Shown: piece by piece, positions 1 to 64,000 of the stretch
How the letters are laid out: every line of letters starts with the position of its first letter
How positions within the stretch are numbered: position 1 is the stretch's first letter
Virus record (IMG/VR): IMGVR_UViG_3300009370_000014
Coordinates: 1 to 64,000 of that record
Source of the DNA: a virus
Length of the DNA: 64,000 nt
Direction: 5' to 3' (one strand)
Made by a program: the position numbers and the translations under genes
The notes under the pieces: model-generated
Database searches by the model: none
What the model saw: the letters and a program-made list of their open reading frames with translations, nothing else
Told to the model about the DNA's origin: nothing

Positions 1-223
1 CTTTCTCTGCCTCCGAGCCTATCTTCCCAAGGGCCTGTGCTGCGTATTGACGAACGTAGCAATCCTTGTCTTTGAGAGCTTCAGCAAGGGCTGGGACTGC
101 TTTCGCTGCTTTTGGGCCTATCTTTCCAAGGACATAGGCTGCGCGATGACGGACGTATTTATCCTTGTCTTTGAGAGCTTCGGCAAGGGCTGGGACTGCT
201 TTCGCTGCTTTTGGGCCTATCAT
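1..223 (-). CDS. HEAT-repeat (PBS-lyase-like) protein, running off the window edge; not in the ORF track
   Basis: ATG at 223 preceded by AAGGAG. Manual translation [74 protein letters not shown] shows 33-aa (99-bp) HEAT repeats. Confidence 0.9.
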
Positions 224-386
224 AATAATCTCCTTTCCAAGAGATTTGTAAGTCGAGTCATGCCTAGATCAAAAGTGTCTAAGTTAATGCTCGCTTACAT
301 ACTAGATATAACAGGAATACCTCGAAAATTAAGTAGTTCTGATAGCGAAGAAAACCCTGCTTTCACAGGGCTTAAGGGGTAGGAGA

Positions 387-557
387 TCAAGAAGAAGTTG
401 GGGGCTCCCCGGTACCCCCGTTCGATAAGCACCATGGCTTATCGCACTTCTTCAAGGTCATAGGTATCAGGCACTTGCACTTAGGGCAAGGCGGAAAATT
501 TTTCTTCCGCTCTTCTTCTGAAGAGATTGCCCATAAAAACAGATTTAGGTCAGTCAC
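387..557 (-). CDS. small Cys-rich putative Zn-binding protein (56 aa), not in the ORF track
   Basis: GTG start after AAGGAGG; contains CPKC...CDKPWC; lies downstream of a conserved promoter motif near 615-650. Confidence 0.55.
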   Translation of the reverse strand: MTDLNLFLWAISSEEERKKNFPPCPKCKCLIPMTLKKCDKPWCLSNGGTGEPPTSS

Positions 558-788
558 GACACCCTCCTTCTAGAGTACCCCTGGTTTAATAGCGTAGGGC
601 AAGTGTCGTAATTCTTATAACGCTTAATAACTAATAATTGAGTAGTTCTGATAGCAAAAACTGATTCGAATTTAACAGTTTACTTACATATTAGATATAA
701 CAGATAATAGTTCATAATTAAGTAAACTTAACTATGTAGTTAGTACCTTATATGCCGGTAGTAAGGAGGAGTAATAGGAGCGGCTAGA

Positions 789-2561
789 TTAGAAGCCTTG
801 TTGAGATTGCATTTGCTGTTGAGGTTGCATTTCTTGCTGAGGTTGCCCGTCAGGTCCTGGAGGAGCAGGGGCTTGCCCTGAATCTCGTATTCTCTCCATA
901 ATCTTAGAAGCTAAAGCGTATAGAGCAGGGTCTTGTTGAGCCAGATTACCCATTTCCTGTCTACGCTGCTCGTAAGGTAGCTGTAGCCACTGTTCTGCTA
1001 GTTGACTCGCTTGTTCTTCTAATCCTTGGAGAGATGCGGGACCTTGACCACCTTGTGCGTTAGGATCTCCTTCATTTCTTTTCATTTGTTTTTCTTGGAA
1101 TTCTTTTTCTAACTCAGCTTCCAATTCTTGCTGGGAATAACGCTTACGTAATTCATCTTTGATACTAGTACCTATTGTGGACAAGAATGTATCGTCTGCG
1201 ATCTTCTGAGCTCCAACAAGTTGCATCAACAAGTTCTTCTTCTCTAAGTCATCTACTAAAGTAACTTCAGCCCATCTACAAGATATGCGAGGTAAGTGGT
1301 AATACCTAGATATTTTATCTGCACACCATTGAGATAACTTATTCATACCATCTATCCATGTAGACATAGTATTTTCCAGTAAGCGAAGCGCGACGGGGGC
1401 AGACTGTATTGTTAAGTCCCCATAAAAGAGTTGTTGAGGAAAGCCCATACTATTCATTATCTCTTCGTTTGCGAGTTTTATCTCTGGCATCAAATTGAGA
1501 GTTTTTCCCTCACCTCCAATAGGCTGATAACCCACTGGGAAAGGAAAGAAATAAGCATCACCTGGATCCTGTCTATGCTTCTTAACCATTTCTAAAGCAG
1601 CATTTTTAAACCTATTCATATTAACAAACTGCCCAATATCATCTCCACGAGTATCAGGATACATAACTCTAATAGGTGTTAAGTAGTCCAAAGCTATCGC
1701 CTCATTCGCTCTTCTTAAGATAGCATTATAGTAATGCAGTTTAAACGTTCTCAAAGTAGTAGGAATTCCCCACTCAGCATTTAGTCCAGCAAGGGAGCTA
1801 GTCTTAAGATGAAGAATGCTGTCAGAGTTAAATGCTAAAGTCTTATTTTTTTTAACTATGTCGAAGAAAACTTGGGGCAACCCGGCCACAAAGTTAATAT
1901 CTCCAGACTTGATACGTAACTTATCTTTAGGTGGAATTGTATAATAATATTTACTTTCTCCAGTGATACTGTTATGAGCAATATCCATGTAGTGAGGATC
2001 CCAGCGTTTTAAATACAACCCCTTTATGGATCTCGAAGGTCTATCCACTATCTCCATTATTCCTTTATGTCCACATCTACAAGTTGCATGAAACTTGAAC
2101 TCTTCAAATCTTACTTTAATAGCCTGTTTGATAAGAGTTTGCATCTTACACTTATGACATTTTAAGAATCGTGTGAAAGGGAATTGCATAGATACAAAGC
2201 TGTTACCATAAGAGTATAGGTCAATTCCTATATTCCCTATTTGGTCCCTAAACCCAAGCTGATTGGTCATGATTTCTTCATAACGATTCTTGATGTCTGA
2301 GTCTTCAGTTCCAAACTGTAAAGCAGTAATGGGATACTTTACTGTACGTTCAATACAGTTAGCAACTACACCATTGTTGACGTAGATATGCTCTACCCAC
2401 TTAAACATATCTTTAATATTGCGAGGCATAAATTGAGCTGCAATGTCAAAGAAAGGTGAAGGGAAAGAGAAGTTTCCGCGTCCAGATGTACCGGGAAACT
2501 TGTGTATAAGCTCCCTGTCACTAATTCCTGAACCGAATCCTGTAAAGCCTGTGTTGGACAT
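789..2561 (-). CDS. phage portal protein with a Zn-ribbon insertion and a Gln-rich C-terminal tail
   Basis: Portal-like motifs (VVANCIER..., IGIDLYSYGNSFV, ILHLK...WGIP, EEIMNSMGFPQQLFYG); CHKC...CRCGH insertion; 590 aa. Confidence 0.8.
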   Translation of the reverse strand: MSNTGFTGFGSGISDRELIHKFPGTSGRGNFSFPSPFFDIAAQFMPRNIKDMFKWVEHIYVNNGVVANCIERTVKYPITALQFGTEDSDIKNRYEEIMTNQLGFRDQIGNIGIDLYSYGNSFVSMQFPFTRFLKCHKCKMQTLIKQAIKVRFEEFKFHATCRCGHKGIMEIVDRPSRSIKGLYLKRWDPHYMDIAHNSITGESKYYYTIPPKDKLRIKSGDINFVAGLPQVFFDIVKKNKTLAFNSDSILHLKTSSLAGLNAEWGIPTTLRTFKLHYYNAILRRANEAIALDYLTPIRVMYPDTRGDDIGQFVNMNRFKNAALEMVKKHRQDPGDAYFFPFPVGYQPIGGEGKTLNLMPEIKLANEEIMNSMGFPQQLFYGDLTIQSAPVALRLLENTMSTWIDGMNKLSQWCADKISRYYHLPRISCRWAEVTLVDDLEKKNLLMQLVGAQKIADDTFLSTIGTSIKDELRKRYSQQELEAELEKEFQEKQMKRNEGDPNAQGGQGPASLQGLEEQASQLAEQWLQLPYEQRRQEMGNLAQQDPALYALASKIMERIRDSGQAPAPPGPDGQPQQEMQPQQQMQSQQGF

Positions 2562-2671
2562 GAGGATCCTCTATAACTGATTTATTTATTTTGATAGTCG
2601 ACTGGATTTATTATAGCTAAAGAAAAGAGTTCATGCCTATCTTTTATTTTTAATAGCTACGGAAAAGCTCG

Positions 2672-3577
2672 TTATCCTGTTTCGAGCTCTTCCTGGATGT
2701 CGTAGAAGCGGAGTTTAGCATTCTCCTCGTATGCTTCTTCCATATCCGAGAAGTATTTCTCCTCTTGGACATCACGGAAGTAAACATCTTTCCCTGCAAT
2801 CCATTCATTAATTCTCTCCCGGAAGTTGATGCTACCGGGGGCGTCCAGTACTACTTGGATGCCGTCTTCTTCATTCCAGAGAATCCAAACAAGGTAGTCG
2901 CTGCACGTAGAGAACCTAGCTTCTCCCGATGATCCTTTAGGATCATGAAGAATACATTCGCTCGTCATTGAGCCGAATAGCTTGGCTTGAGAGCTTAGCG
3001 AGAAATACTCAAGATTCCACATTCGGGTAGTATATCCTGCAGTCCTGCCTTGAGCTAGCAAGGCCCTAATCAAGTACTCAAGGTCCCTTCCTGTTTCTGA
3101 AGGAACAGTTTGCAGAAGATCTACCACAGGATGTTTCGCATCCTTGCCCATGAGATCTAGGATCTCATCTTCGTTGAACCCTAATCCGTAGAGTTCTCTC
3201 TTAGAAAAAGATTCTACGGTGTTACGTATGACATGTGTAATGTCACTTTGCTTTTCCCAATGAGAGTCATGTAAGTACTCTGGATCAGGCTCTCTCTTAT
3301 AAATTTCGTCTATGAATAGGTCAGCTTGTTTCCTAGACAGAAAGGCGGGACTACCATAAGGATTGTACTTAAGAAACTCCTTGTAAGTTACAGGCATTCC
3401 TGACCTGATCTTATAGAAGTAAAGTTGCTTAGGGTCGCCAGTGCGTTCAATGTTTCTAAAGATTGCGTCCATGTTATTTCTCCTAGTGTTAGTAAGTATT
3501 AATAAATGTGCGTACATATTATCTATAACAAGAAGAGGTATTGTTTTAATAGCTACAGAAGAAGGGGGAGCCTTCAA
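2672..3577 (-). CDS. hypothetical protein; probable true start MDAIFRN near 3472
   Basis: Long ORF. The AGGAG RBS and promoter motif at 3510-3556 lie inside the annotated 5' end, so the real start is probably downstream. Confidence 0.7.
   Translation of the reverse strand: MKAPPSSVAIKTIPLLVIDNMYAHLLILTNTRRNNMDAIFRNIERTGDPKQLYFYKIRSGMPVTYKEFLKYNPYGSPAFLSRKQADLFIDEIYKREPDPEYLHDSHWEKQSDITHVIRNTVESFSKRELYGLGFNEDEILDLMGKDAKHPVVDLLQTVPSETGRDLEYLIRALLAQGRTAGYTTRMWNLEYFSLSSQAKLFGSMTSECILHDPKGSSGEARFSTCSDYLVWILWNEEDGIQVVLDAPGSINFRERINEWIAGKDVYFRDVQEEKYFSDMEEAYEENAKLRFYDIQEELETG
3510..3556 (-). promoter_or_regulatory. conserved phage promoter motif (TAGCTATTAA-N~16-18-GTTATA(A/G)N-N-AATATGTACG), representative copy
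   Basis: Full or partial copies on the minus strand near 295-335, 615-645, 685-725, 4237-4280, 6670-6687, 7027-7058, 7320-7368, 7748-7795, 10558-10570, 21487-21495, 26718-26728, 38910-38929 and 40048-40060, mostly just upstream of genes or RNAs. Confidence 0.75.
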
Positions 3578-3834
3578 CTTAACGCCTCCTTAAGGGCGCT
3601 GATTTTAAGGTCAAGCTCTGAGAGCTCGGCCTCTAATTTGATAATTTCTTTCCGGATACCTGGCAAAGCGATCCCTGCCAGTTCGGAAAGTTCTTGTTTA
3701 TGTCGGCGCTCGACAGAGAGCCAAGTAGCTCTCCGGTCAAATACTTCTTCTCTGACTCGTAAAACCAGAGAAAGTGAGCGTTCGACCATAGGTCGAGAAA
3801 TTCGACCTGCTTTCCAGAGTTCAAGTAGTTTCAT
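3574..3834 (-). CDS. hypothetical coiled-coil protein
   Basis: ORF on the dominant strand with a heptad-like C-terminus. Confidence 0.55.
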   Translation of the reverse strand: MKLLELWKAGRISRPMVERSLSLVLRVREEVFDRRATWLSVERRHKQELSELAGIALPGIRKEIIKLEAELSELDLKISALKEALS

Positions 3835-3979
3835 CTAGTGCAAGCCTTTCCGTTAAAGTGGTCGTCAATGAGCTTGGCACAAATAAAGCACCAGTTCTGT
3901 TCTTTCCCCACCTTAGAATAATCTTCCGGTGGGGCGTCACAGATACAACGAGCATCTGGACGCTTACATTTAGGACACA

Positions 3980-4210
3980 TTATTGGTCCTCCCAAGGGGT
4001 GACGAAAGACTTTTCTTCCTCATCCCATACGAGAGGAAGATCACAAACAGCTATTACAAGCTTTGCTACAGAAAGATCTGCGGCATTTAGTATGTCCATA
4101 ATAGCAGTATTGTCTATTCTGAAGGCCTGCTGAACTTGTGTCCTGTACCAGCCTAAAACTAGAAAGCCTAGCAAAAAGACACAGAGAAACAGTGTAAAAA
4201 CCTGTATCAT
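3980..4210 (-). CDS. small membrane protein
   Basis: N-terminal hydrophobic helix; AAGGA RBS; promoter motif upstream. Confidence 0.6.
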   Translation of the reverse strand: MIQVFTLFLCVFLLGFLVLGWYRTQVQQAFRIDNTAIMDILNAADLSVAKLVIAVCDLPLVWDEEEKSFVTPWEDQ

Positions 4211-4289
4211 AATATCATCCTTTTCTAAAGTACATGTACATATTAGTTATAACCTATCCAAGGCTCAATTTAATAGGTAGAAGAAAGCT

Positions 4290-4655
4290 TCATTTTGAAG
4301 GGTTGATGTTATTAGCTAAATCTAAAAATCCAGCCCAAGCTTCCTCTTCCGTTTGAGTAAATAAAGTCTTGTCTACGAACTTAACCAAAGATTCTATAAC
4401 CAAGCCATGCATTTTTCTTTTGGTTCGTAATCTAGACTTAGCTTGTAGTGTATAACAAGTAGTGCCTTCATCGTAATCTCGAATCATAGCTTGAGCAATG
4501 TACATATACTCCCTAGAGGAAGTAACAAATAGCTTTTTCCCTCGTACTACATGCCAAATAGGTAGAGTGGGATCAGGGACCTCAGGAAATTCCACAGGTG
4601 ATTCCCCATACCTCCAAAGCTTATTAACCCTTACACGTAGACTTCTTCTTAACAT
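4290..4655 (-). CDS. hypothetical protein
   Basis: ORF on the dominant strand. Confidence 0.55.
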   Translation of the reverse strand: MLRRSLRVRVNKLWRYGESPVEFPEVPDPTLPIWHVVRGKKLFVTSSREYMYIAQAMIRDYDEGTTCYTLQAKSRLRTKRKMHGLVIESLVKFVDKTLFTQTEEEAWAGFLDLANNINPSK

Positions 4656-4727
4656 GATTATGTACCTTTCATAAGTTGTAAGAGATAAGAGGAAGGGAGT
4701 TATCCTTCAATCTTCTTCCGCCCAGGT

Positions 4728-5102
4728 TCAAGATTTATCCTTGAGAAGTAGTATGCGACATATCCGATTTGACTCGGATCTGTAGTTCCTGCTTCCGTTT
4801 CTCTGAAGTTCACTTTCAGAGGGGATTCCTTTGTTAGCCATGTCCTCTTTTGTCAAAACTTTAGCAGGGTTGAAAGCTTTTTTGTAAAGAATGTTAAGCT
4901 GCTCAGCTGTCACCTTGAGTAACTTAGCTACCTCTCTACAAGATACATCCTGTACCCTTTTATATTCTCGACATGGGCGTTTCTCTTTCCACTCACTTTC
5001 CCAGTACCAAAATTGGTTATCATACCCTGCAATAAAGTATTTACCTTTGAAGGTGTATACTTCTCCAGGGTGGATTTCATTTTTGCCCATATTATCCCTC
5101 AA
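4728..5102 (-). CDS. hypothetical protein
   Basis: ORF coupled to the upstream gene. Confidence 0.55.
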   Translation of the reverse strand: MRDNMGKNEIHPGEVYTFKGKYFIAGYDNQFWYWESEWKEKRPCREYKRVQDVSCREVAKLLKVTAEQLNILYKKAFNPAKVLTKEDMANKGIPSESELQRNGSRNYRSESNRICRILLLKDKS

Positions 5103-5937
5103 CTCCTAAAGACCTGAGCATTATATCTCGGGCCTTAGCTAGATAGACAGTTTCCCGCTCACCACACCATGCGGCTAACTTCTTAACTGCTATTGGATTT
5201 TCACTTTGCAGCAAAGACTGCAAATGTGACCATCTGGCATTGGTCATGTTGATCCGAGCTTTTAATGCCTTCTGAAGGAAGCTCAGAAATGTGAGAGGAG
5301 CTAACTTTTTAAGTAAGACTAATTTGCCAAATGAGAGTTTTCCCTCGACAGTATGGTTAAGCAGAGTTTGAGCATACACATGCTCATTCGTATGTTTGTA
5401 GAGAGCCAAGAGAAAGCTGTTGAGGAGTAAGTATCCTTCAGATACCCACTGGGTAGAGGCTAGCTCAACTTGACCTTCAGGGAGTTCCAGCGTTATTATC
5501 CCTGGTGAAAAGAGATGGTCTACTGCGTATGCCAACAAATTAGCAGACTCTTTGTCTGCAAAAGTGAGGTACGCATGAATTGCATCGTACAGATATACGG
5601 GACCTTCTCTCTCAAAATCTGAGAATCCTTTTGATAAGAGGTAGATCCAGAGATTAAAATTCCGTGAGTGACTATAATCTTCATCTTGTGCACTTGCAAG
5701 ATGTAAGATCTGTTCTTGGTTTATTTGCAATAGTTCGCGCTGTGCAAACTCTTCTGCTTTAATGCAGAAGTACGACTTGTCCTGTAGTCCCATAATAACC
5801 CCTGTTTGATGTCGAACGAAAAGGAGGAGCAAGTATAAACCTGCTCCTCTAGGTAAATTAGTCACGGTAGGAGAATCCATATGCTTCAACAGAAGCATGC
5901 ATCTTCTCCTGTTGTTGCAGATTCTCCTGCTTAACAA
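5092..5937 (-). CDS. hypothetical protein
   Basis: 281-aa ORF overlapping its neighbours. Confidence 0.65.
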   Translation of the reverse strand: MLSRRICNNRRRCMLLLKHMDSPTVTNLPRGAGLYLLLLFVRHQTGVIMGLQDKSYFCIKAEEFAQRELLQINQEQILHLASAQDEDYSHSRNFNLWIYLLSKGFSDFEREGPVYLYDAIHAYLTFADKESANLLAYAVDHLFSPGIITLELPEGQVELASTQWVSEGYLLLNSFLLALYKHTNEHVYAQTLLNHTVEGKLSFGKLVLLKKLAPLTFLSFLQKALKARINMTNARWSHLQSLLQSENPIAVKKLAAWCGERETVYLAKARDIMLRSLGVEG

Positions 5938-6574
5938 GATCGATGAAGTTACGCGTCACTTTCACCCTACCTTTGTGCTGGTATGGCTTGAGTGATCTGT
6001 CAACCTTAATGTGAGATACACCCAGGAGAATCGCGTCATCCTTTGAGATCCTACGATCTCTGAAAGCTGTCACGTCCGGAATCCGGACCGGCGCATCTGA
6101 GACGCATCCAGGATAGAAAGTAGCAACAACTTCCTTCCCGTTATGTGGGCTGAGAATGATCGTGCCGTGAGACACTTCAGTCTTTAACAAAGCGGTTGCA
6201 GGGAGGTTATCAATATGAACCTCCAAGCAAAGCTCAGGGAAATCATCGGTCTCACGAGGATGCCGGTTGATCAATATCATAGGAGTGTCTTCACTCATAT
6301 GTTTGATATTAAGGATACCGAGGACTCCCGGAATACCTTCAAAGCGAATACCTCGACACACAGCGGAGATTCGAGGATCGTCCATAAAGCCGTCTTCTCT
6401 GTGGCCCAAGACAATCGCATCTGCGATGCTTTGAAACGTCTGAGGAGTCAGGAAGTAAGATCCTGCTCCTTCTCCTGGATTGCGCATATCCAGGGTTCGC
6501 TGTGCATTTGAAGGAAAAGCTTCAACAGCGGCGAGAAAAGTCTCCCGCAGCCTTGCTAGTTTAGAATCAGTCAT
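5858..6574 (-). CDS. hypothetical protein
   Basis: 238-aa ORF downstream of a promoter motif. Confidence 0.65.
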   Translation of the reverse strand: MTDSKLARLRETFLAAVEAFPSNAQRTLDMRNPGEGAGSYFLTPQTFQSIADAIVLGHREDGFMDDPRISAVCRGIRFEGIPGVLGILNIKHMSEDTPMILINRHPRETDDFPELCLEVHIDNLPATALLKTEVSHGTIILSPHNGKEVVATFYPGCVSDAPVRIPDVTAFRDRRISKDDAILLGVSHIKVDRSLKPYQHKGRVKVTRNFIDLVKQENLQQQEKMHASVEAYGFSYRD

Positions 6575-6691
6575 AACTTGCTGACCTTAGAGTTAGAGTA
6601 ATGTGATTGATAAGTATTACGTACGAAAAGACTTGTCTTGAATCAATCAAGCAAGAGTAAGACCTTCCGTACATAGTACTTATAACACCTC

Positions 6692-7006
6692 CTAGGTATT
6701 ATATTTACCAAATATAGCTCCTAACATAGGAGGCAGTCCTTGGTAGAGTTGTAGGCAGTCTCCATACAGAGAACTGAAGGATTCTCTATTCTCTCCTGTT
6801 CCTCTGTAGTATAAGTCTTCATCATTATAATCAGAGACTTGAGTCAGAAGCTCTCTCACTAACGTACGCCCTTTTATTACTGTGTAGCAACCATTATGCT
6901 CATACCTCAGTTGGATATCTCCTGCCCGAAGTCTATGTACCCAGTAAGCAGGCATGTCCTTAGTAAAGTTTGGGTTTCGTTCAATCTCACGTCTTTCTCT
7001 ATCCAT
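6692..7006 (-). CDS. hypothetical protein
   Basis: AAGGAG RBS and promoter motif upstream. Confidence 0.65.
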   Translation of the reverse strand: MDRERREIERNPNFTKDMPAYWVHRLRAGDIQLRYEHNGCYTVIKGRTLVRELLTQVSDYNDEDLYYRGTGENRESFSSLYGDCLQLYQGLPPMLGAIFGKYNT

Positions 7007-7092
7007 AGTTTTTACTCCTTTCTAGTTACTTATAACAAGGAAAGAGTTAATAGCTAAAAGGACTTACATTTACCGAAGTAAAATGCCTTTTT

Positions 7093-7296
7093 CTATAAAG
7101 CCCAAACTATTAGAGTTGATAACAGGAATAACAAGCCGTACCCTATCGCTTTCCCTACGGAAAAGCATATTGCATCTACTCTCTTCCTGATTTTTTCTCT
7201 CCTAGCCTGGAGAGATTTAATCTTTAGGGACTGACCTTTGTTCCGTAGCCTCCATCTACGGTCGATCTCCCATTGAAAATATTTTGGATCCATCAT
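7093..7296 (-). CDS. small membrane protein
   Basis: AAGGAG RBS, C-terminal hydrophobic helix, own promoter. Confidence 0.65.
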   Translation of the reverse strand: MMDPKYFQWEIDRRWRLRNKGQSLKIKSLQARREKIRKRVDAICFSVGKAIGYGLLFLLSTLIVWAL

Positions 7297-7427
7297 AGTC
7301 TCCTTAAAGATTAATGTTGTACGTACATATTTCTTGTAACAAGGAGGGCTTAGTTATTAATAGCTAAAAAATTACACTCCCTAGGAAAAACAGTGGGAGC
7401 GTAATTTAGTGGTAAGCCTCCCGAGGC

Positions 7428-7730
7428 CTACCATTCGGTCTCTTCCCAAAGACCGTTTTCAACGGCATATATATATGCCAGGACCCTTTTCTCCCATTCT
7501 TTCTTCCAGGGGGAGTTGGTACCACGTTTTTCAGGAGGTTCTATTTCCCTCCAAGATTTCTCTCCAAGAGCATCCAAAGAACAGCCCTCGATCTTATAAG
7601 TCCAGTATTCTTGGGACCCGTAAAGTATAACTCGGTATGAGTTAAACCCTGTAAGAGAACTGGTGAAATCCTGAGGGAGATCACCTTCCCAGATTTTCCG
7701 AGCAGTAGAAGCCATCATAGTCTCCTTCAT
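7428..7730 (-). CDS. hypothetical protein; start probably MMASTARK
   Basis: Leader nearly identical to that of 7093-7296 (AAGGAGACTATGATG). Confidence 0.65.
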   Translation of the reverse strand: MKETMMASTARKIWEGDLPQDFTSSLTGFNSYRVILYGSQEYWTYKIEGCSLDALGEKSWREIEPPEKRGTNSPWKKEWEKRVLAYIYAVENGLWEETEW

Positions 7731-7861
7731 ACAAAAGATTAATGTTGTACGTACATATTTCTTGTAACAAAGAGAACTTGAATGTTAATAGCTAAAAAAA
7801 GACAGCCGGATACTATCCGACTGCCTCTCTCACGACCCGCATGATTGTAGCCCAATTATAG

Positions 7862-8104
7862 CTACTTCGTGACTTCTTTAGATGTTTGGATCACCTCGGT
7901 AAGGACCGCAACCTCGCTCTTTAACGCGTGTAGAGTTGTAAGGGCAGTCAAATGTCTAGATCTTGCAATTTCCCATTCATCGGGAGTAATTGCAGTATAA
8001 GTTTTATTGAATGGCCAAGTTAAGCCTGCCCTAGAAACAGGTGGACCTAATTCATCTATCTTGGCTTCCAGTAAAGCTATGGTCTTTGGATCAGGATTAA
8101 TCAA
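7862..8104 (-). CDS. hypothetical protein
   Basis: AAGGAGG upstream of a TTG start. Confidence 0.55.
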   Translation of the reverse strand: MINPDPKTIALLEAKIDELGPPVSRAGLTWPFNKTYTAITPDEWEIARSRHLTALTTLHALKSEVAVLTEVIQTSKEVTK

Positions 8105-8826
8105 GAGTAATGCCCTCCTTTGTAAAGTTAAACCTTTTTTTATGTATGTAAAAAGATCCTCTACCTACAGTAGGTATCGCAATCTCCAAGGTTTCTGTGG
8201 TGGAAGAATTTGAGATAATTTCAAAGTAATCTCCGAGTACGTGGATAAGAGTACCCAGAGCTAATCTGTTATGTGGTTTAAGAGCTAAAACCAATTTGAA
8301 TTCCTAGCATGTTAAGATATCTACAAAGATGAACATCTAGAGTAGTAGTAGATTGTAAGTAAATAAGTCCGCTAGAACTGAACTCAATTGTCGGATAAGT
8401 ATTAGTGATAGCACTAACCTTGTACAAATCAGTATCTAAAATGTTAACTAAAGGAGCACGGTAGCGTTTAAAATTGAATATCATGGTTTTGAAATAAGAT
8501 CTTTCGGATAACAGAGACTCTAGACGGAGAAAAGAAAATTTTACGTTTAGGATCAAGTAAGCTTAGAAAGGATAAAATCATGGTAATGACCTTAAAGCGT
8601 CTTTTTGAGAGATACCCGCAGTAATAGCAGATATCTTTAAATTATCGTCAAGCATCTCCAGAAATATCTTTTGTAGAGCTTGTTGACGTTGCCTTATTTT
8701 TATCCAACTGAAACTCATTATCATCTAATAACTCGTTTATAGTTTTAGGTGCACGAGTGGCTTTCTTGCCAGACCCGTCATCTTTGAAAGATTTACCTAA
8801 CTTAAAATCAGCTCTTTTTTCTAACA

Positions 8827-9333
8827 TTATTTAATGACCTTTATACGGTGTTCTGTTTTAGGAACTTTATTAGCATCTTTTAAACGCTCTTTTACAGCAG
8901 TTTTCATGCGATTGAAAGTGTAAATGTTACGTAATACTTTTTCTGCTTTGGACATAGCTCTCTTTACACTAGATCCAGCCATCCTGCCAGGTTCCCGTAG
9001 CATAGAACCTAGTATAGTGTCCGAGTCATAGAATACTTGTCCAAAGGCACTTTTAGGCCTGTAGGACTCTCTAACTGACTCACCGGGAACGTTACTAAGT
9101 ACTTTACCTAGAGAAGCATGGAGAGCTCCCAGTTTGGCTCCATCTTTAATAGATTTGGTATCTATGGTTTTCTTTTTATCTCCATACAATCTACTAGTGA
9201 TAGCACCTACCATACCTCCAGTGAGAGCACCTTCTATAGCATTCTCAGCAATTCCATAGGCATCCCCTGTACTACGAGCTAGTACTCTCTGAACTCCTTC
9301 AGGTATTTGAGATAAGATAGTAGCCATTAACAT
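8827..9333 (-). CDS. hypothetical protein, possibly virion-associated
   Basis: Gly/Ala-rich helical segment; coupled to 9327-10148. Confidence 0.6.
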   Translation of the reverse strand: MLMATILSQIPEGVQRVLARSTGDAYGIAENAIEGALTGGMVGAITSRLYGDKKKTIDTKSIKDGAKLGALHASLGKVLSNVPGESVRESYRPKSAFGQVFYDSDTILGSMLREPGRMAGSSVKRAMSKAEKVLRNIYTFNRMKTAVKERLKDANKVPKTEHRIKVIK

Positions 9334-10148
9334 TCCTCATCTAAGATGATAAAGATCACAAACTTTTGACATCTATAATTAAAACTAGTATCCATGTAAG
9401 ACACCGGGTACTCTTCTCCTTTATATTTTAACCTAAATTGACTTCCAACTCTAGGATATAAAGGTGGTTTGCTTCTATTTGTGTCAAAAACCATAACAAA
9501 GCTACGATTAGCAAGAAATGCTTCTTCAGGCTCAAACAAAAGACTTCCTATTTCGGTCTCTAAGAATACTTCTTTTAGAGGAAGTTGAACTTTTTGTAAA
9601 TTAGGTTTAAGCTCGAGAGTGTTTTCTTTAGATGACTTATTAAACAAAGCATCTATCACATCTTTATCTAATTCAGAGGGAGAAGGTATCTCTATACTAG
9701 TCTCCGACATAGTAGCATTTGATAAATCAATACTTAGGTACTCAGGATGACCTTCTACAGGATTGTGATCTCTATCTACAGGACCTATCGTAACTCCCTC
9801 TTCTGTGATTTCCATCCAAGTACCATCCTCTCCTAATGTAAGCAATCTATGTTTAGTAATAGTGTCTGAGTATTCTAAAGGAAACTCATCTCCTGGGGGT
9901 TGAAAAGTGTACTCATAACTGATATCTAAAAAACCATCTACTTCTTTTGTCTTATAAGCTTTTAGAGACTCCATTAGCTCATGCAAATCTTTTTTAGTAC
10001 CAACCTCTCCTCGCTCAATCTGTTGTACTATGGTACCTGCGATAGAGTCATCTTTATTTTCTTTTAAATCTTGATAGATATTTTCAAGCTTAACACGTTG
10101 TTCCGCGCTAACTGATTGAAACTGCTCTATAACTTCCACTAATGACAT
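9327..10148 (-). CDS. hypothetical acidic protein
   Basis: AGGAG RBS; sigma70-like TTGCAG-N17-TAGAAT upstream at ~10195-10223. Confidence 0.7.
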   Translation of the reverse strand: MSLVEVIEQFQSVSAEQRVKLENIYQDLKENKDDSIAGTIVQQIERGEVGTKKDLHELMESLKAYKTKEVDGFLDISYEYTFQPPGDEFPLEYSDTITKHRLLTLGEDGTWMEITEEGVTIGPVDRDHNPVEGHPEYLSIDLSNATMSETSIEIPSPSELDKDVIDALFNKSSKENTLELKPNLQKVQLPLKEVFLETEIGSLLFEPEEAFLANRSFVMVFDTNRSKPPLYPRVGSQFRLKYKGEEYPVSYMDTSFNYRCQKFVIFIILDEEC

Positions 10149-10764
10149 TGCTTCTCCTATGTGAGAAATAAAGAAGTAAAATTGACTTCCAGCATTCTAC
10201 TCTGCACTACTATCAATCTGCAAAGTTAAAGTTTTGCAAACCCTTCAATAAGGGAGTTAAATCTAAAGCAGGAGTGTCATCATCCATTATAGACTCATAG
10301 ATACAGGAGGTAGCCCAGCTACCTGCCCCAGCTCCAACTAAAATTCCAGCACCGAAAGCAACGCACATACCTGTAGTTAAACCAGTAAACATATAAATTC
10401 TCTATTCTGTTATTAGCTTTTAATCTGATAGTTAAATAATTCCAAGGTTTTCTACCGTTTTTCTAAGTTCTATATAGATCTCAGAAATTTCTATCCAGAC
10501 TGTGATCCAGATTAGATCCAATTTGCGGTAGAACCGGAAGAAAACCGTCTTTACCTTTTACTTATAACACTTTTTTACAAGTTTTAAGTAAGAGATAAAT
10601 TTTTCAATCTGGATCATAATACATATACCAGGTATTAGCCTGGTTTTAAGTCCCAAATATGTCTAGCATCTGGGGAGAAAGAAAGTGCTAGGCCTGTATG
10701 ACTAGTTACCAAAATCATCCATCCACCTGGCACTTTCATCCTATATGTAGAAACAGGGTACCCA

Positions 10765-12159
10765 TCATTCAAGGGTTCCCACTTTAATTTTTGCTTCATC
10801 ACTAAGTACCTCACTCATATCTACATCATTGAACCACATACAATTTTTTTCATCAGGATTAATATTTTTACATGCTAAATAATGTAAGTTATTAAGTGCC
10901 TTGAATCCGCAAGAAATACACATAGTTTCGTTAGAGAAAGAAGCATTAGCTAGTACTTTAGGTAAGACTAATCTTCCCTTACACATAGGGCATTTTGCCC
11001 CATCTACTTCTACTGTTTTACTCATCTGTATGAGTTTAAGACTACACTGACTAATGAAGCTCAACTTCTTAATAGGTGCCTCATGTATCTTAGTACGACC
11101 AAAGTCTTTACGTTTAGGTGTGGAACTAAAAGGATAGAACTTGAATTCTTTACGTTGTTTAGACTTAGCAATAGCTGCTCGGACAACAGTCAATTCCTGC
11201 CATAAGCTATCATTGATTCCTTGATAACCTATTTGATAGTCTAATCCTCTATCGGTAGCGTATCTCCAATTAGAGTCAACCCAGCCTAAAGTAGCATCCT
11301 TACCATAAGCCAAATTTTTAGAGACCCCGTAATATCTCTGCCAAACTCTTCCTGTCCCCACAAAAGTGTCATCTTTAAGAGATACATATTTAGTATATCC
11401 TTGGTGAATACCTCGTGTATCTCCTGCAGACCCACAATCATAGCCTGAGATCTTTCGGGTAACTGTAGGGTAATACAACGACCAATAGGCTAAGTATCTA
11501 TGGAAAGCATCGAACGGCATAGGAGATTGAGGACCTGTCCCTGCTACAAAGTAATTATCAAGATCATTATCCTCAGTTTGATCAAGTATATCCATATCTA
11601 CAGGCCAAGGAGCAGGGTAATTGAAAATGTCCTCTTTACTAAGTACATTCTTCCCAGTAGGAAAAGTACGATACTTACCTGCTACAAGAGTTAATAAACT
11701 TGGACTATTAAAGGGAGTTACTGTTTCCCAAGCATTACTAAAAAACACTGAATATAAATTACAGCAGGTTTGAAACGCTAAACCATAGTTCACATGAAGC
11801 ATAGGTATAGTTACAAAGTAATGCCGATACACATTAGGCCATCTAGTTCTGCGAACGTTAGCTGTCTTCTCAGGCAAACACAAAGGGTACCCTATCTCTG
11901 GAGCATACAAAACCAATTGAGGAATCTTTAGTCTACCAAGATCTTTCAATGCTACGCGAACACATAAACCAAGGCTAGGGTCTATAGGACGAAAGAACGC
12001 TGGGTTGTTAGAGGTGTCTTTTAATAGTTTAGTTTCTTCCCAGCTCTCAGGAGTACAAATGAACCCTTGTGTCCCTGCTCTTAGACAAAGGTTAGTGTTT
12101 CCTATTACATAATCATTAAAACCCTCAAAATCGGTCGAGAGCTCTCCATAAATCTTCAT
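10765..12159 (-). CDS. hypothetical protein with a C-terminal Zn ribbon
   Basis: 464 aa; CPMC...CISC near the C-terminus; AGGAG RBS. Confidence 0.7.
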   Translation of the reverse strand: MKIYGELSTDFEGFNDYVIGNTNLCLRAGTQGFICTPESWEETKLLKDTSNNPAFFRPIDPSLGLCVRVALKDLGRLKIPQLVLYAPEIGYPLCLPEKTANVRRTRWPNVYRHYFVTIPMLHVNYGLAFQTCCNLYSVFFSNAWETVTPFNSPSLLTLVAGKYRTFPTGKNVLSKEDIFNYPAPWPVDMDILDQTEDNDLDNYFVAGTGPQSPMPFDAFHRYLAYWSLYYPTVTRKISGYDCGSAGDTRGIHQGYTKYVSLKDDTFVGTGRVWQRYYGVSKNLAYGKDATLGWVDSNWRYATDRGLDYQIGYQGINDSLWQELTVVRAAIAKSKQRKEFKFYPFSSTPKRKDFGRTKIHEAPIKKLSFISQCSLKLIQMSKTVEVDGAKCPMCKGRLVLPKVLANASFSNETMCISCGFKALNNLHYLACKNINPDEKNCMWFNDVDMSEVLSDEAKIKVGTLE

Positions 12160-12218
12160 ACGATACTCCTAAAGAGAAAGTTTCTATTTCTTAAATGGTC
12201 TACCTATCTGTATAGTGA

Positions 12219-12783
12219 TACCTATCTGTATACTATAACTATAAGGTAGGTATACTGAGGGGTTCAATACGTCATTTTTGTATCAAATAGGTATAAAGTA
12301 TACAGGTATGCTACATTTGCTATATAAGTAAGGATACCATATGCTGTCTAGGATACAAGCCAATTTTAGCCCTTTTTCTACTTATATACATATATTATAC
12401 TTATATGTATACCCCCTAATGTCTCTAGAATTTTAAAAAAGTCGTTTTTTCCCTCTGTATCCTAGTAGTTTGGTCAGAGGAGTTATATTATAAGAGTTAC
12501 AGAGCTATACATATAGGTAGAAAAATGACCAAAATCTAAGGGGAAAAATAAGTGGTACATTTCGCTCTTATATATAGAGAGAAGGGGGGGGTGTAAATAG
12601 GTATAAAGTAGTCACATACGTATAATTTAGCTCAATTTCAGCCTGTAGCCTAGTGTCCATAAGGGATCCTTACTTGTATAGCAAATGTAGCATACCTGTA
12701 TACTTTCTACCTATTGATACAAATATGAGCTATTCGACCCCCAAATTCTACTTACTTGATAGTTTAGCTATACAGATAGGTAT
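12219..12783. repeat. long imperfect inverted repeat (~150-bp arms, ~260-bp spacer)
   Basis: 12278-12335 TTGTATCAAATAGGTATAAAGTATACAGGTATGCTACATTTGCTATATAAGTAAGGAT is nearly the reverse complement of 12666-12722; weaker pairing extends out to 12219/12783 and in to ~12370/12630. Confidence 0.9.
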
Positions 12784-12787
12784 ACCA

Positions 12788-13078
12788 TTACCCTGACCAC
12801 TCTATGTAAGTTAATCTGCAAGAATTCCCTAGACTTTCTAGCGATTCTTTGTTATCAAGTTTGTCGATAACACTGTACAGGAAATCAACCAATCCTTCTA
12901 CCTCATCTATAGAAAAGCCTGGCTCAAATAAATAGCCAGGCTCACTGGTATACATGTTCTTTACGTATATTTCCGGATACTTAGCAGTCATCCCTAGACT
13001 CACTTCATACTCATAATCCTCGACCAGTATCCTCATCAACTGAACCAGCTTGTTGTAATCTTTCAATGTCCACTCCAA
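12788..13078 (-). CDS. hypothetical protein
   Basis: ORF overlapping the end of the thyX-like gene. Confidence 0.5.
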   Translation of the reverse strand: MEWTLKDYNKLVQLMRILVEDYEYEVSLGMTAKYPEIYVKNMYTSEPGYLFEPGFSIDEVEGLVDFLYSVIDKLDNKESLESLGNSCRLTYIEWSG

Positions 13079-13934
13079 AGTCTAACGAGTAAATTTTTCG
13101 CCACTGCTCTACTGTTCTATTATTAGTGTGCTTGTCTAATAGTTTTCTTAATTGTATCCAGTTGGTATCTAGGTAGTTGCCAGTTAAGTCAGCTCCTGGA
13201 TAAATTTGAGTATCACATTTAGTTATGTCAACCACTTGATGTTCGAAGGGTGACCAGTGACCTGATTCCTTAAGTCTATGGAATAAGCTACGAGCAATCG
13301 AGACAGATAATCTTCTGTAAGATATCTTAGCACATGTCGTAACTGACTGGATGATCCTTTCTTCCAAAGAAAGTGCTTGGCTGTATGGTAGGTGCCATTT
13401 ATGCTCAGTAGGTGTACTATCATTTATTTCCTGTCTAATCATGTCAGATAATTGATGAATACATGACTGAGCATCAGAAGATGATCTAAGTCTAAAAAAA
13501 TTATCCCAACCTTTTTCGTTGCATACTCCAGTCATAATAGACTTACTAGTCCTAAAAGGAGATAGAGGCCTATTGATTACCTCTTTAGCTATGCCAACTT
13601 GGTACATGTATTTAAAATAGGTATTCATACTATTAAGCTTATCTATCATAGTCTGTTCCAAGTTGGTCCAAAGTCTAACAAAATCTTTGTAGGCCTTGTC
13701 TTCAAAGTAACTGTAACTTTCCATCCCTTTAGACCACTTACCTACCTTTTTAGGTATAAACAAAGGTATATCTCTAAATTTAGAGAAAGGAACAGCACGT
13801 TGGGACTGTGTATTTTTGGATATAGATCTATGTTTATTAATCTGTGCATCTATATAAGTAGGATGCTCAACTTCTAAAGTTGTTATCCTCTGTCCTTTTG
13901 TATTAATACTGTCAAGTATTACTTTTGCGTACAT
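13011..13934 (-). CDS. thyX: FAD-dependent thymidylate synthase-like protein (phage ThyX type)
   Basis: KHRSISKNTQSQRAVP (RHRx7S-like motif), WDNFFRLR...AQ, WHLPY, CAKISY, GHWSPFEH. Confidence 0.8.
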   Translation of the reverse strand: MYAKVILDSINTKGQRITTLEVEHPTYIDAQINKHRSISKNTQSQRAVPFSKFRDIPLFIPKKVGKWSKGMESYSYFEDKAYKDFVRLWTNLEQTMIDKLNSMNTYFKYMYQVGIAKEVINRPLSPFRTSKSIMTGVCNEKGWDNFFRLRSSSDAQSCIHQLSDMIRQEINDSTPTEHKWHLPYSQALSLEERIIQSVTTCAKISYRRLSVSIARSLFHRLKESGHWSPFEHQVVDITKCDTQIYPGADLTGNYLDTNWIQLRKLLDKHTNNRTVEQWRKIYSLDFGVDIERLQQAGSVDEDTGRGL

Positions 13935-14062
13935 TTGTATATCCTAGAACATATACTTCTGTCGATCTTTTCGACATTCTTTAGTTTGTAAATCTCTTAA
14001 TAGTAGTTGTCGAAAGTTTTATATACTTATCTTAAAGTGATTTAAGAAACTATAGTTAACTT

Positions 14063-14212
14063 TTATGTATTAATCTTAAGATATTCTATAGCTTCTAAAG
14101 GCCAGATTAAGTCTCCGTGAAAATCTACAGAATAAAGATATCCAGTATATCCTGCCTTTCTAATAGCCCTATCTTTAGATAGATACGAATCATCTAGAAG
14201 TTGAATTATCAT
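14063..14212 (-). CDS. 49-aa microprotein, paralog of 14209-14370; not in the ORF track
   Basis: MIIQLLDDSYLSKDRAIRKAGYTGYLYSVDFHGDLIW...; ATGA-coupled to the upstream paralog. Confidence 0.7.
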   Translation of the reverse strand: MIIQLLDDSYLSKDRAIRKAGYTGYLYSVDFHGDLIWPLEAIEYLKINT

Positions 14213-14370
14213 AGCTTAACACCGTTTTCTTTAGCATACTTACGAGCTATTTTACTCCAACCCCCTAAATTGCCTTCTTGAGTATAGTGATATAAATAAC
14301 CTTTGTACCCAGCATTTAACATAAGTTCATCTACTTCTAAGTTAACCGACTTAACCATACTTACTATCAT
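14209..14370 (-). CDS. 53-aa microprotein, paralog of 14063-14212; not in the ORF track
   Basis: MIVSMVKSVNLEVDELMLNAGYKGYLYHYTQEGNLGGW...; aligns without gaps to its neighbour. Confidence 0.7.
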   Translation of the reverse strand: MIVSMVKSVNLEVDELMLNAGYKGYLYHYTQEGNLGGWSKIARKYAKENGVKL

Positions 14371-14530
14371 GTCCCTAAGGCTATTCCTATCAATATTACT
14401 AATATTACATATAGAATTAAAAATCCCGTAGATAAATTATCATGTAACTTTTTTCTCATCATGTTCCTACATAAAAATAGACAGCTGTATCAGCTGCCTT
14501 TTGAAAATACTAAAATATTACTCTTTTAAA

Positions 14531-14875
14531 CTAATAGCTATAAATACCCAATAATACTATAACAATTATTGGAATCAAGATCAATATTTTCATTAAGTTA
14601 AAGATTATCTTTAAGTTTAAAGGTTTCTCTCTTTTAACAATTCTACCAACGCTAAAAATAAGTTCATTATTTGCAAGGTAATCTCCAAAAGATACAGTTA
14701 CTCGTTTTAACTTATCTGTCATTCTTTTTCTATTTAACTTTGTTAAGGATATCTTTAAATTATTATTGGAAGCATACCTTTTCAAATAAGCTACCTCAAA
14801 GGTTGTTGCTTCTACTACTGCTAACATATTTCCTATATAAATTAGATAAACATTTCTATGTATGACTGGTTTCAT
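14531..14875 (-). CDS. hypothetical membrane-anchored protein
   Basis: GAGGTG RBS; C-terminal hydrophobic helix. Confidence 0.6.
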   Translation of the reverse strand: MKPVIHRNVYLIYIGNMLAVVEATTFEVAYLKRYASNNNLKISLTKLNRKRMTDKLKRVTVSFGDYLANNELIFSVGRIVKREKPLNLKIIFNLMKILILIPIIVIVLLGIYSY

Positions 14876-14891
14876 GTCTCACCTCATCTTA

Positions 14892-14999
14892 CTCTCAATG
14901 CTAACAATGCTAACAACGCTCTCAATGCTAACAACGCTCTCAATGCTAACAACGCTCTCAATGCTAACAACGCTCTCAATGCTCTCAATGCTAACAATG
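14892..14999. repeat. tandem repeat of 12 x 9 bp (CTCTCAATG / CTAACAAYG)
   Basis: Twelve consecutive 9-mers of two types, mostly alternating to give an 18-bp higher-order unit. Confidence 0.95.
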
Positions 15000-15745
15000 A
15001 TTTCAATAAGTAATATAAATTAAATTCTAAGCATATAATTCTATGTTCTCTACTACAGCACCCAATGCTTCCATAAGCCTCTCCAATCTCTCTTTAGAAT
15101 ACCTGCTAAAATGAATAATCATCAACTTCCTCTCTTATGTACTGCATAATTCTAGCATTAGTTAATTCCATATATAAGTAGCATTCTCACACGGAGTGAT
15201 CTCCTTCTTACATAATTTTCCATAGTATCTTTCCCAGGTAATCTATTTAGTCGCTGAATTTCGTCAGAAATCCATTCTTTATCTTTAGAACTCACAAATG
15301 TAACAAACATCTTCTAATTGCCTCCGTTAATTTACAGATGTCTTTACTCTACTTCGTCGGTTTTATTAAGTCAATGTACTTCAACTGAGTTAGTTTTTCA
15401 TGTCTAGTAAATAATTCATTTAAGATATTTGAACGCTTGTAAGGTACCCAAGATGATTTGTGAACTTTATGAAATACTTCCCTTAAATTAGTTATATCCT
15501 TGGGATGTAATAATATCAGTATCATATGGCTCCTATTCCATATAACTAGTAGCTAATCCCTGTACTGGTAGCTAACCAATTTATTATGCATATAAACCAA
15601 CTGTCCACCACATATAGGATGTAGGATGCTTATACTTAGAATCACTTCTATACTTTTTATATGAAATAATCAAGAGACCATCCCAGGTAATACATAAACT
15701 TCATAGTTTCATGTAAATAATACTTATTTGCTCTCCATGCAAAAA

Positions 15746-16408
15746 TCATATAGTCTCTATTCTAAATGTATCTTCTAGATAGTCTCTAAAAGCATCCCCA
15801 TGAAATTTAGTCAGTGATCTCAGCTTATGTATTACTTTTAGAGTACTCGAATATATTTTGTTGCCTGGCCTAAAAAGCTCTTTTTGATCATTACATACTC
15901 TAATAAGAGTTTCCTCTAAGAAATTATCACTTATAAGATCAACATCTTTCTGAATAATTTCAATATTATCGAGTATGTTTGACCAGGCGTCACCTTGTAA
16001 TAACAATCTAGCTTCCATGACTAAAGATATTTTATCTGCATACGAAACTACTGGATCTATACATTCAAAGTTATAATTTTGACTTCGAAATATGTTAGTT
16101 GCTGCATATTTTTCAAGATCTCTTGTAGCCTTGTTCTTGAAGGGTGTAGGTATATCTCCAAACATACACTCAGTAGCGTCATGCACAAGTCCTTGCAGTA
16201 TAAGATGATCATACCCTAGTACCCATAGAATGTAAGCTACATGTATGCTATGCGCGAAAACATTAAAGTCCCAAATAGTATTACCTGAGAATCGAGCTAT
16301 TCTGCCTAAAGATACTAAAATATCTTCTATATTTGGAGGATCATCTACGCTGCATAACTTACCACTATAAGTGTAAATTTGATGTTTGAACCCTAAGTCT
16401 GTACACAT
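15746..16408 (-). CDS. HD-domain phosphohydrolase (YfbR/YfdR-like 5'-deoxynucleotidase)
   Basis: IEDILVSLGRIARFSG, VFAHSIHV, LVHDATECMFGDIPTPFK, ADKISL. Confidence 0.85.
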   Translation of the reverse strand: MCTDLGFKHQIYTYSGKLCSVDDPPNIEDILVSLGRIARFSGNTIWDFNVFAHSIHVAYILWVLGYDHLILQGLVHDATECMFGDIPTPFKNKATRDLEKYAATNIFRSQNYNFECIDPVVSYADKISLVMEARLLLQGDAWSNILDNIEIIQKDVDLISDNFLEETLIRVCNDQKELFRPGNKIYSSTLKVIHKLRSLTKFHGDAFRDYLEDTFRIETI

Positions 16409-16644
16409 CTTAATTTTATCCCATTAGTCTGTAATTCTTCTCCTAATATATAAGATCCTATCACAATTTGTCGCCAAGTCCTGTATTTTTTGTAACTGAT
16501 AACCAACTCAGTATATCCTCATCTATATCCTTTTCAAAATCATTCATTAATTCTCCAGCTAACCATTTGGCCCAATTTTCACAATTTCCAAAACTTATAA
16601 TCATCTCTACTCTATTTATTTTCCTAGCTAAAATTTTAGTAAAG

Positions 16645-16932
16645 TCATACTTCGAATTTTTTGTATCTATTGCAAGTAGATATTGACATATCGTGAAATT
16701 CTTTATTTTTATCAGTATCTACTATATCCTCTATCTTATCTGGAAAGTAACAGTAACATATAGTCATCTCTATTTCTTTAGGATTCCCAATAGAAGGTTT
16801 CTCTCCTTTCCAAGATTCCCAATCTTCTCGTCCTTCTTTTATTACATCACTTAATCCATCTCGATGTACATATACTCCCTCTATGTATTGACCATAAACA
16901 CATGTCTTACAAAGATTTTCACCTTCTGCCAT
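16645..16932 (-). CDS. hypothetical Cys-containing protein
   Basis: GAGG RBS; CKTC motif. Confidence 0.55.
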   Translation of the reverse strand: MAEGENLCKTCVYGQYIEGVYVHRDGLSDVIKEGREDWESWKGEKPSIGNPKEIEMTICYCYFPDKIEDIVDTDKNKEFHDMSISTCNRYKKFEV

Positions 16933-16953
16933 ACAACCTCCTACTAGTTAGTC

Positions 16954-16991
16954 GTAGAAGCAGGAGGGGCTAAAGCCCACTCCTGTTCTAC
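16954..16991 (-). terminator. intergenic stem-loop, possible terminator
   Basis: GTAGAAGCAGGAG-GGGC TAAA GCCC-ACTCCTGTTCTAC inverted repeat. Confidence 0.55.
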
Positions 16992-17004
16992 GTCTACTTT
17001 AGGT

Positions 17005-17235
17005 TTATTTATCTACCCTTTTAACTAGTAATCCTATAAGCTTCACTATAGATTCAATATCCTCAATTTTAGTTTTAACTTTAATATTGGCCTCAAAGTC
17101 AATAAGTTCTTCAGTCTTATTACCTACACTGTTGATGCTTACATTGCCTGATTCCCCTACTGGAAGTGAAAAGCTAAATGTAAGATTACGACCAGTTACT
17201 TTTTTTTTAGAGTCAGTTTTCATTTTTTCTATCAT
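17005..17235 (-). CDS. hypothetical protein
   Basis: ORF on the dominant strand. Confidence 0.5.
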   Translation of the reverse strand: MIEKMKTDSKKKVTGRNLTFSFSLPVGESGNVSINSVGNKTEELIDFEANIKVKTKIEDIESIVKLIGLLVKRVDK

Positions 17236-17297
17236 ATCTACTATCTTCCTAAATCTTAGAGTATTTTGTTCATTGCTTTGAAGTTACTTTATAAATC

Positions 17298-17561
17298 CTA
17301 CCATATATGAAATTTCCATCTAGGCTGACGCCCCTGACGTATATGGTCTTCTAATATTGATTCCAGCTGGTTTCTAACTTGAGATATATGATTTTCGCAA
17401 GCATAAGAAATAGGAATAACATCTAAATACTCGCTACTAACTAATAACTGGTATATACCTTCTTTCCTTTGATAAAAGAAAACCAGTGCTTCTATGCGAC
17501 TACCTGTTTCACATCCTCTACATAGAGGAACTTGATACTCGGATAAATGTAAACAAGCCAT
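17298..17561 (-). CDS. hypothetical protein
   Basis: ORF on the dominant strand. Confidence 0.5.
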   Translation of the reverse strand: MACLHLSEYQVPLCRGCETGSRIEALVFFYQRKEGIYQLLVSSEYLDVIPISYACENHISQVRNQLESILEDHIRQGRQPRWKFHIW

Positions 17562-17619
17562 AATCTAATACCTACATTGAGAGAAGAAGAGCTCTCGAGC
17601 GCTGTCGACTTCTTTATTA

Positions 17620-18216
17620 TCGCATATCGGAGATATGCTTTACAATATTGCTTTATATGCAACTACTTACGTATTAGACTTTAAACTGCAACTTACAAAG
17701 TTCAGTAGTTACTACCGACAGACTAAGTAACCTCAGATTAGATTTTTGAATTTATTTTAGATAAGAACAATATACCTTGAAGCGAGAGATGCATTAATGA
17801 AGTTTGCATCTTCTTGCTCTAGGATATCTCTCCAGTACTCACGTTAGTGAGCAACACAATCTTGAGCTTAACTCGAGGGAGTACGTATAATTATTCTTAA
17901 ATATCAACACATATACAATAATTCCATGCTAACCTTACTATGATTTCGAAAATCTAAAAGATTTCTGTTTAACTTACTTAAGTTAAATGGAATTTTTAGA
18001 TTTGCGTTTTCATAGAAATTACAATACTAAGCTTAACTTAGTGAAGTACGAATTAATTACATATTGATATCTATGTATAGCTTACAAAGATATTAATAAT
18101 TTCAACAGAAAGCCTGCGTACACATCTCATTTTACCGGTACGCTCCTTGATTTATCAAGGGTGTATTGAAAAATGAGGATGCAAATACAATACCAAGGTT
18201 ACCTTAGTTAAGTACA
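17620..18216. ncRNA. candidate structured ncRNA array: four units of hairpin + ACAAT + 17-nt hairpin + NNNNTACR
   Basis: ACAAT at 17642, 17856, 18021 and 18187 (spacing 214, 165, 166), each followed by a 17-nt hairpin and TACG/TACA at the same offset. No ORF of 60 aa or more. G:T pairs favour folding of the plus strand. Confidence 0.6.
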
Positions 18217-18225
18217 AATTATTAG

Positions 18226-18429
18226 CTAGAACCCTTGGACATAATCATCTATAGTTCCATCTTCATCAACTATCGCTAAGCGAAAACCAAACTCTTTGGC
18301 TTCACAGACCAAATCCAGTAAAGCAAGTGCGTTGGCTATAATCTCTGACTCGCTACCAAAATTTGTTTTTTCTAAAAGTTCTTTGAATAAATCATCAAAA
18401 CTATCTTCTAAATTTATGATAAGGCCCAT
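18226..18429 (-). CDS. ribbon-helix-helix-like DNA-binding protein
   Basis: MGLIINL (strand), DDLFKELLEKT and SESEIIANALALL (two helices): CopG/RHH pattern; AGGAG RBS. Confidence 0.6.
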   Translation of the reverse strand: MGLIINLEDSFDDLFKELLEKTNFGSESEIIANALALLDLVCEAKEFGFRLAIVDEDGTIDDYVQGF

Positions 18430-18443
18430 GCTGACTCCTAATC

Positions 18444-18938
18444 TTAAATTAAACTAAAACTTAGTTGGAACATAGTATCAGTTTCTGGATTAGTATACAC
18501 TCGGAAACATTTATCTCTAGAAATATCAGTCATTCGATCTATAACTTTTAAAGTTAAGTTAACAATGCTAACGTCGCTCTCTTGGTAGAAGGCATTTAAC
18601 TTGTCTAATGTAGTACCTAAGAATTCAATATCAGGAGCATAATCTTTAAGTATTAGTTCAAGAACAGGTTCTCCTAACATTTCTTCTATTAGGTTACAGC
18701 AAGGGTAGTTTAGTTTATTTTTTCTACCTAGAAATTTTTTATGATCTATACTGCGACCCCATTTATCCATAAGAGGTAATGTTTTTTGAACTAAACCTTG
18801 TAAGATAACAACGATATCTTCATATCCGACATAAACGCCATCTTCAATGTCAGCCTCTACTCCCTCCCTGTAGTTTATTAGACTCGGGTTTTTGGATACT
18901 TTGAGCTGAACTCCGTTGTACGTGTTGAATAGTCCCAT
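18444..18938 (-). CDS. hypothetical protein
   Basis: ORF on the dominant strand. Confidence 0.6.
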   Translation of the reverse strand: MGLFNTYNGVQLKVSKNPSLINYREGVEADIEDGVYVGYEDIVVILQGLVQKTLPLMDKWGRSIDHKKFLGRKNKLNYPCCNLIEEMLGEPVLELILKDYAPDIEFLGTTLDKLNAFYQESDVSIVNLTLKVIDRMTDISRDKCFRVYTNPETDTMFQLSFSLI

Positions 18939-19179
18939 GTTTTGGAATCTCCAATATTGATTCTTTCATGAACAGAATAGATACACCTACGTCTGTTTGG
19001 GTAAACGAAATAGTTAGCTTGTTAGCATCTCCTACTTCTTCGAGTATTAATTTAACATTCTCAGTCATCTCTTCTTTATTTCCAGATACATCTGGCAGAA
19101 GAGATTTTAAAGCTTCTCTGATTATCATGCCGGGATCATCAAAGGTTAAATCAATTCTAGCCACAGGCAATACACTCAT
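18850..19179 (-). CDS. hypothetical protein
   Basis: ORF on the dominant strand. Confidence 0.55.
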   Translation of the reverse strand: MSVLPVARIDLTFDDPGMIIREALKSLLPDVSGNKEEMTENVKLILEEVGDANKLTISFTQTDVGVSILFMKESILEIPKHGTIQHVQRSSAQSIQKPESNKLQGGSRG

Positions 19180-19322
19180 ATCTCTTTCCTAACTATCAAC
19201 ATACTATTTTACCTTATGTTTTTCCCAAAAATTAATAACAGCTTTAAAATTATCTATATTTTTAATATACATACTTTTAACATTCAACTCACCCCCTATG
19301 AAAGTAGGAATGAGCGTAACCT

Positions 19323-20258
19323 TTAAACTAATGACCATTTTCTCTCAATTAATTTTATACAAAGCTTTTCTATTTTTTCATAATTTGGCTCTTGAGGCAG
19401 TATTTTGGGATCCGAGCCAGAGAGCGTATCCATACGTGTAAGGAGATTCTCCGATTCTTCAATGATATGACTATAATTCCATTCCCCATTTCTTATTGAT
19501 GACAGCTCTTTCCAGTCTGGTCGAAGTACCAGTACTTTTCCCGTTTCCAAGATTTCCACTCCCATGCGGAGTAACCGTATGCAATCAAACGCATGCTCAG
19601 TATCATACTTTACTTCCCCGATTAGATTAACTTTCTTTTCATCTTTCCATGATTTATATTTTTTATAGTAAGCCATTTTAAGTTTATACGTTTTACCGTG
19701 AAACCATGAAAACGACTTAGCATCTCCAAAATAAGCTTTAACGCGTTCTTTATCTACATGTTGGGGGAACTCATCATGGGGAATATTGAAAAAGTTATCT
19801 ATTTCTTTTATTTGTTGTTGGCTAATAGGAAGCTTAAAAGCACCTGGATGCTCAGGAGGATTGTCCCATCGTTTATATTCTTGCAATTTTTTGAGCTTAA
19901 ACTTGGCATACGCTTTAAACGTATTTTCAGCTTTCTGTGATAGAAATATATCTCGATGTTCTAAAAGCTCTTCTCCTACACTGTCTATATGAAGTATATT
20001 TTTCTTATCTGTAAATAAGACTTCCAGTATATTGGGATTACATTCACTAGCTCGCTTACAAAAAGTTCTGATTTCATACATAACTGCATTTGAATCTTTA
20101 GACTCAAGTGGGTTAAGTTTAGTAAAAGGAGAGGTATAGTATCTACGTTCTGGGATATAAACACCTTTCTCCTGTCTAGAACTATCTTTTCTCTCAACTC
20201 CATAAGCATGTGATCCACATAATACTTTTAATACATCCCAATTTTGGCTACACGTCAT
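19323..20258 (-). CDS. Pol-beta-family nucleotidyltransferase (YcgL/RlaP-like), catalytic DxD apparently lost
   Basis: GSHAYG, YEIRTFCK...CNPNILEVLF, YDTEHAFDCIRLLRMGVEILETGKV, IRNGEW. Confidence 0.8.
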   Translation of the reverse strand: MTCSQNWDVLKVLCGSHAYGVERKDSSRQEKGVYIPERRYYTSPFTKLNPLESKDSNAVMYEIRTFCKRASECNPNILEVLFTDKKNILHIDSVGEELLEHRDIFLSQKAENTFKAYAKFKLKKLQEYKRWDNPPEHPGAFKLPISQQQIKEIDNFFNIPHDEFPQHVDKERVKAYFGDAKSFSWFHGKTYKLKMAYYKKYKSWKDEKKVNLIGEVKYDTEHAFDCIRLLRMGVEILETGKVLVLRPDWKELSSIRNGEWNYSHIIEESENLLTRMDTLSGSDPKILPQEPNYEKIEKLCIKLIERKWSLV

Positions 20259-20464
20259 CTCATCTCCTTGTAACTACTTACTATAAATAAATTCTGTTTA
20301 CCAGTAATCTTAGTGAGGGTTTAACTCTTTGTAAATCTTCAACTTCATATAGTTTTCCAAATTTTCTCCAGATAGGACTACAACTCCAGAAACTTATTAT
20401 AGATCTTTTTATAGGTTTAGGTTTAGCTAAGCAAGCTTCTATAAAACTCTGTGACTTCACTACC

Positions 20465-20725
20465 TTACATTCTCCTAACTAGATTTTTTGGAGAGGGAAA
20501 CTTATTTTTAGCCAGTTCCCTAACATTGGAAGGTAAATTTTCTACCGTATTATTCTCACGGCATTTATCTATTGGACATACTGTATAATAATAAATAGAT
20601 ATCTGTCTACCATCCACCCTATCTTCATATATGAACTTACTAACATCTTTATTTTTTATCTCTATTGTAGAGCCACACTTGCAGCAGATAATGTTCCTCT
20701 TCCAAGTATGGTTAACTATTCTCAT
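20465..20725 (-). CDS. small Zn-ribbon protein
   Basis: CCKCG...CPIDKC; GGAGG RBS. Confidence 0.6.
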   Translation of the reverse strand: MRIVNHTWKRNIICCKCGSTIEIKNKDVSKFIYEDRVDGRQISIYYYTVCPIDKCRENNTVENLPSNVRELAKNKFPSPKNLVRRM

Positions 20726-20888
20726 CTTCTACCTCCTAGAAAACTTTTTTACATAGTAATCTTTATTTAAAAAAAATAGTTCCCACACTTAGGGCATTTT
20801 CCATACTTTTCTCTACATGCAGGGCAATCACATGCTTGAAGTAAGAAGTCCATATCCCAGACTACGAAGCATTCAAAGCATTCTACTC

Positions 20889-21176
20889 TCATAAAGAAAG
20901 ATCTTCTTTTTCTTTTTTAACTACTTCTATTACTTGATTAAAGTTAAGTGACCATAATTTATCTATATTGTTAAACGGGAGACATATTTTAGTTTTATCT
21001 TTAAATTCTAATATTATATTATGGCTGTCAAACCAAACTAAGTAGCCCTTGTACTCTTCACCTTTTACTTCAGCAATTAATAACTCTGTCTTATAGTGCT
21101 CTAAGAATAATAGGGCTACCTGGACTCTTCGAGGATCTTTACTATTCTTGGACCAAATAACTCTTTCTTTTTCCAT
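20889..21176 (-). CDS. Sm/LSm/Hfq-like fold protein (putative)
   Basis: N-terminal helix then KGEEYKGYLVWFDSHNIIL...ICLPFNNIDKL, resembling the Sm1 and Sm2 motifs. Confidence 0.5.
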   Translation of the reverse strand: MEKERVIWSKNSKDPRRVQVALLFLEHYKTELLIAEVKGEEYKGYLVWFDSHNIILEFKDKTKICLPFNNIDKLWSLNFNQVIEVVKKEKEDLSL

Positions 21177-21519
21177 TACAAACCCCAGCTTCCTTACTGT
21201 ATTTTTTTACTTAATATTACTTAGAACGCCACCATAAACATGGGTATCTACATCTAAAACATTTAATAGGGGTATCGTAAGCGATTCTACTCATAATTTC
21301 AGGTGTCTGCCTTAGCCATTGAATATAACAGTTAAGGCAATTAGCTTTATATAAAAAAATAAGATACCTCCTTCTTATATTTTTAATTAAAGACTACTGC
21401 TAAATAATATGGAATTTATTCTTTAAATCCCCAAGTTTACAAGTCTACTCTCTCTCATCTAAGCAATTCTAAGTCTTTCAGAGTACACTTATAACCATCC
21501 TCCTAGAGGAGCATACAAC

Positions 21520-21771
21520 TTAAAGTTTAATATACATAGAAGAGGTTTCTTTTGCAGCTCGTTGTATACCTATTAAGTATAATTTATGGGTAATACTTAA
21601 TTCAGGTTGAATAATAATCTTATGTTCTAGCTCTAATTGTCCTTCTTCTGAAAAATAGAAAGAAGGAGAGCCGCATCTAGAGCACTCTCCTTTTTTATTT
21701 CCAGGAAGATAATTAATATTAGATCTACAGCACTGACTTTTGGCTCTCTTCATCTTGTTGTTTGACATCAC
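21520..21771 (-). CDS. small Zn-binding protein
   Basis: SQCC...CSRCG. Confidence 0.5.
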   Translation of the reverse strand: MMSNNKMKRAKSQCCRSNINYLPGNKKGECSRCGSPSFYFSEEGQLELEHKIIIQPELSITHKLYLIGIQRAAKETSSMYIKL

Positions 21772-22927
21772 TAATTTTTTCTTTCAGGAGATCCTGAATG
21801 TAGTAAAGATCAACAAGCTCATATCTTTCTTCCTTATTTTTTAGAGTAGGAAGTAACTTTCTAAAATGAGCTCGTTGAGCTTCTGGAGCCCAAGAAATAG
21901 CTTCAGATAAAGTGAATCCTTTGAACTCTGTTACTCCGATACATCTGCGTGGTCGCTTGATGGCCGGATCGATTTCTTTAATATCCTCATTAGCAGTAAG
22001 TAGGAAAATAAGTCTAAGTCCTTGACCTAAGATTCCATCTGTAAGATTAAGTATAGTACTAAGACCTTTACTTTCCCGACATTTAGCTGTGAATAATTCT
22101 GCATGATCTTCTAAAATTATTAGTCTAATAGGATTATCCTGATATCTGGAGTAGGACTTACTAAGAGCTACTTGTCTCATGTAGGCTGATTGATTTAGGA
22201 ATTCGTGAGGATCAAGAATAATCTCAATAGAAGCTCCTTTACGAAAGGCCCAATCTCTCGCAAGAGCTCGAGCAGCATAAGTCTTCCCTCCCCCAGGTTT
22301 ACCATGCCAGATGATAACTTTACCTTTTTTCTCAGGATTATCTAGATTCTGTATATGTTTTAATTGCTTGAATACTGAGGGGGTATAATTCTTTTCAATA
22401 TCTTCTAATCCAAGGCATTCCTGTACTCTGTCATAACTAATAGCTCTTCCTTGAAAATAATGCCAGAATTTAAATTTAACTAATTCTTTAGAACACTTAG
22501 GTTTAGATTCTTCTGTAAACTTAGATATGAAGTCTTCACAGCTAGCTCTTAGACTAGATATATTTCCTCCAAAAATTTCAGTACTAACTTTATTCTCATT
22601 TTCAAAAGTCACAGTAAGGACTTCTAGTTTAATTGGATGGAGAAATATAAAATCTGCATAAAGATTTTTCTTAAAACAATCAGTAAGGTGTTTAAGTTTA
22701 AATCCCAATCCCTCAGCAATCTTTATAATTTTCTCAGGAATATTACCTGTTTTTTTCAGGTCAATATTTCTCACAGGACCCTTTAAATTCACATTAAGCT
22801 TATATTTCTCTAAAAGTTTTATAATATGATGCTGCCTCCACAGTCGACTGTAATAGTCACTGCCATCGTGGATTACTTGCAAGGATCTCTCCTGTATGTA
22901 AGGGAAAAAAGATGTCCCGCCCTGCAT
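21725..22927 (-). CDS. AAA+ ATPase
   Basis: Walker A GKPGGGKT, Walker B LIILED, LNLTDGILG, TAN...IDPAIKRPRR. Confidence 0.9.
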   Translation of the reverse strand: MQGGTSFFPYIQERSLQVIHDGSDYYSRLWRQHHIIKLLEKYKLNVNLKGPVRNIDLKKTGNIPEKIIKIAEGLGFKLKHLTDCFKKNLYADFIFLHPIKLEVLTVTFENENKVSTEIFGGNISSLRASCEDFISKFTEESKPKCSKELVKFKFWHYFQGRAISYDRVQECLGLEDIEKNYTPSVFKQLKHIQNLDNPEKKGKVIIWHGKPGGGKTYAARALARDWAFRKGASIEIILDPHEFLNQSAYMRQVALSKSYSRYQDNPIRLIILEDHAELFTAKCRESKGLSTILNLTDGILGQGLRLIFLLTANEDIKEIDPAIKRPRRCIGVTEFKGFTLSEAISWAPEAQRAHFRKLLPTLKNKEERYELVDLYYIQDLLKEKISDVKQQDEESQKSVL

Positions 22928-22983
22928 CTCCTGAGGTTATAACCCCCCAGGAGAATACAAAGCTTGAGTTGCGACCTCAGGGA

Positions 22984-23057
22984 TAACGCGAGTAGGATTC
23001 GCACCTACGACCTTGGGGTTATGAGCCCCACGAGCTGCTAGACTGCTCCACCGCGCT
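22984..23057 (-). tRNA. tRNA-Met(CAT), initiator-like
   Basis: AGCGCGG TG GAGC...GCTC G TGGGG CTCATAA CCCCA AGGTC GTAGG TGCGAAT CCTAC TCGCGTT A; consecutive G:C pairs in the anticodon stem. Confidence 0.85.
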
Positions 23058-23061
23058 ATGA

Positions 23062-23153
23062 ACTAGGAATCAGGAGGTACTGCCGTTGATAAATCCGAAG
23101 GACCTGAGTCCACTAAGCCTCACCCGAAATAGAGGTCTGATTTATTCCCTAGT
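23062..23153 (-). ncRNA. unidentified multi-stem small RNA candidate
   Basis: Closing stem ACTAGG..AATCAG / CTGATTCCTAGT; internal hairpins CCTC/GAGG and GGAC-TCAG-GTCC. Confidence 0.4.
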
Positions 23154-23160
23154 AATAAGA

Positions 23161-23230
23161 TAGACACAGATAATGTAGAAGAGGGATATGAAGAAGTAAA
23201 TGAAGTAACTCTCCTGTTTTAAAGTGTCTA
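23161..23230 (-). ncRNA. Y-RNA-like hairpin, copy 1
   Basis: Outer stem TAGACAC/GTGTCTA; inner GGAGAG-TTACTTC...CTCTTC; TATCT before the 3' stem. Confidence 0.65.
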
Positions 23231-23231
23231 A

Positions 23232-23311
23232 CCACTGGAGTAGGATTCGAACCTACGTCTTCAAGGGCATTACCTTGCTGCTAAAGCCTTGCACTACTCA
23301 GCTATCCAGTG
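23232..23311 (-). ncRNA. tRNA-like element with an aberrant D-arm and a 6-nt 'anticodon' loop
   Basis: Acceptor CACTGGA/TCCAGTG; T-arm GTAGG TTCGAAT CCTAC; stem CAAGG-TAATGC-CCTTG. Confidence 0.65.
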
Positions 23312-23322
23312 ATAAAACATTG

Positions 23323-23589
23323 TTATTTGATTATACCTAATTCATATGCCCTCTTACCGATTTCGGAATAGAGAGCGGCATTAGGAGATGATCTATTAAA
23401 TTGAGGCAACATACTTGCTAGCATGGAGCCGTAATCCGGGCCTTCAGATGAGAACCGAGCAATAAGTGATGGTCCGCCTATCTCAGAAGGACAAACCCAC
23501 AAGTCATACTTGCGATCTTGAGCCCTATAAGGGCCAAGAAATACACAAGCATCACAATCATGTGTATATTGAGGCAAAGACTTACTCAT
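23323..23589 (-). CDS. hypothetical protein embedded in the RNA array
   Basis: AGGAG RBS; HDCDACVFLG, IARFSSEGPDYGS. Confidence 0.7.
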   Translation of the reverse strand: MSKSLPQYTHDCDACVFLGPYRAQDRKYDLWVCPSEIGGPSLIARFSSEGPDYGSMLASMLPQFNRSSPNAALYSEIGKRAYELGIIK

Positions 23590-23624
23590 AATTTTAATCT
23601 CCTGTGTGGTGGTAAGAAGTTAAA

Positions 23625-23755
23625 TAACGCGAAGAGGAGTCGAACCTCTACTCTCGAGATAAGAGGACTCTAGCAAGCCATTATCTCAACAGAACACCCT
23701 TTGATGTATTCTTCCTCGTAATGCTAGTTATAAAGAAGCATCAGTGATCCGCGTT
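23625..23755 (-). ncRNA. tRNA-like element with an expanded multibranch interior (~130 nt)
   Basis: Acceptor AACGCGG/TCGCGTT; T-arm AGAGG TTCGACT CCTCT; internal stems ATGCT/AGCAT, AGAATAC/GTGTTCT, GAGATAA/TTATCTC. Confidence 0.6.
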
Positions 23756-23760
23756 ACATA

Positions 23761-23823
23761 CTACTACAGATAGTATTAAAGAGAATTTTAATAAAAGAAG
23801 TAACTCTTTTAGTTAGGTAGTAG
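23761..23823 (-). ncRNA. Y-RNA-like hairpin, copy 2
   Basis: Outer stem CTACTAC/GTAGTAG; AAAGAG-TTACTTC...CTCTTT; TATCT. Confidence 0.65.
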
Positions 23824-23828
23824 ACACT

Positions 23829-23919
23829 TTTTGTCGCAAATAGGTTGAAGAGTTTAAAGTTATAGAAGTAACTCTTCTACATGGACCTTTAACATCCTGC
23901 ATTCTTCAGGGCGACAAAA
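23829..23919 (-). ncRNA. Y-RNA-like hairpin, copy 3
   Basis: Outer stem TTTTGTCGC/GCGACAAAA; GAAGAG-TTACTTC...CTCTTC; TATTT. Confidence 0.65.
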
Positions 23920-23998
23920 TACGGAGATCCGGATTTGAACCGGAAACTCATAGCTTTTTTATAAACCATGTGAAATGCGCTAATTTTTCTATCTCCGT
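23920..23998 (-). ncRNA. tRNA-like element with an oversized 'anticodon' loop
   Basis: Acceptor ACGGAGA/TCTCCGT; T-arm TCCGG TTCAAAT CCGGA; stem CATGG...CTATG with a 12-nt loop. Confidence 0.65.
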
Positions 23999-24002
23999 AA
24001 GT

Positions 24003-24067
24003 GAGCTCAAATAATTAATAAAGGGAATTTCTAGTTTCGATGAAGTAACCTTTATAAGTAGGAGCTC
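24003..24067 (-). ncRNA. Y-RNA-like hairpin, copy 4
   Basis: Outer stem GAGCTC/GAGCTC; ATAAAGG-TTACTTC...CCTTTAT; TATTT. Confidence 0.65.
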
Positions 24068-24102
24068 GTAGAACCAGATTCTAAATTAGAGAACCGAATT
24101 TG

Positions 24103-25866
24103 TCAAATTTGGTTTATCAAGAAAGCATCTACTGCAAGAACTTGATGTTTACTAACTATATCACTAAGAGTATTAATTTGCTTACCTGCTCTAGTCGGTA
24201 TAACTTGAGTACTTTCTGCTTTTAAAATCATAGTAATAATTTTTTCGCTGAAACCCCCTAAGAGGTTTACTCTTGGATGATTAGCTTTCGCCATAGACAC
24301 CTGGGAAGCTGTTAAGTCTACACTATGTAACCATACATCTGGATTAATCTTTTTTCGATAACTTATAAGATTATCTTCAAAAGTCTTGCGACTAAATCTC
24401 TCTCCATAAGTCTGTAAATCTGAAAGTATAATTATTCTGTCTACTTTAATATCGTTCGTAATTAAGTAACTAATGCATGATCCAGCGTCTGTCCCATGTC
24501 CATGGATCCTTTCATGCTTACTTAGCTCTTCGGCATTCTGTATAAGTGATCCACCTCTCACTAAAATTATAGGAGCAACTATACTTCCAAAAGGAAAAGC
24601 AAACGATTCTTTACTTTTAGCATGGAAAATAGCTCCTAGCAGATTACCTATTTCCCCACAGGACATCGTTGACTTTCTTGATACAGGCGCACACATGCTT
24701 CCGCTGTTGTCAATGAATACTGCGGTATTTCCTGGAATATCTGCTAAATTTTGAATACTGATCTTTAAACATTTTTCAATCTTATTTAAAATTTCATCAG
24801 TAGATAATTCAGAGTCTAGATCTCGAATAGCTTTATACGCCGCATAATATCTAAAGGGTAATTGTTTACTATTTAGAACTTTCTTTTCATCGGATATTTT
24901 TGCAATAATAGAATCTAAGCCAGATACTTGGTGTTCTATAGCATTACGTAGATTTCGTAAAGTAGCCATATAAGGCATAAAGTTAAATGCTGCACTCCAA
25001 ACTTGTTGTTTCTCTTTTTCAGCTTCTGGCCGATTTCCCATTGCAGATACAAAATTCTCCCAAGTTAACCCAGCTTCCTTAGCTATAGAGGCTAAATTTT
25101 CAATACTAGCAGTATTCGATATAGAATAAAACTCTTTACGTGCTTGTAAAATCCTAGGAGCCGTATCTACCACTTTATTATTTACAAGAAATTCAAACAT
25201 AGCTTTACTTATAGGGAATCCTTCTTTATGGCGAAATCTTTTAGGGAGTATGCCTCCTCTAATTGAAAGTAGTAAGTCTTTGAAGTTAGGATGTTGAGTT
25301 GGCTTATTGTACTTAATTAGAGAATATGAACTGTATGTCATTAATGCAAAAGCCATACCTTTCTGCAAGCACCCTGGTATATTAGCTCTAGGATATCCCT
25401 CTTCCCATGTACCAAACAAACAGTTGTATATTTCCAATAGTTGCAACAAATCATCAGGTCTACTACATACAGCAGGAACATATCTACTTACAGGGTTCAT
25501 AGTCTTGTCATCTCCTCTAATATATTTACTAGCTACAGCGACTAGTAGTTGAGGAAATAGACGCATATGCATCTCTTGTCTTGCCCATTTAGCGATACAT
25601 AGAAGATTTTCTGGATTATCACCTTTAGCTATCTTAATAGCTGTATTTAAAATATCAGTTCCTCGTTCATCAAGAACCTTATCGTTAAATTCATTATTCG
25701 ACGCAATAGCAGCATCTGGATAGAATCCTGGCTCACCCATGTACGCCACCGAAGCAATTAGCTTCTCGGCTGGATTAGATATCGAGTAGACTATACCACT
25801 CTCCTTATTTAGTACAATACTGGTGTCCATTGTAGCCTTACTTTTATTAAATCCAACTTTTGCCAT
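24103..25866 (-). CDS. Ro60/Rsr TROVE-domain RNA-binding protein with a C-terminal vWA domain
   Basis: WARQEMHMR, RPDDL, GLTWENFVS, MPYMATLRNLRN, SKQLPFRYYAAY, vWA MIDAS FIDNSGSM, GHGTD, RIIILSDLQ. Confidence 0.92.
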   Translation of the reverse strand: MAKVGFNKSKATMDTSIVLNKESGIVYSISNPAEKLIASVAYMGEPGFYPDAAIASNNEFNDKVLDERGTDILNTAIKIAKGDNPENLLCIAKWARQEMHMRLFPQLLVAVASKYIRGDDKTMNPVSRYVPAVCSRPDDLLQLLEIYNCLFGTWEEGYPRANIPGCLQKGMAFALMTYSSYSLIKYNKPTQHPNFKDLLLSIRGGILPKRFRHKEGFPISKAMFEFLVNNKVVDTAPRILQARKEFYSISNTASIENLASIAKEAGLTWENFVSAMGNRPEAEKEKQQVWSAAFNFMPYMATLRNLRNAIEHQVSGLDSIIAKISDEKKVLNSKQLPFRYYAAYKAIRDLDSELSTDEILNKIEKCLKISIQNLADIPGNTAVFIDNSGSMCAPVSRKSTMSCGEIGNLLGAIFHAKSKESFAFPFGSIVAPIILVRGGSLIQNAEELSKHERIHGHGTDAGSCISYLITNDIKVDRIIILSDLQTYGERFSRKTFEDNLISYRKKINPDVWLHSVDLTASQVSMAKANHPRVNLLGGFSEKIITMILKAESTQVIPTRAGKQINTLSDIVSKHQVLAVDAFLINQI

Positions 25867-26020
25867 TTAGTCTGCTTTCTTCTTATTTTTAGAGCGGACA
25901 GCATCTTTATATAAGGTATTGCTAATGAAGCTCCATGTTCCTTTAGCTACTAATACATCTGCTTGAAATCTAGTAACTCTCTTAACTTTTCCGGTACTAT
26001 TATGCTGTATATTTATAGAT

Positions 26021-26260
26021 CTATTTTCGTTTCTCATAATATCCCACTTTTTCTATGTTCCATCCACTCCTACTTGAAGGAGTCAGTTTTAACTTCTTGC
26101 CTGAAATATATTCTTCAGCTAAACGGAATAGCCGGTCTTTAGAAATTTTATGAATTCTAGAAAGATGATTAAGACTCAGTATCTTATACTTACTATCCTC
26201 ATAAATCTTAAACATTTTAAATATTTCTTTTTTTGAAATAGGAGCTTTTTTCATAGCCAT
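26021..26260 (-). CDS. small basic protein, possibly helix-turn-helix
   Basis: SLNHLSRIHKISKDRLFRL. Confidence 0.45.
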   Translation of the reverse strand: MAMKKAPISKKEIFKMFKIYEDSKYKILSLNHLSRIHKISKDRLFRLAEEYISGKKLKLTPSSRSGWNIEKVGYYEKRK

Positions 26261-26732
26261 CCTTATCTACATTTATATTTCGCACCGAGGGTAGTTCCCG
26301 TAGGTCGAGAAATTTGTGTAGACGAATAGTCAAACAAATTCGCAGAACCGTAGGGTGAACGTACCTGGTGAAAGTTCAATAGAACTGTAGAAGTTCCAGG
26401 ATACATAAGGGGAGATCGTCTCTACTCGTCAGAGTAAAGATCTTTGGCTTTCTCTAGAAGTGATGTATGATCTGGATCTTCAGATCTATACACCTAAATA
26501 AACCAATAAAGAACATATTTGGTATGCTCATCTTTAATAATAAAATCCAGCTAGGCATAAATCACATATCCAACTATAAGGATATCCTATTCTTAAATAT
26601 CGACCTGAGTTCCTCCATTTACGATTCTTTTGTTGATTACTGTTACATATAGAACAGTCGGGATACCAAAAGTTTATAATCATAAATAAAATCCAGATTA
26701 AAGAGGTGGAAGCCTAGTACTTATAACATCAT

Positions 26733-26969
26733 CTAAATCGAATTAAACTTTAGGTCTAATTTAACTTGGTCAATTTTGGACGCATCAGCTCCGTTTAACC
26801 ATGTATTTATATGTTTCGATGTAGTTACCGACCAGAATGCATCAGTCTTATAAAAACAAGACTCCTGAGGCGAATACATCGCAACAGGAGTCTCGTAGCT
26901 TACCAATATACTTGTTCCGTCAGATAGATTTATTTCTGTTGACGTATTACTTAGTTTCTTTACTTTCAT
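26733..26969 (-). CDS. phage hypothetical protein
   Basis: LVSYETPVA...WSVTTSKHINTWL resembles a motif recalled from phage small proteins. Confidence 0.65.
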   Translation of the reverse strand: MKVKKLSNTSTEINLSDGTSILVSYETPVAMYSPQESCFYKTDAFWSVTTSKHINTWLNGADASKIDQVKLDLKFNSI

Positions 26970-27192
26970 ATCTTTTTAAAATATTTTCTATTTGCCGAAG
27001 ATTAAGATATCCTTCATCGTCAGATTCATCATCTTCCGAATTTAATTTAAGATTTTCTATCTTATTCTCAGCTTTAATTTCAGCCTCAGATTCTGACTCA
27101 GCTTCTACAGCTATAGTCGCTCTTTGCTCTCTAATATATGTGTATGTATATAGATCCATATTTACCTTTATTGCAAACAATAGTTTTAACAT
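26947..27192 (-). CDS. hypothetical acidic protein
   Basis: VEAESESEAEIKA motif. Confidence 0.5.
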   Translation of the reverse strand: MLKLLFAIKVNMDLYTYTYIREQRATIAVEAESESEAEIKAENKIENLKLNSEDDESDDEGYLNLRQIENILKRYESKETK

Positions 27193-27195
27193 TTA

Positions 27196-28041
27196 TTAAT
27201 AAAAAAGCTTAGCTTTTTTCTTAGATTTTACTTTCGGTAAAAACTTAAAGAACTTATGACTAGAATCACCATGAGGGAAGATATTATAATCATCAAATTC
27301 TGCTTTTTTTTTAGTCTTAACTTCAGGACTAGTAGTTTTAGAATCAAAAAGATAATAAATTTTTTCTTCTTTAGCCCATTTTATAATCTGTCGTATAGGT
27401 ACAAATAAGCCTTGCTTATAAGTTAGTATTACTACAATACCTATGCATTTAAAATCTTTTTTAAAAAAAACACCTCCCCCTGAACACCCAGGAATTACCT
27501 GGATATTAACTTGATCTTTAGGTGTTAAAGCAAAAGGTATTTTTCTATCCAAATAAGAAATAATTCCATCGAACAATGATATAGGTAATCTATCTCCATA
27601 AGGAGAACCTATATGCCAGACTTCAGAGCCTACTTTAGGTATAGCTTTTTCTAAATAAAATTTAGTAGAAGATTTCAAAAAAAGTTTAGGAAGTATATAC
27701 AACACTGCTGCATCAATCTTAGTACTGTATTTAAGTATCTCTGCTTTAATTGTAGTAAGGCCTATTTTAATACCTGAATCATTATAAAGTTCTCTAGTTA
27801 TAGTGATAGAATATTCTTTTTTAAATTTTTTAGCTTTAATGGATGAATTTATTACATGAGCTGCTGTAAGAATATAAGTGGACTTATCTCTATTAAACAG
27901 CACTCCAGTTCCCATTGAAGTACGTCCATTTACTATAGATTTAACTAAAACAGAGTTTTCCCTAATAGAGGTTACTGTAGCGTACGCGGGACTAACAAAA
28001 AAGATACTTAAAAGGAGGACATAAAAGGTATATTTTCTCAT
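27196..28041 (-). CDS. secreted trypsin-like serine protease
   Basis: Signal peptide (...SPAYA); triad motifs ILTAAHV, DAAVL, PGCSGGG. Confidence 0.9.
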   Translation of the reverse strand: MRKYTFYVLLLSIFFVSPAYATVTSIRENSVLVKSIVNGRTSMGTGVLFNRDKSTYILTAAHVINSSIKAKKFKKEYSITITRELYNDSGIKIGLTTIKAEILKYSTKIDAAVLYILPKLFLKSSTKFYLEKAIPKVGSEVWHIGSPYGDRLPISLFDGIISYLDRKIPFALTPKDQVNIQVIPGCSGGGVFFKKDFKCIGIVVILTYKQGLFVPIRQIIKWAKEEKIYYLFDSKTTSPEVKTKKKAEFDDYNIFPHGDSSHKFFKFLPKVKSKKKAKLFY

Positions 28042-28145
28042 GTAAATTTCTCAAACTTTCCTCTACAAGATACTAACTGGAGGTATACTACTATTTTACA
28101 AAGACAGATATACATTCGAAAGTAAAAAGAAGTTCAGATATATCT

Positions 28146-28481
28146 TTAATTAAAAGAGGTATCTTCATCCTCGTCTGAAACCCAAGAACTCACAACTATC
28201 ATTTCATACTCAATAGCTTTTTTAAATTTTTGTAATAAAAAATTTTCAAATATTTCTGCAGTATCACTATCTAGAACAACTCCTAGATCCCATCCAGAAA
28301 GTCCACATCCAGCATAAGATATAACGTACCCTTTATTTAAAATAGCTCTATGGACTGCTTGAGACATCCCTCCTGCTTTATCCATTTTATCTTCGATAAA
28401 GGTATCGTCATTTGCTACTTCAAGATCATCTAAGTCAAAAATAATTTGTTCATTTCCATGAATATTAATAACTACAATCAC
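28146..28481 (-). CDS. hypothetical protein
   Basis: GGAGG RBS, GTG start. Confidence 0.6.
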   Translation of the reverse strand: MIVVINIHGNEQIIFDLDDLEVANDDTFIEDKMDKAGGMSQAVHRAILNKGYVISYAGCGLSGWDLGVVLDSDTAEIFENFLLQKFKKAIEYEMIVVSSWVSDEDEDTSFN

Positions 28482-28946
28482 GTATCCTCCAATTACAGAT
28501 AAAACGTATTACCTAATCTAAGGTTATACCTTAGTTATATCCATAATCCTTACACATAAGAAGATCTTCACGCCTTCGTATTTTTCGTCGTCTTTTTTTG
28601 GCAAGTTTACGGAGGATCCTTGCCTCTCGTTTATATTCCGGGTTAGTAGCTAAGCAGTCGGCTATCTCTAAATCCATTTCACTTGAAGCTATACTTCTCA
28701 GTAATCTTTTGATCTGTCTAGTGTTCATAGTAGGATCTCCTTTTTTATTATTTTTAAGATGTTTAGGAAGATATATCCTCTCTAATAACAAGTTTAAATC
28801 CCCTTCCATCTAAATAAACCATAATTCCAAAGAAAGCTTTTTCCGCATTAACGCCTTGAATATTAAGAGCATCTAATACAAAATCTCGTAGTTCCAATTC
28901 TTTATCATTAAATCCTGCCATTAGACATATCCTCTATCTGGCTGCC

Positions 28947-29312
28947 TTACATTGAGAATGATATTCCACAACCACATGTACCAGTGCTACTGGGATTATG
29001 GAATACAAATCCTGCTCCTGTGAGTCCATCTCTGTAATCTATAATAAGGCCAGTTAAAAAGAACATCGATTTAGCATCTATAATAACTTGGTGATTAGTA
29101 TCTTTAAAAAAAATAGTATCAAATTCAGTAGTTGTTTCAGTAAGATTACAAAGATACTCAAACCCTGAACAACCACCTCCTTGGATCCCAATACGTATAC
29201 CTATGGAATTATTGTCTTTAGTAAGACATATAATCTTATCCTTAGCTAGAATTGATAATTCAACTCCAAGATCTATGACACTCTCTAATTGTTTCGTGTC
29301 CATCGTACTCAT
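28947..29312 (-). CDS. iscA: A-type Fe-S cluster carrier (IscA/HesB family)
   Basis: GIRIGIQGGGCSGFEY, IDAKS, GFVFHNP, TCGCGISF. Confidence 0.92.
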   Translation of the reverse strand: MSTMDTKQLESVIDLGVELSILAKDKIICLTKDNNSIGIRIGIQGGGCSGFEYLCNLTETTTEFDTIFFKDTNHQVIIDAKSMFFLTGLIIDYRDGLTGAGFVFHNPSSTGTCGCGISFSM

Positions 29313-29646
29313 CTATGTACCACCCATTTTCATTGTTAAAAGGTATATCTATTATACTTAAAGCTGAGCCGGAACCGTTAGCTTTAATACCAAGTTCTCT
29401 AATTACTTGAAGTAATATGGGATTTATTCTAAAACTTAAGTTATGACACTTATTACCAAAGTATTTAGTACTATATTTATTCCCCTCTACATAGTCCTCA
29501 TTTAAGAAAAACTCAGCATCTGGATTTTCTAGATCATTAGTTTCATCCAATATATATGTAGCAGTCATTCCTAACTGCAGGCATCTCTCTATAGCTTCTA
29601 AAGATAGGGAAAACCCTCCAAAACACTTATTAATTACTACTTCCAT
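29260..29646 (-). CDS. phage hypothetical protein
   Basis: EVVINKCFGGFSLS...WYIDEYDGHETIRE resembles a motif recalled from phage proteins. Confidence 0.7.
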   Translation of the reverse strand: MEVVINKCFGGFSLSLEAIERCLQLGMTATYILDETNDLENPDAEFFLNEDYVEGNKYSTKYFGNKCHNLSFRINPILLQVIRELGIKANGSGSALSIIDIPFNNENGWYIDEYDGHETIRECHRSWS

Positions 29647-30454
29647 TTTTAAGTTTATACTTTCTAAGATCTCTCTTATTTAATTGTTTTTTTTCTATGC
29701 AGCGCTGTCCTTTTTTATAAACCCTTATTAAATCATTAAAACTAACTTTCCTTTGGAAAAGATAATCATAATAATTCTCCCAACTACGGTATTTTGATTC
29801 AGGAGTTGATATAGATTCATATTTTACCCAATACCAGATATCATTTAATCCTTTAGCTAAATTATAATTATTTTTAAATAAAAATCTTTTAGGATATTCT
29901 TTTTTTCGATCCCAAGTATCTGTTTTTTCTCGCAAGCAAAGTATGCCTTCGGGATTAACGTATAGTAACTCATCGTAAGGTTGAAATTTATATAATTTAT
30001 TATCTCCATCAGAGTTAATAATTTCAGTGTAAGGTACACAAATTTCATTATCTTCATAAAAAGTATAAGTCTGAACTAAATCTTTAATATGATTTCTAAG
30101 ATGATACCCTCTAATATTTCTATTATCGGTATCTTTACAAATATCGGAGTATACGTTATTCCATTTATCTCCAACTCTAGACCTTAAGGTTCTCCATAAA
30201 GGACCTAGTCTATCTGTCATCTGTTTAGAGCTATACCTTCTTCTAGGTAACATTCTTTCAGTAGCAAGATCTTTAGGCCATTTATCTGATCTTCTTCGTG
30301 ATCTATAGTTAAATCTCTTGCTATTACATCGACCAGTATCAATGATAATATGTTTCATGCTTCTCTTCATATTTCCCCTATAAGATATCGTTTTAGATAA
30401 GTTTACTACTTGATTCCTTAGAAATAAGACTCTCCTTTCCAAACCAAGTACCAT
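29630..30454 (-). CDS. basic hypothetical protein; start probably MKRSMKH
   Basis: LGPLWRTLRSRVGDKWNNVYSDIC, LYVNPEGILC. Confidence 0.7.
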   Translation of the reverse strand: MVLGLERRVLFLRNQVVNLSKTISYRGNMKRSMKHIIIDTGRCNSKRFNYRSRRRSDKWPKDLATERMLPRRRYSSKQMTDRLGPLWRTLRSRVGDKWNNVYSDICKDTDNRNIRGYHLRNHIKDLVQTYTFYEDNEICVPYTEIINSDGDNKLYKFQPYDELLYVNPEGILCLREKTDTWDRKKEYPKRFLFKNNYNLAKGLNDIWYWVKYESISTPESKYRSWENYYDYLFQRKVSFNDLIRVYKKGQRCIEKKQLNKRDLRKYKLKNGSSN

Positions 30455-31061
30455 ATTTGAATTTAGACGGATAATTATCCCACTCGATCCCTACTTTCGA
30501 AAGCATACAAAGGAGAGCCTCTTGATCTTTTCCGGCACACTCCTTACGGCTGAATCGCGAACATGCAGCTGATCGAATACTGTGTCTTTTAGCATCCTGT
30601 TGTCTCCAAATTAAAGCATTGCAAGCTTCGGTTAAGCTAGGGGTTTGAAAAGCACGACAATCAAACATAGGGATCTTCCCTGCATGAGCACCGGGCATAT
30701 TAATTAAAGCATTTGTATTAAAATAAATTGTACAAGCAGAAGCTAGAACAGATACCGTTTTCTGGATCCTACCCTCCAAAAAGGGTTGAGATTTATCTGA
30801 ATCATTTATAAATATCAAAGTAATCTCATCTGATTGAGTATACCCTATATCTGCTCCGACATGAGCTACCAGCTGTTTAGTAGTATCTTGCATAGTAGTA
30901 ACCATGCGTTCATCAAAAGGCTTGTCTAAATTTTTTGTATAGCTGCTAAAATCATGTCCATCTAGCATGACTACTATAGGTAAGAAGGGAGTAAATATAC
31001 GAGAAGCTTCTTTACTCTCATATGATTCCATGCGAACACTTAAGGGAATTTCACATCTCAC
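30393..31061 (-). CDS. tRNA-His guanylyltransferase Thg1-like protein
   Basis: RMESYE, VMLDGHDFSSYT, KPFD, GYTQSDEITL, GRIQK, FDCRAF, WRQQDA. Confidence 0.92.
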   Translation of the reverse strand: MRCEIPLSVRMESYESKEASRIFTPFLPIVVMLDGHDFSSYTKNLDKPFDERMVTTMQDTTKQLVAHVGADIGYTQSDEITLIFINDSDKSQPFLEGRIQKTVSVLASACTIYFNTNALINMPGAHAGKIPMFDCRAFQTPSLTEACNALIWRQQDAKRHSIRSAACSRFSRKECAGKDQEALLCMLSKVGIEWDNYPSKFKYGTWFGKESLISKESSSKLI

Positions 31062-31107
31062 TTTAATCCTTTAACATATATGCTTATATATAGTTCATAT
31101 AAACCTT

Positions 31108-31524
31108 TGGAGGCGCAGGGAATTGCACCCTGGTCCTGGAAATACTGCTTGATTAGTCTCTACGTGCGTATTCTTTATTTTTTGTATGTCTGCAGTTACT
31201 TCGAAAAGACAAACGAGTGTAATTAGCATAACCCTCTTATTCCTGAGAAGCTGACAGAGGGTCTAGGCTTCCCGAGGCTTGTATTATTATCAATCTATCT
31301 AAACGCCACAAGCGAGGCTCCTAGTAGATCGTCTGGCCTGTATCAGGCAGCTATGAGAGCGTCAGAACCTGCCCAAGAAGCAGCAAATTCATCAGCAGTC
31401 ATAGCAACAGATGTATTATTGTCTATTTTGACAATTAAAGTTTTGTAGCTTTTTTAAGTGGCCTGCTACTCCACTGCACGCAACATCCTCCGCCTAGTAT
31501 CCAGTCGAAATCTAAATCGCCCCC
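31108..31524 (-). ncRNA. ssrA: tmRNA
   Basis: 5' GGGGGCG...TTCGAC; 3' CAGGG TGCAATT CCCTG CGCCTCC A with G3:U70; internal tag ORF 31343-31432 ending LIAA*. Confidence 0.93.
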
Positions 31525-31539
31525 GTTAAATATACGGGC

Positions 31540-31893
31540 TTATGAAATTTTATTAAAAACATAGTTTTGAAACCACTCTTTTACAAACTTTTTATCACCA
31601 ACTTGTTCAGCTATAACTAGCATCGACAAAAAAATCTGCTTATCTTGATCCATGTTTATACCAAACGTATATTTCTTCCAAGAATGTTTATGTATATATT
31701 TCCTAGAATTAGTCATAACAAATCCCTGCTTATTAACAAGTAATATAGACCATAATGGAAGTCTAACTCTATTCCAACGATTACTGATTACAGATTGTAT
31801 AGCTCCAATGAAATGCTGCAGATGTTGAGGAGAATCATGATAAACATTCCAAGAAAGATCATCTAATTCTAATAAGTACAATGAAGATTTCAT
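31540..31893 (-). CDS. hypothetical protein
   Basis: ORF on the dominant strand. Confidence 0.5.
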   Translation of the reverse strand: MKSSLYLLELDDLSWNVYHDSPQHLQHFIGAIQSVISNRWNRVRLPLWSILLVNKQGFVMTNSRKYIHKHSWKKYTFGINMDQDKQIFLSMLVIAEQVGDKKFVKEWFQNYVFNKIS

Positions 31894-31969
31894 AAGTTGA
31901 TTCCTGTTTTACACTTTAAAATTTTAAGTAATATAACTGTAATAGAATCTTAAAACGTTTTCATGATTT

Positions 31970-32320
31970 GCACCCATTTAAACCAGGCTACGCCTTTGGT
32001 TAGAATGCTCTTACAATTCAAAAGTATATTTTGATAGGTACAAAGCGCTTTAGATGTAGGATCTAAAAATTACAATTAAAGCTTTTAATTAGCCCTTCAA
32101 GCTGGGGAGGGTATGTAGGTAATCCTAACACCACCAAGCATATATATTTTAGCATTAAGTAGCTAAGTCTTGCTTAACAAGATAAAGTACAAGGGCTTTG
32201 CGATATAGAATCTGTCAAGAAATATAGCACGCTGCAGCCGTCTCGGCGGAGTGCTGCTCCAGGGCTAGGAGACAAGCTTAGCGTAGCTAACAAGTACATC
32301 TTATCTGTAGAAGATAATAG
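31970..32320. ncRNA. second candidate structured ncRNA locus sharing the 17.6-18.2 kb motif
   Basis: Hairpin + ACAAT (32013) + TCAAAAGTATATTTTGA + TAGGTACA; GTCTTGCTTAACAAGAT + AAAGTACA (32167-32191); a third shortened copy ending AAGTAC at 32292; dense hairpins, no ORF. Confidence 0.5.
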
Positions 32321-32335
32321 TTACACAGAGTTCTT

Positions 32336-32758
32336 TTAGCTAGAATGTAAATTTATAACCCAGTCATCATAGGCCTTCCAAGAATTAGGATTATCTCCTA
32401 CCAAATAAAGGGTATCTTTTAATATAACTAAAGTTAGCATATCTTCTCCTTCAGGGAGACGATCAAAACTTTTAATAAGTAAACTTCTTCTATTATCTAT
32501 GTAAGTTTTTTGGATCTTACCTTGTCTTCTTAGAATACAGATACATTCACTAATATTAATGCTATCTCTCTTAAGCTTACTTTTTAACTTAAGCAGTAAA
32601 GTTGCATCTAAATAGACAGGTCCCTCTATCTTAGCTAATTCCAAATACACTTGTTTTTCTAAAGTAAGGCTGGGTTTTCTGTTATAGACTGACTCAAATA
32701 ACAGGACTGCAGTTAGCAAACAAATCAGTGATACTAAAGGAAGAATAAGTCCTAGCAT
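32336..32758 (-). CDS. membrane-anchored hypothetical protein
   Basis: N-terminal hydrophobic helix. Confidence 0.6.
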   Translation of the reverse strand: MLGLILPLVSLICLLTAVLLFESVYNRKPSLTLEKQVYLELAKIEGPVYLDATLLLKLKSKLKRDSINISECICILRRQGKIQKTYIDNRRSLLIKSFDRLPEGEDMLTLVILKDTLYLVGDNPNSWKAYDDWVINLHSS

Positions 32759-32760
32759 AT

Positions 32761-33285
32761 TTAGACCTTTCTTACTGTAGTAATTAAATTACGAATAGAT
32801 ATGCTAACCTGAAGTTCTTTTTCGGAGTATTCTTGTAGTAACTCAGCTTCTATTTCATATTCTTCATTAAGTTTAGGGTCATGAAATCTTTCCGATCCAT
32901 CCTGTAAAAACTGCATATAATGGACTATTTCATGTTTAATATAAGTCTTTTTCATACCTTTTTTATAGAAAACCACGTAAGGACGTTCTTCAGTACTGAC
33001 TGAAAAATAAGCGAGAACATCAATTCCCTGCTCGTGACCGTAGTCTTTCTCGGGAATAACTATTATTCTAAGTTTTGGAAGCTCAAGATACGCACACAAA
33101 TTAGTGATATACTTCCTAAGAGTACTCTTTTTTAGAAAAGTATTACTAGCTTTACTAAAGTACCTCTCCAGTTTTTTGGCATAATCGATGTCTAACATGC
33201 TTAGCCTCACACCCAGGAGCAGGACAAAACCATAACTCCAGTTTGTTATTCCACTTATAAGGTATTGGTCTCCCAAATCGTTCAC
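32761..33285 (-). CDS. HEXXH zinc metallopeptidase-like protein; start probably MLDIDY
   Basis: HEIVHYMQ and downstream EYEIEA. Confidence 0.7.
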   Translation of the reverse strand: MNDLGDQYLISGITNWSYGFVLLLGVRLSMLDIDYAKKLERYFSKASNTFLKKSTLRKYITNLCAYLELPKLRIIVIPEKDYGHEQGIDVLAYFSVSTEERPYVVFYKKGMKKTYIKHEIVHYMQFLQDGSERFHDPKLNEEYEIEAELLQEYSEKELQVSISIRNLITTVRKV

Positions 33286-33400
33286 AGTTACAAGGAGCTT
33301 CTGTAAGTAATCCTTGTCTAATTAGTGTATCACGGAGCCTTTGGTTTAACCTGACTTTGCGTGGATTTTTTTTTCTCAAATTGTTTCCATATTTTCTCAA
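33155..33400 (-). CDS. small Cys-rich protein
   Basis: CNC...CPAPGC. Confidence 0.5.
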   Translation of the reverse strand: MRKYGNNLRKKNPRKVRLNQRLRDTLIRQGLLTEAPCNCERFGRPIPYKWNNKLELWFCPAPGCEAKHVRHRLCQKTGEVL

Positions 33401-33675
33401 GGGGGTTACTTGTCTTGTAAAAATAGAAATTTAAATGTAAATCACAATAAGTTCCTCTACCTTTGTCTTCTGCCTTACAAACTTTACACTTCATCTAATT
33501 TTTTCCTCAAAGCAGAGTTTTTAACTATAATATCAGTTAGTAAGTCATTAACGAACTCCAGTAATTCTTCTTCCAGTTCATCCTCACAGTCTTCCTGGAT
33601 AAAATCACAATAGTCCACAAACACCTTTACTCGGCGCTCTATTTCTTCTATATTAATAATTACCTCCAATAGACT

Positions 33676-34104
33676 CTAATCTCCTCGATAGGTTCTAAAT
33701 ATAATATCCCATAATGGATAAGTGACACACCAGTTAGCATTTGTGTACATGCTGTGATGAGTATAATGCCAAGGTATCCACTTAATCATCCAGTCTACAT
33801 CTAAATGTGCTTTAGTATGTATACCCCAATAAAGAATGCATCCCGATAATGCACCTAAAAAGAGCCATGTTGAAAAATATAACAGCCATACATGGATTAA
33901 GGAAAGTAAAAATAAATAAAAAGCCTCATAGACTGAAGGAGAATCTGCCATACTATTAAAAGTACATACACTGTGATGCTCTATATGGAAATGAAACATA
34001 CTGTATTTATTTTTACCCATCCTATGAAGTATATACTTATGTAAAATCCACTCCATTAAATTAGCATAAATAAGTCCTAATAAAAATAACAGTACGGATA
34101 TCAT
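33676..34104 (-). CDS. fatty-acid hydroxylase/sterol desaturase family membrane protein
   Basis: His boxes EWILHKYILH, HIEHH, IHTKAH, HYTHH; NWCVTYPLWDIIFRT. Confidence 0.88.
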   Translation of the reverse strand: MISVLLFLLGLIYANLMEWILHKYILHRMGKNKYSMFHFHIEHHSVCTFNSMADSPSVYEAFYLFLLSLIHVWLLYFSTWLFLGALSGCILYWGIHTKAHLDVDWMIKWIPWHYTHHSMYTNANWCVTYPLWDIIFRTYRGD

Positions 34105-34178
34105 ACAATTATGTATCTATAAGTAGAGGTACTAACTCTAGAATACCAATTAATATAAATTTTCAATTTAGTATACAT

Positions 34179-34469
34179 TTATTCCTCTTTGTAAATTTCC
34201 AATTCACCTACAACTTGAGCACCTTCCATTAAAATTAATTTTTCAAAATTACTAGTTTCTAATATTTTCTTCCCATATTCAGAAAAAGCTTCTACTTTTA
34301 CATTTTTTTTGTCAGGTAGAATAATTACAACTAGCTGAAAAGACTGACCGTTTAGTGTAGTAGTGGGTCGATATACAACTCCAGGAGCAATCTCTTGTTG
34401 TTTAGCTCTAGTAATCCAAGAAATCTTAGCTCGCATGTATTCTCCTATACAAATCCCAACATACTCCAA
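34179..34469 (-). CDS. hypothetical protein
   Basis: ORF on the dominant strand. Confidence 0.5.
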   Translation of the reverse strand: MEYVGICIGEYMRAKISWITRAKQQEIAPGVVYRPTTTLNGQSFQLVVIILPDKKNVKVEAFSEYGKKILETSNFEKLILMEGAQVVGELEIYKEE

Positions 34470-34626
34470 TATAAATTGTAAGTATAAATATTACTTAGAA
34501 AGATGCTCCTTTACATACGCTATAAGTCTATCTAGAGCAATTACTTCTTCATATTGCTCTTCAGAAATAAGCTTATCTCTGTAAACATAAATAATTCGAA
34601 AAGCTCCTTTTATCAGCTTATCAAAG

Positions 34627-34929
34627 TCATCCTTTTTTAGATCTTCCTGACACATAAAATAGCTCCTTTGCAAGTGCTATTCTATCTCCTTCTTTCCTCC
34701 AAGGAAAGGGTGTAGATAAATTTCCACAAGTGGTACATTTAAATTTTTCATTTTTTAAATCAGAAGCTAGAGTAAGTAACTCTATCTCAGAAAAATTTTC
34801 AGCTAACCTGACGTATTCATCTAAATTTATGTTTAACAATCTACAATCAAGTGTTTTAGTTTGAGTCCAAGATCTACCATAACACTTCAACGTACTGCAT
34901 TTAATCCAAACTGTGTCAAACATCCCCAT
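34627..34929 (-). CDS. small Zn-binding phage protein
   Basis: MGMFDTV..C...QTK.LDC...CTTCG. Confidence 0.6.
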   Translation of the reverse strand: MGMFDTVWIKCSTLKCYGRSWTQTKTLDCRLLNINLDEYVRLAENFSEIELLTLASDLKNEKFKCTTCGNLSTPFPWRKEGDRIALAKELFYVSGRSKKG

Positions 34930-35041
34930 AAAATCTAAGATCTCCCACTTACTAGCTAAAGATAGAGAACAGGTAGATTTAAACTTATACCTCTAACTTT
35001 ACAAGTATAGTTATCTCTGCTGATTCATAAAAACCCTTAAC

Positions 35042-35305
35042 TTATTCTGATTGATCCTTTTCTAATTCCTTAAGTTTTATTTTCATACTAATGAATGTTC
35101 TACGTAAACATTCCTCACAAGGGTCTATTTCAATAGATTTTACTTTCTTTAGTAATTCTTCTCTTTCCAGATGATTTAATTTGGATTCATGTGCACTACA
35201 ACCACCGATAGAAAGAATAAGAGTAATAAAAACTAAAGCTATACACATTACAGTTGTTTTAAGTAATCCTACATCAGGATGAGCAGGCATTAAGGCTCCT
35301 TTCAA
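35042..35305 (-). CDS. small membrane protein
   Basis: Hydrophobic helix ending in GGC. Confidence 0.55.
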   Translation of the reverse strand: MKGALMPAHPDVGLLKTTVMCIALVFITLILSIGGCSAHESKLNHLEREELLKKVKSIEIDPCEECLRRTFISMKIKLKELEKDQSE

Positions 35306-35370
35306 CTAGTTAAGGGAGATTTAAGGTAAAGCCAGTAGTAGAATATACTACCAGCGCACCTTCTAGCTAT

Positions 35371-35802
35371 TTACTTGACCCAACGCCATGTTTTACGATT
35401 TACAACATTAGATATTGTAGAATCAGCTACATCATAAAGATCGGCAAGATCTCTTTGGGATAACTTAGACTTACGAATAATCTTTACAGCCGAGGCATTA
35501 AGCTTAACAGCTCTAGAATATACATTAGCTTCAACTACTGGACGTAAATCTCTAAATTTTACATTCCCACGAAGTTTATCAATCTGAACTGTAGAAGAAT
35601 TTCCATCTTTGGAAAGAGTAACAGTTTTGCTCTTACCCCTCTTACCACTCTTGCGAATCTTAAGAGACTTAGGAGTCCCTCTTTTGACTGAGACAACCTT
35701 ATCTATATCCCGATCAATAAAGTAACCTGGAAAATTTTCAATAGAAGCTAATACACTTCCAGTTGAAGTCTGTACCGAGGTTAATGTCATACTTTTAGTC
35801 AT
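35371..35802 (-). CDS. DNA-binding protein derived from an HNH endonuclease (NUMOD4-like N-terminus and HTH, no HNH core)
   Basis: IENFPGYFI...KVVS; KLNASAVKIIR...SQRDLADLYDVADSTISNVVNRKTW; no histidine in the protein. Confidence 0.7.
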   Translation of the reverse strand: MTKSMTLTSVQTSTGSVLASIENFPGYFIDRDIDKVVSVKRGTPKSLKIRKSGKRGKSKTVTLSKDGNSSTVQIDKLRGNVKFRDLRPVVEANVYSRAVKLNASAVKIIRKSKLSQRDLADLYDVADSTISNVVNRKTWRWVK

Positions 35803-35912
35803 TAAATAATTTCTTTCTGTTAATTCTGAAAATCAGAATAATCCATAAGTATTATTAAATAGTAACTTCATTAGTAAGATTTTATAAAACAATAAACAAG
35901 ATAGTCTAAAAG

Positions 35913-36134
35913 TTAGTTTATTCCTGACTCACATCCACAATTATGACAGATAGACGTATACTCAGGATGAGTTAGTTCTAATATATGATCGCCATGCTCG
36001 CTACATGCAACCACCACTTCGAATTCAATTTGATCAAATACAAGACTAAGGTCCTTGAAAGGTGCTTTACACCCTTCAACTACACAGCAGTCTTCAAGTT
36101 CTAATATTTTCATCTTTTCTCCTAAACTCAACAT
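35913..36134 (-). CDS. small Cys-rich protein
   Basis: CSEH, CHNCGC. Confidence 0.5.
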   Translation of the reverse strand: MLSLGEKMKILELEDCCVVEGCKAPFKDLSLVFDQIEFEVVVACSEHGDHILELTHPEYTSICHNCGCESGIN

Positions 36135-36149
36135 GAAATATAAATATCT

Positions 36150-37121
36150 CTAATTACATCTAAAAACAGGACCATGGCGGGTAGGATAATTTATAAATCC
36201 AGTATCTGAACCTAGAGTTGTACGATCTACTAAGAATACATCTCCTGACTTAAACTTAGTTAGGTTTATAACTAATCTAACCAAGGTATTCTTTGGAATC
36301 GCTTCTCCGAAGAAAAACAGCTTGTAGTGTTGTGAGGTGTGATGTCCCGCTATAGGGATTTCATCTATTTTCTCCCATGTAGATGCCCCTACCTTCTTTA
36401 CATCCATACGAATTATTCCTCGCATAGCTATATTAGTATAAGCATTTCGATTTCCTGCTCTAAATCTAAACTCGTAATCATAGAGTTCTTGTTCAAGCCC
36501 AGAAAGATCCTCAAGTCTTTCTTGCCAGACTGTTATCTCATTTGTACCTACTTGGTAGGGGATAAATAGAGGTATCTCGTCTACTCGTGCTCGAAAGATT
36601 CCTCCTGTATTGACAGTTATTTTTTGGGAAGGGATGATCGCTACTTCTTCTTTAGAGTCTATAAAAAAATTATGAACTATAATAGTGAGGCTATCTTTTT
36701 GCAGTAGAGAATGTGGATTGACTAGTACATATGCCATTACAGATTCCCCAGGATCCAAAGAAACATCACACTTTAAATGAGTCTTTATATTTCCAATTGC
36801 AGGGTATACCTCAGATACCTTTTTACCTTCTATAATAAATTCGATATTTATCTTATTAAATAAAGGATTTGAAGAAGTGAATGACACATTAAATCCGTTG
36901 AATGTGTATTTCTGGGTGCCTTCATTTTTCACTATACATCTTAGTATATTATTAAAAGGCAGTACTTGATTTCTGCCAATAGGGAGTACCTGGAAAGTCA
37001 AAGTTTTATTGGAATTCCTTATAGACGCTAAGGAAGCTCCGGCTAAAGAACTGCTTGAGCCTCCCCCAGAAGATCCACATCCCAGTAAGACACTAACTAT
37101 TATTAATACGTACTTATTCAT
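36150..37121 (-). CDS. putative lipoprotein with beta-rich domains
   Basis: Lipobox LLGC followed by a Gly/Ser linker. Confidence 0.7.
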   Translation of the reverse strand: MNKYVLIIVSVLLGCGSSGGGSSSSLAGASLASIRNSNKTLTFQVLPIGRNQVLPFNNILRCIVKNEGTQKYTFNGFNVSFTSSNPLFNKINIEFIIEGKKVSEVYPAIGNIKTHLKCDVSLDPGESVMAYVLVNPHSLLQKDSLTIIVHNFFIDSKEEVAIIPSQKITVNTGGIFRARVDEIPLFIPYQVGTNEITVWQERLEDLSGLEQELYDYEFRFRAGNRNAYTNIAMRGIIRMDVKKVGASTWEKIDEIPIAGHHTSQHYKLFFFGEAIPKNTLVRLVINLTKFKSGDVFLVDRTTLGSDTGFINYPTRHGPVFRCN

Positions 37122-37200
37122 ACTTCTTTCCTATCTTTAGATTTTAAGACATAGCAGGGTTGTTAAAGATTAAATTATATAGGTAATAAAAATTTTTTAA

Positions 37201-37638
37201 TTAAAGTGACATGATAACCCCGACTCCACTAGAGAGTCCTGTATGAGAATCTTTAATTCTTATGTATACTTTTCGGTTAGTAGGTATATTTTTATAAAAT
37301 TCAAATATTCTAGAAGTCTTAGAGATTCCATTTATCGTATCTAAATTAATGTTATCTTCTTCCCAAACTATTGAGAAATCTTTTCTAGGGGAAAATTGAA
37401 TAATACCTTTTCCATAAGGAAGATAATAATCTACAGATAATGACCTGCATTCTATCAATTTATACTTACTAGGAATTTTAGTATATCCTAAATAAAAAAT
37501 ACGAGGTTTTTCACTAATTAAATTTTTAGGCTTAATGTATGAAGTTTTTGTAGAGACTGTAGAAACTTTGTTTTTACACCCAAAAAGTAACCAACCTAAA
37601 GCAAGCAAGGTACTAACTATTATTATTTTTCTTTTCAT
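37201..37638 (-). CDS. putative lipoprotein
   Basis: MKRK, hydrophobic stretch, LFGC lipobox. Confidence 0.65.
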   Translation of the reverse strand: MKRKIIIVSTLLALGWLLFGCKNKVSTVSTKTSYIKPKNLISEKPRIFYLGYTKIPSKYKLIECRSLSVDYYLPYGKGIIQFSPRKDFSIVWEEDNINLDTINGISKTSRIFEFYKNIPTNRKVYIRIKDSHTGLSSGVGVIMSL

Positions 37639-37664
37639 AATTCCTCTTTTCTTTGTACTAAAAA

Positions 37665-37737
37665 TACTCGCACCAGGATTTGAACCTGGAATCGTCTGAT
37701 TAGAAGTCAGATGCCTTATCCATTAGGCCATACGAGC
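37665..37737 (-). tRNA. tRNA-Arg(TCT)
   Basis: GCTCGTA..GCCT/AGGC..TCTGA CTTCTAA TCAGA..CCAGG TTCAAAT CCTGG TGCGAGT A. Confidence 0.93.
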
Positions 37738-37938
37738 TTAAAGAATTCCACACCAGTCATCTGTACCAAAGCTTTTTACTACTTCTCCTTCAATCACTGC
37801 AATATCTCTAAAATTATGATTCTGTCTAAGTTCCAAAATCTCTTCTTTAGTTAAGCGCTCAATAATAGGATATTCTCTATTATCAATATAGTAAATTACT
37901 AGATAATCTACTGGTTTTTTAAACCTATTTGGTTTCAT
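37738..37938 (-). CDS. hypothetical protein
   Basis: ORF between two tRNAs. Confidence 0.55.
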   Translation of the reverse strand: MKPNRFKKPVDYLVIYYIDNREYPIIERLTKEEILELRQNHNFRDIAVIEGEVVKSFGTDDWCGIL

Positions 37939-37995
37939 TATTCTACCTTATATTTAAATCTTTAAATTAAAAGAAGCCTCTTTGTCATTATTCTA

Positions 37996-38069
37996 TAGGC
38001 GATGTGGGACTTGAACCCACAACCTCTTGGGTGTAAACCAAGTGCTCTATCCAATTGAGCTAATCGCCT
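37996..38069 (-). tRNA. tRNA-Val(TAC)
   Basis: AGGCGAT..GCTC/GAGC..CTTGG TTTACAC CCAAG..GTGGG TTCAAGT CCCAC ATCGCCT A. Confidence 0.93.
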
Positions 38070-38196
38070 TTAGTATAAGATCGGCCTAATTATTCATTTC
38101 CCAATTACGCTTATGGCTGCAATGGGACGGAGGAACCTTAAGATGCCCCACCAAGTTTCCCCGGTAAATAAAAAGGCCTAAATTTCTAAGTATATA

Positions 38197-38280
38197 TGGG
38201 TAAGGAAGGATTCGAACCTTCAAAGGAAATATCCAGGAGGGTACCTTCTCCCCAGGCTAACCATACCTGCTATCTTACGC
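38197..38280 (-). ncRNA. atypical class-II tRNA-like element or pseudo-tRNA
   Basis: T-arm GAAGG TTCGAAT CCTTC; acceptor GCGTAAG/CTTACCC with one mismatch; 8-nt loop AAGGTACC without U33; variable arm GGA-TATT-TCC. Confidence 0.55.
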
Positions 38281-38288
38281 CTTGATGA

Positions 38289-38362
38289 TGGGCCGGGGCG
38301 GACTTGAACCGCCAACCTACGCTTTATGAGAGCGTAGCTCTAACCAATTGAGCTACCAGCCC
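38289..38362 (-). tRNA. tRNA with CAT anticodon (Ile2 or elongator Met)
   Basis: GGGCTGG..GCTC/GAGC..ACGCT CTCATAA AGCGT..GGCGG TTCAAGT CCGCC CCGGCCC A. Confidence 0.9.
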
Positions 38363-38371
38363 GAGTGAACA

Positions 38372-38596
38372 TCACCTACACCTCTTATCATGCTCCCCCT
38401 GTAAGAACTTTATTTCCTCTACCAGGTCAACCAGTTCTTCCAGAGGCATTGTTACTGCCTCTGTTTCCCAGTCTATTTTGCGATGCTCTGAGTCTGGAAT
38501 AGTGTCTCTTTTAAGGCAGACAGCACACCTACTCTTTCCCGTAGTTATCATTAATACTACCACAGCCCCACACACGAAACTTAGGATTTTTCCCAT
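38372..38596 (-). CDS. hypothetical protein
   Basis: ORF on the dominant strand. Confidence 0.5.
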   Translation of the reverse strand: MGKILSFVCGAVVVLMITTGKSRCAVCLKRDTIPDSEHRKIDWETEAVTMPLEELVDLVEEIKFLQGEHDKRCR

Positions 38597-39266
38597 TTAT
38601 TCTTTTCCTATCTATTAATACTTAAGCCAAAACCCCTAAGGGGTTGATTCCCGGCCAGTACTCTATTTAATAAGGCATGGCGGGTACGACAGGTACGACG
38701 TAAGAGCGAGTTTTAGTAAAAAACTCACTTTTTTAAAATGAGATTATTCAAATAAGTCCTCCTAAGACTTCATCACCTTTGCTGCGGCTATCAACCCTTT
38801 AAAGGTGACTACTTCTTTTTATGAAATTGTACGTATTACCCACGAACCGTTCTAGGCAATTAGGTTGAGTCGAGAGGTTTTATTATTTTTCTCCCACTAT
38901 TACCATCTCACGTACATATTACTTATAACTCAAAAGAGCTATAGTTTAGGTTCGTTTGGTTTACGGAGCGACTTCTATCTTTTCTGCCCTCGTACATATG
39001 AGCGAAGTCCTGTTAATACTTGATATCCAATTTGAGGAGCTCTAGTGCAGCCTCGAGTTCGAGGCACACGAGTTTCTAACTCGCAGCTAGTGCATAATCC
39101 TATTTCTCTACGATAGGAGGAAATACAGCACTCACATTTTTTACATTTAATTTCAGGGTTAAGATTATGAGTAGTCATCTTTCTCTCCTTAAAATTTAGT
39201 TTTCTAATTAATAAAAATAAGTATAGTGGGATTCGAACCCACACTCCCATACGAGAAGCAGATTTT

Positions 39267-39945
39267 CTTACTAACTACAGTTTTCACTGCCAAGCGGTTA
39301 ACTTGTTTGTAGTCTGGACTTTCTCTTTACCTTATAATAAGATTCACTTAGGTATTTTACGTAAAGTCTCTACACTCAAAGGAAATTAACATGAAGTTTA
39401 GAAAATATTCGGAAAACCAATTGAGAAACGCTGTAAAAGAAAGCGAGTCTATTAGATCCGTACTGTCTAAACTTAATCTCAAACAAGCCGGAGGAAACTA
39501 CAGAACTTTTAATAAAGCTGTAGCTTACTTAGACTTAGACATCTCACATTTCAAAGGTCAGGGATGGAATAAAGGACAAAACTTTGGACCCAAAAGACCT
39601 TTAAGTGACTACCTAGACAAGGGAATCCCTATCCAATCCAGTAAATTACGTAAGAGACTTATTCAAGAAGATATTTTCTGTCATAAGTGTTATAGATGTA
39701 ACTTAACTGAATGGCAAGAACATCCTATTCCTTTGGAGCTAGATCATATCAATGGAGAACATTTAGATAATAGATTAGAAAATCTAAGACTATTATGTCC
39801 AAATTGTCATGCCCAAACTCCTACTTATCGAGGTAAGAATATTAAATTTCCTCTTAGCTCGGGATTGCCATCAGCTTTACCTGGTAAGGTTTCCCCGAAT
39901 TAGTAAAATCCATTTTCTTTATTTCTAAAGAAAAGCTCAATTTTC
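39267..39945 (-). mobile_element. group I intron (trnL-UAA type) carrying a homing endonuclease gene
   Basis: P1 guide (CTT pairing with GAG), P AATTCGGGGAAAC, Q GGCAATCCCGAGC, R GTGTAGAGACT, S AAGAGAAAGTCC, terminal G at 39267. Confidence 0.9.
39391..39903 (+). CDS. HNH endonuclease, antisense within the intron
   Basis: CYRC...LELDHINGEHLDNRLENLRLLCPNCHAQT; AAGGA RBS. Confidence 0.92.
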   Translation: MKFRKYSENQLRNAVKESESIRSVLSKLNLKQAGGNYRTFNKAVAYLDLDISHFKGQGWNKGQNFGPKRPLSDYLDKGIPIQSSKLRKRLIQEDIFCHKCYRCNLTEWQEHPIPLELDHINGEHLDNRLENLRLLCPNCHAQTPTYRGKNIKFPLSSGLPSALPGKVSPN

Positions 39946-40075
39946 AAGTCTGCTGCGTCTACCAATTCCGCCATATACTCTTAAGATATCCATCACCTTA
40001 ACTTTAATAGGATTCTCTTCTTATAAAGTTAAAAGTGATGGAATCCTATTACTTATAACGCATAAGAATCCTTAT

Positions 40076-40552
40076 TTAATTTTTAGATCCAGGCTGTACC
40101 TTAATAAGGGTTAGTAGCCTTACAGACTTATCCTTATAAAGTTCCTTAATAGTTCCATGAAGAGTTTGGCCCTCTTCATTTAAGTCATTAAATGTACCAT
40201 ACCAATATCGTTTTGAGATGACATCAAAGCCTGTCCAGTCAATAATTCCAAGAGGGAGTATACATACATAATCCACTGTTAACAGATCTTGATTATCAGC
40301 CATAATAACAGCTTCCTCAAACATATATTTACTCATAAAAACACCTAAAGGTGAGCCTGAGAGATCATCTCCCATAAGCTCACCTTTTGGATATTTAAGA
40401 TTTAAAGGAAATTCATCCCACAAATCTACTTCATCTTCTGATAAAACAACCAAACAAACTACAGTTAAACCTTCTTCAGTATCCTCCCACTGACCATAGC
40501 ATTCAGTAGGAAAGGTAACTAATCCTTCCTCCAAAAACATAGCTTCGACCAC
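40076..40552 (-). CDS. hypothetical protein
   Basis: ORF on the dominant strand. Confidence 0.6.
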   Translation of the reverse strand: MVEAMFLEEGLVTFPTECYGQWEDTEEGLTVVCLVVLSEDEVDLWDEFPLNLKYPKGELMGDDLSGSPLGVFMSKYMFEEAVIMADNQDLLTVDYVCILPLGIIDWTGFDVISKRYWYGTFNDLNEEGQTLHGTIKELYKDKSVRLLTLIKVQPGSKN

Positions 40553-40833
40553 CAGCTTCTTTTTTTAGATTCTAAGAATTTAGTACTTTCTAGAAAATCA
40601 ACTTCATGAACGATTCTTCCAAATTGATCTAAGTAAGTAATCATGCGAAATTCTCCCTCAGCAATCTGCTTAGGTTTCGAATGATGTACTCCTCCAGGTC
40701 TGAACACTTTAATGAGATTCATATTTATCTTAGATCTACTCACGAAAATATCAGGTCCATATTCATTTCTAAGGTAGTCATCTTGATCTACATTAGACTC
40801 CAATAGAGATAAATCATTTTCATCAAAATCCAT
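40519..40833 (-). CDS. hypothetical protein
   Basis: Coupled ORF. Confidence 0.6.
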   Translation of the reverse strand: MDFDENDLSLLESNVDQDDYLRNEYGPDIFVSRSKINMNLIKVFRPGGVHHSKPKQIAEGEFRMITYLDQFGRIVHEVDFLESTKFLESKKRSWWSKLCFWRKD

Positions 40834-41145
40834 TAACTCTCCGATACTGTAACAGGAAGAGTTGCATTATCTTTAGGTTTTTTAGATTTTCTGATCTTCT
40901 TGATTGGTTCTTTTACCTCTGCAGGAATATCTTCTTTTTTCTCTCCAGTTAGGTGATCTGCTATTCGCTCTACTGATTCAACTAAGCGTTCAGATAGTTT
41001 AGCAATACCTTCAAGGATTTTCCACTCATGTGTTCTCATATAGATCTTTCTATTAAATTTACCACTATTATTAGATGTGGTGGATTATTTTTATCAATAT
41101 TGTTTTAGAATATTCTACTTCAAAACTAGAAATAGAAGTTCTACG

Positions 41146-41541
41146 TTACCTAGAGTATTGTAAATTCTTTTTAGCAAATCTAAATGTTCTATGATCACCA
41201 AAAGAAACGGCTCCAGGACGTAACTTGATATTCTTTTCTTTACGTTCTTTAGGAGTAATAACACCCCATTTTTCTAAATGAACGCTGAAAGAATCAGTAT
41301 ATGCTTTGTTGTCAGGAAATACAGTCATTACTGAATTAGTAGGTAGAGAACATATTTCCCCGACCCCTACAATACTTCCTTGATGGGTAAATATAACCCG
41401 ATCTCCAGGAGTTCCGGTTTTATTTAACAGATTATAAGGAAATTTTCCGTGAGGAAAACTCCAGATGTTAGTATCACGTAAGGCTGCCATATTTTTAACA
41501 TCACCTACTGCGAATTTATATACATTAATTTTACGAGTCAT
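41146..41541 (-). CDS. EVE/PUA-like domain protein (putative)
   Basis: IWSFP...PGDRVIFTHQGSIVGVGEICS...VFPD pattern. Confidence 0.5.
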   Translation of the reverse strand: MTRKINVYKFAVGDVKNMAALRDTNIWSFPHGKFPYNLLNKTGTPGDRVIFTHQGSIVGVGEICSLPTNSVMTVFPDNKAYTDSFSVHLEKWGVITPKERKEKNIKLRPGAVSFGDHRTFRFAKKNLQYSR

Positions 41542-41797
41542 TCTCGATTACCTTTTTTCGAATTGTTGCTAGATGAATACTCTTTCTTTTACAGAGTTCA
41601 TCTTCATCCGAATATAACATTTGATTAATAGCAGACTTCAATTGAAGTAAGTCTTCAGCATCAGAAATTAAATCTAGAAACCACAAGGGCACTGAGATTC
41701 TAGTCTGACAATCCGAGTCTCTGTCTGTGCTTAGACTCAGAATTTTTATAGAGTAATTATCCATATTATAAATCCTAGTAACGCATAGTAACAAGCA

Positions 41798-42670
41798 TTA
41801 GCTTCCTAATGCACCTAAAAGATCAATAAGTTCCTGTTGGCTTTTACCTTCAAATTTTTCTTTAAGATCCCTAGAAATTTCCTCAAGCTTTTCCCTAGTT
41901 TCATTATCAATACTAGACAAATCAGTGAAAAACTTGTGCTTGTAATGTTGGAAAGCTCTACCTAAGGCTCTAAGGTTCCCTTCCTTCCGAATGTATTCAT
42001 CTCCCACAGCACAGGCACTAATGCCTCGAGCAATTGGTTGAGGACGAGTACCTGCATCTAACATTACTCTCTTTTGCACACCTTCTATATCTTTTGAAAC
42101 AAACTTAGGAGGATCTCTCCGCCATTCTTTCTCATCATATATAATACATTCAGTTACATGATTAGCTAGAGTGTTATGCTTTAAATCTTTACGGGAGATA
42201 TTTCTTCGCTTCCATATACTATAATTATCTCTAAAGTCAGATAAAGCAGACTTAACGCCCTCTTTTGTATGTAAGAAAGCCCTGCCTCCTTTAGCTCCTG
42301 AGACAACCTTATAGCTCTTTTTTCCTGTCACTTTATCAGTAACAGCATACTGAGCATAACTTGGAATTAGGAAGTTAAACTTTTTAGTTTCAAATTCGTA
42401 AGTATCCATATCGGGTCTAAGATCCCAATTAGGCTTACCTTCGCTAGTCTTAGCATTGATATTCTTATCAACTAAATAGAGATGAGGTGCTTTATGTTGG
42501 ATAAATCTTACCCTAATTTTTCGGTTAACAGTTCCTGATCCTGAAATATCATATGTCTGTATAGGGTGATTATTACCTAGACTATCTGTTACGGTATTCC
42601 TAACAATTTTCATATCGTCAGAATTCCTCTCTTTGAAGATACATTTAGTGCTTTTACTAGGTATGGCCAT
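41798..42670 (-). CDS. hypothetical protein
   Basis: 290-aa ORF; GISACAVGDEYIRKEGNLRALGRA. Confidence 0.7.
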   Translation of the reverse strand: MAIPSKSTKCIFKERNSDDMKIVRNTVTDSLGNNHPIQTYDISGSGTVNRKIRVRFIQHKAPHLYLVDKNINAKTSEGKPNWDLRPDMDTYEFETKKFNFLIPSYAQYAVTDKVTGKKSYKVVSGAKGGRAFLHTKEGVKSALSDFRDNYSIWKRRNISRKDLKHNTLANHVTECIIYDEKEWRRDPPKFVSKDIEGVQKRVMLDAGTRPQPIARGISACAVGDEYIRKEGNLRALGRAFQHYKHKFFTDLSSIDNETREKLEEISRDLKEKFEGKSQQELIDLLGALGS

Positions 42671-43281
42671 GATTTAGTAAGATCTAGATAATATTTTTGT
42701 TTCTTTGGATCACAAAGTTTAAACAGATAATCATGAATCCACTTACCGTAGACTACATCGTATACGCAATATTTTCTCATCTCCATGGACCATTCAGAAT
42801 AAGGTAAGTGCCAAGGCGAAATACTTAGCATTCCTTTTGGTAGTTCTAAACCACAGATGCTCTTCACTAAATCTGTATACCTATTATTAGATCTACCTAA
42901 TAACTTGGACAGAGCCTTCGTACATTTGATAGTACTAGGTACTATACCATAGTGGTCATATATAGCTGGAGCATCAAAAGCAGCATGGTGAATATACGTA
43001 ATAACATCTGGATTCTCTACTAGGTTTTTAAAAACATCCAAGTTAGATTCACGATCTACCTTACATATCACTGCTTTAGTAAATCTACCATCAGCTAATG
43101 GAGAATAGCCCATACTGATAATATTAATATCGTCTTGTTCATCTTTACAATGATACTCTCCAAAGTTTAATCCTGTACTTTCTATATCTAGATGAACTTC
43201 TAATCCAAAATTTATTTCTTTAGGAAGATCATCATGCACAAAAGTTGTTTCAATCTCTGGAAAATTTTCATATATACTCAT
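42610..43281 (-). CDS. DEDDy 3'-5' exonuclease (RNase D/PolA-exo-like)
   Basis: LDIESTGL, HHAAFD, YCVYDV. Confidence 0.88.
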   Translation of the reverse strand: MSIYENFPEIETTFVHDDLPKEINFGLEVHLDIESTGLNFGEYHCKDEQDDINIISMGYSPLADGRFTKAVICKVDRESNLDVFKNLVENPDVITYIHHAAFDAPAIYDHYGIVPSTIKCTKALSKLLGRSNNRYTDLVKSICGLELPKGMLSISPWHLPYSEWSMEMRKYCVYDVVYGKWIHDYLFKLCDPKKQKYYLDLTKSWPYLVKALNVSSKRGILTI

Positions 43282-43939
43282 TTATAGATTTCTCCTTTAT
43301 TTTCAATAAAATATTTTTAGAAGATGTATATCTATATGACTCTATATAAACATCTAAATTATTAATTTTACTCAAGTTATTTAAGGCTCTTTTCCAAAAA
43401 AGTTGAGACATATTAAGACAATCATTTTCTATACGACAAGTATTAGAAGAACCGTGGGATACTGAAAAATAACCATAATCTTCTAAAAAATCCCATATCA
43501 CTTTCCAGCCACAAAAAGGATCTTTTTTACCTGACCTAACTTCACTTAAACCTAAGACTTTAAACTCAGGTATTAACTTAAACAGCTTCTGTTCACTGTT
43601 ACCATGCTTCTTTAAATGAAAAGGTATCCCAAAGTCTATAAAGAATTCTTTAAATCTTCTCATTTCACTAGAACTTTTTCTTCTATCAACTATCAACTTT
43701 CTTCCTTTTTTATATTTTTTACTGAAGAACAAAAGTAAGGGATAATGTTTGTAGAGTATTAAACCAGATGGTTTTTTACTAACCATAGAAGTGCTCAAAA
43801 TTTTTACTCTATCTTCTATTTCTCCTTTAGAAAAATAAAAAGATAGGTTTTTTGAAAGATAATCTGTATCAGCTGCTTTACTAGGATAAGCTTTCTGTAG
43901 GTAGAGCAGTCTATCTATTACAGCTTCATCAACAATCAT
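43268..43939 (-). CDS. hypothetical protein
   Basis: 223-aa ORF with an RBS. Confidence 0.6.
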   Translation of the reverse strand: MIVDEAVIDRLLYLQKAYPSKAADTDYLSKNLSFYFSKGEIEDRVKILSTSMVSKKPSGLILYKHYPLLLFFSKKYKKGRKLIVDRRKSSSEMRRFKEFFIDFGIPFHLKKHGNSEQKLFKLIPEFKVLGLSEVRSGKKDPFCGWKVIWDFLEDYGYFSVSHGSSNTCRIENDCLNMSQLFWKRALNNLSKINNLDVYIESYRYTSSKNILLKIKEKSINEYI

Positions 43940-43982
43940 GGATTTTCCATTCCTTCCATGGTATGATTTATAAGAGGATATT

Positions 43983-44720
43983 ATGATCTATACCAGAGAA
44001 TATAGCTTGCCGGGTCTTGTGACCTCACTTTGTTGTACCATTCGTGACAATCTGTCTAAAATCTTGCTCCCAATAGAGGATGCAGGGACAGTAACTATAA
44101 CTGCTAAGTGTGGTACGGTAATCGCCACTTTAGACCCTTCTGTATACAGGACAGGTAGACTATTTGTAGAGTGGGACGTTCCTCAAGATTTAAAACCAGG
44201 AGTTTACACTGAAGAATGGACTAACATACTATTAACAGATGGTAGAACCTTAGACAGAACATATAAGATATGGGTCTCTGATGAACCTTACTGTTTTGAG
44301 CAAATACCAATACCTGAGCTCGATATTAGGATAAACAAAATTACATTATATAAACCTACCGTAGAACCTGTAATATTCACAATGGATAATCCAAAATTTA
44401 TTATTTTTCCTAAAACTGAAGCACGATTATTTAGATCTACAACTATACCTGTTTCTATGAAAGTAACTGTAACAGAAGGAGGTCCTGGATTTAATATACC
44501 TGTACAATTTAACTCCTTTGATGAGCCTGTACTGATAGTAGATAAAGATATAACTGCTACTACAGAATTCTTCTCTTTAACTTCCTGGGAGGATAAAGCT
44601 TATTTTCTATTAGACACAACTGACTTAATCGCTACCACATATAGAGTTCAATTAAGAATTTACTTAGGTGAATTCCAATATGTTGAGAGACACTTTTCAT
44701 TCGAATTAAAGGAGTTTTAA
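43983..44720 (+). CDS. probable late/structural protein (beta-rich)
   Basis: Plus-strand island; TGGTATGAT extended -10 and GAGGA RBS upstream. Confidence 0.6.
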   Translation: MIYTREYSLPGLVTSLCCTIRDNLSKILLPIEDAGTVTITAKCGTVIATLDPSVYRTGRLFVEWDVPQDLKPGVYTEEWTNILLTDGRTLDRTYKIWVSDEPYCFEQIPIPELDIRINKITLYKPTVEPVIFTMDNPKFIIFPKTEARLFRSTTIPVSMKVTVTEGGPGFNIPVQFNSFDEPVLIVDKDITATTEFFSLTSWEDKAYFLLDTTDLIATTYRVQLRIYLGEFQYVERHFSFELKEF

Positions 44721-44721
44721 A

Positions 44722-45114
44722 ATGGCTTTAACTTGTGACCCTGCCTCTCTAGAAATTAAATTTAATACGATATGTGAAGATGATCAATTTTGCTTAGAAA
44801 TTTCAGTCATCGTGAATACAAATATAGACCCTGAAATATTTGTACATCGGCAAACTCCTGAAACAGGGCCTACAGGTTGCCCTTTAGATCACTTCTGTGC
44901 TGTAGCAAACTCTGCCCAAATGAAGGACCTTCCAGTAGGTCCACCAGGAGATCCCTTTTATAGGAAAAGAGAAGCTAAGGCCTGCTTTAGCTCCAACAAA
45001 GAACTATGTGATGCCAAGGCTTTACTTGCTGATCAGATAGACAGTCTTCTTAACTCTTGGAATAAACTTCTTCTTCTTGCTGACTATGACATTGTTCTTT
45101 TTCCAAGATCTTAA
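44722..45114 (+). CDS. probable late/structural protein
   Basis: AAGGAG RBS; coupled to the previous gene. Confidence 0.6.
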   Translation: MALTCDPASLEIKFNTICEDDQFCLEISVIVNTNIDPEIFVHRQTPETGPTGCPLDHFCAVANSAQMKDLPVGPPGDPFYRKREAKACFSSNKELCDAKALLADQIDSLLNSWNKLLLLADYDIVLFPRS

Positions 45115-45880
45115 ATCCTTGGCTAACCGCAACTTCTTCCGGTAAAATATCTAACTCATTCATTGCATACATCATCATCAAAAGATATTTATCAACTCTA
45201 ACTTTAATAGATACCATACAATTTTGAATTCTAGTCAATTCAAACTGCGTTAGGCCTATGCACCTAGCAAATTTTATATCACTATGGGGTCTTCTACAGG
45301 TCCCGTATGCAGTTATAGTTTCTACGTTAGATTTAACATTAGAAAGAAAACTATCTTCAGAGCCTTCCTCTGTATAATAACCTTCTTTAAATAAGTCACA
45401 TGAAGGAAAATTTGGAAAATAATTTTGAAGCTGGTCAGGACTAAATTCCTTCTTAAAATAACTTTTTAATATTTCATACATTCCTTTCCAGTTTTCCTCT
45501 AAGAATAGAGCACATACTTTATTAAAATTGTATGTCACATGGCCATAGTAGAATACAGAGTTACGCATAAGGTAATCTCTTTGGGGTTCCTTCCATGTGT
45601 ATATATGACTAGTTCCAGCAGGTGCTGAGTTCAGATCAAAAGTTCTTAATTTAGGTAAGTTTGAGATATTAAAAAAATAAGAGTATACCTCCTCCACCTT
45701 TCCTTCAAAATGAGACAATATAGCCTCGTACCATCTCCCTCTAGACACAATAAACTTTCTTTTAGAAAGATAGAGAGTAAATGGTTCTATGTCTGTACCC
45801 ATTGGGTTACTAAGAGATTCAAATATTGATACAGACGCAAACCTCTCAAGATATTTTTTTGTATTCATTACATCCTTCAA
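45050..45880 (-). CDS. hypothetical protein
   Basis: 276-aa ORF. Confidence 0.6.
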   Translation of the reverse strand: MKDVMNTKKYLERFASVSIFESLSNPMGTDIEPFTLYLSKRKFIVSRGRWYEAILSHFEGKVEEVYSYFFNISNLPKLRTFDLNSAPAGTSHIYTWKEPQRDYLMRNSVFYYGHVTYNFNKVCALFLEENWKGMYEILKSYFKKEFSPDQLQNYFPNFPSCDLFKEGYYTEEGSEDSFLSNVKSNVETITAYGTCRRPHSDIKFARCIGLTQFELTRIQNCMVSIKVRVDKYLLMMMYAMNELDILPEEVAVSQGFKILEKEQCHSQQEEEVYSKS

Positions 45881-46547
45881 TAATCATATGATATACAGTA
45901 TTAAAATAGAGAAGCTTAGTATAATATTTATCAAGTTCATTTATCTCTACACTAGATACAAAAAACACTTTCTCTAATAATTCTGGACTCATACCTTTAT
46001 CAGTGAAAAATTGAGTATTAGAACTGTCTATTCTCAATTTACTAGTTACGCTAAGATTAATATTATCGTGGAACTTTACTTTTTTAGCCAACATTCCTGC
46101 ATACCTGGAACTCCAGTTAGGTATCATTGACCTAGGAACCTTGAAAGTAAAGACATTCTGGCCCTTACTAAATAAACTAAATTCCTTAAGGATATCCTCG
46201 CACTTATTAGCTAAAAACTTTTTAGAGTGACTTACCAAAACATGATGAACATACCCTAGATATAAGTATACATTACTCATCATTTCATAGTAGAGATTCT
46301 TAGCAAGAAATTTAGCGTGAGTAGGAGGAAGAGGCTTTGTATCACTTTTAGGCAAGTCTATATATTCTAATGGAATATTGAATTCGCCCAAAATCTTTCC
46401 TCCATACTCCCAGATACCAGGACCGTATAATTTATGGTACGTCCGTCTTGGGATATACAATAACCTGGAAGGAGGTGCGCTCGGAGGGCCACTATCATAG
46501 AACTTCATTACCTCTTTAGTTATCACTTTTTTTATGTCTTCTAGCAT
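45846..46547 (-). CDS. hypothetical protein
   Basis: 233-aa ORF. Confidence 0.6.
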   Translation of the reverse strand: MLEDIKKVITKEVMKFYDSGPPSAPPSRLLYIPRRTYHKLYGPGIWEYGGKILGEFNIPLEYIDLPKSDTKPLPPTHAKFLAKNLYYEMMSNVYLYLGYVHHVLVSHSKKFLANKCEDILKEFSLFSKGQNVFTFKVPRSMIPNWSSRYAGMLAKKVKFHDNINLSVTSKLRIDSSNTQFFTDKGMSPELLEKVFFVSSVEINELDKYYTKLLYFNTVYHMIIEGCNEYKKIS

Positions 46548-46842
46548 TTAGTAGATCCTGACTAGAATGAAACATATTAGCTAGACGATGAATACTAAAT
46601 ACTAATATGGGTATAAGGAATAAATAGGAAGAATATTTTAAGTATAATACTAATAGTATAGTGTTGAAACCAGCAACCCAAACACTTAAACAGTAGGGGC
46701 AGGTTAGCAACCTAGAGAAGAAATCATCTCTAAGTGCTAACTTGGACATCAAAGGAGCAAATATATCAGACTTAGTAATTATCTCGGTTATTGCTTCAGT
46801 AGTAATAGCTCCTAAAACTATCAATAAAACTAGCTCAAACAC
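46516..46842 (-). CDS. DUF1360-like membrane protein
   Basis: Hydrophobic helices with LLTCPYCLSVWVA. Confidence 0.65.
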   Translation of the reverse strand: MFELVLLIVLGAITTEAITEIITKSDIFAPLMSKLALRDDFFSRLLTCPYCLSVWVAGFNTILLVLYLKYSSYLFLIPILVFSIHRLANMFHSSQDLLNARRHKKSDN

Positions 46843-47356
46843 CAGTAGACCCGAAGCCGTTTTCTCCTCTTTCAGATTCTACAAGTTCAGGAACAATTTC
46901 TAACCTAGTTTTAGGAACTTTACGAAAAGCTATTTGAGCAATTCTCATTCCATCCTTAATAATCACAGACTGTTCATTTTTAGCAGGGTACATAAAACTT
47001 TCATTTCTTTTAATCAGTTTAGGTAAGCTTAGTACTACTTTAACTTCTCCTCTATAGCCTGAATCTATAGTTCCAGGAGAGTTAGCAACAGTAAGGCCTA
47101 CTTTACTAGCCAGTCCCGATCTGGGACGGATAATCGCTTCCCAATCAGTAGGCAGTTGTAAGCTAACTCCAGTTTCCACTGTTTTGATTTCTCCAGGAAC
47201 TATTTCAATCTCATGCTCTAACCTAGCTGTAAGATCATAACAAGCATCTCCAGTATGAGCTTTTATTGGTGTATATTTTTCATCTTTGACTTTAATTTTT
47301 ATCGTTTGTGCTCTTACCATTAGTCTCCCAATGCTCTCTATTAAAAATGACTCCAT
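46835..47356 (-). CDS. dut: trimeric dUTPase
   Basis: DACYDL, IRPRSGLA, NSPGTIDSGYRGE, RIAQ, RGENGFGSTG. Confidence 0.96.
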   Translation of the reverse strand: MESFLIESIGRLMVRAQTIKIKVKDEKYTPIKAHTGDACYDLTARLEHEIEIVPGEIKTVETGVSLQLPTDWEAIIRPRSGLASKVGLTVANSPGTIDSGYRGEVKVVLSLPKLIKRNESFMYPAKNEQSVIIKDGMRIAQIAFRKVPKTRLEIVPELVESERGENGFGSTGV

Positions 47357-48242
47357 CTAGAGTCGATGTAAATAACTTATTTTCATCCTTAGCTTTTTCC
47401 AACTTATAAAGTCTTATCGTAGCATCTCTAGCATTTCGAAAAACTATTGCTTCGGGAGTTAGTAAGTTTTCATTAAAACAAGTATGAATAATTTCTTTAA
47501 AAGTATACATGTCAATAGATTTACCTTCTCGAAAAGCCTGGTTCTTTAAATTTTCCAAAACTAAGGTACTCTCTATTTTCATATTACTTAAATAATATGT
47601 CTCAGTGGGTTTCATTCTTTGGAAAGAAGCGACACTTCCTAGATGATGAAATAGTATCAACGCAACCACGATCTCTCTATTAACCTTGGAAAATCCGGAA
47701 GATATATCAAACATGCTTCGTAGGTACTGCACCAATCCTGATTTGCCATAGTAGTAATCCTTATACGCAGGAACGTTATAAAAATTAGAATCCTCCTCAA
47801 TAGAATTCTTTAAAAACTTTTCTCTAAAAACAGAAACAAGACTCTTTAAAGTCTCATTCTTAAAGGGGTAGTCTATTACAGGAGAGATCTCCTCTAAAGG
47901 ATCTATTCCTACTTGAGCAGCAAATAATTCGTCTCCCCCATAAGCACTTTTAATATAATGAGAAATACTCCATTGAGAACCCCACTTACCTTTATCTTGA
48001 ATCTCCATCCACATTTGAACAAAATCATCTTCATTCAAGTCTTCATGAGGGGACCATATCTTAACCTCACTAGTGCCATATTTGTTGTTTAACCAGGCAG
48101 AATAATATTTTTTATTAGTACGAGTGACTCCTACCTCTATCTTCTTAACTAAAAAGACTTCCCCCTTTATTTTCTTTCCAGGAGTAAGGATAGCTAGGTT
48201 AGTCTCATGAATCTTTTCAGTCATATAAAGTCCTTGCTTCAT
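47292..48242 (-). CDS. YhaM/Cbf1-like OB-fold and HD protein with a degenerate HD motif
   Basis: OB fold (TRTNKKY...GTSEVKIW); FYNVPA...GLVQY; ILFHHLGS in place of HDIGK; TPEA. Confidence 0.7.
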   Translation of the reverse strand: MKQGLYMTEKIHETNLAILTPGKKIKGEVFLVKKIEVGVTRTNKKYYSAWLNNKYGTSEVKIWSPHEDLNEDDFVQMWMEIQDKGKWGSQWSISHYIKSAYGGDELFAAQVGIDPLEEISPVIDYPFKNETLKSLVSVFREKFLKNSIEEDSNFYNVPAYKDYYYGKSGLVQYLRSMFDISSGFSKVNREIVVALILFHHLGSVASFQRMKPTETYYLSNMKIESTLVLENLKNQAFREGKSIDMYTFKEIIHTCFNENLLTPEAIVFRNARDATIRLYKLEKAKDENKLFTSTLDGVIFNREHWETNGKSTNDKN

Positions 48243-48564
48243 GACTAAACTCAGAGTACTGAGGATACTCTTCTTCTATAGTCCTTTTTAGAGCCTCATA
48301 CTCTAAAGGAGTGAGTCTCTTACGAGCTTCTTCTGCAATGTCATCTGAAGCATCATCTAAGTATTCTTCTAGATCTTGATAAACTGGAATACTAGATTTC
48401 TGCAAACCTTCTATATAATGTTCTGTAACTTGGTTAGCTAAGTCCTCATTAAAAGTACACATATTAATGCGTTTAGCTTTAGAATTCCAAACAACAAAGA
48501 TAGTGGTTCTATCTATCTCATCAGCTCTATCCAAGTCAGTAATTTCATGTAAATGCTCAGCCAT
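48217..48564 (-). CDS. hypothetical protein
   Basis: ORF on the dominant strand. Confidence 0.6.
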   Translation of the reverse strand: MAEHLHEITDLDRADEIDRTTIFVVWNSKAKRINMCTFNEDLANQVTEHYIEGLQKSSIPVYQDLEEYLDDASDDIAEEARKRLTPLEYEALKRTIEEEYPQYSEFSHEARTLYD

Positions 48565-48735
48565 ATCGAGTTTCTCTCATTCCTTTGATTCTCAAAAGAT
48601 TATAAGTAAATTCGCCAAATTCCGTAACCTTATTAATAGTAGTTAAGATTTTTTAGAAGAAATAATATATATAAACTCTGCGCTAAGGTACCTTGCTTAG
48701 GCATATGAATAACATTTAATAACATATAAGTTTTA

Positions 48736-50694
48736 TTATAAAGAACAGACATCTGAGTCACAGTACTTCTCAGGAGTAGATTCTTCATTTTCGGTCCACT
48801 TAATAGGGTTTAATCTTAATACCATTTCATTATACTGTTGTTCCGAGATAGCCTCATATGTCATTTGGGGATAAATACTGCTATCTCTAGGGAGGAAACT
48901 CACTCCTTTAAGTTGGTATTGAAAATAGTTTAAAGCATGATGAATCTGACATCCTTCGGTGTCAGGATCAAAATTCACAGTAGCAGATACTTGATTATCT
49001 GCCCAATACTTTTGCATAAAAGCACAAAGACTTAATTTTTCCCACATAGAGATACTGGATTCAGCTCTAATATTTCCTACATCTACTGGAAAACTAGTAA
49101 TCATAGTATTTTCTGGATTTGTCACATCTGCTTCCATATCGTAGCCTGCATTAAATACATTCTTAAGAATCTTGTGATTTTTATTAGCTCTTACACGTAC
49201 GATATAAAATCTACTAATAGGATAATGAATTCCGGGTGTAGCTCCAGCCAATAAACTAACGGACCCAGAAGGCTTGACTGATGTACATTTGATACTTTCT
49301 GGTATACATAGCCATTCACTATACGTTTTATCATAGGCTTTAACTGCTGCATATCCTTGTTCACACCATTCTTTAAGTATATGAAGTCCTCTGCCCTCAA
49401 TAAATTGAGCAATTCCCGACATTGAACAGCCTATACGTCTATTTCGAAGCATTACTCTATTTGTTTCAGGCCAATGACTTTGGCCGAGAGTTACAGTTTT
49501 AGCATATAGATATGCAAACTTTAAAGTTCTAATATAATCTTCTAGATCTATATTTCTATGAGGAAAAGTTTCAACTAAACAACATAACTCGTAAGATTCT
49601 AAGGTTTGCTCTAAGCAGGGATTTCCACCTTCAGCTCTTGCATCTTTATTATCAGGAGCTTCAACCATTCTACTATACGCTTGCATATTTTCTAACCAAG
49701 CATATCCAGGTTCTCCATGCATATGAGTTCTGGAAGCAGGATATGTGTAATCCATACCTAGTTCACTAAAAATAGAGTTATTACTAGCCCACCTATGATG
49801 AATACACTCTTTTTCAAAGAGCTCTCTATTTTTGAGATTCATAAATTCTTCATCATTAGGAGATCCAAAAGCAATCTCAGCTGAACGACGAACGTTCCCT
49901 GCAACTACACAGCGACCTATCAGATTCATGATGTCAACTATTAAAGTTACAGTGATAGGGCTGTCATGGATAGAATCTAGTGTCTCCCGTAAGCTCAGAT
50001 GAAGTTCCTTTAAAGGATCTGGACCTGAAGAAGTTCCGCCAAATCCTTTAATAGGTAATCCAGCTTCCCTAATCTTAGAGTAAATAAATTTAACCGTAGA
50101 ACTGCCTTCTATGAAATAACTGTTTAGCAGCATTTCTACACTTTTAACCCACCCTTCTCTACTATCGGGAATAGTATATTGAGTGGTCTTCTTAGTTCCA
50201 GGAGTTCTTACTATTAATTTATGTTTTCCTTTGGTATCAAATCCAACGCCTACGCCAAGCATAGACATATCCATTAGAAAACTAAAAGGCTTAGCTAAAT
50301 CTTTATCTAGGTTTTTAGTAGAAACCATAGCACAGTTATTGAGAGCCGCAAATACTTTACGTTCCTTAGTAACTGCACTTCCCATAGCCCAAAGACCTCT
50401 ACCTGGTGGTAAAAACTTCATATAAAATATACGGTCGTACATTTCTTGAGCACTAATTTGAGCTTTCTTAGAATCCCAGTCTAAACCTCTCTCCTTTATC
50501 CATTCTTCCTGCATTCCATAGCAACCATTAACTACTCTTTCAATAGTTTCATACCAATATTCATTAGTACCATTCGGTTTTAATCTCGAATAAGTTCTCC
50601 TGTATACAAAATTACCTAACCCATTAAATCCAAAAGGAGGGTTCAAATCTGCATAGGAAAGTACAAAATTTTTATCTAAATTAAAGTTAGTCAT
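48736..50694 (-). CDS. nrdJ: class II (adenosylcobalamin-dependent) monomeric ribonucleotide reductase
   Basis: YRRTYSR, PPGRGLW, LNNC, VVAGNVRRSAEI, NPCLEQ, SVKPSGSVS, C-terminal CDSDVC. Confidence 0.95.
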   Translation of the reverse strand: MTNFNLDKNFVLSYADLNPPFGFNGLGNFVYRRTYSRLKPNGTNEYWYETIERVVNGCYGMQEEWIKERGLDWDSKKAQISAQEMYDRIFYMKFLPPGRGLWAMGSAVTKERKVFAALNNCAMVSTKNLDKDLAKPFSFLMDMSMLGVGVGFDTKGKHKLIVRTPGTKKTTQYTIPDSREGWVKSVEMLLNSYFIEGSSTVKFIYSKIREAGLPIKGFGGTSSGPDPLKELHLSLRETLDSIHDSPITVTLIVDIMNLIGRCVVAGNVRRSAEIAFGSPNDEEFMNLKNRELFEKECIHHRWASNNSIFSELGMDYTYPASRTHMHGEPGYAWLENMQAYSRMVEAPDNKDARAEGGNPCLEQTLESYELCCLVETFPHRNIDLEDYIRTLKFAYLYAKTVTLGQSHWPETNRVMLRNRRIGCSMSGIAQFIEGRGLHILKEWCEQGYAAVKAYDKTYSEWLCIPESIKCTSVKPSGSVSLLAGATPGIHYPISRFYIVRVRANKNHKILKNVFNAGYDMEADVTNPENTMITSFPVDVGNIRAESSISMWEKLSLCAFMQKYWADNQVSATVNFDPDTEGCQIHHALNYFQYQLKGVSFLPRDSSIYPQMTYEAISEQQYNEMVLRLNPIKWTENEESTPEKYCDSDVCSL

Positions 50695-50915
50695 CCTAGA
50701 TTCTCCTGAGAGCTAATAGTTGTGAAGAGAGACTCTTCATTTTTAAGAGCTAACTGAGAAAGTCTTACAGAAGTAGCTAGTATTTCATCAGTTAACATTT
50801 TTACATGAAAATTTAGGGGAGAAGTTGTGTCTTCCTTGAAAGCTAATATAAATTTCTCAGCTTCAAGATTCATTGACTCCCCATTAGGATGTTTAATTAT
50901 TATCCTTGTTTTCAT
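50691..50915 (-). CDS. hypothetical protein
   Basis: ATGA-coupled to nrdJ. Confidence 0.6.
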   Translation of the reverse strand: MKTRIIIKHPNGESMNLEAEKFILAFKEDTTSPLNFHVKMLTDEILATSVRLSQLALKNEESLFTTISSQENLG

Positions 50916-50941
50916 AATATCCCCTGTATATACATATAAAT

Positions 50942-50970
50942 AAAGGGCACCATATAAGTGGGTGCCCTTT
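50942..50970 (-). terminator. intrinsic terminator ending the RT-containing unit
   Basis: AAAGGGCACC-N9-GGTGCCCTTT followed by T-rich sequence. Confidence 0.7.
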
Positions 50971-50993
50971 CATTTAATAATTTTAGTGTAAAT

Positions 50994-51365
50994 TTAAGCC
51001 AAAGTGGAAGCTAATTTAACCGAAGCAGATACTGTATCTTCAACTTTTTTTGAGGCAGTAGAAGGAGTATTATTCTTTTCCCAGAATTCTGACAATTCAC
51101 GAATTCTTACAAGAGTCTCTTCTCTTTCATCTATGATTGTCTCTTCTTCATCTATCTGAGGAGTAGTAACTATGTAAGTCTTGCTTAGAAATTTAGGGGT
51201 ACCATCAACTATTTCAGGAGTTGGAATTGTAACTTTAAAGCGAATGCCTTTTGCTTTACCTTTGGTAGAGTATTTTACCTCAAATGAGGTAATTCCAAAT
51301 AACTTATTACCATCAAGATTTACGGTAGGTACAGCAAAATCATCATCAGTTGTTAATGTTAACAT
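50994..51365 (-). CDS. hypothetical protein downstream of the RT
   Basis: 123-aa ORF with a beta-rich N-terminus. Confidence 0.65.
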   Translation of the reverse strand: MLTLTTDDDFAVPTVNLDGNKLFGITSFEVKYSTKGKAKGIRFKVTIPTPEIVDGTPKFLSKTYIVTTPQIDEEETIIDEREETLVRIRELSEFWEKNNTPSTASKKVEDTVSASVKLASTLA

Positions 51366-51506
51366 TTAAGATCCTTTGAACTTTCATATTGTCGCTGCCA
51401 GGCAGCAGACCTATAGCCTAAGAAGTACTTTACAATCTTAGGTCGGGTTTTTAAATCTTCTTTACGTTTTTTATCTAATTGCTCCTGTATAGAGCAGTTA
51501 TCATTT

Positions 51507-51647
51507 TCATTTGGACATGTCATTTGAGTCGTCCTTAGACATATAAGCCATAATATCAAAGCCTAGGGAGATAGACTCTAGACAAAGAGAATCTTTATCA
51601 GTCTTAATATGTTTCTCCAGTGCTTTTAGTAATCTTTTAATAATCAT
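51507..51647 (-). CDS. 46-aa protein translationally coupled to the RT; not in the ORF track
   Basis: ATG overlaps the RT stop (ATGA); MIIKRLLKALEKHIKTDKDSLCLESISLGFDIMAYMSKDDSNDMSK. Confidence 0.5.
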   Translation of the reverse strand: MIIKRLLKALEKHIKTDKDSLCLESISLGFDIMAYMSKDDSNDMSK

Positions 51648-52777
51648 AGTATCGGAATCTCCGTTATTAATTCATTATAACCTTTAGTTTTTAGTATAAA
51701 ATCGAATTTATCTTTTAGTTTTTTTCCTTTTATTTCATTAACTTGGATAAAATAATTAATCTGTCCTCGAATCCACTCTAAAAATTGAATTTCTGTTCGA
51801 TTTGTTTTAGCAGCCTCCTTAGCGATGCTATTTTGAGTCATGTTATGCAAGATACATTTTAATAATTCACGCTTCCGACGTAAGAGATCAGGCTTATCGT
51901 TTACCACCATACCTAAGACGTATTGTCTAGCTGGAGTCCTGTATACTTTTGTCTTACGGGTATTCAAAGTAAATCCTTTAGAGCTAAGAACATCAGACAT
52001 CTTAGTTATAACAGTATCTATCTCACTTTTTACATATACGTTTCCTTCTTTATCAGTATATTCTTTTTTTTCAAAATCTTTATCTGTACTTAAAGTTATG
52101 TCATCAGCATATCTAGTATAGGCAAACCCTGCATCTCTAGCAAGTTTACGTAAATCCTCATCAAAATAGAAGTGACCTACTAAATTAGATATAGTAGGAG
52201 AAGTAGGTGCTCCCTCAGGTACAAAAAATTTAAATGTGCAAAGCTCTGAGAGATACCTGGATACATTATCAGGATACTTAAAATGTTTCTGAAATAACTC
52301 GTATAAGTGTTTCTGCTTAATTGAATTGAAGTAATGTCTGAGATCTAGAGAAACAACAATCTTTTTGTTAGCATGTACTTTAGCCGTATCTCTAGTCTTT
52401 TTTCCTTTTCTAAATCCTGTAATATAATCGGGTAGGAAAGTATCAGCAGGATCTAGTATCTTTCGTTTTATCTGTTTCTGAACATACATCATGCAATCTT
52501 TAGGCTCCTGTAATTTTCGAAACTTTCCTTTATTAGACTTACCTTTTTTAGGAATACTCCAAAACTTATATTGCTGATTTTTATCTTTACGTAACCAATT
52601 AACAGTTCTTTTTTTTACTCCTAATGTATCTGCAAGCATACCTATATCAAGAATCACTGGAAATCCCGAAGTTTCTTGATACTTTAAAATGGAACTTAGA
52701 TCACAAATTTCAAATAAAGAGGGATTAACTCCTTGAAAACCTACTTGCTCTAAACGATAAGGTGATATTTCTATCAT
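51644..52777 (-). CDS. retron-type reverse transcriptase
   Basis: RKLQEP, GFRKGK..TAKVH (NAxxH-like), LDLRHYFNSI, PEGAPTSPTISN, YTRYADDITLS, GFTLNTRKT, VLGMVVN (VTG-like). Confidence 0.92.
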   Translation of the reverse strand: MIEISPYRLEQVGFQGVNPSLFEICDLSSILKYQETSGFPVILDIGMLADTLGVKKRTVNWLRKDKNQQYKFWSIPKKGKSNKGKFRKLQEPKDCMMYVQKQIKRKILDPADTFLPDYITGFRKGKKTRDTAKVHANKKIVVSLDLRHYFNSIKQKHLYELFQKHFKYPDNVSRYLSELCTFKFFVPEGAPTSPTISNLVGHFYFDEDLRKLARDAGFAYTRYADDITLSTDKDFEKKEYTDKEGNVYVKSEIDTVITKMSDVLSSKGFTLNTRKTKVYRTPARQYVLGMVVNDKPDLLRRKRELLKCILHNMTQNSIAKEAAKTNRTEIQFLEWIRGQINYFIQVNEIKGKKLKDKFDFILKTKGYNELITEIPIL

Positions 52778-54437
52778 GAAAATATTCTCTCCAGCTCAGT
52801 ACAAAGCAGAAAATTCTGACGTTATGCAGGGACTTTCTAAATCTCAATTTGCTGAGTCAGTAATGCGACTAAAAGGTCAAAGATATAGTTTAGATAGATA
52901 TCCTATGTTCAGGGCTATTTATAATGTTAGTGACGAGGTAACTGAGACACTGTTAAAGACAGGAAGACAAGTTTCTAAGTCTACTTTTAATGCTAAAGAG
53001 ATACTTGTAGATTCAATGAGAATCCCTCATTTAAATACATTATTCGTAACTCCTCTACAGGAGCAAACAGCCCGTTTCAGTAGGAACTATTTAGGGGAAG
53101 GTATAGCGAATACCCCTTTTATACAAAAGTATTTTTGGCACACAATGTGTCAAAATAATATTTTCTCTAGAGGATTATCAAACGGTAGTCTTGTTCAATT
53201 AACTTACTCCTTGTTAGATGCGGAACGCGCTAGGGGAATACCTGCTGACAAGTTAGTATTTGATGAAGTCCAAGACATACCTATAGACAACATACCTATC
53301 ATTAATGAGTGTCTATCTGCTTCTCCTTATAAATGGAAAACTTATACTGGAACTCCTAAAACATTAGACAACACTATAGAGTATTATTGGCTTAAATCTA
53401 CAATGTGTGAATGGGGAGTTATATGTCCTTTCTGTAGAAATATGAATATACCTGATGATGATCATGTTTGGGATATGATTGGACCGCAAGGACCTATTTG
53501 CCTTAAATGTAAAGCAGATCTACGGAATGATATTCATAAAGGAACTTGGGTTACTACAAATAAGGATTATTTAAATGCAGAGGTAGTTGGGTTTCACTTA
53601 CCTCAAATTATTATGCCCATTCATTACGATAGTAAGAAAGCTTGGAAAGAACTACTAATCAAGAAAAATAGGTATTCTCCTGCACAGTTTGCCAACGAAT
53701 GCTTAGGGTTAAGTTATGATCAAGGAGGCAGATTACTTACCCTGTCAGAACTTAAGTCAGTATCTACAGGTCGTGTTTGGGAGAAATGGGATCCTGATAT
53801 TCCTATTGAACATGCTTTTGCAGGAATTGATTGGGGCATTTCAGCACAAACTAGTTACACTGTCTTAGTCATAGGAGGAATAGATCCTTTAGATAAAAGA
53901 TTTAAGGTAGTATATATCAAAAAATTCTACTCCACGGATACGCTTGATCAGATTGACCAAATTATCGGAATCTGTAAGAACTTTAATGTACTACGTATAG
54001 GAGCAGATGTAGGTGTAGGACATACTAACAATCTCATACTTGATGAAAATTATGGGATTCATAGAGTCTTTAAAATGAACTATACAGCAACTCGTAAAAG
54101 AGTTCTCGAATATAATAAACGAGGTTTCTTCTCTTTGGATAGAACTATATCTTTAAACCTTATGTTTATGGCTATAAAGCAAGGACAAGTAGAGTTTCCT
54201 TCTGAATCATTTATGGATTTATTTTATCCAGATTTCATGACTATGTACGAAGAGATCGTAGAATCACGACGAGGTATTTCTAAAGTATTTACTCGAAATC
54301 CTAAAATTCCTGATGACGTAGTTCATGCTCTTAATTTTTGTATGTTCACAGCTTACAAATACTATGATCATGAATACACTCGTATGGCTACTAATCATGA
54401 TTTTCTTGTGGATGATGAATTAGGACTTGAGTTCTAA
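52776..54437 (+). CDS. terL: terminase large subunit
   Basis: Walker A KTGRQVSKST, Walker B FDEVQD, TGTPK, nuclease AGIDWG, PDDVVHA; internal CxxC pairs. Confidence 0.9.
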   Translation: MKIFSPAQYKAENSDVMQGLSKSQFAESVMRLKGQRYSLDRYPMFRAIYNVSDEVTETLLKTGRQVSKSTFNAKEILVDSMRIPHLNTLFVTPLQEQTARFSRNYLGEGIANTPFIQKYFWHTMCQNNIFSRGLSNGSLVQLTYSLLDAERARGIPADKLVFDEVQDIPIDNIPIINECLSASPYKWKTYTGTPKTLDNTIEYYWLKSTMCEWGVICPFCRNMNIPDDDHVWDMIGPQGPICLKCKADLRNDIHKGTWVTTNKDYLNAEVVGFHLPQIIMPIHYDSKKAWKELLIKKNRYSPAQFANECLGLSYDQGGRLLTLSELKSVSTGRVWEKWDPDIPIEHAFAGIDWGISAQTSYTVLVIGGIDPLDKRFKVVYIKKFYSTDTLDQIDQIIGICKNFNVLRIGADVGVGHTNNLILDENYGIHRVFKMNYTATRKRVLEYNKRGFFSLDRTISLNLMFMAIKQGQVEFPSESFMDLFYPDFMTMYEEIVESRRGISKVFTRNPKIPDDVVHALNFCMFTAYKYYDHEYTRMATNHDFLVDDELGLEF

Positions 54438-54508
54438 ATTAGAAAATATATTTTTAGATACATCAAAAGCATCTATTTAAAACTAGGAATCTCTAAAAGA
54501 TATATGTA

Positions 54509-54772
54509 TCATGATAATTTTTTATCAAAGATATATTTTTGAGCTTGAGCTGTATATACATAACCTATAATAGGTGTTTCTCCATCACCTAGAGAAACAG
54601 CTTCTACTAGTACAGGATACTCCTTTGGCCCCTTATGAACAAAATCAGGACACTTTTGAGAGATAAAATCTGTAAAAGCTCGTTTATTTATAATAAGCAT
54701 AGCATCTTTAAACAGAGAGTAACGATCTCTTACTTGTTCTAAGATATGCATATCCCGGTTTTCAGTTTTCAT
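54509..54772 (-). CDS. hypothetical protein
   Basis: Coupled ORF. Confidence 0.55.
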   Translation of the reverse strand: MKTENRDMHILEQVRDRYSLFKDAMLIINKRAFTDFISQKCPDFVHKGPKEYPVLVEAVSLGDGETPIIGYVYTAQAQKYIFDKKLS

Positions 54773-55104
54773 TAGATTCCTTCTGACTCTGGAGTAGTAC
54801 CGAAGGCCTGTTTACGTATCTTTCTTTCTAACTCCTCTAAAGCTTTATAATCTTTATTATCTAAGGCTAATTTAATAGTATCTGCTAAAATCATAGCAGA
54901 ATCTCTTCCTATTTTTTGTATCTTATGGGACATATCATCTAAAGTCTTTTTAGACTCTGTCTTGTCTATTTTTTCCTCTAAATGATAGATATATCCTTTC
55001 TGAAGTCTAATCAAATCAGTTACAGGAATAACTACCATGTATCCTTCTTCAGGTTTAGGGTCTCCTTGTAGGGGATTAAAATTAAATAACTTTGATAAAT
55101 CCAT
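54772..55104 (-). CDS. hypothetical protein
   Basis: AGGAG RBS. Confidence 0.6.
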   Translation of the reverse strand: MDLSKLFNFNPLQGDPKPEEGYMVVIPVTDLIRLQKGYIYHLEEKIDKTESKKTLDDMSHKIQKIGRDSAMILADTIKLALDNKDYKALEELERKIRKQAFGTTPESEGI

Positions 55105-55119
55105 TGATATGTATCACTC

Positions 55120-56748
55120 CTAAACATCAAATATCTCTTTTTGGTAATCTGAGAGATAGTGTCTAATTCTGGGTATAAATTCGAAGAATCTAGCATCCAA
55201 TAAATAAGTAGTACAAGTATCATTTTCTGTTCTGATACTTCTACCTAAAGATTGCAGAAGAGCTATAGAAGTAGACCACTCCTTATAACCAGGATTTGTA
55301 ACAAATTTCCACATTGTATAATGGTTATACACAGGAAATGGAACGCAAACTATTATTTGAAAAGTAGATTCTGTTCCAACTAAGTTTACTCCTTCTTTCA
55401 TACCTGGAGCAACTAATACAGAGTTCGGTTTATTTCTATGGTTTTCCAGGAGTCTCCCTCTACTTTTTGCCTGGTATGTAAAACGAGGAGACTTAAGTCT
55501 TATAACAATATTATCAAGAATATTAAAACTTTGAGTATGAATCAATCCTTTTTCATTGGGATGATTTTTTAGTATATCACGTATATCTTCTATCAATACA
55601 GGAAGAGAATCTTTTCGTTGAGAATATGCCATACTAGGACCATCCTCAGCATGTACATATACTACCGAATGATTACCTGACTCAAAACTAGTAGGTACTT
55701 TATAATGAAATACTTCTTCTGGTTTTAAACCAAGCTCCTTACAGAAGATTTTAGTATCCAAAATAGTAGCACTCATAAATATAATTATATTATTAATATC
55801 AAAGAATTGGGATTTCAATATACCCTTTACTGAGATAGGAGTAGATGTAAGCTTTTTTATTCCATTAGATTCTGAGAACGTATACGAGAAGAAAGCAGTA
55901 TTAATATTCTTTCTCTGAAACGATGCTTGACCAAGTTTCTCTTTATAGGTAAGTAGCATTCGTTTTATAGATGACTTACTTGAGTGCGGTTCAAGAGATA
56001 GAATTTCCTTCTGCATTTCATAAATATAATTATCAAATAGGTCCTCTAAAAATTGAGGTTCTATTACATCCACAGATTTAGTAAATTTGAAGTTTCTATT
56101 AGAGAAACATATACTAGGATCAGGAGTATTAAAACTGACGAAGGGTTCTTCTTCGAAGGATCTCTGAAATAAATCAGTTACAATCTTAGGAACATTATGT
56201 CCTTCGTCTAGTACTAGGTTAGTACCATTAAATATTCCCATTCTCATCTTATTTTGAAAATAAAAACTATGGTAATTTAGGATCGAATAATCTGCTTCGG
56301 CTGTTTCCTTTAAAGCACCTTCATAGATGCATTCATGACATCTAGAAAAAGCACCTAATCTTTTGTTAAACCATTTAGTAGCTTCATTGCAATTTTTCTT
56401 CTCAGCACACTGGTTCCATTGCTTAGCTGTAGTAGGTATAACACCTAAGTTTTTAGGAGGTCCTTTTAAATGACACCTATAGTGAGAGGCTCCCTTCAAA
56501 AGTTTAAACTCAGGATAATCCGAAACATACTGGTCTTGCAATATAACTTGAGGAGTCAGAATTCTACCTGAACCTAAATGACGTAATATCTCAACAGCAA
56601 TAGCAGACTTACCGGAACCAGTAGGTGCTTCTAGTATTATGTATTTAAACTTTTTTTTTACAGCAGATACACAACAATCAATTGCTTCTTGTTGCTCTTT
56701 TCTAAAACTTTTAAACGGGTGGATCCCCTTCATTGTTGTTGTCGTCAT
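55120..56748 (-). CDS. DinG/XPD-family SF2 helicase
   Basis: Q motif FRKEQ, EAPTGSGKS, Cys cluster after LKGASHYRC, DEGH, MSAT, EGVNL, QSLGRSIR. Confidence 0.9.
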   Translation of the reverse strand: MTTTTMKGIHPFKSFRKEQQEAIDCCVSAVKKKFKYIILEAPTGSGKSAIAVEILRHLGSGRILTPQVILQDQYVSDYPEFKLLKGASHYRCHLKGPPKNLGVIPTTAKQWNQCAEKKNCNEATKWFNKRLGAFSRCHECIYEGALKETAEADYSILNYHSFYFQNKMRMGIFNGTNLVLDEGHNVPKIVTDLFQRSFEEEPFVSFNTPDPSICFSNRNFKFTKSVDVIEPQFLEDLFDNYIYEMQKEILSLEPHSSKSSIKRMLLTYKEKLGQASFQRKNINTAFFSYTFSESNGIKKLTSTPISVKGILKSQFFDINNIIIFMSATILDTKIFCKELGLKPEEVFHYKVPTSFESGNHSVVYVHAEDGPSMAYSQRKDSLPVLIEDIRDILKNHPNEKGLIHTQSFNILDNIVIRLKSPRFTYQAKSRGRLLENHRNKPNSVLVAPGMKEGVNLVGTESTFQIIVCVPFPVYNHYTMWKFVTNPGYKEWSTSIALLQSLGRSIRTENDTCTTYLLDARFFEFIPRIRHYLSDYQKEIFDV

Positions 56749-56995
56749 TTTTAAGATCTATCCTCCCTTCACAGCCTACCATCTCAATTAAGGTAGTTAG
56801 ATCTTCACCTACTCTTGTTATGTCCACACCATACGGAACTTCTATCTCCATAGAAATTTTTAATTTAGAGTTATACTTATCTAATGAATCTTCTTTAAAG
56901 CTAAGATTTTTTATAACTGATTTATTAAAAATTAGGAATCCGCCCACTTCCTTTTCAACTGTATCTTCAGTCTTCTCTTTTTCCGAACCACTCAT
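56711..56995 (-). CDS. hypothetical protein
   Basis: Coupled ORF. Confidence 0.55.
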   Translation of the reverse strand: MSGSEKEKTEDTVEKEVGGFLIFNKSVIKNLSFKEDSLDKYNSKLKISMEIEVPYGVDITRVGEDLTTLIEMVGCEGRIDLKNDDNNNEGDPPV

Positions 56996-57311
56996 TTCCG
57001 TCCCAAAATCTATCCGGTCTTACGAAATCCGGATCTTCTTTTCTGTTTATAGAATCTTGGTAATGTAATATTCCATAGGTTAATAACATGCCTTCTACAA
57101 ATGATCTAGGATCAAAAGAGTCGTTCTCCTCTAGATCTAACATACTATGAGCTACTTGTGATACCATTCCCTGCAGCTTAGCATTTTCACGTTTTATATG
57201 GTCTGCAACATCCATTATGGTGAACTCTCCAGCAGCTAAGCTATGAAAAAATTTACTAGCAGTTTTTCCTGTTATTTCAGGTAACATTATATTTCCTCCA
57301 GTTCTCCCCAA
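56967..57311 (-). CDS. hypothetical protein
   Basis: Coupled ORF; start probably MLPEITG. Confidence 0.6.
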   Translation of the reverse strand: MGRTGGNIMLPEITGKTASKFFHSLAAGEFTIMDVADHIKRENAKLQGMVSQVAHSMLDLEENDSFDPRSFVEGMLLTYGILHYQDSINRKEDPDFVRPDRFWDGNEWFGKRED

Positions 57312-59998
57312 CTGTAACCTTTCTCGAGATCTACTTTTAAGTTAACCCCACTTAAAAATGAATAAGATAACTTAGGTTTTTCTATACATATCTCTCTATA
57401 AATTTTACATGCCGCTTCTATGGACTCAGGGGTATCATCTACCTCACTAATAATACTATCATGTACTGTTCCAATAACTTCTCCTCCTATTTTAGGCATT
57501 GCTTCAGCTAAATCTATAACTGCATTAAGAGTAATATCTGATGCCCCTGATTGAATTGGATGGTTTTGAGCTTTTCGTTTGCACGAATTATCAACCCATC
57601 CTCGGACATCAATAACTGGAAATCGCCTTCGCCTACCAAAGGGCGAAACACTAAAGTGCTCATCCTTAACCTGTTGATGTTTGGCCGAGATATACTTCTT
57701 AATACCTGGAAATTCTCTAAAGAAAGCATCAATGAGCGCTTGAGCCTCTTGCTCTTTGATTCCCTGCTTTTTAGCCATTCCCCACGCAGACGAACCATAG
57801 ATAATACCAAAGCCTACTGCTTTTGCTCTACTTCTAAGCTTCTCGTATTTCTTATCTAAGTGTTCCTTTACTTTACTCTTCTTAAACATAACATCGTACT
57901 CAATATTAAAAACTTTAGAAGCAATATAACAATGTAAATCTAATCCTTTATTTACAGCTAACTTCAGAGTATCGTCACCATAACTTGCAGATAATCCAGC
58001 AAGAACAGCAAATTCCATCTGACTATAATCTGCATAAAGTAAAATTTTACCTGGAGGAGCTATAAAAAGTTTCTTGATACTAATGATCTCTCCATCAGGC
58101 AATTCAATCTCTTTAGGCATTTGTTGAATATTAGGACCTCTACAAGATAGCCTTCCAGTTTTTGTAACTCCTAGAAAATAAGTAGGATGTACTCGATCAG
58201 TTTTAGGTGAGATAAATTCTTCTATCTTGTTAAGAAAACTACCGTCTAACTTTTTTAACTTTTTATAGCCAAGTATTCCAGTGATAATAGGACTAGGGTA
58301 TTTCCTGTTGTAAGCCTCTAAGACATCTTTAGAAGTTTTAGCCTGCCCTTTATCTGTTAGAAACTTTTTATCAGTAGGCTTAGGAATTCCTAAATAGCTA
58401 TGAAGTAACCATATAATATCAGCTGTTTTTGTAAGAGTAACTTCTTTCCCGCAAGTATCTCTAATAAATCGTACAGTTTCTTTCATTTTATTTGGAACTT
58501 CTTTTTTTAGTTTAGCTAGGTAAACTCTATCAATAAACATTCCTGTCTTCTTTATCTTGGAGATAGTGTAAGTAGCTTTTGGCATAAATTCTGCACATAA
58601 ACTGTACAGTTGTTTATCGTAAGTACGGGAAGAATCTGCCATTCTTATTCTGAGCTCCTGAGTAGTTGCATTATCTGGCAAACCGTAGATTCTACGCATT
58701 TGTTTGTTATTAAGCTGAAACGTAACATCCGTATCGCCTGCTGCGTATCTAAGAAGAAGAGGTACTGGAATTTCTAAAATTTCACCAGCCTTAATCTTCT
58801 TGATCACATCTCCATCTTCTTCATATCCTCCGTACTCAGGAAGATAATCCCAAGCAAGTTTCTTTAACGTATACTCTCCTGCAAGCATACGTTCATCTCC
58901 TCCACCTCTATTCTCGTCTAACAGATATTCATTTAACATAGTATCAAAGATAAGATTCTCTACCTTTATTCCCCACTGTTCCCAAATATACTCAATATCA
59001 AACTGCCCATTATGAGCTTCCTTAAGCGTGGAAGAAGTGAGAAATCTTTTAATAACACCTAAAGACTTTTTAGGTAAATTCCTAGTATTAATAGCGCAGG
59101 ATTTACCAGGTGCCCATGCAAAAGATATTGCAATTACTTCCGCGTTAACAGCCCTAGAGTCTAATCCAGTAGTCTCAATATCAAAAGCAACTACCATGTT
59201 AGGTTGATCTGTAAGAGGACCTAACGTATTAAATATTTCTTCATATGTAGAAGGGTAAGTATAATCCTTCGAAATATCCATAATGTCCGGAGGAGTAAAA
59301 CCGTATTTAAATACCTTTATAGCCTTTCCTAAATCGATTAAGACTGTAGACCACAGGTTAGGAAATTTATTTACATCCCCTACAGAGTGAGTAGGTATGA
59401 AGAATACATCTCTATCTCCTACGTTATGCTTATAAATCTTTCCCCGGACTTTATCGATTGACGTAATTTTCTGTAAAGCCTGTACCGGGGATCCTTTGCA
59501 TGCCGCTCGTCCCATAAGGACCACGACTTTGCATCTAGAGAGAAATATCTTGCGGCGAAGAATATTTCCACACTGTCGGATAACTTTAATTGGATAATCA
59601 CTGGTCTTCTTTTTCTTATCAAAACACATTACACCTGTAGTTAATCCAAATTTAATTAGATTACCTTGGTGAATGTAGTTTCTTTTTATAAACTTCTTAA
59701 CCCCATACCACCGCTTACCTTTAAACTCCCAACCAGTATCTGGATTTGCAGAACTTTTAGGAGGATATGGAATATCTTCTTCTGCAGGTTTATCTCCTAC
59801 AATAAGGATATCCACACCTGTCTTAAGTATCGGTTGCTCTCTTGTTCTAGGGTTGCAATAATATGGGCAACCGGAACACTCGGTAAACTTTGGTTGTACT
59901 TTTCCCCTAGTGAGCGTAAAGTAATCCATCTCATCGATAAGATCATTCAGACACTCTTGAGGTGGTTGCGGGTGGTTCCGCGTTGGTATTGCTGTCAT
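57287..59998 (-). CDS. polA: family A DNA polymerase with an N-terminal uracil-DNA glycosylase (family 4)-like domain
   Basis: Exo FDIETTG, HNGQFD, YAAGD; pol TGRLSC..PNIQQ, DYSQME, RSRAKAVGFGIIYG, TVHDS; N-terminal CSGC, VGDKP, VVVLMGRAA, PTHS. Confidence 0.95.
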   Translation of the reverse strand: MTAIPTRNHPQPPQECLNDLIDEMDYFTLTRGKVQPKFTECSGCPYYCNPRTREQPILKTGVDILIVGDKPAEEDIPYPPKSSANPDTGWEFKGKRWYGVKKFIKRNYIHQGNLIKFGLTTGVMCFDKKKKTSDYPIKVIRQCGNILRRKIFLSRCKVVVLMGRAACKGSPVQALQKITSIDKVRGKIYKHNVGDRDVFFIPTHSVGDVNKFPNLWSTVLIDLGKAIKVFKYGFTPPDIMDISKDYTYPSTYEEIFNTLGPLTDQPNMVVAFDIETTGLDSRAVNAEVIAISFAWAPGKSCAINTRNLPKKSLGVIKRFLTSSTLKEAHNGQFDIEYIWEQWGIKVENLIFDTMLNEYLLDENRGGGDERMLAGEYTLKKLAWDYLPEYGGYEEDGDVIKKIKAGEILEIPVPLLLRYAAGDTDVTFQLNNKQMRRIYGLPDNATTQELRIRMADSSRTYDKQLYSLCAEFMPKATYTISKIKKTGMFIDRVYLAKLKKEVPNKMKETVRFIRDTCGKEVTLTKTADIIWLLHSYLGIPKPTDKKFLTDKGQAKTSKDVLEAYNRKYPSPIITGILGYKKLKKLDGSFLNKIEEFISPKTDRVHPTYFLGVTKTGRLSCRGPNIQQMPKEIELPDGEIISIKKLFIAPPGKILLYADYSQMEFAVLAGLSASYGDDTLKLAVNKGLDLHCYIASKVFNIEYDVMFKKSKVKEHLDKKYEKLRSRAKAVGFGIIYGSSAWGMAKKQGIKEQEAQALIDAFFREFPGIKKYISAKHQQVKDEHFSVSPFGRRRRFPVIDVRGWVDNSCKRKAQNHPIQSGASDITLNAVIDLAEAMPKIGGEVIGTVHDSIISEVDDTPESIEAACKIYREICIEKPKLSYSFLSGVNLKVDLEKGYSWGELEEI

Positions 59999-62900
59999 CT
60001 GTGCCTATAAACAATTCTTTATCAAATTCGTATCCCCTATTAGATACTCTTTTACATAACCCTTTATGAGTTAAATCCTTTAGCATCTGAGGCAATAGTG
60101 TTCTATTGCGACCAAAGGTACCATGCTTTTTCATACCGATAATAAGCTTCTGTATATCTAAAACTACTTTATCTTTATCTGTAATATATCCTACTTCAAT
60201 AGATCCTTCCTGGTATCCATGTATTGAGAAGAACTTAGTTTGAATAAGAGCTGAGATTTCACCAATAATAGAGGTCTCAGTAGACTGTTCTTTAATATTA
60301 CATAAATTTCTAGATAATACTTCTAAACCTACTACTTTAGCTTCATCCATTAATTCCACTACTCTAGACTTAGGTAATTTAGCATCTGACTCCAGATAAC
60401 ATAAAAAAGTATTCAATCCAGTTAACATCTTGGTTATCTGGTGGTAAGATCTTTCTAACTTGTGATCCGGCATTTCTAAATCATATAAGTCTACGTGTCT
60501 TGAATCATATGTATATTGTAACCACCTGATAAATCCAGGAGTCACATGTCTTAGATATTCCACGTTATCTTTCAACTCTTCAATAATACTTAAATCAACG
60601 TCTTGCTTCTTGAATTCAATCTGGACCATCCTAGATAAGATAGATAGTTGATTAGTAGGAATCATTTCACCTGTAACAATTAAGGCCTCATTAGATACTG
60701 AACGGCCTTTTCGGAAAGAAAGATCCTTGTTAAGACGGGATCTCCCTTGTCTGTCGTACAGGCTCTGGATAATGAGCATGATTTTTTCCGCACTGTCTCT
60801 TTCCGGTTTAACGTCATCCAGTAAGAGTGGAGCATTATTAACATAAGATATAGCCATTTCTACGGACATAGGAGTGTCATTAGCATGAGGCCATTTTATC
60901 TCAAAAGGATCTGAGTAAAATAGGCCCATTGTTACCTGGGCAAAAGTCGATTTAAAAGACCCAGCAAGTCCTCTAAAAAAGAGAGCATGCGGAGGAGGTA
61001 GCTTTCTAAAATACGGCGTAAGCAATGAACTAAAGGCATGACCTAAAGTCAGTAAACTATTTCTTCTATTTAGGGAATTTAGATACTTCTCTATTATTAA
61101 ATCTCTACTAGTTTCTAAGTCATAATATTTCAAATCCTTTAAAGTGAAGTCTACAGCATTAAAGAAGTTACCTATTGTATGATCTGCCTTAGTTACATTA
61201 AAATCAGTGTTTACTCTGAATTCTCCGTTTTCAACTATAGTAGAAGGAGTGACATAAGACCTTGTTCCGGGAATATATCCAACACGATCTATTCCTTTGA
61301 ATACCGGTGTCTCTGCATTTGTCCTAGAAATAAGCTCGGGTAAAACTCCTTTAATCTCAGTAAGTCCTTGGACACCAATAGGAAATCTAGTAGTGACAAA
61401 CTTAACAAAGTCCTCTGGAGTGATAAGCTTAGAACTTGGGAGACTAAAGGGATCTCCTGTTTTCTTTCCATTTAATAACACATGTCCTTCTATTTCAAAC
61501 TCATCCTTATCTGGAAACTTGACGATCTTATCGTACCGCACAACGAAGTTAGTGATTGGTCGATAATGACCATTTCCATCTTGGTCAGGTACCCACACCA
61601 TATACCCTGAGTTATCAATTGAAAACGCCCCTGCCCTGCCAATTCTAACAGATTTCTGACGCTTAGTTTTTCGTTCAAGTGCGGCTCTAAGTCTCTGATA
61701 GCCTAGTTGAGGATCTGAAATTCTTTGTTGAAGCTCACTAGCATATTCATCTCTCATTAGATCTGATAAACCATAATCATTTGCAAGATCAACCACTAAG
61801 TTAATCCCTTTGATTCTAAGATTAGCTGGATCCGTTTCATTTAGATTAGAGTAAGCTATGTGTCCTTCTTCTGCTAAATAAGAAGATATGGATTTCCTAT
61901 CGTTTACTAGGCAATCACGTATGTCATCTGCCTTTAAATCTTTAAATAAATCCGCAGGATCAGTTCCAGGATTAGAAGCATATTGACTAGGAGTAATAAC
62001 ATCTACAGTCATATGATTATTAATAGAGGATTTAGCGCACTTCTCTACAAATGTTTTTCCTCCTGCGTCATTATCTGGAAGTATAGTTATATGACTAATA
62101 CCATGTTGTCTTATGCTATCAAAGGTTTTAGGATTGGTAGCAGCAGAGCCCGATCTGCAGACCATAGAGAAGACATTACCATATCGTGAGAGAGCTTTGT
62201 ACTGTGGTATGAGAACATCGAACTCTCCTTCAAGGAGGATAAGATCGTTGTCGGCAGCCCCATCGCTTGAAAAAGCTGTAAGTCCAAAAAATCCAATGTC
62301 TGATGCAGTTCCTTGAGGCCCACACCAAACTCTAGTTTTAGTGTCAATATCATAGAATTTAATTCCTGAGATCTCTCCAAAAGTTCTTTCGTAAATAAAG
62401 CAGAAAGACTTTTCTACTTTGAGCTTCCCAGCCTTATCTAGTAAATGAAGAGATTTTAAATCTCTTTTAGTAAATTTATATGCTTCCAACATTTTAGAAT
62501 CAAAATAACCTATATGAAAGCGATCAATCAATACAGTTACGTCTTGAATACCTCTAGTATATAAGTAATTTCGTATAGAGTGAGCTTCCTCAGAATCCGA
62601 TTGTAGACGGTCTTTAATAAACTTTATAAATTTGGTATAGAGCTTCTCTCTAGAGATCATCTTCTCTATAGAAGAAATTAATCCCTTTTTTTCGTCTATA
62701 TTTTTAAAATTAAGTTTACTTACTAACTCTTTTTCAACGATAAAATTAACAGCATTCTCTACATTAATAGATACTTTAGAAGCCAGTAGAAAATCAATAG
62801 CTGTCCCTTTACCACACCCAGCCCAACAAACCCAACGATCTATTCCGTCTACTGTTCTCATCCCAAAGGAAGGATTATTATCACTATGAAGTGGACATTT

Positions 62901-63005
62901 ACTTTTCCCTCTTTTATTAATGAAGACCCCTGGATGGGTAACTGAAACAAGATCAACCATATTGATCTGTTTTAGTATGTCTTTTGGATTAAATTTAGGT
63001 CTCAA
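59943..63005 (-). CDS. DNA primase-helicase fusion (CHC2 zinc finger, TOPRIM, P-loop domain)
   Basis: CPLHSDNNPSF...CWAGC, LLEGEFD, PDNDAGG, DPAD, GLAGSFKST, LLLDD. Confidence 0.88.
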   Translation of the reverse strand: MRPKFNPKDILKQINMVDLVSVTHPGVFINKRGKSKCPLHSDNNPSFGMRTVDGIDRWVCWAGCGKGTAIDFLLASKVSINVENAVNFIVEKELVSKLNFKNIDEKKGLISSIEKMISREKLYTKFIKFIKDRLQSDSEEAHSIRNYLYTRGIQDVTVLIDRFHIGYFDSKMLEAYKFTKRDLKSLHLLDKAGKLKVEKSFCFIYERTFGEISGIKFYDIDTKTRVWCGPQGTASDIGFFGLTAFSSDGAADNDLILLEGEFDVLIPQYKALSRYGNVFSMVCRSGSAATNPKTFDSIRQHGISHITILPDNDAGGKTFVEKCAKSSINNHMTVDVITPSQYASNPGTDPADLFKDLKADDIRDCLVNDRKSISSYLAEEGHIAYSNLNETDPANLRIKGINLVVDLANDYGLSDLMRDEYASELQQRISDPQLGYQRLRAALERKTKRQKSVRIGRAGAFSIDNSGYMVWVPDQDGNGHYRPITNFVVRYDKIVKFPDKDEFEIEGHVLLNGKKTGDPFSLPSSKLITPEDFVKFVTTRFPIGVQGLTEIKGVLPELISRTNAETPVFKGIDRVGYIPGTRSYVTPSTIVENGEFRVNTDFNVTKADHTIGNFFNAVDFTLKDLKYYDLETSRDLIIEKYLNSLNRRNSLLTLGHAFSSLLTPYFRKLPPPHALFFRGLAGSFKSTFAQVTMGLFYSDPFEIKWPHANDTPMSVEMAISYVNNAPLLLDDVKPERDSAEKIMLIIQSLYDRQGRSRLNKDLSFRKGRSVSNEALIVTGEMIPTNQLSILSRMVQIEFKKQDVDLSIIEELKDNVEYLRHVTPGFIRWLQYTYDSRHVDLYDLEMPDHKLERSYHQITKMLTGLNTFLCYLESDAKLPKSRVVELMDEAKVVGLEVLSRNLCNIKEQSTETSIIGEISALIQTKFFSIHGYQEGSIEVGYITDKDKVVLDIQKLIIGMKKHGTFGRNRTLLPQMLKDLTHKGLCKRVSNRGYEFDKELFIGTDDSNTNAEPPATTSRVSE

Positions 63006-63054
63006 GATGCAACACCTTTCGGGAACCTAGGAAAACCCAGGTCCCCTTTTGGCT

Positions 63055-63825
63055 TTATACGATATTAGAAGGAGGAGCTTTTTCCACTGACTCAGTCTTA
63101 TGATGTCGAGTGGTAAATCCACGGACAACTTCCAGATACTTTTTCTGGATAAATTTTAGTGCAGGGAATAATGCAGGATCTGTTAGGAAAGTTCCTTTTT
63201 TAATAGGAACATAAAAGCGTCTTTTATTCTTAGTTTCTTGTTTAGTAGCTAGAGTAAAAGTTGTCTCATAAACAGCTTTTGAGTTTCGTTTAGTAAGCTT
63301 GGCAATATCTTTACCTAATCTTGCTCCTGATCTAGAAAACTTTAGCACAAAAGGAGTACTCTTAAAATCTGAAGGAACAAACAATACATTTAAAGCTTTA
63401 GTGCAAGCAGGAGGTTTTTTACCTTCCCATTTACTGAACTGACAATTTTCACATTTCTTTGAAAATTTTGTAGGATCAATAGGAGTAATCCCATCTGGTG
63501 ACTTACAAACAGGACTAGAAGTGTCCTGTACAAAATAAGCTCTATCTCCCCACATAACTAAGGGAATTAAATCTATCTCATTACCTAAAGCTAGATCTTC
63601 TAAGAAGAAGTCTCCATACTTGATATCTTTAAAGGGCCCTTCTCCAACATCAATACTTGTAGTTGAGCTCTGTAAAATACTACAATACTGTAACTCTATA
63701 CCGAACTCATCATCTAAAAGATCACCTTCTTTTTTTCCGCCTGCTGAGAAAAAGGATTCTACCCTGGCTAGTAATTCAGTATCTTCGATTTCAAGTTTTG
63801 CAATTTCAAACGTCTTTTCTGACAT
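63055..63825 (-). CDS. putative single-stranded DNA-binding protein
   Basis: Position in the replication block; ILQSST, PVCKSPDG, CENCQFSKW...PPAC pattern. Confidence 0.55.
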   Translation of the reverse strand: MSEKTFEIAKLEIEDTELLARVESFFSAGGKKEGDLLDDEFGIELQYCSILQSSTTSIDVGEGPFKDIKYGDFFLEDLALGNEIDLIPLVMWGDRAYFVQDTSSPVCKSPDGITPIDPTKFSKKCENCQFSKWEGKKPPACTKALNVLFVPSDFKSTPFVLKFSRSGARLGKDIAKLTKRNSKAVYETTFTLATKQETKNKRRFYVPIKKGTFLTDPALFPALKFIQKKYLEVVRGFTTRHHKTESVEKAPPSNIV

Positions 63826-64000
63826 TAAGTTTCTCCATTAGTTTAATAGCATCTATATGCTTCTTATTTTGGTTTATAGAATAAAGAATATCTCCACTAC
63901 AACACCTATTAGGAATTTCAGAATAGGTGAGAGGGCGAGTATCTCCTTCCTTGAAGAAGAGCTCCTTTTGATAAGGAAAGTTAACTTCTTCGAATTTAGG

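Follow-up and report, generated by a model that had tools for sequence, protein, structure and literature searches.

The gene-free stretch at 17562..18225 on the plus strand of an uncultured marine phage is a conserved, unclassified structured element outside every Rfam family, and it is so even if the promoter reading put forward below fails. Tentatively, we read these ~660 bases as a series of plus-strand structured non-coding RNA modules, each following a putative template-strand hairpin initiation signal with N4/LUZ7-like geometry, a reading that the sequence makes possible rather than probable. The window, a stretch of 64,000 nucleotides, comprises positions 1 to 64,000 of virus record IMGVR_UViG_3300009370_000014, and the array fills the second-largest gap of this 72-kb record. 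It is bordered by an 87-aa gene (17298-17561) and a 67-aa gene (18226-18429), both on the minus strand, and an array stands at the same position in L168, a Tara contig of 19 kb. No ORF of at least 30 aa occurs on either strand of 17731-18225, and no long open frame appeared in the array when hidden coding was sought by taking one stop codon as sense. The fold of the whole gap is far stronger than that of shuffled sequences (z = -9.6 on the plus strand, -6.3 on the minus strand). The initial annotation had described an ORF-free gap with structured units, and this description stands; its broader claim, that of a structured non-coding array on the plus strand, opposite to the flanking genes, agrees with the strand bias of the hairpins and with the retention of the array in a relative. 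The array also matches no Rfam family of the kind that annotation had raised, such as ROOL or GOLLD. Across the window, Rfam 15 families at the gathering score returned tmRNA and tRNAs only, with none at the array, and an Rfam 15 search of 17300-18500 gave nothing with E < 1, the best score, 21 bits, falling below the gathering threshold of 50. In its length of several hundred nucleotides, in being structured and non-coding, and in its setting, a phage with genes for tRNAs and a tmRNA, the array is like ROOL and GOLLD; unlike them, it has no Rfam match at the gathering score, and a modular repeat layout is not a known feature of either family.

The array is organised around a 39-nt motif consisting of TTACAAT, a hairpin with a 7-bp stem and a 3-nt loop, and AAGTAC. 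Three strong copies, 67-85% identical, begin at 17852, 18017 and 18183 and are spaced by 165 and 166 nt, the same values that had been given for the last three units. The pattern ACAAT-N7-TTA-N9-AGTAC has 3 matches where 0.19 are expected, a number reached in 0 of 100 shuffles. Seven copies were found in the window, five in the array (three strong, two weaker) and two in a gap at 32.0-32.2 kb; a covariance model of the motif, R1, detected no further copies in 72 kb. The first array copy, u1 (17638..17676), has a weak small hairpin at 17647-17663, scores 36.1 bits with R1 and is kept in sequence in L168. It is followed by the degenerate u1b (17736..17774, hairpin 17745-17761), in which 6 of the 7 pairs form and which aligns with the L168 copy at 7552-7590. 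The strong copies are u2 (17852..17890, hairpin 17861-17877, 39.4 bits), u3 (18017..18055, hairpin 18026-18042, 47.2 bits) and u4 (18183..18221, hairpin 18192-18208, 44.2 bits), the last of which comes to an end 5 nt short of the 67-aa gene's stop codon. The second ORF-free gap (31894-32335) holds g2a (32009..32047, hairpin at 32018, 36.9 bits) and g2b (32158..32196, hairpin at 32167, 33.3 bits), after which comes a G+C-rich structured stretch at 32184-32335. All seven window copies lie on the plus strand, opposite to the genes, and together with four copies in L168 all 11 point the same way and sit inside ORF-free gaps. The idea of four like units holds for u2, u3 and u4 and breaks down at the first, where the preceding hairpin is just 17 nt long (17622-17638) and the small hairpin is weak; this block is highly conserved in L168 and looks like a promoter or 5' leader of the 87-aa gene. 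We rejected a CRISPR or type III toxI-like repeat array as a candidate, since the repeats are only 67-85% identical and are spaced by 98-166 nt, the 98- and 116-nt spacings being differences between small-hairpin starts.

The small hairpin is maintained by compensatory change. All 11 copies have seven stem positions and a 3-nt loop, and each of the seven pairs has changed on both sides among them. The covariation score of the stem was reached by none of 500 shuffles on either strand, and at least four unrelated stem sequences keep pairing, so that the earlier statement that stems change while pairing is kept is true of the small stems. A covariance model and a covariation check had been suggested, and both were run: the small stems covary and the layout is kept in one relative. 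Because the array is seen in just two genomes, this phage and L168, covariation among copies partly reflects duplication history. When the 77 cells of the stem (11 copies by 7 pairs) are read on each strand, 64 pair on the plus strand and 70 on the minus strand, leaving 13 and 7 unpaired. This margin in favour of the minus strand is a modest one of 6 cells, 3 of which belong to the loop-closing pair; with that pair excluded, 61 of 66 cells pair on the minus strand and 58 of 66 on the plus strand. A hand count over the 11 copies gave 10 A/C oppositions on the plus strand, or 7 without the closing pair. Between u4 and its L168 counterpart, both partners differ in two of the pairs, and two T-to-C substitutions allow pairing on the minus strand only.

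Small palindromes next to a small gene could also be duplex operators, here for the adjacent 67-aa protein, which is possibly of the ribbon-helix-helix type. In both phages the 67-aa gene lies directly against the array and encodes the best conserved protein nearby (85% identity), and AAG...CTT is common to u1b to u4 in their inner half-sites. We nevertheless consider operators very unlikely, since pairing kept by four or more unrelated stems fits a hairpin and not the sequence-specific site of one protein. The protein itself had been called RHH-like. A language-model lead does point to RHH_1 clusters, in which the family is carried by 23-37% of members, but family and fold searches gave the name no support: there was no match in Pfam, PADLOC or NCBIfam, and a Foldseek search of the PDB with the AlphaFold model (mean pLDDT 61) returned nothing below E = 1.

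In contrast to the small hairpin, the long hairpins that distinguish the units favour the plus strand. These unit-specific hairpins lie where the initial annotation had placed them. On the plus strand, hp2 with its short hairpin (17775-17823; 17838-17851) folds with -20.6 kcal/mol, as compared with -15.0 on the minus strand. The long hairpin hp3 (17938..18015) reaches -28.4 with 3 G-U pairs on the plus strand and -21.4 on the minus strand, with no G-U pair and 2 A/C oppositions. For hpA (18062..18098) the values are -13.1 and -8.4, and for the long hp4 (18115..18183) they are -28.2 with 5 G-U pairs and -20.6 with 2 G-U pairs and 3 A/C oppositions. With the three L168 hairpins added to these four, the plus strand is the more stable in 7 of 7, by 4.7-10.2 kcal/mol; there are 21 G-U pairs and no A/C opposition on the plus strand, and 6 G-U pairs and 8 A/C oppositions on the minus strand. 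Across the genome it is the minus strand that folds better, by ~2 kcal per 100 nt, so the plus bias of the long hairpins runs against the background. The remark that G:T pairs favour the plus strand is thus correct for the long hairpins, while the small hairpin leans to the minus strand, and the two kinds of hairpin have opposite strand preferences. The array has one conserved part with no hairpin, an AT-rich block at 17878..17930 to which we assign no strand; it is highly conserved between both phages and carries sigma70-like sites on both strands.

A single model covers both strand preferences if the small hairpin acts in the template strand and the product has plus sense. The gap would then be a row of small, independently evolving RNA modules on the plus strand, antisense to every neighbouring gene and separated by the 39-nt signal, in which a DNA hairpin on the template (minus) strand would serve as the initiation signal. 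The signal would comprise the upstream TTACAAT, the 7-bp stem with its 3-nt loop and the downstream AAGTAC. We infer that RNA is produced, that it starts at the G of AAGTAC, 12 nt downstream of the loop centre, and that a polymerase reads the signal; the RNA from each start would carry the next long hairpin. A G at 12 nt from the loop centre is conserved in 6 of the 7 window copies. Of the possibilities in the initial annotation, hairpin promoters, named there as an alternative, fit the strand pattern better than processed RNAs. Since a related phage keeps the same layout, the array is quite possibly a set of small non-coding RNAs with start signals of their own. Such RNAs may act as decoys or sponges, as antisense regulators of the small genes on either side, or as partners of nearby RNA-repair genes.

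The geometry of the proposed signal is closest to that of the hairpin promoters of N4-like phages, namely those read by the N4 virion RNA polymerase and the early and middle promoters of LUZ7. In the early promoters of N4 the stem measures 5-7 bp and the 3-nt loop is centred at -11, and stem bases may vary if pairing is kept (PMC4496689); in those of LUZ7 the loop likewise has 3 nt, and the start is a G located 13-14 nt from the centre of the hairpin (PMC9163698). The array is like both in its short stem, 3-nt loop, variable paired stem bases and several copies close together, and in N4 and LUZ7 the hairpin acts on the template strand, with a start 11-14 nt from the loop centre that is often G (PMC4496689, PMC9163698). 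The contact bases of N4 are +1C, -8G, -10G and a purine that occupies the centre of the loop inside a G+C-rich heptamer. This pattern is not found here: most copies have TAA as the loop of the template strand, the stems are A+T-rich, and the array, unlike N4, lacks the G+C-rich loop heptamer and the contact bases -10G and -8G and has an extra upstream TTACAAT box. The phage has a lambda gpA-like terminase that is 32% identical to that of the closest cultured phage, and so by what is seen it is not a Schitovirus. A search for a T7-like RNA polymerase (PF00940) gave no match in the 72,073-nt record; since this record is rated 63% complete and the control genomes likewise gave none, the result does not show absence from the phage. 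Two further findings count against initiation at these sites: every signal is directed away from the genes, with no ORF on its downstream side, and transcription from u4, if it is an initiation signal, would run directly into the 67-aa gene at its 3' end. Moreover, no U-run follows any long hairpin, which leaves the RNA ends unexplained in a plus-strand RNA reading, and intrinsic terminators, present elsewhere in gene sense, are absent within the array. Tandem initiation signals in an ORF-free stretch, as proposed here, are found in T7, where A1-A3 provide three or more signals ~125-165 nt apart, a range that covers both systems, in a non-coding leader; the T7 ones differ in being ordinary host promoters aimed at early genes.

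Host-type promoter sequences occur in the array as well, and on both strands. A plus-sense sigma70-like site, TTGAGC-18-TATAAT, lies at 17862-17891 and overlaps u2; its L168 version is TTGAGT-18-TACAAT, and no other sigma70-like site scores at a shared position in the two phages. L168 has a second plus-sense site, TAAACA-17-TACAAT, which overlaps the start of the 87-aa gene inside a 28-nt block that is identical in both phages. These sites would suit one long plus-strand precursor of about 330-640 nt made from a host-type promoter, in which the small hairpin would be a site of RNA processing or protein binding that divides or arranges the precursor into hairpin modules, or the whole a single large multi-domain RNA. 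Selection of the long hairpins on the plus strand, the plus-strand fold of the whole gap (z = -9.6) and the closing of the array with a motif copy, as processing predicts, all agree with such a precursor. It is hard to reconcile with the A/C oppositions, 10 in the small hairpins and 0 in the long ones on the plus strand, which are unexpected within the same RNA, and hp2, along with X and Y in L168, favours the plus strand yet stands upstream of the 17862 site. A nuclease candidate is not known either, and we regard the precursor as somewhat unlikely. Split sigma70 promoters, with -35 and -10 boxes brought together by extrusion of the long inverted repeats, were also considered; the spacings can be fitted, but the hairpin boundaries are too elastic for the fit to be telling.

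In gene sense, u1 reads as a stem-loop followed directly by TTGTAA-18-GATAAT (17645..17616) with the TG of an extended -10, the site overlapping u1, and the central conserved block of L168 contains a gene-sense TTGATT-17-AATAAT. The arrangement at u1 is the layout of the PeSLs (promoter-early stem-loops), the stem-loop plus promoter cassettes of T4-type phages (PMC4122927), and the gap could accordingly be a gene-sense regulatory region between two transcription units, made of duplicated, partly decayed PeSL-like cassettes and the 5' leader of the 87-aa gene, with the long inverted repeats acting at the DNA level. Pairing is possible between 17668-17678 and the Shine-Dalgarno region of the 87-aa gene, both arms being identical in L168, and the number and content of units vary between the phages, as in PeSL-rich regions. 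PeSLs are likewise repeated stem-loops with conserved promoter-like boxes, and the intergenic regions that hold them are plastic, close relatives differing there by indels and replacements (PMC4122927). They differ from the array in that they sit between ORFs and act in gene sense; the array hairpins are selected on the opposite strand. There are no ORFs between the array copies, a -10 box at the right distance (16-18 nt) is present in only 1 of 5 of them, namely u1, and neither gene-sense nor duplex-DNA action explains the plus bias of 7 of 7 long hairpins. We therefore judge this gene-sense arrangement unlikely.

Single-strand DNA signals such as RSF1010 ssiA/ssiB, IS200/IS605 ends and attC typically consist of hairpins that have conserved flanks and in which G-T pairs are strand-specific. 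The array shares both features, the phage encodes its own primase-helicase, and unit content turns over between relatives, all of which would be in keeping with ssi-like priming or origin hairpins for the phage primase, or with sites of a hairpin-binding recombinase that have the long hairpins as cassettes. We find such DNA-level signals improbable, because no GC-skew switch, and so no sign of a replication origin, is seen near 18 kb, the record has no known enzyme of the HUH or Y1 type, and the copies in the second gap need a separate explanation.

The initial annotation had suggested that the units are possibly template RNAs of the msr/msd kind, supplied in trans to the RT at 51644-52777 (minus strand). 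Its description of this RT as retron-type is borne out: it is a retron-family enzyme with YADD and is kept beside the terminase in this phage clade. Terminase relatives of 59-67% identity occur on contigs of 77,073, 103,982, 107,651 and 170,106 nt, the first three of which also hold RT relatives. A structure scan beside the RT detected no window with strong structure and hence no obvious RNA partner close by, and the array resembles a retron msr-msd in showing a small stem-loop and then a long imperfect hairpin of 50-85 nt in units of ~130-165 nt, in a genome with an RT; the long hairpins are msd-sized and on the plus strand come after the small hairpin as msd after msr. The link to the array found no support, however. 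The two are 33.4 kb apart and opposite in sense, there is no complementarity of the a1/a2 type beyond chance, and the small (would-be msr) and long (would-be msd) hairpins favour opposite strands. Compared with shuffles, the flank duplexes of three units have z = -1.0, -1.4 and +0.7 on the plus strand, and flank pairing of the units derives from the palindromic motif itself. The array thus differs from a retron in standing away from the RT, in lacking a1/a2 repeats and in having tandem units that do not share the same hairpin. The ~180 nt that precede the conserved N-terminus of the RT may be non-coding and could hold an RNA of its own. The RlaP-like neighbour of the array is seen on none of the contigs of 6 relatives with RT and terminase, an observation that is silent on the array itself. 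Templates of the msr/msd kind are highly improbable. Plus-strand modules launched from template-strand signals might still be the missing partners or templates of this orphan RT, in a phage-owned, trans-acting, multi-template retron-like system, but nothing supports this positively and we give it a very slim chance.

In L168 the array stands between the same pair of small genes, and its orientation is unchanged. Proteins neighbouring the array are 60-85% identical between the two phages; the long hairpin sequences have diverged with the layout retained, and unit number and content differ. No close DNA relative was found among GenBank phages, the 67-aa protein had no match in IMG/VR or in GenBank phages, and neither the RlaP-like protein nor the DNA polymerase, each searched singly, had a match in IMG/VR; the best IMG/VR match of the terminase is 38% identical. 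P0123 (JGI) has 48% identity to the RlaP-like protein and is not among the 80 loci listed in the search for relatives. Matches to the motif pattern in other genomes were set aside as chance. In IMG/VR there were 83 loci with one match each and none with two copies; 13 had 6 of 7 stem pairs, and 12 of these 13 were one recurring sequence unrelated to the array. Among 185,579 prokaryote genomes there were at least 120 loci, with a single match at each locus listed. The sequencing runs listed for this stretch include none of RNA; four DNA runs were mapped and yielded a single, uninformative variant contig with 3 changes and 1 deletion.

The array lies within a block of RNA-repair genes that includes RlaP-like, Ro60/TROVE and Thg1-like genes, tRNAs and tmRNA. 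As a Y RNA for the Ro60-like protein the array was rejected, as it has no tRNA-like module and a better candidate adjoins the Ro60-like gene. A search for antisense targets elsewhere in the genome gave 6 shared 13-mers against 5.3 in shuffles, and GTAC is not avoided (221 observed, 232-246 expected).

The retron-family RT, conserved beside the terminase of a lytic-looking phage clade, is worth a study of its own. If the array does consist of modules launched from template-strand hairpins, then hairpin-type initiation signals would extend beyond N4-like phages, and an uncultured marine phage lineage would give two gene-free regions to antisense-oriented structured RNAs. It would also provide a concrete, testable set of phage non-coding RNAs with the unusual property that selection acts on opposite strands for the signal and for the product.

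The array occupies the gap at 17562-18225 between genes for an 87-aa protein (17298-17561, minus strand) and a 67-aa protein (18226-18429, minus strand). No ORF of 30 aa or more was found in 17731-18225 on either strand, nor did any appear in the array when one stop codon was read as sense. A repeat finder returned a 39-nt unit three times, at 17852, 18017 and 18183, with spacings of 165 and 166 nt and 67-85% identity. This motif consists of TTACAAT, a small hairpin (7-bp stem, 3-nt loop) and AAGTAC. The pattern described in the initial annotation occurred three times against 0.19 expected, a count reached by 0 of 100 shuffles, and across the whole record all three matches lay on the plus strand and none on the minus strand. 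The entire gap folded with z = -9.6 on the plus strand and -6.3 on the minus strand, and folding placed the long unit-specific hairpins where that annotation had put them. Given the absent ORFs, the repeat statistics, the hairpin positions and the gap fold, its core observation of an ORF-free gap with repeated units, the last three 165 and 166 nt apart, stands. Its description of four like units was right for three strong copies; the first copy, u1, differs: its unit hairpin measures 17 nt, its small hairpin is weak, and it lies inside a block nearly identical in the relative L168 (see below). A fifth, degenerate copy, u1b (17745-17761), had been overlooked. Two additional copies lie at 32018 and 32167 on the plus strand, in a second ORF-free gap adjoining the tmRNA gene. 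A covariance model of the motif (R1), built from six copies, was run over both strands of 72,173 nt; it recovered its six source copies, and no other match exceeded 15.4 bits. Part of the second gap (31894-32335), at 32184-32335, is G+C-rich and structured, with -44.1 kcal/mol on the plus strand (z = -2.7, 6 G-U) and -40.0 on the minus strand; no Rfam match was found in this gap.

No usable relative was found in IMG/VR or GenBank. When the RlaP-like protein encoded near the array was used as query against metagenome contigs, the top match was a 19-kb Tara contig, L168, whose homologue is 60% identical, the runner-up among the matches listed being 38% identical. In L168 a 547-nt ORF-poor gap is again flanked by homologues of the 67-aa (85% identity) and 87-aa (63%) genes. 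R1 found four copies in this contig, at 38.7, 27.7, 26.2 and 25.4 bits (next match 11.6 bits); like those of the window, all four lie on the strand opposite to the genes. Conservation of the kind the initial annotation asked for in relatives was observed in this one, with the same flanking genes and the same orientation. Alignment of the two arrays showed conservation at unit 1, at the motif copies and in an A+T-rich block of 53 nt that follows u2; the stretches between them were unalignable or only partly alignable. Unit number also differs, and the spacings in L168 are 132, 132 and 160 nt. Since a 109-aa ORF on the array strand of L168 has no counterpart in the window, we treated it as chance. 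At the edge of the array, a block of about 28 nt that takes in the 87-aa gene's start codon and ribosome-binding region is identical between 17545-17576 and L168 7795-7826, an identity that stands out against the 63% of the encoded proteins. Pairing of this block with 17668-17678 is possible and would mask that gene's Shine-Dalgarno region; in L168 the corresponding block overlaps a plus-sense sigma70-like site.

All seven long hairpins (hp2, hp3, hpA and hp4 in the window; X, Y and Z in L168) were more stable on the plus strand, by 4.7 to 10.2 kcal/mol. On that strand they contain 21 G-U pairs and no A/C oppositions, compared with 6 G-U pairs and 8 A/C oppositions on the minus strand. Since in a whole-record scan the minus strand usually has the more stable fold, by about 2 kcal per 100 nt, this bias opposes the background. 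Judged from these pairings, the long hairpins are selected on the plus strand; their functional form would be a plus-strand single-stranded nucleic acid, most simply an RNA antisense to the adjoining genes. The bias would be left unexplained if the array were a gene-sense PeSL-like region. Read in the direction of the genes, u1 does show a stem-loop and, after it, TTGTAA-18-GATAAT with extended -10, and a composite of stem-loop and sigma70-like promoter is the layout described for PeSLs (PMC4122927), but the other copies lack a -10 box. We consider u1 itself a likely promoter or leader of the 87-aa gene.

The small hairpin behaved differently. In an alignment joining the seven window copies to the four of L168 (11 in total), every one of the seven stem pairs showed changes on both sides, and pairing was kept in 64 of 77 cells on the plus strand and 70 of 77 on the minus strand. 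The covariation score was reached by 0 of 500 shuffles on either strand, and shifting the partner by 1-3 columns left only 26-48% pairing. Between u4 and its L168 orthologue two pairs are compensated (G-C to A-T and G-C to T-A), and two T-to-C changes give A/C on the plus strand and G-T on the minus strand. The conserved letters lie in the flanks, TTACAAT 5' and AAGTAC 3' of the stem, and the G of AAGTAC stands 12 nt from the loop centre in six of seven window copies. By this covariation the small hairpin is selected for its paired structure, bearing out the earlier remark that its stems vary while pairing persists; it pairs at least equally well, and probably better, on the minus strand. The accompanying claim that G:T pairs favour the plus strand therefore holds for the long hairpins and not for the small one. 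If the motif copies were operators of the 67-aa protein, their stems would not be expected to vary, and the at least four unrelated stem sequences among the 11 copies are evidence against a sequence-specific duplex operator. Alternatively, the array might be a single plus-strand precursor within which the motif acts as RNA, as just one sigma70-like site scores at matching places in the two phages, and it is plus sense, at u2. However, hairpins to the left of that site favour the plus strand too, and the small hairpin on the plus strand has A/C oppositions, never found in the long hairpins. Single-strand DNA signals for priming or recombination are a further, less probable reading; neither a skew switch nor an enzyme candidate was found.

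With a signal that probably pairs better on the minus strand and modules selected on the plus strand, the simplest joint account is a template-strand hairpin initiation signal. The motif would be read as a hairpin on the template (minus) strand, and the plus-strand hairpin modules would be the products lying between initiation signals. The N4 virion RNA polymerase and the LUZ7 polymerases are described as reading promoters as template-strand hairpins (PMC4496689, PMC9163698). As outlined there, N4 early promoters have a 5-7 bp stem, whose bases are free to vary given pairing, and a 3-nt loop centred at -11 (PMC4496689), and LUZ7 early promoters, some in tandem, start at a G that lies 13-14 nt from the centre of a hairpin with a 3-nt loop (PMC9163698). 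With its 7 bp, 3 nt and the G at 12, the array geometry fits this mode. Unlike N4, the motif lacks the contact bases and has an additional upstream box; no T7-like polymerase domain was matched in 72 kb (37% of the genome is missing, and control genomes also gave none), and the array signals point away from every gene. For these reasons we suggest, tentatively and with some doubt, that the motif works like N4/LUZ7-type hairpin initiation signals, and claim no membership.

The msr/msd-like template role proposed for the units concerned the reverse transcriptase (RT) at 51644-52777 (minus strand). By its matches the RT is a true retron-family enzyme (PADLOC RT_III-A at 1.8e-64; retron Ec67, Kva2 and Ec86 in the PDB), and it carries YADD. 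It lies head to head with the large terminase (52776-54437, plus strand). Its relatives share 43-49% identity, and the longest contigs of RT and terminase relatives have sizes in common (77,073; 103,982; 107,651; 15,683; 14,200; 55,680), so we read both genes as lying on the same six contigs. From these matching sizes, RT and terminase would be a conserved pairing in an uncultured marine phage clade. Upstream of the conserved RT N-terminus, about 180 nt are possibly non-coding; the fold scan gave no strongly structured stretch near the RT, and no effector gene or obvious msr/msd was seen there. The array is 33.4 kb away in the opposite sense, its units have no flanking a1/a2-type complementarity, its two hairpin types prefer opposite strands, and its RlaP-like neighbour was not seen on any of the six contigs. 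A link between array and RT is very improbable.

The parent IMG/VR record is 72,073 nt, rated 63% complete, and the window covers bases 1-64000, with 35% G+C and almost all genes on the minus strand. The DNA sequencing runs containing the stretch are labelled marine metagenome. The source is a tailed phage, and its genes encode a gpA-like large terminase, a portal, DNA polymerase A, a primase-helicase, thymidylate synthase and a class II ribonucleotide reductase; no close cultured phage was found, the top terminase match being only 32% identical. An island of RNA-repair and RNA-metabolism genes at 15000-38500 encodes an HD-domain YfbR-like protein, an RlaP-like nucleotidyltransferase (19323-20258), an AAA ATPase, a Ro60/TROVE protein (24103-25866), a Thg1-like protein (30393-31061), a tmRNA and five tRNAs, and may be a counter-measure against host tRNA-targeting defences. 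Within it, 2.7 kb from the array, a 95-aa ORF (20889-21176, minus strand) has weak matches to Sm-fold/SH3 families, both below cut-off (RimP C-terminal domain, E = 5e-4; Hfq, E = 6e-3); its product may act as an RNA chaperone. Next to the Ro60/TROVE gene, on its downstream side, a tRNA-like element (23920-23998, minus strand) reached 46.3 bits against a gathering score of 29 with the Rfam tRNA model, although neither ARAGORN nor the whole-window Rfam run called it. It has an 8-bp acceptor-like stem, a canonical T arm and otherwise odd arms; from where it lies and how it is built, it may be a YrlA-type Y RNA that partners the phage Ro60. An 82-nt tRNA-Cys called by ARAGORN (23231-23312, minus strand) scored 22.4 bits with the same tRNA model, under the gathering score, and may be a degenerate or tRNA-like gene. 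The short gap between two small genes at 16933-17004 has a local fold among the record's most stable on both strands (z about -4.5 on plus and -4.3 on minus, 100-nt scan).

No Rfam family was found at the array, contrary to the full match to a known family that the initial annotation had allowed for, and a literature search, not aimed at the exact layout, found no matching description. On the comparative evidence, the array is a real, conserved, unclassified element with an unusual two-strand signature, known from two genomes. Among known kinds we would liken it, from sequence alone, to hairpin-type initiation signals with phage ncRNAs.
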